A stretch of DNA of 64,000 nt from Setoptus koraiensis (GCA_048013815.1 CM106585.1:19096001-19160000); one strand, 5' to 3'. Shown: positions 1 through 64,000, counted from the first letter of the stretch. The notes: generated by a model from the sequence alone, not told the origin. A program made the numbers and translations.

Positions 1-40
1 CGTTGGCAAGGCCGTGCCCTCGCACACCAGCAAACAGCAA

Positions 41-140
41 CGAACGGCAACGAACGGCAACGAACGGCAACGAACGGCAACGAACGGCAACGAACGGCAA
101 CGAACGGCAACGAACGGCAACGAACGGCAACGAACGGCAA
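41..140. repeat. Perfect decamer tandem repeat (CGAACGGCAA)x10
   Basis: Ten exact copies read directly. It explains the repetitive ORFs 3..200 and 14..448. Confidence 0.97.
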
Positions 141-1740
141 CGAACAGCGACCATCGACAACAAACAAGCGGCCAATTTGGCCAAATTCTGGCCAAATTAG
201 TCGAGTTTCGACAGCAAATCTGTGGCTGGCTGCGCGAACAAGGCCGACGAAACGCGGGCACGTGTTACACGCGCACGCATCCACCGGCTGACCGCGGCGA
301 GACATGCGACGCAGCGGTCAGTTGCGTCATGTCGTGTCGTCGTGCCAGTTGGGGCCAGTTGCGCCCACTAAAACATACTTATTCATATATATTTATATTT
401 ATTTATACAAAGCCGGCAGCGGTGAATATCTGTGCGGCGCACAGTTAATTTGACCACTGGCCAGAGTGGCGTTGAATTGTTTTTGGCGACCGTGTCCATA
501 TGTCACACTGTTGCTGGCTTTGCCGTTACTTATTATCGCTGTCACAGCGCTCGCCGGTGACAGTTATTATGTGACAGCGAGCGCTGTTTTTGTTGTGCCC
601 ACTCGGTGTGCCGTAGTGTCCACGCTGCTCACACAGACAAACAATCATTAGCGGCGTTATTATTGGCGCCGTTGTTGTTGTGGTTGTTGTCACTGTAGTT
701 GTTGTTGTTATTATTATTGATGATGATGACTGTTGCGGTCACTTCCATTATCCGCTGCATGTGAGCGCATGCGGTAGGTGAGGCGTCCGCTCGAGGTCCG
801 GCGCTCGCACTCGCCCGCATGCGGCCCGTCGTTGCGCCCGAGCGGCGCCCCGTTCGGCGAGACCCGTTAGTTGGCTCGCCACTAGATGTTGTTGGCGCAT
901 AGAAGACGCAATTGGCCAATTCAATAATTGCGACCGCTGGCCGCTCCCGTCCTCAGACGCGACCGCTCACTGGCCACTGGTCGCCCGTAACAACTGACCG
1001 CGACCAGCGACGTGACTTTGCTCGGCTTGCACCTTCCAAAATATAACTTTGACAATATAACTATTGTACAACTTTGTCGTATAATAAGCTAACAGCTGAT
1101 ACACAACAAACAGATGATACACAACTTGGCCACAAATGCACACAAACGAATGAGTGTCAATTGTTTGATTTGATTATGTTGCGTCACACTCGCAACAAAT
1201 CAATGGGCATCGGTGACAAAACAATGGCAAACATGACATATGCACTCAATATCCCGATCATGTGACAGCGCCGCATTGAGTTGATCGGTCCGGCCGGCCG
1301 GCACAATGCGACGCAACGGGACGCAAAGCGACACAACGCCACACAATGCAACGGAATGCGCCACAATGTAATTATGCGACGTTGCGCAACGCGAAGCTCG
1401 TCGGATCGATCATTGCGTGATCCGTATACGCATAAATATATCGACCGTGTATAATATACCGACACACCGGCCCGGCAGCAACAACGGACGGCCACTGAAA
1501 CGGATATCAATTAGAGCGGCCGTCGATTGAAATGTGGGCGCCGCAAGAGCGCCAATTGGCAGCGTCATCGGGCCGTCGTATGATCGCGTCATCGTTTCGC
1601 CCACGGTGACGTGTGCCCGACAGCGACAACGATACAAGTTACATAATGCAACCGTTGCGGTTGGCCGGCAGCAGCATTGTTGCGACGCCCGCTGCAACAA
1701 CAAATCGCTGCCGGCCCAATCATTAGGCAGCTCGCTTGGC

Positions 1741-1874
1741 GAATATCCGCGCCGCCCCACGCTGCAGATATCCGAGCCGCACCACGCTGCAAATATCCGA
1801 GCCGCACCACGCTGCAAATACCCGCGCGGCGCCCGGCTGCAAATACCCGCGCGGCGCCCGGCTGCAAATACCCG
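1741..1874. repeat. 25-bp minisatellite, about 5.3 copies in two subtypes
   Basis: Units are AAATATCCGAGCCGCACCACGCTGC and AAATACCCGCGCGGCGCCCGGCTGC. Confidence 0.9.
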
Positions 1875-2497
1875 CCACCGGCGCCCATTCGGCTCAACAA
1901 ACTGGCAACAAATTGGCCCGGCCGGCAATTTGTTGCCGGCGCTGTCAGTGATCGGTGACAGACGACACAGCTCGCAGGATTTGTCAGTATCTGACACTGG
2001 GTAATAGTTAACAGCAGCAGTTAAGCTGCAAAATGCTGATTAACCCGTGTGATTAAGCCAGTGTGACAAGTGATAACGGCCCACTAACGGCGCTCGGCGC
2101 ACGCTGCTAATTTGCATTTAAATGCGCACATTGTGTGTTATTGTTGCGCATTATTCCAATAGTGTGCGCGTGTGTGACAATTTGCATAATCTGCACAAGT
2201 TTAGATCGCTATCTAACAAGCGCATGTAATAGCCGGCTCGATAAGCGTTGAGTGACTCCCCCTTCATAATGGCGTCTCTATTACGTAAGCTCGCGATGCT
2301 CACATCAGATTGAGATTACGTATTATGTGCAATCGAGCTACATTGTATCATTTCAGCCTTTCGGCCGCGTTGCGTCATATCGGCTGCTGATTGGCCGACA
2401 TTGTGATCCACACAATTTGCGAGTGTGGGCATGCACGTGCTGGCGCAAACATTGCGCCAGTGGTACGTGCACGCTTTCACGTTGGCTCTCAATTTGG

Positions 2498-2749
2498 GAT
2501 TTTCGAGCGTTCGTTTGAGATTTCGAAGCGTTCGTTTGCGATTTCGGAGCGTTCGTTCGGGATTTCGGAGCGTTCGGTTGGGATTTCGGAGCGTTCGTTC
2601 GGGATTTCGGAGCGTTCGTTTGCGATTTCGGAGCGTTCGTTCGGGATTTCGGAGCGTTCGGTTGGGATTTCGGAGCGTTCGGTTGGGATTTCGAAGCGTT
2701 CGTTTGCGATTTCGGAGCGTTCGTTTGAGGTTTTATAGCGTTCGTGTGG
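2498..2749. repeat. 21-bp minisatellite (GATTTCGGAGCGTTCG(T/G)TTGG-like), 12 copies
   Basis: Twelve head-to-tail units with no spacers. The unit length is a multiple of 3, which creates spurious ORFs on both strands. Confidence 0.95.
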
Positions 2750-3452
2750 ATTCCGGAACGGCCGTCCAATTGCGAAATGTCCAAATGTGCGGGCGGGCGT
2801 GGAGCGCGCCAGTTAATCATTTGGATCATTAGCGTGCGGCACAGGGGCGACGGGCCGGCGGAAACGAGATTAGTTTTGGGCGGCAATCGCGCATCGCGAG
2901 TGGCAACTTGTGAGTCACTTGTGTGCGTTTTGTGTGTGTGCCAACAACAACGGTTTGCAACAACCATCCGTCTCGAAACTCGAGCCGCATCGCCGGCTGA
3001 CGGGTTTGTCTCGCGTCCGCTCGGCCACTTGTCAGTGCGCGCCCCCATCACTGTTGGGCCGCATGATGAATGGTGACCGGGTGAACAGGTAGCGATAGTT
3101 TGAGATTTGCGCGCCATTTATTGACACGTTCGCTCGCTATTTGTCATTTCGATTTGCCGTTGGCTAATACACTGTGACTCACAGTCTGTGAGGCACACTA
3201 TCAGACTATTAAACTATTATATATTATATAATATATATATTATCACGGCGCATATGCTGCGCATATGCCACCGAGTGTCGGCCGTTCGCGTTGCGTCACA
3301 CGGCCGCTGGCTGCCTATTTGCATGTTACATAATAGATGAGTTTTTAAGTACATTTGTCTGTTTCTTGAAGTGGCACGTCGAGCGATTCTTCAGCTTGTG
3401 ACTATCAGATCGGGCCACTCGCAAGCTGCGAGACTTGGTAGCGAAAAGCGCC

Positions 3453-3481
3453 CCAGTGTGAGCAAACATTGCTCACACTGG
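3453..3481. other. Perfect 13-bp inverted repeat with a 3-nt loop
   Basis: CCAGTGTGAGCAA-ACA-TTGCTCACACTGG. It extends imperfectly via AAGCG/CGCTT (3446-3490). Confidence 0.85.
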
Positions 3482-3838
3482 CTGTCGCTTATGCAAATGG
3501 CTGCCATCGGAGACAAAATGACAATGTATATCAATGTAAATCAATATATATCAATGTTACGGCGCGGCGCTGGCGTTGTTTTATGTGTGACACAACCAGC
3601 GACAAACAAACAAGAGATAAACAGCAAAAGTGAATCCGATTTGCAATAAATATCCATTGCGAGCTAGACGCTGTCGACTGTGCACTGGCGACTGCGACGC
3701 CGTCTCGACGCTGTCGACTCGATAGAGATCGATAGTGTCTAGACGGCGCCTATCGGGTCCATCTGGCGGCCGTTTCAGCGTGCGAGCGCCAAAGACGGTC
3801 CACACTCCATGATATATATCCACGGGTTCGGTCGTTGG

Positions 3839-3901
3839 GGCCAATTGGGCGCGCAGTTGATCGGGCCGCCGCTTGTTGGCCCGATCAACTGCGCGTTGGC
3901 C
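3839..3901. other. Pre-miRNA-sized hairpin (18-bp perfect stem, 10-nt loop)
   Basis: 3850-3867 CGCGCAGTTGATCGGGCC is the exact reverse complement of 3878-3895. The flanking GGCCAA/TTGGCC extends the pairing. Function is unproven. Confidence 0.6.
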
Positions 3902-6876
3902 GGCCCGAGAGCCCACGTGAATACGCGCCGCTCATTTGAATGCAGCCACTTTGAATGAAGAAACTCACAGGAGCGGCGTGTCCAGTTGCACGAGCGACAG
4001 CTTGTTATTAATGTATTTGCTAATACGTTTCACTGAATGGGGCCCGTCGCTGGCGGCTCGCTGTGAGTGAGCGTTGGTTGGTTGGGGGCCCGACAAGCGT
4101 TGGCCGGGCGACGGCAACGCTCGCCGGGCGACACAATCAATAGACAATTATAGCTTGTAATTCATCTAATGTGGCGCATCTCATGTGAGTTGCGCGTCAC
4201 TTTAATAGGCAAATAAACTCGCCTTGATTGGCTAATCACATATAGACGCTGGCCGGCAGTGTCGCATGGGCACTTGTTTGTTTGTTTGCGCGACACTGAG
4301 CTGTAAATGTGTATGATTACGTGCTCGGTTGTGTCCGTTTGCGGTGCCATTATGGGTCCGTGCGAGGCCCGAGTGGGGCCCGTGCGACGAATGTGCGACG
4401 AATGTGCCAGGCCTGTGTGTCGGGCTGGCCAAGATGTGGCCAACCAGCCGGACTGGCCTCACAGTGGCCGATCTTGGCTGGTTGCCGCTCGAGTGAGTAG
4501 CACACCATCAAGGGATAAGCCGCACGATGGTGTGTGTGTGTGTGTGTGTGTGTACGCCGGGCCCGGCCAGTTGCAGAACGTCGGCGGTTCGGGGGCCCCC
4601 GCGACAAACAATTGAGCTGCATCATCGTTTCTTTGGGCGGATAATTGTTGTTGTGTCACAACTGTCCGGTGCCCAGCGATACATTTGAATATAACTATAT
4701 ATGCGACTGGTTGGAATTGGCCATAAATAAGCACAAACACACACACACGCTCGGCTTTGTTGTCACTGCGAACGGGCCCCCGTTGCCGGCCGACACAAAG
4801 AGCACACTGGGCAAATAACTGGATATTCACGCATAAATTGGCATAAATAAACTCGCATCATCAAGTTCACAACGATGATCAACCGACTAATTGGTGTCAC
4901 TTGTTACCACAATATATTCATGTGTGGCGTATATTCATGTGTGGCGTTTATTCATGTCCTGCGTATATTCATGTGTGGATATTGAAATGGGCACTGGCCA
5001 GGAGAGCGTGATGGCGGCGACGCGACGACAAAAAATGGTGGCTTGCAAACGCATTAGATACCATTCATATATCACAAACACACATAGACAATAGTGACAT
5101 TGAATCTTAATGATGCTGCCGTTGCTGTCGGTGATAACGACCATTATTATTATTATTATTACAAAGCCATTATTAACACCATTATTTACATATAGGCACA
5201 ATAGAGTGCGCCCCGATAAAGAGCTCACTTGGTGGTGTGGCGCGATTATCACGAAAAGAATTCAGTTCCGGCCGAGAAGTGTCTTGGCGTCTTGATGTGT
5301 TCGGGCGCTCGTTAGGAGAGCGCTCTGGCATAATCACATTGGTAAGCTAACATTTGTAAGCTCCGACAGAGCACACAAACGTTAGCTTGGCAATGTGATT
5401 ATGTAATAACACACAGTTGATAATTGTGCATGATTATGATAGATTACACCTTGGCTCACATGGGCCATTGTTGTCGCTGCTGCTGCCGTTGCCGCTGCTG
5501 CCGTTGATGATGATTATGCACGGTAGCCAGAAACGATAGAGACGATCCGAACCGATATATAAACACAATACAAACACAATAATAACAATAATAATTGCGT
5601 TAAATTAAACATCCACGCAGCCACAATCACGATATTAATCATAAAAGCGGCTTGATTATGATTAATTGAATATCTTGTTTCTCGCTATTAGTGGCTTACT
5701 ACGCCATTACAACTAGTCAATTGAACGCTAATTCTTTGGCGAGCTACGCACGCCGATGCTGCCAAATGGTGCGCCATTAATGACTCTAATGATGGCGCGC
5801 TAAATAAAGCGACCACTCGAATAGAATTGAAACAACTCGTCGTGATTAACTGAGCGTCTCTCACTCTATTGCGTCGCATCTTACAACGCATCTTGTCGGA
5901 CGCAACATGGTGCAAAACGGCGCAAAACAGCGCAAAATACCGAGAGAATCTCTCGGAGAGGGGCGCTTCGATTGAGACAAATAAACACATCAATGGTATT
6001 GTTGCGTCACCCAGTTGTGTGTGCTGCCACAGTGTTATCACTGTACAACAGTGTCTAACAGTACAAAACTTTCCTCTATACACTGTATATATGTAATAAG
6101 ACTGGCGCGCTGAGAGCAGATGATAGTGCATGAGATGAGATTAGATTAAATGGTTTTGTAATGGTCGACTCATACACACAAACACACATACACAGATAAT
6201 AGGAACGCTTGTCGCTGAGAATAGAAAATCTCTGAAGAGAAATGTGTGTAAAATGATATGGAGAGAATACATTAGCGGCAACCCGAACCTCCTGACTGAC
6301 CTCACCGGCAGCCACTTGCCAGGTACTGACACAGGCAGCTCACAAACGGAAATAAAACGGGTTCAACAATGAGACCAGTTATCATTAATCAAGTTCACTG
6401 ATTAAGATCTTGCTCTATCACTTTTATATGGCATTGTCGCCGGCAAACAATTTCCAAATATAAATGTAACAATCTTGAGGGATCATGGCAGACATTTTTT
6501 CTTTCCTTCGTTTTTTTTTTGCCTTTTCAGCAATCATTTTCTCTATCAACTCAAAAGTGGCAGATAGAGAAAGGGAAACATTCGAGAGATTCTGACTGAC
6601 AGCCAACACATGATGGAGTAAATAAAAAATAGATAAACGATTCTAGAGCGATAAACTGGTCACTTTGCCGGGCAGAGTTTTTTTATCTCAGGCCCAGTTC
6701 ACCATTTTTGCGCAACAATGGTCGGTCCAGATGTCGGCTCTGGCAGCGACTTTCGTTTTATTTCTATGATTTAGCGGCCTATCACTATGATAGATGGACG
6801 CTTATCTCCGGCGCTCATCTGTCTAGCGACGCGCTCGCTCCATATCTGGCGCCACATTTCAGCACGTGTACCGTAC

Positions 6877-6964
6877 ATTTCGGATGCATTTCGGGCATAT
6901 TTCGGACGTATTTCGGATGCATTTCGGATGCATTTCGGATGTATTTCGGACGTATTTCGGACAT
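6877..6964. repeat. 11-bp minisatellite (ATTTCGGA(T/C)G(C/T)), 8 copies
   Basis: Read directly. It lies just downstream of the minus-strand donor at 6988. Confidence 0.93.
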
Positions 6965-6988
6965 GTTTCAGCCGTGTGTCAGACTTAC

Positions 6989-7223
6989 CTGGGCCGCTGG
7001 CGCTGCCGGCCGCTTGAACAAAAGCTCTCTGCAACGTGTACCCGATGGGGCTGTCGCCCTCAGTGTTTATTTGGTGCAGCGTCTTGTCGTGTGTCTTGTC
7101 GTGTGTTTGTTGATGGTGTGAGTGTCGATGCTCATTTGCATAGTGATTAGGATCTGTCGCTGTTAGTAGATGGACTTGATTAGATAACACAAACACTATT
7201 AGTAGGCTGATCAAGATAGGCAT
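6989..7223 (-). CDS. Candidate first coding exon of a secreted or membrane protein; later exons not identified
   Basis: ATG at 7223 gives MPILISLLIVFVLSNQVHLLTA (signal-like), then a His-rich segment. It ends at a consensus donor CAG|GTAAGT (intron starts 6988, phase 1). I recognise no homology. Confidence 0.35.
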
Positions 7224-7876
7224 GGTTATATGGCAACAGCGGCGTTGATAACTATAATTGTGATCGAGATTCATGGCGATTGTGTGGGGCATTATTTTGA
7301 ATTCTTCTCTGGCACAATTAGCTCGATGATGCATTGTTTGCGTTTGCTGCTCACACTAATAATTAGCACTAATTGATTGACGCGGATGGCGGATTTTTGA
7401 GTTGTTGCTCGCACTTGTTTTTATTGTTGCTGTTGTGCGTCTGACACGACTATGCTGATGATGAAATGACTGCGCTTGAAACGGTGAGTCGTTGCTGTTG
7501 TGGTTGTTGTTTTGCGACAACTGTGATAATAGTTATCGCTTTCGATCTGCATTATAACTTTGAGCCTTCGCCAACTTGCAAAATAAATCACTGTAACTGT
7601 ATAATCGCACTGTAACACTAAATTGAATTCACTAAATTGAATACATCGACTGCCGTTGTGCACTGGCCGACTTGCAAAATCATTATGATGTTGCGAAAGA
7701 TGCAAACTTGATCATCGTCAGCCTTCTTGTATCCTTGTGACGCCGTCGCATCCCAAGCGAAGGCTCTGTTTAACGGAGCAACTCGTACCTAACATCGTAC
7801 TGAACGAAACTCCGCCTCTTGATAACTTGATACAACTTCGAAACAACCCTGGCGCCATCTAGGGGCGATTCGCAGA

Positions 7877-8030
7877 GCCAGCCGTTGTCCCTTGTTCGTC
7901 ATCAGTTGTTTGCAAGGTGTCAAAAAGAATGCATCGATTGCAAATGATGATGTTGTATTTGCTCTCGAATTTATTTCTTTCGAGGCACAGTATAATGCAA
8001 CCTTCTGACGAACAAGGGACAACGGCTGGC
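7877..8030. repeat. Perfect 25-bp inverted repeat with a 104-bp spacer
   Basis: 7877-7901 GCCAGCCGTTGTCCCTTGTTCGTCA is the exact reverse complement of 8006-8030. No TSD is seen. Confidence 0.9.
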
Positions 8031-8594
8031 CCCAATCAAGAGACGTATGTGTGACAATGTGCGTCAACTGGGAGCTGGTCGTCAGATTTCGTTGCCCGCA
8101 AGCACGATTGAACTGTTGCCGATAATCATTTTGATCGCCAGAAAGGATCCTTTGCGGACGCAAAGATATCCGGCTGCTTGTTTGCGGATAATCGGGCGAC
8201 AATGCAAAGGGATTAAATCAGGGAGCATGAGTGATTTGTGCGATTGTTAGGACGAACAAGTGATGAACAGGGAAGATGATGCCACCGAGAGGATACAAGT
8301 CATTTTTATTTGGACCAGGACCTTACAACGACAAATCCGACACGTTTCGGCGATGTTGGCTACAATTTACTCGTGATTTTTAGTTTTTGTCACGAATTTC
8401 AAATTGATCACGAAATGATGAACATTTACTTTGAACATAATCAATTTTTTCGTGCTTTAATCGACATTCGAGATAGTATTGCTGAGTGATGATAAATGTC
8501 GAACGAAACGAACTGTTCGCCCGATCATTCGCTACGACAATACATGTAACTTCCGGCCTAAAACACGATACGTTGTTCAGTATCAATTGTAAAT

Positions 8595-9050
8595 TTAGCC
8601 TCGACGCAGTGCGGCCCCTTCTAATCCTTTCGCTAGAACTGCCTCCACCTTTTTGCCATCCACTTTCTTTGCGGCGGCCTTCGAAACATCAAGCACTTGG
8701 CTCATCATGTGTTCGGCGGCAACATGTTTAGCCACTTTATCCGCAGTGGTCAGTACTTTTTCTTTGCGATCCTTTTCGCCACCCTCTTTTTCCGCCTCTT
8801 CCTTAGCTTTTTCAGCCTCTTCTTTGGCTTTTTTGTCGTCTTTGGAATGCTTGTGATGGGGGTGCTTGTGATGCTCTGGCTCGTGATGTTCGGGCTCCTT
8901 CGGTGGCTCGGGCTCCTTCGGTGGCTCGGGCTTATTTTCTGGCGTCAAAGCCTTCCCCGGCTCTGTCGGGTTCTCTGATTGAGAGCTGACGAAAATTATC
9001 AGGCTCATCACAATCAGAACGACTGGCAACATATGATTTATTGTCTTCAT
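8595..9050 (-). CDS. Secreted peptide precursor, family A (ALRRG), 151 aa
   Basis: ATG start and hydrophobic signal ending VSS|Q. It has EPPKEP repeats, a His/Lys-rich segment and EEAEKAK repeats. The C-terminus ALRRG* is shared with 13075 and 17845. Confidence 0.85.
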   Translation of the reverse strand: MKTINHMLPVVLIVMSLIIFVSSQSENPTEPGKALTPENKPEPPKEPEPPKEPEHHEPEHHKHPHHKHSKDDKKAKEEAEKAKEEAEKEGGEKDRKEKVLTTADKVAKHVAAEHMMSQVLDVSKAAAKKVDGKKVEAVLAKGLEGAALRRG

Positions 9051-10344
9051 CGTAGGCTATTTAGTATATAAGTTGTTTCTTGCTGTGTGGTACCTACGAT
9101 CGATAATATCTGAATATAATGTCTGACAATTTCTACAGGTATGTTCTTTGTTTTATTCGATTCAGGAGTCGAGTGCGGTGAAATTTCAGCACCTATGGCT
9201 CCGCTATTTGCTCAGCTTGATGGATTTGACCTTCACCATTCCACTCTGGCGAGCCTCGCCAGACACAAGCTTCGAATGCAAAAAAAAAATACAGAACGAC
9301 GCCAACGACAGCAGTTGTTGTTGGTAGTGGCAACAAGAAATGGATGAAGCTCAACAAATCGAATGCAAAACGAGCGCATTGGCAGATCCCACCATCATAG
9401 ATATCTGGCTGTTTGTTTGCGTATGATCAGGTGACAACGTAACCTTATCAATTGAAGAAACATGATTGACATGTGCGATTCGTATGACGATTAATTGGTG
9501 AAGTAGAAAGATGCTGACATCAGAAGGATACAAGTTAGTTTTATTTCTATTTGTAGACTACAATTCATTCCCTATCTCAGCCCCGAGACCGGGTCACAGT
9601 GTCTCGATTTCATCCAAACATTTGTTGGCTCGGTTGGTTGTGTTTTTTTTTATTTGACATTGAAACTGTCACTCAGTGTCGTGTCTTTCAGTTCGCGATT
9701 GAGTTTCTCATGCAAACGATACGAGACAATTCCTGACGGCAATCCTCTAAATATTTGCGGAAAAGTTGCGATATATTTGCCAATTATGATTGAATCCGGC
9801 AGGACATTATAAATGCCCCTCGTCGACCATGTTCCATCCAGAAAACGATACGATTGGGGGACTCTACTCTCCGTCTGAGGGAAATCGTTTGGAGTAACGA
9901 TGAAGAGGGTCATGATCACCTTTGCTGCACCGCAACAACACCAGGCGCGGCCAGCACAAACTCCAAGTATCTCGTAACGATTCTATGATTTCGATGATCG
10001 AAATTCGATCTATTATTTTGTAATGGACAGTAGCCGTGGATGCAACCACTATTGCTGTACCTGTCGTGTGCACTGGTAAGACACTGGAGAGACAGAGGGC
10101 AAAGAGAGATCTGTAGCGAAGAAATGAGGCTCGCGTCTTAACTTCATCACCTAGGACAAAGAACTCCGTCCCGACCGAAAATTTATTTTTTATTAAGATT
10201 AACTAATCATACTGGTGAGCTTTGAACAACTACTCTCGACAATTAATATATTTTGATGAATTATTGCTAACTAACAAGTGTATCTCGCGACGACTTGACC
10301 CGCTGCTCAATAATAGCTCACAGGGAGGTGCTGTTGTCACCAGT

Positions 10345-10671
10345 TTAGTAGAGGCCTGCTAATCCTGGGCGGCCCAATCCGGGGTAAGGGTAACCCGGGT
10401 AGGCGCCGTATGGGTATCCGTATAGCTCCTCTGCTTCGAGTTCTGCCTCAGCTTCCTCTTCATCCTCTAAGGCGGCTTCGGCTGCGAGAGGGTCGATTTG
10501 TCGCTCGAATCTGTGGAGCTCTGTGGCTTTTAATTTATGACGGTCGATTTCCTTTTCTTCGTGCTCGATTCTTCTGTTGTGGATTTTTTGTTGCAATTCC
10601 TTCAATTCGTGATCAGCAGCAACCATAACGGCCAAAGCAGCGACAATTAAACATACTAATGCGATCTTCAT
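10345..10671 (-). CDS. Secreted peptide precursor, family B (RFER|Q, Glu/Ala spacer, Gly-Tyr-Pro tail), 108 aa
   Basis: Signal is MKIALVCLIVAALAVMVAA. RFERQ parallels RTKRQ in 14356 and 19753, and the end PGLAGLY* parallels PGTGVLY*. Confidence 0.88.
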   Translation of the reverse strand: MKIALVCLIVAALAVMVAADHELKELQQKIHNRRIEHEEKEIDRHKLKATELHRFERQIDPLAAEAALEDEEEAEAELEAEELYGYPYGAYPGYPYPGLGRPGLAGLY

Positions 10672-10717
10672 TTTGGTTGATTTTTGTTGTTGGATTTGTA
10701 TTCCTACTTTTTAGCAG

Positions 10718-10777
10718 CTGCTCAGAACAGAATACAACAAACGATTATAAGTTATTAATTAATTATTAATGGCTTAC
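10718..10777 (-). other. Putative 60-nt 5'UTR intron of the 10671 gene
   Basis: On the minus strand GTG|GTAAGC starts at 10777 and TTCTGAGCAG| ends at 10718. A TATA-like run lies at 10916-10905. Confidence 0.5.
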
Positions 10778-12164
10778 CACTGTGTTAGCTACGATATTTC
10801 TAAGGTTGCTTATGGCGTACTTACTCTAGATAGCTATTAGTAAGCTGTTTATTATTGCTTGATGATCGGTCGACGATTGAATGATGATAGTAGCTCAAAT
10901 TCGCATTATATATATACGAAAAATTGTTGTGGTGCACCTCAACAATTTTTCGAGCTACAAACATGCATCAGACATTGTTTGCACAGACTAATTTGTCGAC
11001 CTTTCTTAGCGATCGCTTGCGAATGTCACAAACAGTGTCCAATTGGTTATTTGGAGCACTGGATTGACATTAATGACATCAATGTCTGCTGAGGCGACAA
11101 CAAATGTCAGCTATTTGCGTCAATGAGATGCTGAGTCCACAATGGCAAGCCGCAATGATCATGATTACGCAAGGCCTAATAATTCATGGCAGTTACATGG
11201 ATTCAAACAAACTCGACAGAATGTTTGCATTTTCCATGATCGTTGTTACATTGTTGATAGATTATGAAAATAGCATCACTTGAAATAACTATTTGTTATT
11301 TTCACAAGGGTCGACACACAATTAGCGCGCTTCCCTCGATCTCCATAGACAGTGTCGATCTAACGATTTTGTTGAAACCAACTCCAGATGATGGATTTGG
11401 CCGGCGTTTGCGGTGTTGTTGAGAGTTTACGTTGAAAAATACATCCCAGCCTGAGAATTAGTGAGCCAGTTCTGGTCATCGTAAACCAGCAATGAAAAGA
11501 AGATGAGAATCGTGCCACCACAATGATTCTGGTTGCTGCATTGCGTGACTAGAGATTCTATAATATTTTTTTTTTTATTTTAGGTTTCATATTGATTATT
11601 CAATTAAAATGAACCCAACCAATTCAGGATGACAGAGAGTTTTTAATTTTTACAAATGTTTAGCGGGTCACTCGTTGATTGCACCCATCATTATGAAGAA
11701 ATCTCTGTATGAGGCTTTCAATAAAATAGAAATTCTGACATTGCGTCGCAATCATGAACCAAGCCTTCACACTACTTTTCAAGTAGACGAAATAACTGTT
11801 GCATTCTTATTGATACATTCGCTAGAAGCCGAACTACAAACAGTGATCGTATTGTATCTCAACGGTATTCATCATGTGATGCAGATGTGCAGATTCCGAC
11901 AGCTCATCTATACCATATCTGACAGCAATAGCTTTTTTATTTGTCGTTTGTCACAACTACGAACAGAAAAATAACACGAGCAAGCGCATATTTCATCTTG
12001 TAGACAGACCAACTGAGCCATCCAATAAATACAGATATAATTTGTTAAAACAAAACTAGAAAATTTTGATTTAATGCAACAAGTATAGCAGATAGAACAA
12101 AGAGGTGCTTGACCGGAAGCACTTCGAATTCTCTAATAATCAATCAAACACAGGTAGTGTTGAC

Positions 12165-12485
12165 CTAAACCAACAATAAGGCTGCTGGTGCCACTTTCAT
12201 GGCCATTTTAGCTTCTGGAGATTTGACAACCGTTTTTCCGACTTTCTCAACCACTTTCATTTCTGGAGAATTTGCCACTTCCTTCACCTCGTGTGCGACC
12301 TTTTTTTCATCCTTCTTCACCTCGTGTACGACCTTTTTTTCATCCTTTTTCACCTCGTGCGCAATCTTCTTTTCTTCCTTTTTGATTTTGTGTTCCAACT
12401 TGTGGAAGAGACTTTTAGCTTCAACCATTTCGTTGCCGACGATCATCAAGACCACTAGTAATACGATTGGCAATATAATGCGCAT
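12165..12485 (-). CDS. Secreted Lys/His-rich helical peptide precursor with a 3x 11-aa repeat, related to family A, 106 aa
   Basis: Signal ends VEA|K and the mature part starts KSLFHKLEHKIKK. It has KK(I/V)(A/V)HEVKKDE repeats. PEMKVVEKV matches PEMKVAEKL of 17845. The tail VAPAALLLV is hydrophobic. Confidence 0.85.
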   Translation of the reverse strand: MRIILPIVLLVVLMIVGNEMVEAKSLFHKLEHKIKKEEKKIAHEVKKDEKKVVHEVKKDEKKVAHEVKEVANSPEMKVVEKVGKTVVKSPEAKMAMKVAPAALLLV

Positions 12486-13074
12486 TTTGTTGAGCTGTTG
12501 ATGGGTTCTTGTTATGACCTCTTGCGATTAGTAATAAAATCAAGAGGATTGGAATGATCGGATATTAGAAAATGGTTCTAGTACAACGAGCTGCAAGAGG
12601 ATGAATGAATATAATCAGCAAGCTCTTTTGATTCTATTGATTTACTTACTCACATTCGATAAGTATCGTTTGTTCAAACTCGAAACCGCTTCCAGACAAA
12701 GTAAATATAAACAAGAGCCTATCCGTCTAACACTTTTTATATATCAGACAATGTTAGTCATTATCCCAATCTAATCAAGCGTTTGAGCTCGATGATTAGG
12801 CTAAAGTAAATATCTTGGTTCTTATGACTTTTCCGTATGATATGCGAATCATCATCAATGTTTCGTCGAATGCAACAACCTTTGTGGGGGTGCTCATTTA
12901 CATACGATCATCACATGTTTATTAGTTGTTGCAAACTTGTTTAATTTACCATCTCTGTCTATTGGATCGGACTTATTCCACATTTTCCTGTCGGCTAGGC
13001 ACTGCTAAAAAACTTGCAACATTTAAAAACATTCAATTTACTGTGCAATTTCGCCGGAACAAATTACTGTAACA

Positions 13075-13341
13075 ATGAGGATTTCACAACTATTTTTGCT
13101 TGCCTTGTCACTGGTACTCGTCCAAATATTGTCAGTTTGTGGACAGGAAGACGAATCAAAGGATATAGGCGAAACTGCCGCCTCTACCTCTGCTTTAGCG
13201 GGTGAAGTAATTGCGAAAAAAAAGGTGAAGAAGCATGGACCTAAAGTCGCCCACGAGCTCAAAGAATCATTGAAGAAACACAAAGATCTACTTGGCAAAG
13301 GGGGAAAGGTCCTTGAGAAAGTGGCACTCAGAAGAGGATGA
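13075..13341 (+). CDS. Secreted peptide precursor, family A (ALRRG), 88 aa
   Basis: ATG start and signal ending VCG|Q, then an acidic/Ala spacer. The 41-aa C-terminal part has 13 Lys, 2 Arg and 4 acidic residues and ends KVALRRG*. Confidence 0.88.
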   Translation: MRISQLFLLALSLVLVQILSVCGQEDESKDIGETAASTSALAGEVIAKKKVKKHGPKVAHELKESLKKHKDLLGKGGKVLEKVALRRG

Positions 13342-14214
13342 ACGGCCTATGGCATCAGTGCGGAAACCAATCGATGATGGAACTATTGGAAGTTTATAGG
13401 TTCATTAGAATACGAATGTTCTTTTCGAAAAATCATTAGCATGTGAATAAAAAGACGAATTCTGACAGCTTGCAACATATTCTCCCTCTCTCTCTCTTTC
13501 GTTTTTCGTGTAACAATGAAAGAAATCTTCTCGAATTCAGAGATCCTCTAGTATCATGCTGTAACAAGTGGATCACGAGGCGATAATTGAAATTTCCAAA
13601 CTCCAACAGGAGTTCTTTTTTCCAGCTGCTGGTGTTATGCTATATGATAAATACAAACACCACAATGAGTGGCAAAAGAGAGGACAGAGGCAAATAATCA
13701 GGTATATCTGTCGTCTAACCACCCGAATGTGTCCACCAGTTGACCAGATATGTCTCGTTTGACTGTCACATTTAGATATTCAATCATCAATGGATTTGTG
13801 CGCTTGAAAAGGCGAAAAAATAAACAGACTAGGTGAGACCAGCGTCAACTGACTTGAATTACCTCTCTCCTCTCAGGTATATGTTACGAGAAAAGGTTGG
13901 CTCACTCAATGTATGCTTTCGGATCCGTTTCTTCTGTAAATAATTGACAAATATTGAAAGAGTATGTGTCAACATGACTCGATAGTTCATGCAATTCTTC
14001 ATCCACAGACACATTGAAAAGGTCAGCAAACACAATATGTCCCAGTTCGCTTACTGAATTGTGCCAGATCATCTTGTCAGCGATACATATAAAAGGATGT
14101 ACCTCAACCATTGTGACTAACAAGTATTAACTTCTGCCGTTGACTAATATTGTCCGATCTAGTCATCTTAGACCGATATATTCCAATTGAATTCATCCAT
14201 CAAGGGCCAAAAAG

Positions 14215-14337
14215 GTAAGTGATGCTCACTATAGAGCGAAATTAATTATCTCATTCTTGGAAATCTCATCCGCTAACCAGAACAACAAATATTTTTTCAT
14301 TACAAAAACCCATTCAAATTTATCTGGCCGATTTCAG
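14215..14337 (+). other. Putative 123-nt 5'UTR intron of the 14356 gene
   Basis: AAG|GTAAGT at 14215, GATTTCAG| at 14337, and TATAAAAG at 14088. Confidence 0.55.
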
Positions 14338-14355
14338 ACAACACTTATTGAAAAA

Positions 14356-14616
14356 ATGAAATCCGTAGTACTATTAATGGTGTTGGTGAGCTGCATGGTG
14401 GCCCTTGTGATGGCCAATGATAGCGATGACCTCTACCGAACCAAGAGACAAACTTTGGAAGGTGAGCTGGCCAGAGAGGAGCTTGAACGAGAGGAGCTAG
14501 ATGATCTGTCATTGCGCCGATTGCCACTGTTGCCCTACCGCCGACCTTTGTTGCCATTGTTGCCCAGACTACCATTATTACGTCGCCGCTTACCTGGTAC
14601 TGGCGTGTTGTACTAA
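14356..14616 (+). CDS. Secreted Pro/Arg/Leu-rich peptide precursor, family B, 86 aa
   Basis: The first ATG is 14356 (the ORF-track start at 14257 is TTG). Order is signal, RTKR|Q, Glu-rich spacer, then RLPLLPYRRPLLPLLPRLPLLRRRLPGTGVLY. Confidence 0.9.
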   Translation: MKSVVLLMVLVSCMVALVMANDSDDLYRTKRQTLEGELAREELEREELDDLSLRRLPLLPYRRPLLPLLPRLPLLRRRLPGTGVLY

Positions 14617-14928
14617 AAATGGCAGCTAGCAAAACGGTCAGATGACTAAATGAAGGCGTCAATTATGTCAATTAACATTAGTAAAGTCATCAGCGCGCAT
14701 CAGACGCTCTAATGATAACTTGTCACTTGTTGTTGTTTGTCATTATTTTGATCTATAAAATGAGATAATGGGCTCAAAATCTTGAATAGTCTGTCTTTAA
14801 TTTTTTCTCCCAATGACATCATACTCCTATTTATCCATCGTCATAGTAGCAAACATCTGATGCGATGCATCTTTAGCTTCGGATACTCTTCGAAATCTGC
14901 TTTTTGTTGCTTTTGTTACTGTACTTGC

Positions 14929-15186
14929 TCATCGCTCGTCTGCCCAATGAATATCTTCAGCTAACTCCTCCATCATGATCACTTTATGTCCGTCTTTGTA
15001 TCGGACATTTGTGCCAGGTTCCTGATCGTTCCTTCCAACCAGATACTCATAAGTTACGGGACATTTAAAGCAACTAACGCTATCGCGAACGTTTCTCAAC
15101 ATGGAAACGGGTCCAGATAGAACAAGCCGAGAAAAGATGGTCGCAAACATGATTGTCAAAATCACTTTCATCATGCTGTTTCCCAT
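14929..15186 (-). CDS. Short secreted protein, family C (GPVS); probably a truncated paralogue of 15550..16461
   Basis: MKVILTIMFATIFSRLVLSGPVSMLR aligns with MKLILTILLTITILEVVLAGPVSLLK. The likely start is 15171. Confidence 0.6.
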   Translation of the reverse strand: MGNSMMKVILTIMFATIFSRLVLSGPVSMLRNVRDSVSCFKCPVTYEYLVGRNDQEPGTNVRYKDGHKVIMMEELAEDIHWADER

Positions 15187-15549
15187 TGCACGGTTATTTA
15201 ATATATCCTAAATAATTATCATGTGTAATGGATGGTGGTATCTAAATGGAATAGTTTATGGAACAAGACCAGGTACGTTGGACTAACGTGACAGACCAAG
15301 CTTTTTAAAGTTAAAAATAGACCATAATCGACAGTAGTGAAATAATTCGCTAGACACGAGTTGATGGGCTGTGACACGTTTGATTGAATCGAAGTGGCGA
15401 CAAAAGCAACACGTAGAGATGAATTATTCCAACGAATGTGGAACATGGTGAAGATTTTCTGAGCCGCGTATGGAAACTGAGAAAGTATCAAATAAAATAA
15501 AATAAATATCACCAAAACTATCTTGATCAGTTATGCAGAATCAAGATAG

Positions 15550-16461
15550 TCAACTAAATTGCCTACTTTCTTGCTTCTCCGCTAGGTTTTTCTTCAATTT
15601 GTTTATCACATTGTCCATCAATTCAGTATCCTTTCCATTTTTGTCCTTCTCTGCGTCTTTGTAGTTGTTCCTTTTGCCCAAATTCTTCTGTAAAATGTTG
15701 ATCACATTTTCCTTCAATTCTCTATCCTTTTCATTTTTACCCTTCTCTGCGTATTTGTTGTTGCTTCTTTCCGCTAGGTTCTTCTGTAAAATATTGATCA
15801 CATTTTCCTTCAATTCTCTTTGCCTTTCAACTCGGTCATTCATAGTCTCTACTGTTCCCAGGCGTTCTTTTTTCTCTCTTGGGCCTTTTTGTGACTTTTT
15901 TTCAGCACTTCCTGCCGAATCTGGATGCCGGGCAACTTTATTACCCATTGCTTCTGCTCCATCCGTTCTCTCGGCGAGCCTCCTCTGTAAATAGTTTATT
16001 GCATCTTCCGCTAATTCTCTCTGCCTGTCAATTTTAGTATTAGTTGAGTTTTCTGCGTCCGCACGTTCTTCCCTCTCCGCTACTTTCTTTTGTAACCTGC
16101 TTATTACATTCTCTGCCACGTCTGCATGCATTAGGATTTTTTTATGTTCTGCTATTTTATCCTCTTTCAGTTTCATCTTCATCTCCATCTCATTCGGAGA
16201 TTTCATATCTCTCACAATTTGGTCGTCCATCTGTGTTCTTCCACTGTTTATTTTGAATCGGTTGTCAGGCCCCTCTACATTCAAGAGATTTCTGTGAAAT
16301 TGTTCCATTAGTGGAGATTCGTAGCGCTCAACTGGGGGACACTCATGAGTTGGTGAAACACCGAAGCAACCCCTGAAAGCCCTTTTTAATAATGAAACGG
16401 GCCCAGCAAGAACGACCTCAAGAATTGTTATTGTCAGCAGGATTGTCAGTATCAATTTCAT
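15550..16461 (-). CDS. Secreted charged coiled-coil repeat protein, family C, 303 aa
   Basis: Signal peptide followed by GPVS. It has five copies of an (R/D)ELxENVINxLQKxLAER-like motif, and the last three are near-tandem at 31-32 aa spacing. Confidence 0.88.
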   Translation of the reverse strand: MKLILTILLTITILEVVLAGPVSLLKRAFRGCFGVSPTHECPPVERYESPLMEQFHRNLLNVEGPDNRFKINSGRTQMDDQIVRDMKSPNEMEMKMKLKEDKIAEHKKILMHADVAENVISRLQKKVAEREERADAENSTNTKIDRQRELAEDAINYLQRRLAERTDGAEAMGNKVARHPDSAGSAEKKSQKGPREKKERLGTVETMNDRVERQRELKENVINILQKNLAERSNNKYAEKGKNEKDRELKENVINILQKNLGKRNNYKDAEKDKNGKDTELMDNVINKLKKNLAEKQESRQFS

Positions 16462-17844
16462 TGTTCCTTCAATTATTCAGGTATCTAATGGTACCGAATT
16501 ATAATCAGATACCAATGGTAGTAGAGTGTTTGTCATAGATTCGGACTTATATTCAAACGGATGGAAATCATTTTTGAGAACCATTTCATAACATATCCCC
16601 TTACAGTTTGAAAAAAGTCTATTTTTAGCTGTCTGTTCGTGTGCTCGAAAAATCAATCATATTATCACTATCATATTGGTTATATTTCATTCATTGCAAT
16701 CGGTCTAGCATGACGTTATTTCACTAACAAGCGAGTCTATCTGGTGCGCAATCATAGCCCGTCGGTTAACATGAGGGGCCAGTTCAGAAGCAAAATGACC
16801 CTCCGAAGCAGGCCCCCAAAAAGAACATTCCAGTCATCAGACAGCATCGATAGTGGCCATCTACTGACTTACTCTCAACTAGGTCCGAGAGATTGACATA
16901 GACTGTTTCATGCTGTTTTTCTCATCAACTTCAAATTGACTAGCTGTAGATGCGCGATAAGCTCGTGGCAGAAGCTTCAAGATATTTTTCTTGTCGAGGT
17001 TTTTCCAATTGTCAACTCAACACCAATCAGCGGGCAAGTTGCAGCGAAGAGGGGAAAGGTCAAATGATCAATAAGCTTGAATAAATTAGATATGATTTAT
17101 CCGATGACACCAGTCCTCTCTAAAACAAACAGTGTGGCTCTCATGCGCTCTTGGCGATGTCCACAAAACTGATGATCTTTCAGATCTTCTATTTGCATTG
17201 TCAAAAAAGTCACTCAAGTTCAAACATGGTTGTGTTAGCAGTTATCAGTCAAAGTGGATTTGTTTTTCTTTGCTACACCGTGTGACCAAAGAACGCAGCA
17301 CCTGTCCAGACCACCATGCTATTAGACCGTCACGATTGTAGAGCTTTATTTAAGCGTACTATTTACGTCGCGCTGCGGCGCCAGACAGTGACTCTGACAT
17401 CAATTATATTGATAATAATGAAGGTGAATGCGTGCCTCTTACAAGGTAAACCTCATTCCTGATGACATCGATTGTTAAATGTCATGTGGCTCTGTTTGCC
17501 TATCGTCATCTCGTGGGCAAGCATTGGCGCGTACACGCTGGCCAGACCTGTTGATTTGCCTGAAACGTAAATAACCACACTTTTCTGGTTATTGCGTACT
17601 TTTTGACGCGTTGTTAGCAGGTACAACCCTGATGTGTTTGTTTAAATATTCCTCACCTTGATGATCTCATTCTAGGCTCGGAATTATTATCGAGCCAAAC
17701 TTTATCCGGTGTCTCACTTGTATTTAACCGTGACACATCCCGTACATCGATATCGTCCATCTCTTGATAATAAAGAAGTGAGTTCATAGAATAGATATTA
17801 CAAGTGTTGAAAATATAAACAAAAAAAAAAGACAATACTGAACC

Positions 17845-18123
17845 ATGAAGATCACACAGAAATCGTTGCTAGTTTTCTGCTTTGTTTTGCTGAGTCTGGT
17901 TGCCGTAGTTTGCGGCCAAGACCCGCCAAAACCAGCGGCTGCCGGTGCAGAGGAGTCTAGCGCCGGGGCAGATGCTGCAATTACGGCCGGATCCATTGGT
18001 GGTCAAGCAGCTCTATCCCATCAAGCAAAGAAGCATCATCTGAAAGACAAACTGAAAAAGGTGGCGCACAAACTCAAGCCCGAGATGAAAGTCGCTGAGA
18101 AGCTGGCTCTCAGGAGAGGATGA
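17845..18123 (+). CDS. Secreted peptide precursor, family A (ALRRG), 92 aa
   Basis: ATG start with TATAAA about 30 nt upstream. Signal ends VCG|Q, followed by an Ala-rich spacer. The tail KKHHLKDKLKKVAHKLKPEMKVAEKLALRRG* is cationic. Confidence 0.88.
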   Translation: MKITQKSLLVFCFVLLSLVAVVCGQDPPKPAAAGAEESSAGADAAITAGSIGGQAALSHQAKKHHLKDKLKKVAHKLKPEMKVAEKLALRRG

Positions 18124-19601
18124 ACAAAACACAATCTAAAATAATAATAACAACAGTGATATCTTAAACGAGCATTATCCTGAATGGGCCGAAAAAATCT
18201 GGTGGTGGACATGACATTTCATGGTTTCGATATAGTTAATTTAGGTTTGGATCAAATTGGAAACAGTCGAAAATCAAGCAAAAACATCTTGCTAACGTAT
18301 TACATTGGTTATTGCAAAACATCAGTGCTTAAAGATACAAGTAACGTAGTTTGCGAACAAAGATTAAGCGTAAATTGACAGTTATTGAGTCACCTTTAGC
18401 AAAATATAACTCATGACATGACGCACACGATCCCAAGTCAAAATATCTTAATCATTACTGTCATTGTTATTGTTTGTTATCGAAATAAAATGTTATTGTT
18501 TTCATTTGTTTGAATCTAGATCGATCTATTGATAATGTTGCTCGTTATTTTGACTTTGCATTGGGTATTTAATGGACTTTTGTGAGCGTAATCTACGTCG
18601 ATCTGTTCTATTTCTGCTACAGAATTACGAAATAACACCAATATCAACTGTGACTTTCATCTGTCTGTTCAATTTAAATCAATATACGCACACGGCACCC
18701 AAGAAATCATTTTCCGCCAAATGTATTTACGCAAACTGCTAGTTGCAGAGTATAGAGTTTCTCCATTCTTGGAATCGTTACATCACAAAAGTTTTTTTTT
18801 TCGTAAACAACCCCTGAAACTGATGGTTGCCATCATGTAGTCAGTCTAGAAAACCAAAAGATTCATGATTCGTACTGTTCAGCACGAGACAGTAATTCGA
18901 GAAATCAAGAAATGTTTATGTGTTTTTCTTATGAGATTGCTTGATCGAGTAGACCATTAGAAAGTATATTTCCACCTACGTGTCACATTGAGAGTGACAG
19001 TTTTTTTTCTATAATCTTTTAGTGCAGTTTTGAGCTAGTCAATTGTATCCCTGCTACCGAAAAGAGCCCGAAATTAGATGCCAAAGACCCGGTGTGCTAC
19101 AAAATTCTGCTGTAAGAGAGAAAGATTTAGATGTCTCAACTTTATCTTGGTTTAATTAGTTTTTTCGTCTGTTTGCCCATCTCTGGTCCAGTGCGAGTTG
19201 TTTCGAATGTATAGTTGCAGGCTAGGCAACATTGGATAGATGTCGAATCGCTTTTTAACGAACCTTTGCCTGGCTATAAATTCTCTACATGTGTGCAATA
19301 CCACTGCAACTCATTATCACTGTTTACTGTAGTATTCACGTTTTTCCTTGTATTATTGTATGTCAAATAGAGGAATCGTTTGGTGTAATGTCATGAGTGT
19401 GCATATGTATCGCCACAAAGGTCAACTAATGGTCCCGCGAATTCTGACACACTTTGCATAATTGACATGTGAGAAAAATTTACTATATAAGAGGAACCAT
19501 GCTAATTAGTGTAGCCAGAAAGCCATTAACAATAACTGACATTATTCAATTTTGTCATCCGACAGCCAACAAAGAAACTACATCTATTTAGTGCCAAACA
19601 G

Positions 19602-19720
19602 GTAAGCGACATCGTGCTCGACATCTCTCGTTAAAACTGTAAAAAAAAAATTGCTACAACTAAAATAACCAAAATCTTAAATATATATCTCGAAATTATC
19701 ACCACGCTGCTAACTTTCAG
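19602..19720 (+). other. Putative 119-nt 5'UTR intron of the 19753 gene
   Basis: CAG|GTAAGC at 19602, CTAACTTTCAG| at 19720, and TATATAAG at 19484. Confidence 0.6.
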
Positions 19721-19752
19721 GCGACGCGCTCGGACAAAACTCGTTGAAAAAA

Positions 19753-20004
19753 ATGAAATCCGTAGTACTATTAATGGTGTTGGTGAGCTGCATGGTGGCA
19801 CTTGTGATGGCCAATGATAGCGATGACCTGTCCCGAACAAAGAGACAAACTTTGGAAGGTGAGCTGGCCAGAGAAGAGCTTGAACGAGAGGAGCTAGATG
19901 ATCTGTCATTGCGCCGATTGCCACTGTTGCCCTACCGCCGACCTTTGTTGCCCAGACTACCATTATTACGTCGCCGCTTACCTGGTACTGGCGTGTTGTA
20001 CTAA
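19753..20004 (+). CDS. Secreted Pro/Arg/Leu-rich peptide precursor, family B, 83 aa; near-identical paralogue of 14356
   Basis: ATG at 19753. It differs from 14356 by 5 substitutions and a 9-bp indel. Confidence 0.9.
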   Translation: MKSVVLLMVLVSCMVALVMANDSDDLSRTKRQTLEGELAREELEREELDDLSLRRLPLLPYRRPLLPRLPLLRRRLPGTGVLY

Positions 20005-22240
20005 AAACGTCAGCAAGACAACCGGTCAGATGATTAAGTGAAGGCGTCAATTATGTCAATCAACAACGTAAAACTTTACTAGAGTCATCAGATGCTCTAA
20101 TGATTATCGTCACTTGTTGTTGTTTGTTACTATTTCGATGATTTATAAAATGAGATTATCGATGTTTCTTATTATTATGTTATAATTATCGCCATTTCTC
20201 TCTAATCTCCATTATTATTATTAATTTATTCGCTCTTTTCTTCTTCTTTTTTTCTGTTCTGATCCCCTTCGTCCTTTTGTTCTGATCCTCTTCGTCTCTC
20301 TCGCTCGCTCGCTTGCTTGCCTTGTCTAATACCACTATGGAGTGTACTGTTGAGCAAATTATTACATTGCGTACACGTCGAAGAAGATAAACGGATGAAG
20401 AAAATGTGTGCCTATCTATATCAATATCCTGATGTATATGCACAACAATCAAATGCCACACCACAATGTAAATAGACACGACCATATCTGATAGTAAGTC
20501 GAGCCTGCTAATCAGATGATTTGTCAATGCTAAACAATCAAGTAGTAGCTATTATTACAGATGATCTAGAATCGCACATCAATCGTTTGATATGGTCGCA
20601 TTATTATCTATATCTTGTTTGTTGTGAAAAGCGATAATGATAAGCGACGGCAACAATGACGGCGATTATTGCAGTTGGTGGTGTAGAGAGGTATCTCGTA
20701 TTAGCGAGTATATTCGGTGTGGTATTGGTGATATTGTTGTAGGTGGTATACAGAGAGGTATGTATAATCATCAAACAATACAAACGCGATATCTGGCAGC
20801 CATTACAGTAGATTTAATAAATTAGACTTGAGAGTGAAATTGACTATTGTGGCGCTGATTGCAACAATAGCATGCCAGTCTGTGGCTTTCCATAGTGATA
20901 GAATGATGATAATTAAAATATGCTTGCTACACAATATAAAAGTGGATATTTAATATCACGCTAACAATGACAACAACTGTGACGATAATTAGAGAGCTTG
21001 CCAGAACAAATTTTGGTGTCGTCAATGGTGGGCCTGCAATCAATATCAAACTTGTTGTTGGCGAACAACGAGCAACAGCAACAACAAGTCAGTGCTAGTG
21101 CACTGACACCACCACTGATTTTTGGCTGGATACGATGACAAATCTTGACAAAACCGCCTTGCCACACTGACTACTCTTGAATCATGAGACTCATGTATCA
21201 TATACCAATTCATGTATGATGCATGTGTGGAACGAGTCGTCATAAACAAGTTGACACAAACTGGCGCTAAGCTACACGATGAGTGGTGAGCAGCCCCCGT
21301 AGAGAGTACGAATCTCCTTATACTAATAGTATAATACTATGAACGTTCCTATGAAATCGATATAATATCGTGTGGTGAAATAATCGCCGATGGAAATGGC
21401 GTCTATTTCACACAAATGCTATCGCAACTGCATCTTGTCTTATAGGTGGGCCATTTGACATTCTTATATCCTATCTATCTGTTATCCCGCGACGATTACG
21501 ATATGATATCTTGTGGTGGCGACGCCCAACGCGACGATGGCGAGATGATGGGCGCGATAAAGACGGTTGTTGCTGTTGCTGTGGTTGTTGGTGCCTTGCG
21601 GCTGATACGGCGGCTGATACGGCGGCTGATACGGTTGCTCATTGAGTCGAGTTGCTGATGGCAGTGTAGCAAAAATGACTCATTTATAGCTAGCGGATGA
21701 CCCCGACTAATACCCGGTGATATCACTAATATCTCATCTCATTATTATGTCGGGTTTGAAATTGGCGCGCCGTGTTTGGCGAGCGCGCAATGATGCTGTT
21801 GTCGCACCGCCGCTATGTGCAGCTAAAATTGGCAAGTCGCGGACGACGACAAACAACGTATAAATAAGCATCGTCAAGCGCTTAGTAATTACAATCACTT
21901 CATTACAAGGGGTAGATCTAACATAGCGATATCATCATCAAAATTGTATGTGTTATCATCACCAAGGACGATAACGATAATAGTATTATTATGCTCGTCA
22001 AATAGAATACAAAAACCATTGAAATAGCTAGACAAATGGCTAGTGAAAATTAGTCACTCTCACAACAGCATCTCACACCATCACATCAAATAAATACCTA
22101 GCACAATCACAATTCAGCCCTCAATTTAATTAATTTTACATTCTCACCCCTCAGTCAGTTACACCCAGCTTATGATAGTAAATAGGCCTAAGTCTCGATC
22201 GCCCTGTCGAGTCCATTAGGCTGCGTTTACACCGTCAACT

Positions 22241-22477
22241 ATGAAGACTGTTGAATTTAGCAAGCACTCCTCCGTGGAGGATATTATTGTCGAGAAATCG
22301 GCCACCAGCGACAACTCATTTTACGTGGTCGACATGCAGGACATCTATCGCAAACACATCAACTGGTTGATGATGATGCCCAGAGTGAAGCCGTTCTACG
22401 CCGTCAAATGCAACGACACGCACCAAATTTTGACCTTTTTGGCGTCGCTAGGCACCGGATTCGACTGCGCCAGCAAG
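22241..22477 (+). CDS. ODC1: Ornithine decarboxylase, exon 1
   Basis: Contains PFYAVKCN (PLP-binding lysine) and FDCASK, followed by the donor AAG|GTGAGT (phase 0). Confidence 0.95.
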
Positions 22478-22540
22478 GTGAGTCCCCAATCACAGAATAT
22501 CCTCCCAGAATATCCCCCCAGAATATCCCCGAAACGCCTC

Positions 22541-22599
22541 GAACATCTCTGGGACGCCTCGAACACCTCGGCGGTGCTCGGGGCGTCTCAGAGATGCTC
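22541..22599 (+). other. 27-bp stem, 5-nt loop hairpin inside the ODC intron
   Basis: 22541-22567 pairs with 22573-22599 with 2 mismatches and 2 G-U pairs. Confidence 0.7.
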
Positions 22600-22801
22600 T
22601 GAATGCCCCAAAAATACTTCGAACGTCCCAGAAATACCGCAACGACATTTCTCCGTTGCCCCGAAACGTCTGACTCATCCCTCTGACTCATCGTTTTATC
22701 TTTCTCTTCACTAATATCACCACAATTATCATCTGTGTGATTATGAATACATTCATGAATTCATGAATTCATCACACGAACTATTCACACACACAATTCA
22801 G

Positions 22802-23743
22802 GGCGAGATCGACACCATCTTGAAGCTGGGCGTCAAGCCGGACGACATCATCTACGCGAACCCGTGCAAGACAAAGTCGTACATCAAGCACGCGCATAAC
22901 GTCGGCATCAATCTGATGACTTTCGACAACGAGCTCGAGTTGCACAAGATCGCCCAATTACATCCGGAGGCCGAGATGGTGTTGCGCATCAAGGGCGACG
23001 ACAGTCACTCGCGTTGCCAGTTCAATGTTAAGTTTGGCGCCGACTTGGACAAGTCATACGGCCTGCTCAAGCTGGCAAAAGAGCTCAACATCAGCGTGGT
23101 GGGTGTCTCGTTTCACGTAGGCAGCGACTGCGACCGGCCCGAGGTGTACACCGACGTTTTAGCCCGTTGCCGGCTCGTATTCGATTGGGCCGAATCGTTG
23201 GGTCACAAGATGCGCATTGTCGACATTGGTGGAGGATTTCCGGGCAATGTTAATGCCAAAATTGCGTTTAGCGACTACGCTACCGTTATTAATCGAGCAT
23301 TGGACACTTATTTTCCCGGAAACGATGTGCAAATCATTGCAGAGCCTGGCCGTTATTATGTGGCATCGGCGTTCACCTTGGCCGCCATGGTCATTGGCAA
23401 AAAAATCGATGAGGCCAACGATACGTTCATGTACTATCTGAACGATGGTGTCTACGGGGCATTCAACAACACCATCTTTGAGCATGCAATTGCCGAGCCC
23501 ACATTGCTTTTAGACAAGCGTGACATGTACAAGCGTAATGTTCGTATGACAACTCTATGGGGACCAACCTGCGACTCGATAGATTGCATTAGAAGCAACT
23601 TTTATTTACCTGAGTTGAGCATCGGCGAATGGTTGATATTCCCGAACATGGGCGCTTACACATCATGCGTTGCTACAGTTTTCAATGGCTTTGAGAGGGC
23701 CAAAATCATCATAGCCAACTCTGATTTCAATGAATGTAAATAA
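22802..23743 (+). CDS. ODC1: Ornithine decarboxylase, exon 2 (spliced protein about 392 aa)
   Basis: Acceptor TTCAG|GGC at 22801. Motifs IIYANPCK, KFGA, SFHVGS, DIGGGFPG, AEPGRY, WGPTCDS and MGAYT are present. Confidence 0.96.
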   Translation, partial: GEIDTILKLGVKPDDIIYANPCKTKSYIKHAHNVGINLMTFDNELELHKIAQLHPEAEMVLRIKGDDSHSRCQFNVKFGADLDKSYGLLKLAKELNISVVGVSFHVGSDCDRPEVYTDVLARCRLVFDWAESLGHKMRIVDIGGGFPGNVNAKIAFSDYATVINRALDTYFPGNDVQIIAEPGRYYVASAFTLAAMVIGKKIDEANDTFMYYLNDGVYGAFNNTIFEHAIAEPTLLLDKRDMYKRNVRMTTLWGPTCDSIDCIRSNFYLPELSIGEWLIFPNMGAYTSCVATVFNGFERAKIIIANSDFNECK

Positions 23744-23981
23744 ATTGAATCAAAAAATAAAATTTTCAGCCATTTATAATGTAGCGCTGATATTATTGCT
23801 GAATTTCAATAGTCTTCGTCGTTATCTCTCTCTCTCTCCCTGCTGCTGTTGCTCGGCAAGCACGGCGGTATTTAATTACAACCATCAGTCAGTGGTGATT
23901 GCAAAATTTCATTCAGCCAATCACTGTTGTGTGGCACTCGAATACTGGCTGAGTCGCAATAGTTGTTTGGAAAACGACGCA

Positions 23982-24971
23982 ATGCTCTTAAAATTGTTTT
24001 TACCGATCCTTGTGGTGGGTTTTCTGGCGACTGACTATGTCTACGTGTACGCACATTTCCACGAACCGGGAGAAATATCCGGCCATCGTAACGGATATTC
24101 ACGAGGAGGCAGAAAACGACCCAATGGGAGACCAAGACAACAAATTGAATGCGGTGTAAATAAATTTGGTAGAACCAGAATAACGTATGGCCAACCAGCA
24201 GAGCCCGACTTCTATCCGTGGATGGCGCGCTTCGTTAGCGCGTCTGAATCATGGTCGAGGTTTCACCTCGCGTGTGGGGGATCCATTTTGAATGAACATT
24301 TTATTCTGACAGCGGCCCATTGTCTTATTGGGCCGTCGGCCAAGAGAGTGTTTGTTGGTGACAATGATCAGTCACAAGTCGACCCAACTCAAAGAAGTTA
24401 CGCGATAGAGCAGACTTACGTGCATCCTTCTTTTAAGAATTATGAACATGATATTGGCCTGGTGAAATTAGCCGAGCCAATTGAATGGACTGATTCGATC
24501 AGGCCAATCTGTTTGCCGGCTAGGGACACCAATCTCGAGCCAGGAGCAAATCTGACAATAATAGGTTTTGGCGCAATATCAACCCGTGATGCCATGTTAC
24601 CACATTTGCTGCAAGTTTCCCATGTCCCTCTTGTTTCCGATGAAGTATGTGCCAAAACTTGGAAAACAGAGTACGTTGCAGAAAATATGTTCTGCCTCGG
24701 CGAACAAGATGAAAACGGCCTGTTAATATCTAGCCCTTGCGATGGCGATTTAGGTGGACCGGCCATGATACCGATAAATAATCGCTGGACACAAATTGGC
24801 ATAACTTCGACTTTCGATAAAAGATGTAGAACGGCAGAAAAATACGGCATTTTCACAAAATTGACCCAATATCTCGATTGGATTGAAAGTATCACTTACC
24901 CGTATGGAGTAAGAGGCGAGGCGAACCGAAAGACAGGTCATCGAAGTAGAAGAAGACAAACAAGTAGATGA
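23982..24971 (+). CDS. Secreted S1A serine-protease homologue, predicted inactive (GDSGGP -> GDLGGP)
   Basis: Signal peptide from ATG 23982 and activation site R|ITYG. TAAHC and DIGL are intact, but the catalytic Ser codon is TTA at 24750-24752. Confidence 0.9.
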   Translation: MLLKLFLPILVVGFLATDYVYVYAHFHEPGEISGHRNGYSRGGRKRPNGRPRQQIECGVNKFGRTRITYGQPAEPDFYPWMARFVSASESWSRFHLACGGSILNEHFILTAAHCLIGPSAKRVFVGDNDQSQVDPTQRSYAIEQTYVHPSFKNYEHDIGLVKLAEPIEWTDSIRPICLPARDTNLEPGANLTIIGFGAISTRDAMLPHLLQVSHVPLVSDEVCAKTWKTEYVAENMFCLGEQDENGLLISSPCDGDLGGPAMIPINNRWTQIGITSTFDKRCRTAEKYGIFTKLTQYLDWIESITYPYGVRGEANRKTGHRSRRRQTSR

Positions 24972-25340
24972 AAACGACAAAGTACAAGAGACTTGTTTGA
25001 AGAAGCCAATATTTTGAACTAACTCACTGCTACACATAACCATTGATGTTTCGTCCTCGTGTTCGCTCTTTTGTAAATCCATGCCCGGCTTTTTTCGAGA
25101 GTCGAGATTGTTCTCTGGGTAGCCAAAATCATCAATGGGTATGAGCGTAAATAAACTGAATCAAATATAACTTTCAGACTCGTTTACTATTTGCTCTCTC
25201 TGTCGCTGTTGCTCAGCATAGTATTTAATTACCACCGTCAGTCAGTGGTGATTGCAAAATTTCATTCAGCCAATCACTGTTGTGTGGCACTCGGAGACTG
25301 GCTAGATCACAATAGTTCTCCGTTTCTGAAAAACGGCGCA

Positions 25341-26264
25341 ATGCTCTTGAAGTTGTTGTTACCGCTGGCTGTGGTAGGTTTTCTGACGGCCGACCATGTC
25401 TACGTGTACGCACATTTCGACAAGCCGCGAGAAATATCTGGCCAGTATCATGGATATTCAGGAGAAAGCGGAAAACAACCGAGTAGAAGATCGAGACGAC
25501 AAATTGAATGTGGTGTAAATAAATTTGGAAGAACAAGAATAACGCATGGTCAACCAACAGAGCCGGAGGTCTATCCGTGGATGGCACGAGTTGACAGTTG
25601 TGGAGGATCAATTTTGAATGAATATTTTATTCTGACTGCTGCACATTGTATTCATAAAGATCGGCCAAAGAACGACCGAGTAATTCTTGGTGACCATTAT
25701 CGAGAAAAATTCGACCCAACTGAAATAATTTACGAGGTAGAGGAGAAATTCATGCATCCTCTTTATAAGGACGGATTATTGGGAAATGATATTGCCCTGG
25801 TGAAATTAACCAAACCAATTGAATGGACTGATTTGATCAGGCCAATCTGTTTGCCGGCTAGAGACAACAATCTTGAGCCAGGAGCAAATCTGACAATCAT
25901 AGGTTTTGGCGCAATAGAAGCCACTAGCTCCTTTTTGTATACGTTTCCAGATGTGCTGCAAGTTGCCCATGTTCCTCTTGTTTCCGAAGAAGAATGTGCC
26001 GATACTTGGAATACAGAGGAAAAGAAAAGGTACAAAGCAGAAGAAATGATCTGCCTCGGTGAACATGATGAAAATGGCATGATGAAGTCCTCCACCTGCT
26101 ATGGCGACTCAGGTGGACCGGCCATGATACCGCTAAATAATCGCTGGACACAAATTGGCATAGCTTCTTGGGGACAAAGCGGATGTAAACTGAAATACAG
26201 CGTTTACACAAGATTGACCCATTATGTCGATTGGATTGAAAGTGTCATTAATTCGCATGGGTAA
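25341..26264 (+). CDS. Secreted S1A serine protease with an intact triad and a non-tryptic S1 pocket
   Basis: ATG 25341 with signal peptide. Has R|ITHG, TAAHC, DIAL and STCYGDSGGP (Ser at position 189). Confidence 0.93.
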   Translation: MLLKLLLPLAVVGFLTADHVYVYAHFDKPREISGQYHGYSGESGKQPSRRSRRQIECGVNKFGRTRITHGQPTEPEVYPWMARVDSCGGSILNEYFILTAAHCIHKDRPKNDRVILGDHYREKFDPTEIIYEVEEKFMHPLYKDGLLGNDIALVKLTKPIEWTDLIRPICLPARDNNLEPGANLTIIGFGAIEATSSFLYTFPDVLQVAHVPLVSEEECADTWNTEEKKRYKAEEMICLGEHDENGMMKSSTCYGDSGGPAMIPLNNRWTQIGIASWGQSGCKLKYSVYTRLTHYVDWIESVINSHG

Positions 26265-26474
26265 GAAGCGAGGAAAAAGTAAGAGGAGCCAATCAAGTAG
26301 ATGAAAACGACAAAGTACAAGAGACTCGTTTGAAGAAGTCAATAATTTGAACTTACTCACTGCTAAACATAACCATTGATGTTTCGTCCTGCGCTCTTTT
26401 GTAAATCCATGCCCGGTTTTTTTCGAGAGTCGAGATTGTTCGCTGGGTAGCTGTACACCGGAAATTACTAAATG

Positions 26475-26580
26475 TTTGATCGAGCTGCATCGCTGGATCA
26501 CAAGATGCGCACGGTCGACATTGAAAGCGGATTCCATCAGCGCCAATATTCCGTCCAGCGATGACGTGGCCATTATAATA
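26475..26580 (+). pseudogene. Decayed ornithine decarboxylase fragment
   Basis: It translates as FDRAASLDHKMRTVDIESGF, then after a frameshift ANIPSSDDVAII. ODC (23180-23293) reads FDWAESLGHKMRIVDIGGGF...AKIAFSDYATVI. Confidence 0.85.
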
Positions 26581-26820
26581 TATGTCTGTCGATAACACTC
26601 TGAAATAGCCAAAATCATCAATGGGTATGAGCGTAAATAAACTGAATCAAATATAACTTTCAGACTCGCTTACTATTTGCTCTCTCTGTCGCTGTTGCTC
26701 AGCATAGTATTTAATTACCACCATCAGTCAGTGGTGATTGCAAAATTTCATTCAGCCAATCACTGTTGTGTGGCACTCGAATACTGGCTGAGTCGCAATA
26801 GTTGTTTGGAAAACGACGCA

Positions 26821-27741
26821 ATGCTCTTAAAATTGTTTTTACCGATCCTTGTGGTGGGTTTTCTGGCGACTGACTATGTCTACGTGTACGCACATTTCCA
26901 CGAACCGGGAGAAATATCCGGCCATCGTAACGGATATTCACGAGGAGGCAGAAAACGACCCAATGGGCAACCAAGACAACAAATTGAATGCGGTGTAAAT
27001 AAATTTGGTAGAACCAGAATAATTCATGGCCAACCAGCAGAGCCCGACTTCTATCCGTGGATGGCACGCCTGGGAGGTTGTGGAGGATCCATTTTGAATG
27101 AATATTTTATTCTGACAGCGGCACATTGTATTAAAAGTGAGACCGACCGAGTAATTCTTGGTGACCATAGTCGAGTCGAATACGACCCAACTGAAAAAAT
27201 TTACGAGGTAGAGGAGAAATTCGTGCATCCTCTTTATAATGAATTTGGTGCGAATTATGATATTGCCCTGGTGAAATTAACCGAACCAATTGAATGGACT
27301 GATTCGATCAGGCCAATCTGTTTGCCGACTAGAGACATCAATCTTGAGCCAGGAGCAACTCTGACAATCATAGGTTTTGGCGCAATAGAAACCACTGACA
27401 CCTTTTCGGACATAGATACGTATCCAGATGTGCTGCAAGTTGCCCATGCTCCTATTGTTTCCGAAGAAGAATGTGCCAATTCTTGGAATACAGAAAGAGA
27501 CAAACCGTACGTAGCAGAGGGAATGATCTGCCTCGGCGAACATGATGTAAATGGCGAGTTAAAATCTGGCACTTGCTATGGCGATTCAGGTGGACCGGCC
27601 ATGATGCCGATAAATGATCGCTGGACACAAATTGGCATAACTTCTTGGGGACGAAGCGGATGTAAACTAAAATACAACGTTTACACAAGATTGACCCATT
27701 ATGTCGATTGGATTGAAAGTGTCATTAATTCGCATGGGTAA
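26821..27741 (+). CDS. Secreted S1A serine protease with an intact triad; mosaic of copies 1 and 2
   Basis: ATG 26821. Has R|IIHG, TAAHC, DIAL and GTCYGDSGGP (Gly at position 189). Confidence 0.93.
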   Translation: MLLKLFLPILVVGFLATDYVYVYAHFHEPGEISGHRNGYSRGGRKRPNGQPRQQIECGVNKFGRTRIIHGQPAEPDFYPWMARLGGCGGSILNEYFILTAAHCIKSETDRVILGDHSRVEYDPTEKIYEVEEKFVHPLYNEFGANYDIALVKLTEPIEWTDSIRPICLPTRDINLEPGATLTIIGFGAIETTDTFSDIDTYPDVLQVAHAPIVSEEECANSWNTERDKPYVAEGMICLGEHDVNGELKSGTCYGDSGGPAMMPINDRWTQIGITSWGRSGCKLKYNVYTRLTHYVDWIESVINSHG

Positions 27742-27939
27742 GAAGCGAGGAAAAAGTAAGAGGAGGCAATCAAGTAGATGAAAACGACAGAGTACAGGAA
27801 GTCAGCCGGATGCGGAGCTGATATGAAGAATAAATTCTAGTCGACAGCGATATGTCGGAGCGTGTTGTTAGATTTTCATTTCAGTCTCGATATTTACATT
27901 AATATATTTGAAAAATCTATCGAAAATTAAATTAATACA

Positions 27940-30033
27940 TCAGACAAACAATGTTTCGTCTTTGCGCTTCTTCTGTAAAACTATGCCTGGCTTATTTTGA
28001 GCGTCGGGGTGGTTCGCTAATTCAGCCGGGCAGCTAGACACCGGAGACTGTAGTAGAAGCTGCTTGAGATCATAAAATAGATGAGAGTCATCTTTTGTAC
28101 AAAAACTTATTGCGACACCAGTCTTCCCGGCACGACCAGTACGACCAATTCTGTGAGTGTAATCTTCTATACTTTTGGCCATATCGTAGTTGATGACCAT
28201 ACCCACATCTTTGATGTCGATACCTCTACCGGCAACATCTGTGGCGACCAGTATATCTTTAGACTTCGATTTGATTTTGGCCATCGCCTCCTCTCTCTGC
28301 TCTTGACCCTTGCCTCCATGAAGTGTGCACGCGGCATAGTTTTGCTTCTCCAACTGTCTGGCTAAGTAATCTACAGTAACCTTCTGATTGACAAAAATAA
28401 TTACAGGCGGTTCTGGATTCTCTTTGTTTAAAATATCCATAAGTTTGTTCCATTTCGCTTGCTGCGATAGGACATAGACTCGTTGTTGTACACGATCTAC
28501 AGGTTTACCTACGGACCCTATGAAGACGGTTGCGGGCCGACGGAGATACGTTCTAGCTAGACGCTCTACTTGGGGTGGCATTGTGGCTGTAAACATCACT
28601 GTTTGTCGATATTTGTTCTTTGATTGGAGATTCTCTTTGAGAAACTGTTCATCCTCAGCCTGCTCCGAATCTGGTTTTGTATTTGTTGCGGGCATGTACT
28701 CAAGGATTTTTTGGACCTCAGGCTCAAATCCCATATCAATCATTCTATCAGCCTCATCGAGTACAACGTATGTGCAACGAGAAAGTACAAGATAACGATT
28801 TGACAGTACATCGATCAACCTTCCTACAGTGGCTATAACGATCTCCACACCTGTTCTCAGTTTGATCTCTTGCTTTTCACGAGAAACACCTCCAATAATA
28901 GTAACAGTTCTAATATCCAGGGCAGTGGCAAATTTAAGCGTTTCTTCTTCAATCTGTTGGGCTAATTCTCTGGTAGGAGCTAAAATTATAGCATATGGTC
29001 CTAAATCGACATCTTCTTGCCTATCCACCTTTGGTAGAGAAGTTATCCAAACTAATAATGGAATCAAAAAGGCGAGCGTTTTACCAGATCCTGTTTCTGC
29101 AACGCCTATTATATCACGATTTTGTAAGCCTATAGGTATTGCCTGGCGCTGTATAGGAGTCGGTTCGACATAACCACAAGATTTTATTATGGCATGGATA
29201 TCTTTTGGTAGGTCACATTCGTTCCAGTTTCTTATCGGATTGGCGACTTTTCCTCCTTTGATTGTTATATTATAGTCTTCTCTGAAAATACGCCAGTCTC
29301 GTTCTGTCATGTCTGATAGATCCTTGCGCGTCCAGTGCCTATCGCTATTTCCCTGACTGCCTTCAGCTTTCGGCCTGATACTGTCACCATAGTACTTTGC
29401 CTGCTCTCTTCTTTGGGCGTCAATATCTATGCCGCCGATATGCCCTCTGCCCAAAAACTGAACTGGATGACGTTCAGCGTAAGAGGTGTCTACACTTGTG
29501 TCTTCCGATGCATCCCAATCAAATTTAAACTTTCGATTTTCTCTTCGTCGTTGTTTTCTTTCACCTTTGATGCCCAAGTAGCGGTTTTTCATTTCATCCA
29601 ATTGTTTTTGGTCGACTTGAATATCAGGATAGCTGGCGGATTCCTTTGATGTGTTGCGTCTCGAATTTGACCCATGAGAATTAGATTGTCTTGAGGAGTT
29701 TGCATCTCTATGATGGTCCCTATTCGGTTCTCGAAATGAATCTCTATTTTGAGTTTTACTATGATCACGATTAGAATCTCTGTGAGAGTCCCTGTCAAGG
29801 TCTCTACCGGGATCCCGATGGAAGTCTCTGTTAGAATTTCTGTGGTACCTCGTGGAATCATTGCGTGACGAGTCTCTCGCATCCCTACGATGATCATCGG
29901 AATAAGGCCTGTATCTGGAGTTTGAGGACGAGGATGCGCCCCCAGAATGATGGTGAACCCTAGAGGACGAAGACCGATCTGTGTACTCGTTCCGGTCCGA
30001 CATGGTGCTGTTGAGTGGAAGCGGATTGTCCAA
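27940..30033 (-). CDS. DDX23: DEAD-box spliceosomal RNA helicase DDX23/PRP28, single exon, 697 aa
   Basis: Q-motif ([10 protein letters not shown]), [26 protein letters not shown] and [10 protein letters not shown] are present. PRP28-specific [12 protein letters not shown] and [15 protein letters not shown] are also present. Confidence 0.97.
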
Positions 30034-31085
30034 GGCGGTGTCACGGGCGTGAATATGATATATAGAATTGTAAGATAGAATACAACAATTGTAATTAACA
30101 ATTGCAACAAGATATCCGCACGGGCGAGAAAGGAAAAGAAAAAATTTATTTGCGAACAGATGGAAGCAACAACAAAAAGAAAATTAAGAAATTCAGCTCT
30201 TTGAATGTGGCGCCCATTTGTCTCGGTGCAGACAGTGTACTAAACAAGCACACATGGCATGTAAAGGGAACGTAGCCATGAAGATGTTCTATGCACCAGT
30301 GGCATGTGTGCGCCATGGAACTGCACACACTCTCACGCGGACACAGACAGTGGTATAGCGTAGCGTAGATGAGAACGGTGCTCTCTTGAGCGCATCTTGT
30401 GCACCATTAGTGTGCTGTACGACAGCAGAATGTAGTGCGCTTATCAAAGAAAAGAACGGGGGCATGAAGTACGCGAATGCTCCGGTGCTCCAGTGTGGTC
30501 CCCTACATGATTCGACGACGCGCCATACGCCTTGTGCATGCAGCAGCCGCGGCCATTGCGGCCCACTATGCACCGCGGTGTCTACACCAATTGTGCACCA
30601 TACAAAGCACACTTGCCGAGCTACGCACAGAATCGTCGCACAGAGATACTTCTCGGGTCTGGTGCGGGCCGATGTGTGAGCTGGTGGAAGGCTAACAATT
30701 TGTAAAGTGGCACACCGCAGCCACAGCCATAACATTCGTGTACGATTTGAATTGCACAGAGATGCCAATCAAAGTCGGATTGTGTGTGTACACCCAGAAA
30801 AATCGCCACTTTAATAATTGTATGGTATACGGTGCACGGCAAGCACACACACACACACACACATACTCACTATTGTGACCAACACCAGAGCTCAACCAAG
30901 GAAATTATCCTCATTGACTCAATTGACTCAATTGACAAACTCACCTTCAGTAGTATAGTAATTTGAATTTTATCCTCCATAATCTATATCTTTATCCCAC
31001 ACAGAGATAAATAGATCGGGAGGGAGAGAGAAAGAGCGAGAGCCAACTAAACGATACAACAACAACAACAAGAGCAGCGCCTACA

Positions 31086-32040
31086 ATGGATAAACGTGGT
31101 GGCAGACAAAAAGAAAAGAATCACCCCCACGAGGAGGAGGTCGAAGACATCGACGAGGACGACGATGAAGAAATAGATGACGTAGACGAGGAATACGAAG
31201 AGGAAGAAATGGAAGAGGAAGTCGACGAGGAGGCCGACGAGGAAGAGGACGAGGACGAGGAGGATCAACAAAATGATACTGCCACCTCGGACAATCAAAA
31301 CGATAACAACAATAAACAAAGTAATCAGAAACAAAAATCACAACAAAACAAATCATCATCAAGCACTGCAAACAATAATGCAAACAACAACAATAATCAA
31401 GCAAACCAAGACAAACGGCCTAGATTATCTGAGGAATTGTATGAGATTAATCTCAAAAGAAAAAAGGAGCACGTTGGTAGCGCATTGTACATTCCATTTC
31501 CAAGAAAAGTTACAGAGGACGAAGTTCGTTCGTTTGTCGGCCAAGGACCAAACATTTTTCTTGTTGGCCTACAAAAGCTAAATGCCATTGTCCGTTATAG
31601 AACACATGACGAATGCGAAAAACAATTGGCCGTTCTTAGAGAAAAAGAATTCGAGGGACAAACTATTAATATTGAACCTAAAACAGCTAAAATTGATCCA
31701 GCTAACATAGATGTCAAAACATTAATTGTCCAATATAGTAATCCTAATTTAAATATCTTAGATTTTGCGCAAGTATTTCAGACCGCAAGCTCTATATCAC
31801 TCAAGGGCACTAAGGGCAAAAAAGAGGGCCAAGAGGATCTCTCGTTTGGTTCGGCCATCGTTGTATTTACTACGCACGACGAAGCCAAAGAGGCATTCTT
31901 GGCAACAGAAAATCTCAACATTAAAGGCGAAATTTTGCATGTAGTGTTTGCTGACTTCAGACCCAACGCTGGGCAACCAAGCGGAAGAGGAGGGGGCGGC
32001 GGCGGCGGCAACTTCCAGTTTAGAAAGGACAATAACAGAG
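31086..32040 (+). CDS. Nucleolin-like protein, exon 1 (acidic N-terminal tract, two degenerate RRM-like domains)
   Basis: Long D/E tract, RRM-like segments (LYIP...AIVRYRTHDEC; GSAIVVFTTHDEA) and the start of a Gly/Arg region. Donor GAG|GTAAGT at 32041 (phase 1). Confidence 0.8.
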
Positions 32041-32152
32041 GTAAGTAGTTTTGCATTCAATCTGTTCTATCTAATTTCTTTTCCTATTCAATTATCTTCA
32101 TTCAATTATATTTATGCAATTTCTCTAATTACAAATTTTCATTATGCTATAG

Positions 32153-32379
32153 GTGGTAACTTCCGAGGTGGCAACCAAGGTGGAGGCCGACCCCAAGACG
32201 GAAACTTCAACAGAGGTCCCCGTAGAGGAGGTGGTGGAAATCGCGGAGGTGGTGGCGGTGGCCAGAGATTCGGCAACCGAAACTTCAATCAAAACCCGGG
32301 TAAATTCAACCAGAACAGAGATTTCACCCCAAATAAGAAATTCAGATCGAATACGCAAAATAACAGCTTCCACTCTTAA
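32153..32379 (+). CDS. Nucleolin-like protein, exon 2 (RGG/NF-rich tail; spliced protein about 393 aa)
   Basis: Acceptor CTATAG| at 32152 restores the frame, giving GGNFRGGNQGG...RGGGGGG. Confidence 0.8.
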
Positions 32380-34375
32380 AGATTATATCAAGATCAACAA
32401 GATTAATAATAATAATATGCATTGGCAAAAACTGCGTTTGTTGTAATGCTAAACATCAACAGAGTGTCTCACACAAAACTGCAATCTTTTTTCTTGTCGA
32501 TCCTCACGGTAGGTTGCTTTTTTTTCAAAGAATATCAATGGTCATAGGTTGGCAAAGATTCTATCATTACGCGCCATGATAGTTTTAGATACATTTCCAT
32601 GTGCATGTTTTCATTCCACCAATCCGTGTCTTTACGTCGTGGAAAGTAGAAGAATATATGCAGGTGAATGTTGAGATTTTTTGTAGACTACAATATGTGT
32701 GAGTGCGCTGGTCTCCGAATTGATTAGATGATTAATTCAGATAAGTATGATTTGGCAATATTGGCTTGGCATCTGGCGCTGCGTGTCTTAATAAACTGAG
32801 CTGAATTAGTATCTGATCGGCAGCCTCATGTTTGATAACCTCGACGATAATAAGCTTACCAACGCGATAGTGTGCTGAGTACAATACACGGCAATATTAG
32901 TCTACCATACGATATTATACAAGCATAATATGAGGCTAGCTTGCCGATGGGTTCGTGTCATATAGAGAAGCTGGTAAAGTGTAGCTGCAGCGAAACAGGA
33001 TTGAGGCATAATTTATTGGTATTTCTAGTTGTTGGGATTGTTTGTTGTCGTTCAATTGTTGTTCGGTTGTAGTAGTTCAATGTACGTGTGTGTCCATAAG
33101 TAACTTGCCCATTTGCATACTTAAATAAACATAAGAACAAATCATATTCAGTTGAGTGAGACCGGGCTGAAACGGAAACATTACCCGCGACAAGAACAAC
33201 AATGAATCTGATTAGTAGCTTCCTGGGGCCAAATTTGGGCCTTTGGTGACATGCAGCTGCTGATGTGTTGGCAGTGTCAAGGTTGTTTGCCGGCAATTGG
33301 CGAGTAGCGTGCTTGTTGTGGAGGCATTAGGAACAAATTTAATTAAATCATCGGCAATGATCTTGGATCGGGATCCACACTAACTTTGATGGTGCAGCCT
33401 CATTACTCCAGACCGGATACTGCCTCACATTGGCAGCATTTTAAGAGCCCATTCAGAACAAGCTTTCTTTCAACGCAAGCCGCGAGTTATGCAGTGAATC
33501 AAGTTTCAGTTATATAACTTCTAGTGGATTTTTTCTGAAACCAAAATACTTGCATATGACGAATGTTCGCACGCGCGTTGTAATTATTTACCAATTGTTC
33601 TCGCGGCCGAATATTTTCAACTGCTTTTCTGAATAGAAAAGCTAAAACACCAACCTCGCGCATTCGCGATAGAGGCCTCGAGTCTATTCCGAAGGTGAAG
33701 GTAAACCTCCGGAAACACAATATTTGCACCGTTGTAGGATCTCTATAGCATTGCATCCTGATTGGCATAGCGCAGATTTGGATGAGCACTTTCCAATTCA
33801 GGCCTTCTGTACCGCATCTTCTCTCCGGTCTCTGCAAAGACTACTATCCGCAGGGCACAGTGACTTGCACCTGTCTGATGTGAGTTCGGCCGCAGATTAA
33901 ATATTTGTTTCACTGATATCTGTTGTAATCGTTGGAAGACCTTATCTGATATCGAACGATATGTTTTGAAGAATTTGATCTAAGCCAGAGCTGACTTATG
34001 AGTATTACTAATTTTCTGTGGGGGCTGAACTTGTGAATGCTATAGTTGTGTTCAAATTGTCACGAGGGCATACCGAGATGATAAAAGGCGCTCGTGACAA
34101 ATATTTGCATATGGAGCATTGAGCCAGAGAAAGTCCTCTACGTAACATTTTCTATAATGTGTGAGTGGAAAAGCGTGGAAAACTGTTCCGGAGGTAAACA
34201 TAATTGATCTATTTTGTCATAATAGACCTAAGAGATGGATAGATGTTTCGTTTTGTTTTGTTTTTCCTCTTTTTTTTTCGTATAAATTAGTCAGAAAAAA
34301 TAATCTAGAATTTATCACATTTTCATTCTATTGTCAGTTAAAATAAAGTCCAGGGTCTCCAGATAAGATAGAACA

Positions 34376-34864
34376 ATGGCCACGGTGAAAATCCTGTGTT
34401 TAGTCTGTCTGATATGCGTCGCTAATAATTCATTCATTAGCGGAGTTGTCGCCAAGTTTGCCACGGAACAGCAGTGTGCCCAAGCAATCAAAAAAGTACA
34501 TACTAAGGACGATTTCAAAAAATTTGCAGCAGAAGCAGAAGATGGCGACACTACGATGATCAACAAGTGTCTAGATAGTACGGACGGCAAGAAAGATATA
34601 AAGGAACTGATGGAACTTGTCGATGATTCAGCATCGGGCCAGAAGATTTGTGATAAAAAGTTTGCCGATCAGTTGGTTGAATATCAAGAACAAATAGAGG
34701 GGAACGCCAGACGTGGTAAGGTGTTGAAAACTAGAAAAGAAAATAAATTGGCTCCCTTCTTCAAATCGTTTTCCAGTCAATTTGTTATAGTTTGCGAAAA
34801 TATGTGGAGCAAGCCTATGTACAAACACTACGGTGCTTTACTGTCAGTCAAAACGAAAGATTGA
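34376..34864 (+). CDS. Secreted 4-Cys protein, family D; truncated or frameshifted paralogue of 36504
   Basis: Signal peptide. Four Cys and the motifs KKV, FKxFAA, INxCL, GKxD and NARRGK align with 36504. Out-of-frame homology continues after the stop. Confidence 0.75.
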   Translation: MATVKILCLVCLICVANNSFISGVVAKFATEQQCAQAIKKVHTKDDFKKFAAEAEDGDTTMINKCLDSTDGKKDIKELMELVDDSASGQKICDKKFADQLVEYQEQIEGNARRGKVLKTRKENKLAPFFKSFSSQFVIVCENMWSKPMYKHYGALLSVKTKD

Positions 34865-36503
34865 TAAGATTCGTATGGAACGAAACGATGTGGTCTTTCT
34901 AATGGCGACATTTCCAAGTGGAACCGATTAATATTCATTCCAGGCGAGCGATTTACACTTCAGCATGCACATCCCAACGCGAACATTGTTCAGCGCGAGT
35001 GTTGCGGCCAAAAGTGTCACTCCAGAAGTGGAGTGTATTATAATAATAGATAATAATAGCAGAAAATTGTTCATTATAGAAAAAATTACAAAGCTGTTTG
35101 TCTTTTCTTTTCATCGTCGAGCTTTTCCAATTCGATTTAGTCTGTTCGCTCAGTGCAGACAAGCGAACTAATCCAATGCATACTTGGGATGACACAAACA
35201 CAAATAAGATTCAGTTGAACAATTATGACGGCTGCTAACGAATGAGTCTAGCAAGCTCTTATCGTTTGCAAATAGTTTTTCCATTATCTCACTCCAATCT
35301 CAATCAATTGCCTATGCAAATAATAGTCAGCCAATTATGTAAATAACAAGAATGGACTTGTTCCAGGAATGTCTAGCGTCAAACTCCAGCTTGCATGGCT
35401 GCGCTTCCGAATGCCTGCATGTCACTTAGGCTGGAATTTGATACTCAAACAATTGAACCTGACATGATCGAAAAGAGATTGGTGCAAAAATCAGTGCGCC
35501 TCCACACGGTATGGAAACATGCTGAGTCGTGCACATGCAGATAGGCTACGATTTTGATTGATATCTCGAAATAGCATCATCTTCCTTGATTCCATGTTTT
35601 GTACAGTTCCAGGCACAGATTATGGGTAACTGGGAGCTCGTTCTGCCAAACATCATCCGTAGATGCTTGAGGGACAATTGTGGATCAAAATAGTGGGTCT
35701 AATCTCAAAAAATAAGAAGAAAAATCTAGATTTTTTTTTGCCCCAGTTGGGAACGAGACTAGCGTATTCTTGTTCTCGGTACACTGGAGAGGTACAAATG
35801 AGTTGGTGGAGAGAACATTGTTGTCGACAGAGTATTCCTATTTCGTTAATAGTCATATTTTGGTTCGGGAAACTAAGGTATACCTTGTAGCAACCTCTTT
35901 TGGACACTTCGTGTGATATAAGAATGACACGACGGAGACTATGTTAAGTGTAGGACGAGTACGCATATATTGTAGGTTTTTTCTACCCGGCATCGCAATC
36001 CGGATGCTGGAAAGCTGCAAAGAATGCACCCAATTGGTAGAGTAAATAGGCACGAAGGATCCAGTGATATTGGGGGCAACTATACTAACGAAGTTAAACA
36101 CGACCAAGAGATGCTTTGTTTGATGGTTTTTCATGCGTTTCAGTTTCTACTGTCAGCAGTTACCTATCGAACCCTTTCTGAACCCCAGAAATTAAAGATT
36201 TCGACATATTCCGAAAATGACATCGACATTTCTTTGAGACGCTCTGTGGATACTGCCATAGAATCGCGTCAAAGGTCGACTGTCAATTGCTTGCGAGTCA
36301 CTCACATCTTGTTTATATCAAGCATGTTTTTATTAAGCATTCAGGCTATTAATAGATTGTCATAAATAATCGCGTTATTGTGGAAAGTAAAAAACATTTT
36401 CGTCAACGGAAAGTGTATTTTTGCTGGCATTTTCGGCAAGCTCTAATAACGAATCATCATTTCTTAATACTGCAGTGAGACAATTGATTAAACGAAAACA
36501 AGA

Positions 36504-37952
36504 ATGATGCTGTTGCAAATCTTTTTGATTGTATGTCTGGTATGCATCGGTGAATTTTTCTCGAACACCAGAGTTGATGCCGAGCCATCAACGAAACGAG
36601 AATGTGTTCGATCACTCAAGAAGGTCTACTTCGTTGAGCAATTTAAAACTTTCGCAGCGAAGTTCACTCCTACAACAAATAACGAAGAGGAAATTGCACT
36701 CATCAACGGATGCCTACGAAGTGACAAAGGAAAGGATGATCTGGAGGCTCTTGTGAGAATCGTTGAGCAGGCCTCAACAATTTATTCAGTATGTGAGCCA
36801 AAATTCGTCAATCAACTGTTGGACTTCGATAAACAAATGAAAGACAATGCGCGTCGTGGAAAAATACTTCATGATAAAAAGAAAAACAGATTGTTCTATT
36901 TTTTCAGTTTGGTCGCTGCACAAGTTATACTAACTTGTAAGGATTCTTTGGCAAAAAAACTGGAAATGGCAGAAGCTAGCAACATTGAATTGGTTGAAAG
37001 TCTAAATAAAATTATCAAGCTGGCAGAAAGAACGCATAAATCGCTCGATGAAGGTGAGGGCCAGGATGCAACCTCTCGCAAGCTATATCACCTTATGATT
37101 AAAGGTTCACCTATAGTGCTGAACAGAGTAGAAAATCTCGTCTTGATGGAGACATTGAAACCATCGCCGGATGCGGAATTTTTCGTCGATGTTACAGTGA
37201 ACAAAGAAAAGACTATGAATGACTTTTTCGAACTAAAGCAAGCTTGTAAATTGATAGATCAATATGCACGGGGCTCTATTTATGTAATACCGAAGTTGGC
37301 ATGGAGAGGTTACATGGCGTGGAACTCTTTATACCCTCAAGAGGACACGAGCCTAACATACGATAAAAGAGTTCAAGGATGGATCAGAGCAATTCAGTTC
37401 TGTCAGGGTATTCTAATGGTGAGAGTCAATCTTGATTTGGAGCAAGATGTCATAGATAAACTGGACAAGGCAATTTTGAACGACGAACAGATTCTATTCG
37501 TGGGATTGGACAGAAGCGACCCAGTCGCCGTTTCTAGTGAACCGATTTTACGATGGAGCTCACAGGATAATTTTGAAGAGTTTGAGCCGGGTCTCAAAGC
37601 TTACACGCCATCAAAGGGTCTCGCTGGCTGGCTGATGTGTCATTCGCAGAGGACAACTCAGCAAGAAATCGCAAAATACATCAATACTTTAGCTGTTCAA
37701 CATTCAATCCAGCAATCGCTGCTTGAGAGTCCAGAGGAATCCGAGAAACCAGTTCAGTTCGGCGGTGGACATGTCGCTTCCTATGCCATATACCATGGTT
37801 TTTATGGCGGACACGCAGTGGCTACCAGCGGCCACGGGGGCGCTCATGCAGGAATTGTAGCTGGTGCGGTAATTGGGGGCATAATAGGCATGATAGTTCT
37901 CACAGTTCTTACCGGAGCTCTTTGTGAAAAATTAAATAAAAAAAAATTATGA
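36504..37952 (+). CDS. Family D protein, 482 aa, with signal peptide and a C-terminal glycine-zipper TM segment
   Basis: Long clean ORF. The hydrophobic AGIVAGAVIGGIIGMIVLTVLTGALC is followed by the basic KLNKKKL. I recognise no known domain. Confidence 0.88.
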   Translation: MMLLQIFLIVCLVCIGEFFSNTRVDAEPSTKRECVRSLKKVYFVEQFKTFAAKFTPTTNNEEEIALINGCLRSDKGKDDLEALVRIVEQASTIYSVCEPKFVNQLLDFDKQMKDNARRGKILHDKKKNRLFYFFSLVAAQVILTCKDSLAKKLEMAEASNIELVESLNKIIKLAERTHKSLDEGEGQDATSRKLYHLMIKGSPIVLNRVENLVLMETLKPSPDAEFFVDVTVNKEKTMNDFFELKQACKLIDQYARGSIYVIPKLAWRGYMAWNSLYPQEDTSLTYDKRVQGWIRAIQFCQGILMVRVNLDLEQDVIDKLDKAILNDEQILFVGLDRSDPVAVSSEPILRWSSQDNFEEFEPGLKAYTPSKGLAGWLMCHSQRTTQQEIAKYINTLAVQHSIQQSLLESPEESEKPVQFGGGHVASYAIYHGFYGGHAVATSGHGGAHAGIVAGAVIGGIIGMIVLTVLTGALCEKLNKKKL

Positions 37953-40380
37953 CGAGCGAGCGCTACGTGTTAGATACCAGGCGGTGAAAGATGCAGCAAC
38001 TAAAAATTGAGAACAAACGAAAAACTATCCAGCAAAAGTGACTATCGATGAAATGGGTGTGCGAACAACTTCATCCGGAAGTGCTGCTGAGTTTTTTGAA
38101 TTTCTCAACTGGTTAAACTCGTTTTTTTTTTATAACAATTATTTCAATCAACAGAACTATAGCGATTAAATCTGTGCCAATAGTGAGCATTCGAATAGAT
38201 ATCAATCATAAGCCGATAGGTGTCTGCTTATGATTGATGTCCGGTGCCAAGTGTTCCAGTGGTGGGTCCACTTGTAATTGTTGAATTTTAGAGCGGTTAG
38301 AAGTTTCACCATCGGGGAAATTCATTGTGACCATTCATGCCCCCAACATTCAATTACGTCATACGTGTTTTGTGTCAACTAGATGAAGCTCGCCGCCTGA
38401 AAGTTTCAAGCTGAAACACAGTCGAGTAACCGATTAAACGTAAAAAGACCTCAACGTTTTCGCTGGCTCGACCTCACATTGTTCAGAGCATAAATACTAA
38501 TAGCTCGAGCAGTTAGTGATGCTAATGTCGTGCTGTTGAAACGGCTTCAATTTCTATTATGAACATGAAATGTTTTTTTTCGAAATCTCCATTTTTTCGT
38601 AGCTGTTTCCTACTTTTTCCAGTTGATTTTCAGTAGTGTGGCTACTTCAGCTCGGTGAACGAGCAAACATCGATAGGATAAGCTACTGTTGGGCAGCTTT
38701 GTGTGCATACTTGGCACTGCTGTTGTTGTTGTTGTCGTCGTTATAGCGAAAAGCTTTTCGACTAAATTCTCGAAAAGCCACCCGATTCGTTCGGCTTGCA
38801 TATGTAACATGCAAGCATTGGTCGGATATCGGATTAGTTGTGTGGCTTGAGTGGCCAGTCGAGTGCCGACCACTTTAGTCATCTATATAGAATAAGCAGA
38901 CTGCTGATGAAAAACTGATTTAACTGACTCTGTTTTCTCTCTTGTAGATGGCGACTTGATACTATCACGTTGATAGTCGGTAAACGCGCGAGCGAAAGTT
39001 TTTATAGTGCACGATAAATGATGGTGATTACTATTGGTGGCACACAAAAATGTAACTTACATATTATGTAAGCGTGGGCCCCAGAATTGACTATCAGCTA
39101 GCAGGAGAGTTTCAGCTAGCGGATTTTAGAGAAGTCCGGAGTGGTTGGTACCGAAATTTATTATATATGTTATATATATTGTACAATTGTTCATCGCAAC
39201 AACAAGCAGGCAATTCATTTTCGTGCCACCCAAAGTTCAGCACATCTGGCCACTAACTAGCTGGCCAACTAACTGAATGAATATCTGGCTGGCACGTATT
39301 TTGTTACATAATAGGGCGCGCTCAGAATAATAAACATAGCAACGTAACGGACAAAGGTATTCATGGTGGGGCCAGATACGGCATAACTGGCGCACATTGC
39401 CAGATATGCACATCGGCGGACTAGATTGAGCCACTGGCACAAGGTATTGTGCAGCATGGGGCCCGCTAAATGAGACTTTTGTTTTCGATGATAAACTACT
39501 TGGTACAAAAGATTGATTTGGTTACAGTTGGCTCGTGTGCATGCTAGCGCCGGGCTATATTAGGACACATAATAAGCGGCTGACTGTCAGAAATCTCGGC
39601 CAAACTGTTGTTAGAGCTGAATGCAGGCAGCCAGCCAGCTAGCCAGAGCTGTCAGAGCAGAATGTTGTTTGAACAACACACACACACACACACACTGTTA
39701 TGTAATAACGGGCGGCACAATTTGCAGTTTCCGATTGGCCTCTAGGTGGTCATTATTTGACTGGTAAGACCCGGCGCGGCTCATATGGCACACTGGGCCA
39801 TGTTATGCACAGCAGTCATTGAATAGAGCGGGGGAAAATTGTGTTTGTTTTAGGTTATCTCCCAGTTCGCTCATCTAACATGGTCGCCACAGTTGGCAAG
39901 CATGTTGGCATCGCAGGGGGGTCCAACATCAACGAGAAAAATAAACCGAAATGAGCGCGAGATGTGTCTGTTGACAGAGTGTGTGTACATGTGGCAGCAA
40001 CACTAATTACGTAAGCTCCGGGGACAGAAAAATCGGTTGCATGAGTTGCCGCTCTCACATATGAGTGTCAGTATGAGTGCAACGATTGCTTTTCGCTGAT
40101 TTTCACACACGATACCTGCTTTCTGCTTACAATCGGCGGGGCCTTTTTCGGGGCATTTATTTGTGAGCTGGAGTCGCAATCGGAGAAAACAGATTCGGAT
40201 CTGGGCTTTTTCAGGGGTTTTCGCCCAGAGCGGCGATCATCTAGATTGGAACAGGCAGGCATTCTTCGGCGAGCACGTGGCTGATTTTTGGCCGATTGCT
40301 AAAAATTTTCGGTAAAAATTGGGTTTTTTCCGAAATATTCGAAAAAAAAAACCAATTCCGCCGAATTCGGTGCCAACGCC

Positions 40381-40479
40381 GCCGAAATTCACCAAAATTA
40401 TCCGATAGTAAGCGCTGATTCGGCCCGCTGTGCTGGTGCAAGCAATCGCGGCAACAGGGAAATTTCGGTGAATTTCGGC
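40381..40479. repeat. 13-bp inverted repeat inside a CCGAA/TTCGG-rich patch
   Basis: GCCGAAATTCACC (40381-40393) and GGTGAATTTCGGC (40467-40479). Confidence 0.75.
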
Positions 40480-43400
40480 AGCAACTACCTATGTGGGACA
40501 GAGAAGTAAGTACATATTAGAATTGTCGTATCTTCTGATCGGTATACCACTATATGATATATTTGCGAGTGGCCATTGTTTCTAGAGTTGGCTGGCTGCT
40601 GTCAGGTTGGTCGGGTGGCCTCGTTATCCACTTGTTTGCTTTCGCGGCGGCCCGATCGTTTGTTTGTTCGTGTGCCGGCGCGGGTGTCCATTTGTCTTAC
40701 ATTAGTCTTACATAAGTGTTTGTCGTGTCGTATTGCGAGAGCGAGCGAGAGAGCGAGAGAATTGGCTCGAGTTAAACTTTGAGCAATCGAAGCGACGAGA
40801 CAAGTCGTCGTCGTCGTGTTAACAACAAGAAGACACAAAACTCAATTCGACACGATCATTATTATTGTTGACAATTGCATCTATCACAGCTACACCATTT
40901 GTCTGGCCCAGAGCGTCTTGCTTGGCTTGAACTCGTCCAAGGCCACGCAAAGAAGGCGCACACAAACTTGTTCGACTTGCAATGCTGTTGGACTGTCTCA
41001 AATGGCGTATTGTGCTCAACTGAACTGAAGACTCCACAATCTAACGGCTAATGAGTGGAGGAAATTTTTAATTGGCTTCGATTTTTGCCCAACATTTTTG
41101 CGCAGTCTTGGCGTTGCAGTCAGCATCACAACAGCAAACATGACACAACATGGCTGCATGACATGTCGTGTTGCACACAATAACGACTCGACTATGGCTG
41201 TGGTATAATCACGTTAATATACACAGAATATAGATAATCAGAGAGCTGGTTGGATGGAGAATATCAGTTGCCGATAGTGGCGACACCGAGAGAGACACAA
41301 AGTCAGTTTGGAGCCGATATTTGAGTTAATTCCGAGTGCAGCGACTCGAAAAGCGGCTTACAAGTGACTGCGACACTAGCCCATCCAGCAGCAACTGTGT
41401 GTGTGTCAATTTATCTAGTATCTAAACACTAGATAAATTGTCGAGTATCTCGGCCGGCTGCGAGCGCAAACTTTGCCTCTCTCGCCTACATCACTATTGT
41501 TGATGGCAGGCAAGATTTGCGTTCGATCACTTGTAGGGATTTGCCATTATTATTCTATTATGTTGCTGTTATATCGCTATTCTAACGTTATTACGTAGCG
41601 GGCACAGCGCGCACACGGCAAACGCACCAAACATCCAACTTGGATGATCCAAGACCGAGAACGAGAAAAATTTTAAGCGGCCAAATATCCAAAATATTCA
41701 AAATATCCAAAATATCCGCACACAAAAGATGATTGTGCTGTCTGTTTATTACCTAATGCTATGACGGCTGATAGACAGTTCAAGTTTGGGCATGCAATTA
41801 TCACAACCTAGCGACAGATTAATTATTAACTGGAGCGCGTTCATCTGCAACTAACAAACTCACAGACGAGCTCGACGATGAGTCACGCCGCTCGTCTCGT
41901 CGCAACCCATCACGTTGTCGTTGTAATTGCTGTTGTTGTTTTATCATGCGAAATGTTATTTTGCAAAATCATTGACAGCCCTTGACACAATAACAATAAT
42001 AGTAACATACATATATATTTACTGTTGTTATATAACAACAGCGACGAGCATGACCTTCCCAGCGACGATTGCCGATGCGATGATTACAACAATAATGATA
42101 ATTACTGATAATTACGTAACGCGCACGGAGCATCATGGTTGCACCTGACGGCACGATGACTCGCCATTGATGGGCGTCGGTACCTCCAGGCCAAACAACC
42201 AGCCAGATACTGGCCTGCACTGGATCTGAGGCCGAGCGCCGCATGTTGTGTACGAGACTACGATGAGTGATTAGTTCACTTATAGCCCGCAAGTTGTAAG
42301 TTGATCCTCAAGATTGGGGCCCACGCGTCGTCATCAGGAGCCCAGTCGTTACTAACGACTCGTTAGTTAGTTAGCGAGTTAGTTTGTCGTGGCAACTGGC
42401 ATTTGCAGCCATGTCACTGTTGGCTCGCTAACCGGCCGACCGACTAACCGGCCGACCGACTAACCGGCTGACCGGCTAATCGACCAACTGACCAGTGGTC
42501 AGTGGCGAGCGACCAGTGACAACAGTGGGTATATACTATATACTATATAGTGAGCTAATGCCTGGTATCGCCAGCTAATGACTGGTCGAAATTGATTGAG
42601 TTGATGAATTGAGCCAAATTGGGGCGCAGCTTATGTGGTGTTATCAGTGGGTTCATTTGCGCTGACAGCGAGCCAGTGTCAGTTTGTCAAGTGGCCAACT
42701 GATTGGGCCCAACCATGATGAGGGGCAGCTCGGGTTGTGCTCGGTTGTGATCGATGGCGGCGGTTGCCAGGACAGCAACAACTTGATAGCATTATGATGA
42801 TACAACCAAACAACGATGACCACTCACCCATCCGCATGCCGACATGACCTCACCTGACCGCCGGTCCACGTGGCTCATTATGCCGGCAGCGGCTCACATT
42901 GGGCGCCGATGCCGCTTGCAGTTTGACTTGACCCGGTGGCCCGAACTGGCTCCGGGCCGGCTCCGCACCGGCTTCGAACTGGCCCCAAACTGGCCCAAAA
43001 CTGGACCCAAACCCATGCGAGCCCACAACGGCGGATGGCCAAGAAATTCACCGTTGGCTCGATTGTGTGAGCGCTAGGCATGCGCTTTGCATTGCTTCGA
43101 GTCAATATGGGCCACATCCGAACGCATACACAACAAATAGCTCGGCGTGTTTGTAGTGGCAGCAGTAAAGCGATTAAATACTGCTGTCTACTCTAGCTCG
43201 TGCTGGCAACAAGCAGCCGCCAGCCATCCAGCCAGCGAGCGAGCGAGCGAAAGTGAATTAGCTTGCCAGAGACGGAGCGAGAAGAATTACACAAATACGC
43301 AAACAACACGGGCCAGACAAGATTAAGCTGCCGAGAGTGCTCCATCGGAACGCCAGCTCACTGGTCGTTATGTAAGTGTACAAGCGCCAACTTAAGTAGC

Positions 43401-44347
43401 TCGATGCTCGGCTCTGTCTCTGTGTCTGTGTCTCTAGTTGGAGCCTCTAAAAATTGTCAGCGTCGCATAGCGTCTGATCCTCTGCTTGCGCTCTCCTTGC
43501 CCGGCTTGGCTCACTGCCCGCCGCTCAGCTGGCTGGCTGAAGCGACAAGTCAGCAGCCATTTCGGCTCGCAACCATCGTTCCATTTATCCATCTATCGTT
43601 TGCGGAGCGGCCCCAATGCCAATAGATGCAGTTGCTCTATCTCTCTCTCTGTTTATTATTATTCTGTTTGTAGTGTCTCTCGAAAACTAAGTCGCTAGGC
43701 GCACAGATTGACTAGTCATCGTGGCGCCACTGCGAAAGTTTAGCAACTAAACTCAAATTGTTGTTGAGATAGTATTAGATAGATAACACTTAGCAAACAC
43801 ACTGTGAAAACACTTTTAATACTTGCGCCGCTGGCTTGTCGTCAACTGTGTGTTATGTAATAACAATATACAACAGTATATATGCTCAGTATATGTCCCC
43901 AGTTTATATCCGCCAGTGCAGTGAGAATTCTCAGCAGTGTGTGTGAAATATTGCAGCAAACTCATTCGCTCGAGCTCAACTTAATGGATAACAACGACTT
44001 TTGACAACAACAGATTATTACTACAAACGCCAGCGACAGTGTCAATATCTTCAAGTTCAAGCCAGCCAGCCAGCCAGCCAGCCTGGCAGCAACAAATTGA
44101 GCGGCCAACAAATTGAGCGGGCAGTGAATTGACCAGAGCTCGACCATATACACAAATATGAATCGACCGACACTCCTTGTGGCTGCCCCGTGACCCCGTC
44201 GAAACTATCCACCAATGACACCCTGTGTCCTGTTGCTCGCTAGCTCGTGCTAGAAAACAGCCGAAAATTGTCAAATGGTCAATGATCCGTCGATTGCGCC
44301 TGCGAACGGACTTGTGCACCCTGCGAAACCATTCAAGAGTCAACATA

Positions 44348-44424
44348 TCAGGTGAACGTCAGGCGAACGTCAGGCGAACGTCAGGCGAAGGTCAGGTGAA
44401 CGTCAGGTGAACATCAGGTGAAGA
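44348..44424. repeat. 11-bp minisatellite (TCAGG(T/C)GAACG), 7 copies
   Basis: Read directly. Confidence 0.92.
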
Positions 44425-45600
44425 TTGCGCTTCGAAGGGTGCTTATCGAACCGCCGAACAGCATAACAGCAACACCAACAACGCTTGCAAGTGTCAATGC
44501 CTTCTCTGAGCGCTCCTCGATGATCGCCAATCCGACGAACAACGCTCAACAAGCAAGTTTGTGACACAACAAAACAGCCCCAGTGATGTGACGTAATCTC
44601 ATGGCAGCAGCAGCAACAACAGCGACAACAGCGACAACAGCAACAACAGCGACAACAGCATCAACAGCAACCACAACGACATCAACAACCACCAACACAA
44701 CGGCCACAGATGCAAATAGCCAACGACAACAACTGAAGCCGCAACAAAAGTTTATAGGCCCACTGGACACTTGATTAGTGCGGCCCATCGCGGAGGAGCC
44801 CCCATACTCGACCTGTAAGTAAACGGTCATATAACCAGCGATGGTAGCTCTATCTTCAGTCCAAATAGCGCACCAATTTCGGCTAAAAACAGTGCACCAA
44901 TGAATGGTCGAGTGACCACTTGGCGGCCCATTGCTGTTGCAGGCCCCGATCAAAACAAATTGTTTTGCTGCTAGCGACAAGTGCGACTCTTGCGTAGGCA
45001 CAATTTGACCGCACCATGATTACATAATGAAAGGCAACCTTGGTTCATTGCAATGTATAATTTAATGAGTGAGTGATCCTCTCGACAACAAACATTTGCA
45101 TAGTAGCAATGGAATGTAGTAGTAAATGTAATAATTGAAGTGTTCAACTACTCAACAAAAGTGTTTTCCTTGTTGTCAAATGTGTAATTGGTGACAAGTT
45201 TTATGTTGCGCAGTCAGCAACAATTAGTGAAGATGCCACCCATTAAATTGAATTAAGTTAAACTGGCAAATATACTCCACCGCTAGATGGAGCGAGCTAG
45301 CCACAACACAAATACTATAGGCAAAAATTTCAGATATTTTTTTGCTGGCCGAATTCGTTGTGAATCACTTTGTTAATAGCCAGCATAAAATTATAGCTTT
45401 GCCACATACTGATCGGTGTTTCGTCGGCGCTCGATGCTAGTGTGCACCGGATATGACTAATACACTAGTTGCTTGATAGTAGATGTAACCATGTTCCAAT
45501 TGTAACCAACTAACTAACCAACTTTTTCCGCTTGACCCGATTATCGATTGCCGATCGCATTATTCTCTCGCTAAGAAAGTATTCTCTCGCCTATCAAGGG

Positions 45601-45804
45601 TAGAGAAAAATAGAATCGGTTAACCGAAATTTTTCCGGTGCTGACAAAGCACCGGAAATACCTACACAGATATGTATTCTGAGACTCATCTGTTTTCGCC
45701 GGAAACACCGAATTTGACCTTTTCGAAAAATTCGGAAAATCTCACGCTTGGATCTCATAAAAACTAAATTAGAGTGGTTTTAACCACCGATTCTGTTCTC
45801 CCTG
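45601..45804. mobile_element. Older MITE-like copy, same family as 47681..48096
   Basis: Ends are TAGAGAAAAATAGAATCGGT and ACCGATTCTGTTCTCCCTG. Subterminal AACCGAAAT..TTCCGGT and GAGTGGTTTTAACCACCGATTCTGTT are shared with the 47.7-kb copy. No clean TSD. Confidence 0.65.
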
Positions 45805-47680
45805 GCTATGACGGCTTGCAAAAGACGCTCCGTTGAATGATTGCAAATATCTGCCCCTGATGCGGCTCGAAAAATGTTTTTTCATCAATCAAGCGCGATA
45901 TAACGATTAATCGAACTGTTATAATAGTTGCGTTTATCGTATTGAACCAGCAATATTCCGAAATTTCGTTTACTTGTACGCAAATGCTAGCATGTTTTGT
46001 CGCATAGCCAAACATCTCAATGCCCGACACTTGAGCACCTCGTTCGGCATTTTCTCAAGATCTGAATTGGCATTGAGAAATTTTTCTAGATATGTCGCTG
46101 AAAATGTCTCGCAAGGGTGACAGTCACATCAATCACCACGTTGCCCGACAATTTTCGCTCAAATTTGTGACTCGATCATCATTAGAGAGAAGATTTGTCA
46201 AACGTGACAGGCCAGAAAACCAGGTGCCTGGTTCTGAGTGAATCGCTGCTAACAAGCACTCATAAACCTTAATGACTGCACTTGGCAGACATCACTTCAA
46301 ATGGACCATATAATTTATAGCAAACAAAAGATGTCATGAGTGTTACAAATTGGTACGTGACTGTGATTGCATGGATGTAACGATTTACTTAGGAGGGGCC
46401 CACAAGATTTTGACCCAGTTGTGTCTATTGTTTTGCCACTAGATCGGTTTTTCATCGAGGCATCCGTAAGGCACAATAATCACCGTAGATCAGCCGTTTG
46501 GTCACAACGTGACAGATTTGCTGAGACCAGCAAGCCCAAATAACCGTATCTATGCTCTATTTATAGTTTGCTGAATCGCCCTTCAAAGATTGAACGGCCA
46601 TTTCATCACGAGATTAGATTATACAATAAAACATATTAATTAAAACAGTTGTTTGTTGGTTCGGTTGATTTTGTATGTTCGAAAGGCCGAGAATATTGGC
46701 TTGTCGAATGGAAACGAACATAGAATGATGATAACTGAAACACAAACGGCAAACAATAGATAAGGTAGTATCATTTTCTTTTCGCAGCGATCTCACAGTA
46801 TACTATTGACCCATATTGCGACCAACATACGCGTTAAATTCACATTTAATTCAAGAAAAAGGACAACAAAGGCAAGAGAAAGTTTGCTCAGACACGCAAC
46901 GTACTGTATACCTTGGTACATTGGGTCAAACATCCATTGTTTGACAGCAATTACATCGCAATTGTGTGTATATTTTTGTGGTGACATGGTCACGGTCACT
47001 GTTATAACCGGCATGGTACTAGATGCGACTAGATTAGTGACACAGGTAACGGGTATCAGAAACGGGTGATTTATCTCGTATGGTGCAGTTCATTTAATCG
47101 TTCGATTCTGTCTGGCATGCCACAAAATATACAGACACACAATCATGTAGCAAATAGACGTGGGTGCCCGTTATATTGCCCGTTATATTGGTTACATTGG
47201 CGGCAAACAAGTGCACAAGTGGACCGTTCTTCCGCCTACACTTTTGCTTGGGGCACACAGATCAGATTGGACACGATCTGATAAGACGAGACGGCGACGA
47301 TTGCGTGCAATTCATTTTTTTTTTTCGTTTGTTTGTCTGCACTTGCGGGCACTAACAATTGCACGATGACGATTTTTTGCAAAATGCCATGTGGTTGTCT
47401 TGTGAAGCTTGTTGTTTAAAGTGGCTACGACAGCACAGTTTGTTGACCCTCTGGAGGATCGCTCATTTATCTTCGCAGTCGATCAAATGAGACGAGCTAC
47501 CGAAATAGATTTTCAAAAATTAACGCTCAAAAGCCCCAGCCTAACTGGTGGCATGCCAATCCATAAACTCACAACTGCCCCATTTCCGGTTGCCACCAGA
47601 TCTGACTGATCTTTTGTTTTGGTAAATAAAGACGGTGCGGATCGAAGAAATATTTTCACCCGATCCCTGAATACGATAAT

Positions 47681-48096
47681 TAGGGAGAACAGAATTGGTA
47701 ACTAACCGAAATTGTTCCGGTTATGGATAGCTAGATAAATCTCCAGAGTGTTATTTGTTTCTATCGGATAAACGGAATTTCGGTCTTTTCTGTCTCAAAA
47801 ACCGCAAAACATGTTTCGTTTTCGTGAATTCTCGGCAGGTGAAGGGGTGTCCTCCCACAGAGAGCTGCCACCTCCACATCCCTTTCTTAAACCTGGAGAG
47901 TCTTCTTCAGGGCTTTTTCTCTTCTGATCACTAACTTTGACTCGAAAAAACCGGAAAATCCGAAAAAAACCGGAAAAACCGGAAAATCCAAAAAATCCGG
48001 AAAATCCGAAAAATTTGAAAAAACCGAAAAATCCCACGTTTGAATTGTATAGAAATCGAATTTGAGTAGTTTCAACCACCGATTCTGTTTTGTCCA
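47681..48096. mobile_element. Non-autonomous hAT-like element (MITE), 416 bp, with an 8-bp TSD
   Basis: TIR TAGGGAGAACAGAATTGGT matches the reverse complement of the 3' end, TGGACAAAACAGAATCGGT, at 14/19. The exact direct repeat ACGATAAT flanks it at 47673-47680 and 48097-48104. It contains an internal CCG(G/A)AAA array. Confidence 0.8.
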
Positions 48097-51000
48097 ACGA
48101 TAATAAGAACGATAAAATGTGCCCCCGGCAGCTCCATTGAACGTATCGATCACGGCCAATCTATTGAGCAGCAACTTTATAGCCACTTAATTAAAATCTA
48201 TCGCGCCATCGCTGTGCGCTAACTAACTGTATATGTGTGCTAACTATGTACTAACATTACTAACATTAATCCCATTTTGCCTGTTCTTGCCCAACGCCGA
48301 AATGAAAAACTAACTCAACTATCAACTAACAAATTGTGAATGGTCAATTCATCTTCACTTAGGCCCATAGTTGCGCTAATTAGATAATTAATTAAAGACC
48401 GTCAGGCGTGCGCGTGTTGTTGTTGTGTTGTGTTGTGGTGGTGACGTTGACCAACATTGACCGATGAACATTGCGCGACATTTGGGCTCTCCGATGCGCA
48501 AATCTCTACTGATGCATTAGTTAATTGTCTAGTGAGCGTAACAACCGTAACGTGGCCATCGACATCAATGATAATCGCACACACAAAACAATGATAACAA
48601 CATGCACTCATTGTAGTGGCGGTCGTATGACAACCGGGGGGTCACTCCATTTGACAGCAGCAGCAGCAGCAAGCTAAACAAATAGCCAAATAGCTAAAAG
48701 AGACAGCAAGCAGCGGACGTCCGACACACAGTGCAGAGAGGAAGAGAGAGAGAGAGTTATATAACACACAACCAGTTAACAGCACAATAATAGATTGACA
48801 CTTGACTAATGAAGCAACCACGACGACGGCACCACCACCCAAAGGAGCAGCAGCTTGACAGTCGCGGGCCTCCCGCCCGGCCCGATGCTACTGGCGCCCC
48901 AACTAACGGTGAGCTACGCCCGCTTGCGGCGGCCCGATCGCCCGTTTGCCTGTTGTGTCGCCTGTTTTCAATTTGGCAGCGGGCTCTTTGTTTATATTAC
49001 TAATATATTTATACAAAGCGCTCAAGAGCAAAAGTTATGTATAGATTGTGTGTGTGTTTAGAGAGATGTGACTGGATATGTGGGCGCCTCTTGTATTCAT
49101 TTATTCGCATGCACGACACACGCCAACAAAAGGGGCCCTCGGCGCCAGCGACACCATCGACAGCAACAACAGGCGCCAAGTCGACAACAACAATGAGCAA
49201 GTGGCCGTGCGCGCCACTTAAATTGAGACCATTCATGCAACCACTCACTGTTTGCTCTTACGTAACCACTGACCGCAGTAATGGCATTATGTTTTCATGA
49301 TCCCGCCGACGCACACGAGCCGGCCCGCGCCCTGCCTAGCGCGTCCAATGTTGCGAGCCCGTGGCCGTTAGCGCTTCATCAAATGGCTGACATTGTCAAC
49401 AGTATTGTATTGGTAGTATTTACTATTGAGGGCATCGCGCGCGCGTCGATCGAGAGTAGCCCGGGTTAATTGCATGCGCACATTGCGAGAATTAAGTTGC
49501 CGCTTGATCTCGTTACACTACAACGGTTATAACGGAATGGAAACGAATTAGAGCGATTAGAGGGGGGGGGCAAACAGCAAAAACAACAACAATTGACGGA
49601 CAGCTTGACACACTTGGGCGCGGCCGCTCTGTCGGGCTCCGTTGGCTGGCGGGGGAGGGGGCCGCGCGCGTTAAAATAAAAACAAAATGTTGTCAGGGGC
49701 GCAATGAAGCGTCGCTAATGTAACGCTTGTCACCAGGTGATGTGTGTGCAAGCCGGCTAACGGGTTACCCGTTACAAGTTACAAGTCGACAGGAAACGGG
49801 CCTGGCGGCGAGCGAGAACAGCATCAAGTGAGCATGCAAATATGCAATATAAATAAACTGTAAAAAAGTAAAAAGTAACTCTTGTTCAACTTTGACCCGA
49901 GCCAAGCCGCCGCGGCACGTACGTGGCGCGTTTGCACGCGTTGCACGCGCTACACGGCACGCATTTAACCCGACATCACATCACATCAAACACGACAAAT
50001 GACGCAATACGACCACTAACTTACTTACCTGTACAATGTTGTTTCACAGCGTTGCCTCACAGACAGTGTCTACAAGTGACGACAGTTCATCATAAATTCA
50101 CATTGTGCCGACAGCCAGTCGCTGGCGCGACGGCCAATTGACGGCAGCGCCCCCAGCGCTCGTGCACGCCGGCGGGCGGCTCGCTGCAAGCCGACGTGCA
50201 AATTGCAATTTGCAAATGGCAAGCGGCGACCATTTGCCGCCGACAACAGCCATTTGGCCGTTTAAACCGGCCCGCAAACAGGCCCGTGCCGCAGCAACGG
50301 CCGAAACACAATCCGGCCCGCACAAACACAAACAATATCGAGTGTTTCGGCCTTCACTAACCACTAAAACTGGCGCTGGCAGCGCATCACCGAACGTCGA
50401 TCTGGCCGGCGCGCCCCAAGCCAGATATATTTTTGCTCATTGGCTCTTACAGGGCTCATTGCAACAACGGGCCAGCCAATGAGCGCAATGAGCGGCGACC
50501 AAATAAATATCAATACCAGTACACAGCACATGTATAATATAACAATGTGTGTAACGTGTTTGCGCTTATTGGGGCCCCGACACTGCGCGCCAAGTGGCCC
50601 CATCAGCGGCCCCATTAGAGCTGGCACTCGTTGTCGAGTTGGCCCAGTTGGCTCAACGTATATATAAATACACATGTGACAGCGCGACAACGGCGTCCCG
50701 CAAACGGATATAGATTGTGTTTCGTGGTGCGCAGGTTCGCGCTGGGAGGGGCCCCGGCAGCGCGTTGCCGAGTCAACTGGTTTGGTGGCGTCGTCAGCAC
50801 CAGTTGACTGGGATAAACTCCAGCGAACTCGGGTAAGCAGCCGCAAACATGCGACGATAGCGGGGCCCAACGGTCAATCACTTAGTCGTTTTGATGTTTT
50901 GTTGCCATGTTGTTGACTTCCGCACCCCGTGCTATTCCGTGCTATTCCGTGCCGCGCCGTTCCGTGTCGCGTCGCAACAATGCAACCGGCATGCAAACAT

Positions 51001-54000
51001 GCACACAACATTTTGTTTTATGCGGCCGTTGTGTCGGCGTCGAGCGCGACAGCGGCGCTAGGCGCACACAATGCGCGCCTAGCGACGTTCGCGACTTCGC
51101 CTCAATGCGAAGTTCTCATTCAGCCGCACACACACAGAAATCGTTAATGTGCGTTATTACTGTTGTTGTCGGCGGCGCCAGTCGACACTTGCTGGCCAAC
51201 AACAGCGACACCAACGGCGACGACAGGCCCCAAATTGCCAAATTGCTATATAGCCACACATACGCTTGGCTGTATAGCTATATGTGATGCTGTATAGCTA
51301 AATGTGGTGCCATATAGCGCCGTTGCGTCGCGCTGACGATGCAGACTGGCTGCGCGACGGGCCGGCTGGCCCCGCTCACCGCGCCGTGCCAAGACCGCTG
51401 CATGTTGAGGCCGCTGCATGTTGAGGCCGCTGCATGTCGAGACCGCTAACAGCGCTATATGGCGACACTGCCGCTATTTGTTAGCTCACCGCTCGCGCCA
51501 ACTGGCTGCGCCGTGCGACCGGGGCGACTAGGGCGACAGGCCGACGGGCGACGGGGCCGACGGGCGAGGGGCGACGGGGCATGCTTGCGGGGGGCGGGGT
51601 GAAGGGCCGGCGATGCAGTCAATTGGGGGCCCCCGTCGCATAGCCAACTGTGCCCACTGTGCCCACTGCGCCTAGGACTAGGAATAATCGAGGACGGAAT
51701 TAGTTTCAGGCGGACAAGTGGCGCTGAATACTCCACTTGTGCGGCCCGTTTCCTATGCCAACAACAACAGCTACGTTTGCGCCGACAACCGACAAGTAGT
51801 TCGGCTGGCCCCGTTGGCTGGCTCCGTTGGCTGGCTCGCTGGGGGCCCCACTGGGCGCAGCGGCGACGACAGCGAGCGGCGCCACATCGGCAGCAAGCGA
51901 ACACAAAAATGAGAGCGCACACGATTGTTCAAGAATACACATATATATAGATATATGTGTCTATGAGTGCATATATTTCTCTGTTTATATATAACGATAT
52001 ATAAAAATATATGCGTGAACGACCCACGACTGATAGACGGACTGAGAAAATAATTTAACGACGAGACGACGCCGACGCCGACCAACACCAACCAAGACAA
52101 GAGACAAGACGAGAGACAGCGAGATCAAATGTCGCGTTGCCTTGATTAACAATACACTAATCAGTCAGTTTATTGTCGCCTTACGAGCGCACCTTACCGA
52201 GTTAGTTTGACACTAGCAATTGGCGCCACTATCCAATGTTTTTATGTCTATGCGTCTATGTGCGCACGTTTATTGTGTTTGGTCAAGCAAACAAACGGCC
52301 TTGCCAAAGTAGTTGTGGGCCCATTAATTGAGCATCACGTATCGCGCCATTGCGAGCGCGCCAACACCGCCAACAACTGAACAACAACAGCACGCCAATT
52401 GCGTCTGTCATTAGCCTAGCACTACTAACTGTAAACTGACCAACCGAACACAACACCGGCCGAACAGGTGAGCGAGGTGATAATATTGCAGCAGGTTCTC
52501 GCCGCCAGGGTGACGCCTCGTTGACTTTTATCGAAACGCTTGTCAGTTGTCATTTCGCGCCGCGCGTTACCCTAAGCGCCAGAGAAAAGTCTCGGCAATT
52601 CGAACACACACAATAATCAGCGGATGAGAATCTCGCCCAGCAGCCGTCCCAGCCGAAAAAGAACACAAAACAAATAGTGTAAAGTGAACAAAGCGAGCCA
52701 AGTTTTCGTCTCGGATCCTCACATTGAACAGTCACATTGAACAGTCACATTGAACGGTCATTTTACAGTCACTTTACAGTCATTTTACAGTCGTTTTACA
52801 GCCATTTTACAGTCTGTTGAATTATCCGAAATTAAAATTATCCGATCAACGCCGATAACATGACAGAAACTGAGCACCAATTGACATACCGCGGCCATAT
52901 ATCAGCAGTCACATCACCAGTTGTGTCAATATTGAGCATGTGCGTTGTGTCAATCACTGACTAGTCAAGTGTGTTGCTAGCAGTGTGACAAAAGCAAGCG
53001 GAGGTCAATTTTCGTTAGAACCAGAAACAACACCACGTTTAGCCGTGGCCCTCAGGTGAGTAGAAGTGGCCGCGCCGTGTCGAACGCAACGCAACGCAAC
53101 GGATAAGCGATTAAAGCGATCGCAGCCTCGGCGTCGTGGGGCTCGAAATTGTGGCTGCAAGATTGTGGCAGAGATACGATTTTTTTCGTTCGATTCACTC
53201 TGAAATAGATAGCTAATCAACAGGTGATTCACTTTGCATTGAAACCGATGAGGGCACAATATTTCAGACAGCCGTAATTACGGGCTCAACGAGAGAGAGA
53301 GAGAGAGCCAGCCCTTTTGCGACACATCAGAAACGTCAGCGCCAGAGACGAGTCGCTGCCGACAACCAGAATACAATTTGCAACAAAACAATATCTCGGC
53401 CGAGCTGATGATGCAATAGCGTGCAAAGACCTTCTGTTTTCGAAGCTCACTAGTCGAGCATTGTTGCAGCGGGCATAGTGCTCGCACTGGCGATCCGGTT
53501 GCGTTGAACCATTGAGTCACGCTGACAATTTGCATGGCCTCGGGCCGCGAATCGAACCGCTGGAAATTGGATACACATAATGAGATGATTTTGCATAATT
53601 GTCATCTCGCTAATGTTATGCATGATTTACGCACGAGGCCCCGGTGTTCATGTTCAATCATGTATGCATGCTATCGCATGGTAAGGCAATTAAAAACACG
53701 AAATTGTCATTAGTTTGGGCCATGCTCGCTGCCGGCACCGGTGGAATGGTCTGTAAAGAAAGGATTCCGCTGATGTGAGGCCAGACCAATTCGTGTGACT
53801 GCTTCGGATGATGTAATTGTCGGCGAGATTATTATGATAATTTTGATGACTCAATTGTCGGTCCACCGTATCAACGGTGAACGCACGAGAATAGCTGAGC
53901 AAAACAACTGCACAGTGATATCAGTTTACCTAATCATTGAGCAGAAAGCGAGCGAAACAACGATTACGCAAGAGAGGCGATTTCGGCGTTTGGCCCACGC

Positions 54001-54913
54001 CCAAATCTAATGGTTGATTGGCCTCAAACTATATAGTGTCTTCGTGACCTGTGTGTGTGTGTGTGCGTTGCGATTTATCCGAATAATGGATGGGAAAGAG
54101 GCCCGATCCAGTTGTGGCTTGCGAGGCTAACAAGAAAAAAGGCATGTCGACAATTTATTTTCTGTTCTGTTTTGTTCGGCTGAATACTCAGGTTACTTAA
54201 TTATGAAACGATGCAAGAGGGACTAATCTGACAAAAACGGCGCTTCCTCTTTCGGTCGGCTGACGAAAAAAAAAAAAAATACTCACTCGCCGCTGACCAG
54301 CAAACCAAATCAATGCGCCGACCTCTCTCATTGACAGCGCCTCTCATGTGGCGTGTGTGTGTGTGTGCATTTGGGCGAAAACAAAAAAGAGAAAGAGAAA
54401 TTGATCCAGCTGGGCCGTTACGTATGAGCCTGATGTTGTCAAGATAAAACTGCCGTGCAAAAATGGATGCGAATTCGACCAGTCAGTTATTGTCGGCATA
54501 TTCAGATAGGCGCGTTAGTTGAATCAATATTGCCATCGCGCGGATCAGCCGAACCAATAGCGGCCCCAAAATAGTCGGATCTGGGGGGCTTAATAAAGCA
54601 TAAACAGAAAAGCTGCCTATAGTTAACGTAGTGGCTTTACCCTATGTTCACGGGCTCGGCTCAGGGGGTTCGCGCGCGCCTCTGGCCAGTGACGATGAAT
54701 GCCCGCATCAGGGCCATCATTAGGGTGGGTCCCACTCGGCCGGCCCATACAACGGCACGGTAGTTGATAGTGGTAACATTGTTGTGATCGTCCAATAATA
54801 ATAAGCTAATAAGTTTGGGATATTTATGTGCCCGATTGGCCGTGTGCTACAGAGCCGCTGACGGAAAACCCGTACAGCCCGACTGAAATGCCTTTGCCCG
54901 GTTTGATCAATTA

Positions 54914-54941
54914 CATGCAGCGTGGGGCCCACGCTGCATGG
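54914..54941. repeat. Perfect 28-bp palindrome centred on GGGGCCCC
   Basis: CATGCAGCGTGGGGCCCCACGCTGCATG is its own reverse complement. Confidence 0.95.
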
Positions 54942-55030
54942 CGTTTTTGGGGGATTGAATCCATCGATTCGGATCTATTGTCTGTCGCTTTTTTGCGCTT
55001 GCCAATAGCTCCAACTACAGCCGACAACGG

Positions 55031-55064
<34 letters not shown>

Positions 55065-56159
55065 CAATTTAAGCCCCGCAAGCCGCTGAAACGAAGCCCG
55101 AAAATGAGCATGATGATGCGCGTGCAATTGGCCATGATACACTGAAACAAGTCGCTGAGACTATTAGCCCGTAATGTTCACTATGCTGGCTAACCTTACG
55201 GTATGGTCTATATGATAATAGGGATAAAATTTAACGCAATAGTTGCTGCAAATTGAGTTAAAGCAAAACAGTACAGTTATAGTCAGTTATAGTTGTTGGC
55301 TTGTAGACGAATGTGTAAAACAGGGTGAAAAGTGCCAGCGAAAAGGTATAATCGCGCGCGCATCACTCAAGAGGGGCCCCAAAAAACAGCCAGCCAGCCG
55401 ACGGCGATTAGGTACAGACCGTACGTGGGAGTAGATACGTAAGAGTAGACAGTAAACACACCGACACAAACAAGCAACTATCTATATTTCAACGCAGATC
55501 CGACGCCAAATCACTGAAAGTGCACCTAAGCGCCTATCAAGTTGATAGTATCAACAGCAGCAACAACGCTGAATCCATTAAGCAGCTATATTGTAGCCGC
55601 GTGAGAGTGGGCGCCCGTCAAAATTGCGTATAGTCCCGCGCGAAGTCTGTGAGGTTCACACTGATAGATAGTTCAACAAGCTGAAAGAAAAAAAAAATAA
55701 AACAAAAAAAAAGAAGAACCTCGCCTGACATTTACAAAACGGCCTCACTAGTCGACAATAAGGCACCCATTTGATTATGACGATTATTAGCCCAACTAAT
55801 GAACTGAATTGAAGCTACATTCAGACCAATCAATAGAGCGATCAGAGTGACGTTCGAGTCAATTTAAAGTCAATTGTTTATCGGTAATGCAATTGTAATT
55901 TAATTTATTTAATTCAATTGAATTGAGTAAATAGTGTCGACCAGTAATCAAAAGCAAACACCAGATAATCTCTCGATTGCTGTTCGAGAGGGCGCTGCGT
56001 GCCGCACGACAACAATCGGCTTGTTGACAACAAATGAGAGAAAAGCTTTGAAAAAAAAAAGTGAGAAGGATTAAATGAGCAAATGAATGCCATGAATAAA
56101 TTGAATGACAACAATGCAACTAACATTAATCTTCCCTTCGTTCTTTTCACCCATGCACT

Positions 56160-56806
56160 TTGAATTGCGCCAACAACTTGCCGCCATTCAACCGAACAAC
56201 AATTATAACTTCGAATTGCGATCAAACAACAACAACAACAACCGAAACCGGAACTTCTTTCGCGAATAACAACCGCATAAAAAAAAATTATAATAAACAG
56301 ATCCGAGATTCATTTTACGATCTGCTTGAATTACGCCAATTAGAGGCTGGGGAGCGTTATGCCAGGTCGGCGTCGTCCTCCCATCACCACCACTATTCCC
56401 GTCACTCGTCATCTAGAAGCCATAAATCATTTCGTCGGGCGGCCTCATCCACTAGCCAGTATCGTCAGTATTCGTCGGCACTTTACAACACCAACAACCC
56501 GTCGTCGTCGTTACATAACAATGGCTCTAGATTATTTGGCAGCAGCTCAACAACGCAGCAGCCGTCAGCAGCAACGTCCAATAACAACAATACCCAACAG
56601 CAGCAACATGGTGGCGACCATCATGGCCGACCTTTTGGTTGTACTCCTCGGCCCTCAAGTGAAGTTTCGAGGACCTCGTTATTGGGTAGACCAGTTAGAA
56701 TAGAGACCCATTATAGAGATTTACGTTATAGGAAGAAGCAGAATTTGATATATAATTTTTTGGAGAGACCACGCGGTTGGAAGCCGGCAGTTTACCACTT
56801 TTTATT
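56160..56806 (+). CDS. KCNQ: KCNQ (Kv7) potassium channel, N-terminal cytoplasmic exon ending at the start of S1; 5' boundary uncertain
   Basis: SLLGRP...RDLRYRKKQNLIYNFLERPRGWKPAVYH matches the KCNQ pre-S1 signature (Q..(L/I)YN(F/V)LERPRG...YH). Donor TT|GTAAGT at 56807. The frame has no in-frame ATG. Confidence 0.85.
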
Positions 56807-57002
56807 GTAAGTTAAAACGCCCGAAAACTTTATTTGCCCTTATGCACACTGAGCAAAAAACCCATTCTTCTTGACTTTATAATAACTAACCGGGCGAAAA
56901 AACGCCCGGCACAACACACTATTTAACTTGTCCGAACAGCAAGTGCGATGTGTGATGGCTGCCATTTCCAGAGAGGCCTCTTTTCTTTTTTGAAACGTTT
57001 TT

Positions 57003-57058
57003 TTTTTCGGAAAGGTTCTTTTTCGGAAATGTTCTTTTTCGGAAATGTTGTTTTTCGA
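57003..57058. repeat. 16-bp minisatellite (TTTTTCGGAAA(T/G)GTT(C/G)), about 3.5 copies, in the KCNQ intron
   Basis: Read directly. Confidence 0.85.
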
Positions 57059-60000
57059 AGCGGCGAGCTGGTTGCCCCCAGTTCCAAACCGTTTCGGACT
57101 GACACAAACTGAAACAACAACAAGATGGCTCTCGAGAGGGCGGGCCGGCACCCAATAATCATCATCATCATTTCTCCCACGCGTGTGAATATCTGTTCGT
57201 GAGTGCTCACTTCCGGTGCTCTGATTGTGCCGTTGATGACGGTGTGTGCCATGTCAAAATGTTGTTATTTTCGTTTGCAGTTTGTTCGCCTTTGCCCCAT
57301 TTCGTGGCTGCTTATTGGCGATGAACACGCCTCGGTGGTCGCTATTGTTTGTGTCCTGTTGTTGCTGACTGTAACAACGGGACTATGAAACAACAACAAC
57401 AACAACGGCCATTACGATAACAATCATAATGATTGGGCCAAATAGAAGATGATTAAAACAACGACCACCAAACTGAAATTCATTCACCATTCGCCATAAT
57501 GCCTACGATGCAACGTACTACTTATGGACGGTATTCATTCGTTGAGAATATTCTGGGGGCGTTGTCCCTGGGCACCTTGCCGATAATTTTCGCAGTCCTT
57601 TGAGCACACTAAAACGTAACTAGTCTGATGGTGTTGCAAAACCAGTATCTGGCGGTTGAGAAACGACAACAACGAGGAGAGCGAAAGTCACAACAGAACG
57701 AAAAATGAGGCACGCCGTTCGTGCAGCGCCGGCCATAGTTATGAATAAATATAACTTAAAAACTAGGCCACAAAAGGGAGCGAGCGAGGGAACCGATTAT
57801 AATGCATTATTCAGTTCGGTCCCGAAAGCCTGTTTATATGTGATATGAAACGAATATAGTCAATATTGACATCAATTGCCCGCATAACCCGGCACAGGCC
57901 GGTATCGACCGTCAACGGGCGCCCCCGCCATCGAGCCGGCATATCAATTTTCTCTGCCCAGTTATGCATTGTCGCGTTCGCGAGTCGCCACCAAGCTAGC
58001 CTGTCGCTAGGTCATTTTTGCGCGCCTCGTCGTGCTCGCAAATTCACGGCAACAACGACGACAACGACGCCACAACAAACTTCAGCCAGAGAAAGTTGCC
58101 CATCACAACGACACCAACCACTACTACCACTAATGACTACCAATACTAATACATGTCAGCGTCTCTCCAACAGCACTCTCATTAATTAAGCCACAAACTG
58201 CGCCAGATCTGTGAACGCGATAGATGCACCATTTCGGGCAAGTTAATTTCGAAATAGCCCATAGTACACACAACAACCGCTATATAAATTAAACCAACAA
58301 AAGATTGCCCCATTGGCCCCATCTATTGTTCGTTAGTGTAAGGCGCCATCCAGCGGACCAGAGTAGTAATGATGCGGTTAGCTATTTGCATGAGAAAAGA
58401 ATGCATTGCGCTCACATTTCATTACCATCACTGTTTATGGCTATTTCTTGGTGCAATTGGCACTGACATCTCGCCAACAAATGGTCTCATTACTGGGCGA
58501 CCATTTCTACTAATGATAAAGTTTAATTTGCATTAATTTCTCCCCGTTTCGTCAGTCTTTTGTTTGCTGGCCGTTGAAGCTCGCACAACGTACTGCCGTC
58601 GAAACGTGGTGAAAGATTCCGTTTGGGCTCGAAAACGAGTGTTGCCAGTTTTGAAGAAAGTTTTCAAACACGCCAAACGCGCTCAAACTCGCAAACCACC
58701 TTGCTCTTTTTTTGTCTTTTTTCCAACTTAGCATAAAATTAGCCAACCTGATGAATTTCTGGAAAATTTCCATCTTTATTAGATCCGGTGGCCGCCAAGA
58801 TCAGATGTAGAAGTCGCCGGTTTGCCGGTGCCAGTGGTAGATCGATGAATCGTAAATGAATTCGGAATCCGCGAACCGTATGTGGTTGCAGTGAGGCGAA
58901 ATTGTTTAAATTTAATCGGATGGCTGTCAGATTGCTCGACTTCACTGAATACCAGCAGCCATCATGGGCCGCACAAAATTGAAACAATTCGCTCTGGAAC
59001 ACTGCTGGAGCGCTAGTCACCATCAACAGAAACTGAATCTCCTTTTCTGTTTGTCGTGTGCTGTTTGGAAAGGCGAGATTTTCGTGAGATTTTCGAGTAG
59101 GCCAGGCTATTGGCGTAGCATAGGTGCATAGCACGAAAGGAACTTTCATGACTGGCAAAAATGAACGAGAATTTAATAAGAGCTTGAATGTCTAAACCAT
59201 GAGCTGATTTGATCTCTGCTGACTGACTAGATTATGCGATATCGGATCGTGCAAGCGAGAGACACAGAGGAAGTTGTTAGTCGCCGGGTGCTCCCGTTCG
59301 CTCCCTTGAGAAAATGCGAGCCGAGCAATTGAAGCTAGGCGCGTTCTTTTTCTACAAATGAAAATTTTATCTATAGCAGACGATCGCATTATCGAGCTGT
59401 AACTCGGGTGGGATTTACAAGCAAGTGAGCCAGCAGCCATTAAGGGCCACAAGAAACACAAACACTTTATTGATATCGGCCAGCGAGATCAAGGCTACCG
59501 CTCGACTTTACTTCGCGTCTAAACAGATGGCGCCATCGATTTCCTGTTTCACAGATCAGCAGCGCCTGCAAGAGATTAGGCGGGCAGAGCTGGGGCCAGA
59601 TTAACGGCAATATGCATGCATTTTCTTTCACTGTGTTCAGTGGCGAGTCTGAATTGCATATGTTCACTTGGGGCCACATGAAATGTGGCGAGCTAATTTG
59701 TTTCTGTGCCAGCCAGCAAGCCAGACAGTTGAGGCCGCAAGAGTCAAGGTTGCTCGTGTGGTCTGTGCATGTTTCGGGGCCAAACCCGTAGGGCTTCTGG
59801 CCCCGAAACGCAAAGGTCGGGCTGACTTTTGTGTCCCGATACAATGGGTCCGTGGATTTGTCGGGGCGAAAAAGAGTGGAAAGAGGCTGCTCATTATTGT
59901 ATCATTTCGAATGGTGATTAGGCCACGCAAGAGACTGTGCTGCTTCCGAAAACTGATTTAGCAGAAAGTGGAAAAAGTGGAGAAATTTTGTGTGCCTCAT

Positions 60001-63000
60001 TTAATTGTTGTGCCAGTAACGTGAAACTGGCGGCAACCTGGCAACTTCACCTACAAACGTCCGATAATGATAAAGATAATGCATCGAAATGCATTCGTAT
60101 TGTAGCAACAGCATGTACGTGTTGTGCTCGTGATCGTCATGGTGGAAACGTGTGCCGAGAATTCGTTTCGGAAATGTTTCTGCAAGAGGTCAGCCAGCCG
60201 GAATGGCTAGCAGCCAGAATAGAGATGGAAAATGACGCTCGAAAATCAAATTTCACTGCGCGCAACACAACAGCAACAACAACAATTTCAAATACATTAT
60301 TACGATCAAGCGAGAGTGGGCTGTTGCGCTGGCTTCATTTATGCCATAAATATATAAATATCGTTATAATAATCGGATCGCCAGTATCTAATGTCTTGGT
60401 GTCTCTAGTAGCCAATCGAGGCACACGTTCTTTGCGCTATTTTAGCGCGTGTTCTTGCCTTAAATAACTTGAATAACTGGCCCCTCATACAACTTTTGTG
60501 TAACTTTCATGCATATACATAACCATTGCACATATCCATACATATGTGATACGTTTGTGATATATCCATATGATACAGATACACACAGTTTACATGAACG
60601 ACAACATCGTGTACGCTCATCATGCGACGTGATGTAATTGCATCAGCACACTATGCACGCCATCATACATAAACTATTTACTAATACTATTTTGGGGCCC
60701 CCATACTAATACTAATACTAATGCTAATACTATCTTAGATGCTATCTTTGCGATAGTATTGGCAATAAGCGCTAGTAGCTAGTCGACGACCACGTTTTGC
60801 TGCAAAGCCACTGCATGCATTAATATCTCTCTTTTATCTCTGGCTGGCATGTTGTTGTTACTGTCTAGCCATTGTTGTCGTTAGTAAACGGCACCTAACT
60901 AAAAATGATTTCATGCGCGCCCTCATTATCATGGCTAGATCACCATTGAAACTTTTGAGCCATATTGATCTCTGGATATTTGGCTGGCTGGCTCATCTAG
61001 TCAGCCAGCCAGTCAGCCAGATAGCGATGGATTGAGTGGCGGGCAAAATGGTAGACAGCGACACCGATAACGGCCCAGTGTATGTATCGTCAATTTATGT
61101 ATCAATATCGCCAGTGTATTATGTAAGCGATCAATTCCGAGCACAACGACACCGACGACAACACCATGTATTAGTTATGCTGATCGGGTGCGCTCTTCGA
61201 GGCGCCAAATTTCGTCTAAAGCCCACACTGTCGACTGCCAGTATTGCACCAAGGTGGCAAGCACATTTTTCGCCCGCCCGTTTCGTCCAATCGAGCCGAT
61301 CTGGCCAAATCGACTAACGTTGGCGCCAAATCAAAGTTGATCACTTTCTATTCTCGGCCCCATTGGCCCCAAACATGTTGTTGCGGCTGGCATAACATGT
61401 TTGGCAAGAGCACACAATTCAGATCATTATGTGCGGCCAGTTGCCAAGATTTGGAGCGAGTCATTAGGGGCGATTGTTGTGCAAAAGCTGGCATTTCGGT
61501 CGTTGTGGCCCCCGTCGACTACCTATTGATACGAATTTTGATTGGACAAAATACTTGTGTTGGCCAGCGCTACGTTTGTTGCCGAAATTGTGTGTCCGGC
61601 AACTTGTTTGTGCCAACGGCCAAGCTGTTGCGTAACTACAATCAGCACATTGTGTTAGTTATCGTCACGTTCATGAGTCGCGTTATAATAACATACAGCA
61701 GGCAGTTTGGCCAGTGATTTGAGCAGCACTTGAAGGGTCAGTTGGTCATTTAACAGCTGAGCAGTGAGACGGTCATTTAGTTGTAAAGTCTGCCGAGAAA
61801 AAGCTCAACTCATTGGGCCGCCGTCGATGATTGGTGCTCGCTCACAAGCGGGGAGGGGGGGGCCTCGCTAATAGCCCGAGGATAGCTAAAGCTGACCAAG
61901 TGGCTCAGCGGGGCCAACGAGCAACTGACTCTGTTGAACTGAGCCACCCCTGAGCGGCCCATTCGCCGGTCGGCCAGTCAGCGGTGGATCAGTCGGCGGG
62001 CCGGCCAGTGCACTAGCGTCGGGCTCCACACTAAATGATAAAGCACAGGTGTAGACAGGTGCAAATGTGTTGCCCTGGAGCTAATGTTCTCAGCGAACAG
62101 CCAATCCGGTTGAATTGTTGTTAAATCCCAAAATTCACATATTCACACACAATAGGCACCAATTGAGGCGGAATTGAGTTGAAATAAGGGGCCCCGAAAT
62201 TGGGTGTTTGCCCTATTTGCTCAGCGACGGCACTAACATATCTCTACTACACTGTTTAGGCCGCCTAAACGGGCCCCTCTTTTTGGCCGCTCAACTTCGC
62301 GAGTCTGATTTGTAGCCATTGTTGTTTGTTTGAATTTTCGCGCGTGATACATTCGTCGGTATAATATCCGTTTGGCGACTCTCGCCAGGCCATATTTTGC
62401 TTGACTCGCCCGAAAACCCGCCAACCAACTGACTATTCCAATGTCGATTATGATGTCAAAATGAACCGCGCTCACAGTTGTCACATCTCACCTTGATTGT
62501 TAAATCGATCTACCAAGCCCACTCAGACCTACAGACTATTCCCGAACTCGGCGCAGCCAGCGCCACGGCTGGGCGCCGCTAGTGGCACCGATCGGTGCAG
62601 GAAACTAGGCAAAAGTTGACAGAGACTTGTCACCAGTGAATTGTTCATTGCTCTAATCTGTCGCCAACTGGCTCGCCAACTGCGAATGCCAAACTGCGGT
62701 GTAGCAAACGCAAGTTGGGCCAATCAACGGTAAAAAATTCGGATATTGCCATTGTTGCTGATGGCCGGCAGCGTGCCGTGCGAGCACCGAAATGTGCCGG
62801 CCCAAATTACATCATAGTGCTCTGATTGTGCCCTGCAATCTGTCTGATTGTGCCCGGCAATCTGTCTGATTGTGGGGCGCATTTATTTTTGGCTGGCGGC
62901 AGAGGGCCAGATCGTATTGCCATCCAACGACAACGGGCCCAACTATAGTTATTGTAAACACACGACTACGCAAACGCGTTTGAGAGGAAGTGAATCGTTG

Positions 63001-64000
63001 CGATAGCTCAATATACGAGCGCCCGAAATAAGTAAACTTGAGCAAACAAACATCTGTTTGCATAAGCTATTTTCGGTTGTGAGTTGGATGAGATGCGACA
63101 CCAGAAATTTACTACAATCAATCAATACGACTTATATTGTCTCAGTCACTAGATCGCCGAGCAACGAGGCCGCTTTTTGTTTTGGGAGTTTCACGAAAAA
63201 TAAATAAATAGAAGAAAGAAACGCCTAGCCAAGAGCCGCACTTCTGTCTAGGTAGCGGTTATTAAAATTGTTTGAATGCGACCGTATTACTGCTTGTGGT
63301 CACCTGGCCACTCTATGGTGCATCTGGGGTGCATTTTCAATATAGCTCTCTCATTGCCAAGTGACAGTCGCTGTCAGACAGTGTGTGTGTGTGTGCGTGT
63401 GAGCGAGAACTAAACCGGAAGTTACTTTCGGCAAAACGGTCGTCTGCGCGCCGCGCACCAAAGTTAAAGTCAAAAATTACGGTTGACTGGGGGCGTTCGG
63501 GGACCGAGCTAAAACGATTTTCAGGTTTCTGTTTGAAATTGCCATTGATATACTCGGGTTGATTGAGTGCTCTCAAGATGCCTTTTTCTAGTCACTAGAC
63601 AGTTGGAATTTCTTGTCTTTGGGGAGGGATGCATTTTTTTTTCTTCTCCACGCAACATGATACAATGCGCGCACCTACCATCCGTAACACAACACGTTTT
63701 TCAGACGTTTTTTCGGCTCGTAAATTTGGCTGAACGGCTCTAAGTATTTTCCTGTGAAAAGCATGAAATTGTTGCGATTTCGAGAAAAAAAAAGACTTTG
63801 TTACAAAGTTAAAACGTTGCAACGTTTTTCTAGCTATTACTACTCTAGCAGCGGTGAGATATTCGCTCAGCTGGCGGATTTTTTCAGTTCGAACAAACTG
63901 AGACGGAGGAAAAATTGTTTCAAAAGGATTTCGTGGTCCCTGATGATGCGAATGGGGCCCCCAGAGCGAGGCAATGGATGACACAACAATTGACCGAACA

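Follow-up and report, generated by a model that had tools for sequence, protein, structure and literature searches.

In a 64-kb window of mite DNA (the whole stretch analysed here) we identified a family of small single-exon genes, family A, whose products are predicted to be secreted, helical, Lys/His-rich proteins with a Leu-basic-basic-Gly end that most likely signals C-terminal amidation, an explanation to which we give about an even chance. Three of these genes (g1, g2 and g3) end in ALRRG and a fourth paralogue (g4) has an altered tail. Judged from sequence, the four genes are clustered and intronless, belong to an acariform mite and form a lineage-restricted (orphan) family. We infer that the proteins are secreted and amidated and that the helix forms in solution or on a membrane; any cleavage within them and their target are likewise inferred.

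Organization and probable transcription of the family A genes

The g1 gene (8595..9050, minus strand) would encode a 151-aa precursor ending in GAALRRG-stop, in which the signal peptide is followed by a Pro/Glu/His-rich and Lys/Glu-rich low-complexity middle and by a helical C-terminal part carrying DKVAKHV. In the 88-aa precursor of g2 (13075..13341, plus strand), which ends in KVALRRG-stop, an acidic spacer of 24 aa separates the signal peptide from a Lys/His-rich tail of 41 aa and net charge +11. In the 92-aa precursor of g3 (17845..18123, plus strand), which ends in KLALRRG-stop, a signal peptide likewise comes first, the spacer is rich in Ala, Gly and Pro, and the Lys/His-rich tail after it has 31 aa and a net charge of +9. 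A preliminary description had reported these three ORFs, each ending in ALRRG-stop in different codons, together with the charges of the two tails, and both were confirmed; the KVA(H/K) motif that it recognized was also found, as DKVAKHV, PKVAHEL and KKVAHKL. The fourth paralogue, g4 (12165..12485, minus strand), is 106 aa long and ends in AALLLV-stop, without the basic-Gly tail. It has the family motifs KVAH and PEMKV.EK, has SPEMKVVEK in common with g3, and contains three 11-aa repeats, KK(D/E)EKK(I/V)(A/V)HEV, which derive from a 33-bp DNA repeat (12283-12383, 3.1 copies). Since the module persists in g4 under another ending, the basic-Gly tail is inessential to it.

These genes belong to a cluster in which at least nine genes, from several families, code for orphan secreted proteins; its synteny is kept in a related species. 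The upstream regions are alike between orthologues and not between paralogues, and therefore give no shared-promoter signal. The mature part of the family A proteins has no Cys, and an Rfam search of the 64-kb window gave no match.

Between positions 12800 and 18400, a comparison that takes in g2 and g3, contigs of run X7 were found over genes only, 99-100% identical to the window and ending about 20 nt past an AATAAA. The g2 contig (12880..13471, plus strand, 592 nt) is unspliced, shows 0 differences and has its AATAAA at 13446-13451, some 20 nt short of where the contig stops. The g3 contig (17721..18504, plus strand, 806 nt), also unspliced, carries an adapter remnant at its 17721 start and an AATAAA at 18484-18489, its 3′ end at about 18504 being extrapolated from the length of the contig. 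Because these transcript-like contigs end about 20 nt after AATAAA, g2 and g3 look like genes transcribed as single-exon mRNAs.

Conservation of the C-terminal tail

The tail is written as GCA CTG CGT CGA GGC TAA in g1 (8595..8612, minus strand), GCA CTC AGA AGA GGA TGA in g2 (13324..13341, plus strand) and GCT CTC AGG AGA GGA TGA in g3 (18106..18123, plus strand). The nucleotide differences (5 between g1 and g2, 6 between g1 and g3, 2 between g2 and g3) are every one synonymous, for which random hits would give a probability of 0.0014, 0.0002 and 0.08, respectively. A search for other ORFs with such an ending showed that g1, g2 and g3 alone end in [RK][RK]G among the 403 ORFs in the window that start with ATG and reach at least 30 aa (3/403); taken with the synonymous-only tails, this indicates that the pattern is not due to chance.

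A related species with a syntenic cluster, at a dS of about 1-1.5, provided orthologues of all four genes. Those of the ALRRG genes end in AALHRG (g1; L002:37-519, minus strand, 64% identical), VALKRG (g2; P0002, L002:7181-7453, plus strand, 67% identical) and IALRKG (g3; P0001, 71-76% identical), and P0125, a distant relative of g1, ends in VLLHRG. The g4 orthologue (L002:6054-6380, minus strand, 79% identical) has the same AALLLV end and an omega of 0.09, which makes g4 the most constrained member. Terminal Gly-stop occurs in 7/7 basic-tail proteins from at least three species, in the codons GGC, GGA and GGT, and the consensus over relatives is [A/L]-L-[R/K/H]-[R/K]-G-stop, with conservative swaps at the basic positions; the tail Ala and Leu are the only invariant columns outside the signal in all eight family sequences. 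Since the orthologues end in ALHRG, ALKRG and ALRKG and the distant relative in LLHRG, the conserved feature, as read from this alignment, is Leu-basic-basic-Gly-stop rather than the exact ALRRG. The expectation that relatives would retain the tail thus held in a generalised form, that of the Leu-basic-basic-Gly pattern.

A very different reading, that the ORFs are chance or non-coding and their common tail an artefact, could appeal to their short length (88-151 aa) and to their having no Pfam match. It is refuted, with next to no chance left of being right: the ORFs are intact in the second species at saturated dS with an omega of 0.14-0.22, their synteny is conserved, transcript-like contigs with poly(A) signals cover g2 and g3, and the tails differ by synonymous changes only.

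The synonymous paralogue differences indicate that the tail is under purifying selection, as had been proposed. At the level of the whole protein, dN/dS against the orthologues was 0.09-0.22. By region, however, omega between species was 0.29/0.10/0.13 in the tail versus 0.13/0.26/0.15 in the middle, so that constraint on the tail is no stronger than on the rest of the protein. Among the differences listed for g3 in a relative about 95% identical, five were synonymous and none non-synonymous, and none fell in the last 32 codons.

Purifying selection over the whole protein, spacer included (omega 0.13-0.26), fits another explanation, which we judge unlikely, namely that these are whole-protein effectors secreted by a gland (e.g. 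salivary) and not released peptides, with the Lys-rich stretches serving as nuclear-import or polyanion-binding signals in the plant cell and the C-terminus as a host-target docking motif, amidated or not. Such stretches are KKKVKK in g2, KRKVKK in its orthologue and KKHHLKDKLKK in g3, and the K[KR]KVKK motif is kept between species; however, NLS-like strings are expected from composition in any Lys-rich helix, and effector families are usually under diversifying, not purifying, selection. The position of the genes within a syntenic cluster of orphan secreted-protein genes also fits effectors and, should this mite be an eriophyoid that feeds on plants, orphan secreted proteins are standard effector candidates. 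In Aculops lycopersici, short, lineage-specific proteins make up 351 of the 612 that are predicted to be secreted (PMC7738191).

The conserved ending could also have nothing to do with amidation. The basic-basic-Gly may close the last 11-residue amphipathic repeat (KV.EK.ALRRG) or be a convertase/carboxypeptidase trimming site, in proteins that would be surface-coating or structural helices (LEA/apolipoprotein-like 11-mers, or egg, spermatophore or adhesive components). The three exact 11-mers of g4, the three 11-mers into which the g2 tail divides over its last 33 residues, the retention of the module in g4 with a different end, the long Lys/Glu and His-rich low-complexity tracts of g1 and the designed coiled coils that were the top PDB matches of the family profile (all above E=0.001) are consistent with this. 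However, it leaves unexplained the invariant last Gly (7/7) and the R/K/H-only change at the two preceding residues, and a convertase cut removing a single Gly would have no known purpose; we regard it as distinctly improbable.

Signal peptides, charge and cleavage

Every member starts with a hydrophobic, signal-like stretch whose residues at -3/-1 are small; signal peptides and cleavage points were assigned by inspection with the -3/-1 rule. The predicted cleavage leaves Gln first in g1, g2 and g3 (VSS|QSE, VCG|QED and VCG|QDP), as the preliminary description had noted. It had gone on to propose a peptide protected at both ends, a picture weakened by two observations: Gln is absent from the N-terminus in the g3 orthologue (HC|AEDP) and in P0125 (NS|EKPE), and where present it lies at the end of the Ala/Gly/Pro-rich, mildly acidic spacer that is remote from the cationic helix. 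Since Gln is on the spacer and not on the helix, protection of both ends and release of the cationic tail are mutually incompatible.

The picture of end-protected cationic amphipathic peptides is borne out in part. The g2 and g3 tails are cationic, and the hydrophobic moment of the g2 tail (muH 0.42 at 100 degrees versus 0.16 in shuffles) is significant (p=0.004), while that of the g3 tail is not (p=0.16). Against it, the g1 mature protein has a net charge of -1, its last 51 aa reaching only +4, the N-terminal Gln is unconserved, and the mean Eisenberg hydrophobicity is low (-0.38 to -0.45). AF2 predicted for g3 a single long helix over residues 40-91, at a confidence (pLDDT 59.6) too low for a fold search.

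Release of the cationic part found no support in a shared cleavage motif, as neither a dibasic nor an arachnid PQM propeptide site is conserved across members. Candidate dibasic sites take the form KK/KKK in the genes of the window, with KR confined to one orthologue. In spiders the propeptide ends with Arg at -1 and Glu at -2, -3 or -4 (PMC8290080); such a PQM (Glu-x-x-Arg) is present in g1 only, as EKDR, where the g1 orthologue has MGGR and P0125 no Arg, and g2 and g3 have no Arg except within the last five residues.

Relatives and comparison with known peptides

An exhaustive HMM search of 1.84 billion protein representatives with the family profile returned six matches and no named relative: the three orthologues, P0125, P0124 and P0126, the last of which was rejected as a compositional Lys/Asp/Glu match. 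A word-index protein search with g3 and a five-sequence profile found only two orthologues, both from one Logan run, and exact-sequence look-up of g1, g2 and g3 in public assemblies gave no record. Nothing reached threshold in a Pfam scan of all cluster proteins and orthologues, a sub-threshold ETRAMP match (E=0.006-0.011) being dismissed as compositional, and PDB sequence searches yielded only designed coiled coils and myoglobin, all above E=0.001.

Cecropins resemble family A in having a signal peptide, a Lys-rich helix of about 30-40 aa with a net charge of +8 to +11 and a single Gly before the stop, and a salivary-gland origin is possible for both. Cecropins consist of an N-terminal amphipathic helix, a hinge and a hydrophobic C-terminal helix, and are not known from Acari. 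Family A shows no sequence similarity to them and no match to the Pfam cecropin model, and it differs from them in the 24-100-aa spacer, without a clear cleavage site, between signal peptide and helix, in its richness in His and far lower hydrophobicity, and in a basic C-terminal part without a hydrophobic C-terminal helix. In SibaCec, a black-fly salivary cecropin with a signal peptide and a cationic helix, mass spectrometry verified that the single Gly at the end is the amide donor (PMC4620007).

Tick salivary "basic tail" proteins are secreted and have a Lys-rich basic C-terminal tail thought to bind anionic membranes. They are like family A in being secreted Acari proteins with a strongly basic C-terminal tail; however, they have a Cys-containing folded domain, whereas the Cys-free mature part of family A is predicted to be helical or disordered, and no sequence relationship between the two was detected.

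The linear venom peptides of spiders (latarcins, cupiennins, oxyopinins; PF10279; PMC8290080) share the arachnid lineage, and their "simple precursors" have a comparable layout, in which a signal peptide and an anionic or neutral propiece are followed by one cationic amphipathic helix and then the stop. C-terminal amidation is frequent among them, and many are predicted to be amidated (PMC8290080). The g2 and g3 precursors fit this architecture by the charge of their tails (+11 and +9) and by a predicted helix; g1, at net -1, does not, amphipathicity is significant in g2 only, and the PQM cleavage motif is not conserved in family A. With the PF10279 Latarcin model (gathering score 25 bits), g1-g4 gave no match at E<=1, and P0125 and the three orthologues that were scanned gave none at E<=10.

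A possible bridge is P0124, a five-unit environmental precursor that the family profile found at E=1.9e-8 and that passes Pfam Latarcin with 45.8 bits against the cutoff of 25. It aligns to the family A core KKV(A/G)H...SP...AEK.AL through one unit of about 40 aa, 41% identical and repeated five times, in compositionally biased sequence. Its source may not be arachnid, since a gene with a GFA domain is located 150 nt from it. The ESM Atlas held no usable match to P0124, and a metagenome scan with the unit alignment found nothing; the scan with P0124 itself found two multi-unit precursors, L005 and L006, which obey the spider iPQM/PQM rule. As these close relatives of P0124 are less like family A than P0124 is, homology to latarcins is not claimed, and the link of family A to latarcin-like multi-peptide precursors is only suggestive. 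It is conceivable, though very unlikely in our estimation, that family A is the mite branch of an ancient arachnid latarcin-like superfamily, which also yielded P0124-type precursors, re-used in a venomless plant-feeding gall or rust mite as amidated, His-switchable salivary peptides acting on plant membranes or nuclei.

Proposed amidation and its possible significance

We favor a Gly-extended amidation substrate, with amidation plausible by analogy with Gly-extended cecropins and spider linear peptides. The features of such a substrate that the predicted proteins display are a signal-like segment, seen by inspection, and a last-residue Gly kept in relatives. Each gene would give a small secreted protein in which a signal peptide and a fast-changing low-complexity spacer precede a conserved helical Lys/His-rich module, with an 11-residue rhythm and the core KVAH...(P)EMKV.EK.AL, closed by Leu-basic-basic-Gly-stop in three of the four paralogues. 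The terminal Gly would be a substrate of the arthropod amidating enzymes PHM plus PAL, leaving a C-terminal Arg- or Lys-amide, which would keep the positive charge, remove the carboxylate and protect the two basic residues from carboxypeptidases. What results would be an amphipathic helix, secreted, positively charged and weakly hydrophobic, with a possible affinity for anionic surfaces, for example the membranes of microbes or host cells, cell walls or nucleic acids; its histidines would add charge at acidic pH.

If this does not apply, family A is another orphan secreted-protein family, and the processing logic suggested here is textbook. Should the proteins prove to be cationic helices with an amidated end, no linear peptides of the antimicrobial or cytolytic type would have been described before them from this mite lineage, and they would form a compact, syntenic and apparently transcribed candidate set for a role in either immunity or host manipulation. 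Hardly any of the secreted arsenal of this animal group has been characterised. Re-use of a latarcin-like peptide, if true, would give a first molecular handle on host-cell manipulation by eriophyoid mites. The family also offers a natural experiment, in which one module carries a basic-basic-Gly end in three paralogues and a hydrophobic end in the fourth.

Organization and apparent expression of family A

On re-reading g1 (8595-9050, minus strand, 151 aa), g2 (13075-13341, plus strand, 88 aa) and g3 (17845-18123, plus strand, 92 aa), we found the three ORFs of the preliminary description and, as it had claimed, an ALRRG ending encoded by differing codons. Indeed, g1 ends GCA CTG CGT CGA GGC TAA, g2 ends GCA CTC AGA AGA GGA TGA and g3 ends GCT CTC AGG AGA GGA TGA. 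The KVA(H/K) motif reported in all three and the tail charge counts (+11 over 41 aa in g2, +9 over 31 aa in g3) were also correct. The 64-kb window holds 403 ATG-initiated ORFs that are 30 aa or longer, and these three genes alone end in [RK][RK]G. The tail codons differ by 5 nt between g1 and g2, 6 nt between g1 and g3 and 2 nt between g2 and g3, and the probability that the peptide would survive as many random hits on 15 nt is 0.0014, 0.0002 and 0.08, respectively. All of these differences are synonymous, and the shared tail therefore reflects descent and selection rather than chance or recent gene conversion.

By inspection, the N-termini of g1, g2 and g3 carry a hydrophobic signal-like segment, after which the -3/-1 rule places Gln as the first mature residue. 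Judged by its sequence, g4 (12165-12485, minus strand, 106 aa) belongs to family A as a fourth member. It ends in AALLLV-stop, of equal length to ALRRG after the Ala-Leu, contains three 11-residue repeats KK(D/E)EKK(I/V)(A/V)HEV arising from a 33-bp repeat, and has a SPEMKVVEK segment resembling PEMKVAEK in g3. The family layout is a signal peptide, a variable low-complexity spacer and a module rich in Lys and His, which repeats in steps of 11 residues and has KVAH ... EK.AL as its core. The spacer of g2 is acidic, that of g3 is rich in Ala, Gly and Pro, and that of g1 is rich in Pro/Glu/His and Lys/Glu. A His-rich tract conserved in composition and not in sequence is present in the g1 lineage, as EPEHHEPEHHKHPHHKH in g1 (window 8840-8935, minus strand, residues about 40-70) and as HHHHHHHKHDHH in the distant relative P0125 (residues about 50-65); it may bind metal or sense pH.

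Contigs of several sequencing runs were compared with window stretch 12800-18400, which takes in g2 and g3 of the four genes. Contigs of run X7 are 99-100% identical to the window and confined to genes (12880-13471, 14351-14677, 14946-15217 and from 17721 onward), while those of the DNA-like run X1 span the entire stretch. The g2 contig ends 20 nt past an AATAAA (13446), the g3 contig ends at about 18504 (extrapolated about 104 nt beyond the compared stretch), 15 nt past an AATAAA (18484), and no joints were seen inside either. We infer that X7 is of RNA nature and, on that reading, that g2 and g3 are single-exon polyadenylated mRNAs, in which case their ORFs, including the Gly-stop, would be correctly read.

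Genomic setting

The window is that of an intron-poor animal, with a single-ORF DDX23/Prp28 helicase, three tandem trypsin-like proteases, an ornithine decarboxylase and a KCNQ-like channel. The closest named relatives of the DDX23 are those of an oribatid mite and other chelicerates, and the arthropod/acariform affinity of the source was verified. The protease genes (23730-27741, plus strand) are single-exon with N-terminal signal-anchor-like segments, and an insertion around the region after the activation site sets the first copy apart from the second and third.

Between 8.6 and 20 kb, small genes lacking introns form a cluster that includes g1, g2 and g3 and encodes several unrelated types of signal-peptide protein. 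Family B consists of two near-identical Pro/Arg/Leu-rich precursor copies (14356-14616 and 19753-20004, both plus strand), the former showing the highest word depth of X7 contigs in the compared stretch. At 14350/14351, contigs from three runs break off and the letters upstream of the break are unrelated, while one relative's contig skips 14211-14338; this hints at an intron in the 5′ UTR or at a 5′ end that is alternative or trans-spliced. Two further secreted proteins (14929-15186 and 15550-16461, both minus strand), the longer one with 96-bp (32-aa) coiled-coil-like repeats NVINILQKNLAE, have in common an N-terminal GPVS...C..C motif and, together with their orthologues on L001, a contig of a related species, would mark a third orphan family of the cluster. 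On L001, a gene for a 260-aa signal-peptide protein (1933-2715, minus strand) lies between a 303-aa repeat protein and g3; tblastn found no trace of it in window 16500-17800, so it was gained or lost inside the cluster. An MgtE/SLC41-type magnesium transporter gene has left a remnant (11675-11974, plus strand, matching over 11702-11933) in the interval from g4 to the Gly/Tyr/Pro-tailed gene. Of the 441-aa gene, which the related species has in intact form (L002:4335-5660), only the first 28 or so and the last 50 or so codons are traceable, so about 345 codons have been deleted there.

Conservation and selection

Beyond one related species, almost no matches came from a word-index search or from an HMM search run exhaustively over 1.84 billion representatives. 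Two contigs of that species are syntenic with the window: L002 carries g1, then the Gly/Tyr/Pro-tailed gene, then g4 and finally g2, and L001 carries two GPVS-type genes followed by g3. The orthologues are 64-79% identical and end in AALHRG (g1), VALKRG (g2), IALRKG (g3) and AALLLV (g4), while P0125, from an ENA assembly, ends in VLLHRG. What is kept is thus [A/L]-Leu-[R/K/H]-[R/K]-Gly-stop, with Gly in 7 of 7, but not the exact ALRRG, which reads ALHRG, ALKRG and ALRKG in the orthologues and LLHRG in P0125. When all eight family sequences are aligned, the tail Ala-Leu forms the sole invariant non-signal columns.

Between the two species, Nei-Gojobori estimates for g1-g4 gave a dS of about 1.0-1.5 and an omega of 0.215 for g1, 0.16 for g2, 0.14 for g3 and 0.09 for g4. 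By region, omega for g1, g2 and g3 is 0.29, 0.10 and 0.13 in the cationic tail against 0.13, 0.26 and 0.15 in the spacer; the spacer too is under purifying selection, and constraint on the tail region is no greater. In a relative about 95% identical (runs X11 and X12), all five substitutions in g3 are synonymous, the spacer has an in-frame 6-nt deletion and the last 32 codons have no substitution, whereas the 3′ UTR has many.

Proposed amidation, processing and function

The terminal Gly would serve as amide donor for the arthropod amidating enzymes PHM and PAL, leaving an Arg- or Lys-amide C-terminus. This is the best-supported reading, since it would account for a Gly that is invariably last, for the preceding two residues varying among basic ones only and for the absence of the ending from the hydrophobic-ended g4. 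In SibaCec, a black-fly salivary cecropin made as a signal peptide, 34 residues and one terminal Gly, amidation was established by mass spectrometry (PMC4620007), and it is predicted for many spider linear peptides (PMC8290080).

The proposed release of a cationic peptide protected at both ends was not supported: neither the g3 orthologue nor P0125 has retained the Gln, and its position is on the spacer, off the helix. No conserved cleavage motif was found across family A; candidate sites are KK/KKK in the window genes and KR solely in the g2 orthologue, and the spider-type Glu-x-x-Arg occurs in g1 only, without conservation. Since Gln is not kept, no cleavage motif is conserved and the spacer is selected, the products may act as whole proteins of 65-128 residues.

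The amphipathic character ascribed to the tails holds for g2 (hydrophobic moment 0.42 at 100 degrees against 0.16 shuffled, p=0.004), but not for g3 (0.30, p=0.16) or for the last 51 residues of g1, where the hydrophobic moment revealed none; g1 as a whole has a net charge of -1, and mean hydrophobicity is low (-0.38 to -0.45). With a shallow family alignment, AF2 predicted for g3, at a low-confidence pLDDT of 59.6, a long helix (40-91) and disorder in the spacer, and a PDB search with the family profile gave no significant match, designed coiled coils and myoglobin scoring best. The candidate functions are those of an antimicrobial or cytolytic helix, of a salivary effector whose Lys runs resemble an NLS, and of an 11-mer helix with a structural or coating role.

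Relationship to known peptides

In its working, family A is most like cecropins and the spider latarcins and cupiennins, which are Gly-extended cationic helical peptides, but it stands outside both groups, with neither a Pfam match nor the spider processing quadruplet motif (PQM). The family profile did match P0124 (E=1.9e-8), a JGI metagenome precursor of five units, GFW.TVKKDAKKVGHDVSKAANSPVGQIAEKAALTAL..R, which align with the g4/g3 core. P0124 scores 45.8 bits, above the Pfam Latarcin threshold. This putative bridge is weak, a lead and not membership, because one short compositionally biased unit is counted five times, a GFA-domain gene lies 150 nt from P0124, and the P0124 relatives L005 and L006, with 8-11 units and linkers following the spider iPQM/PQM rule, are less similar to family A than P0124 is. 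On these environmental JGI contigs (L003, carrying P0124; L005:137-1342; L006:167-1546), the 5- to 11-unit (G/S/N)FW.T(V/L)KKD... precursors have acidic linkers with Arg at start and end. Given the GFA-domain gene adjoining P0124, latarcin-type processing architecture may extend beyond spiders.

The original observation is thus confirmed and its interpretation partly supported. Family A is a real orphan family, selected, apparently transcribed and with an amidation-type ending, and it joins a well-known kind, the secreted peptide precursors.
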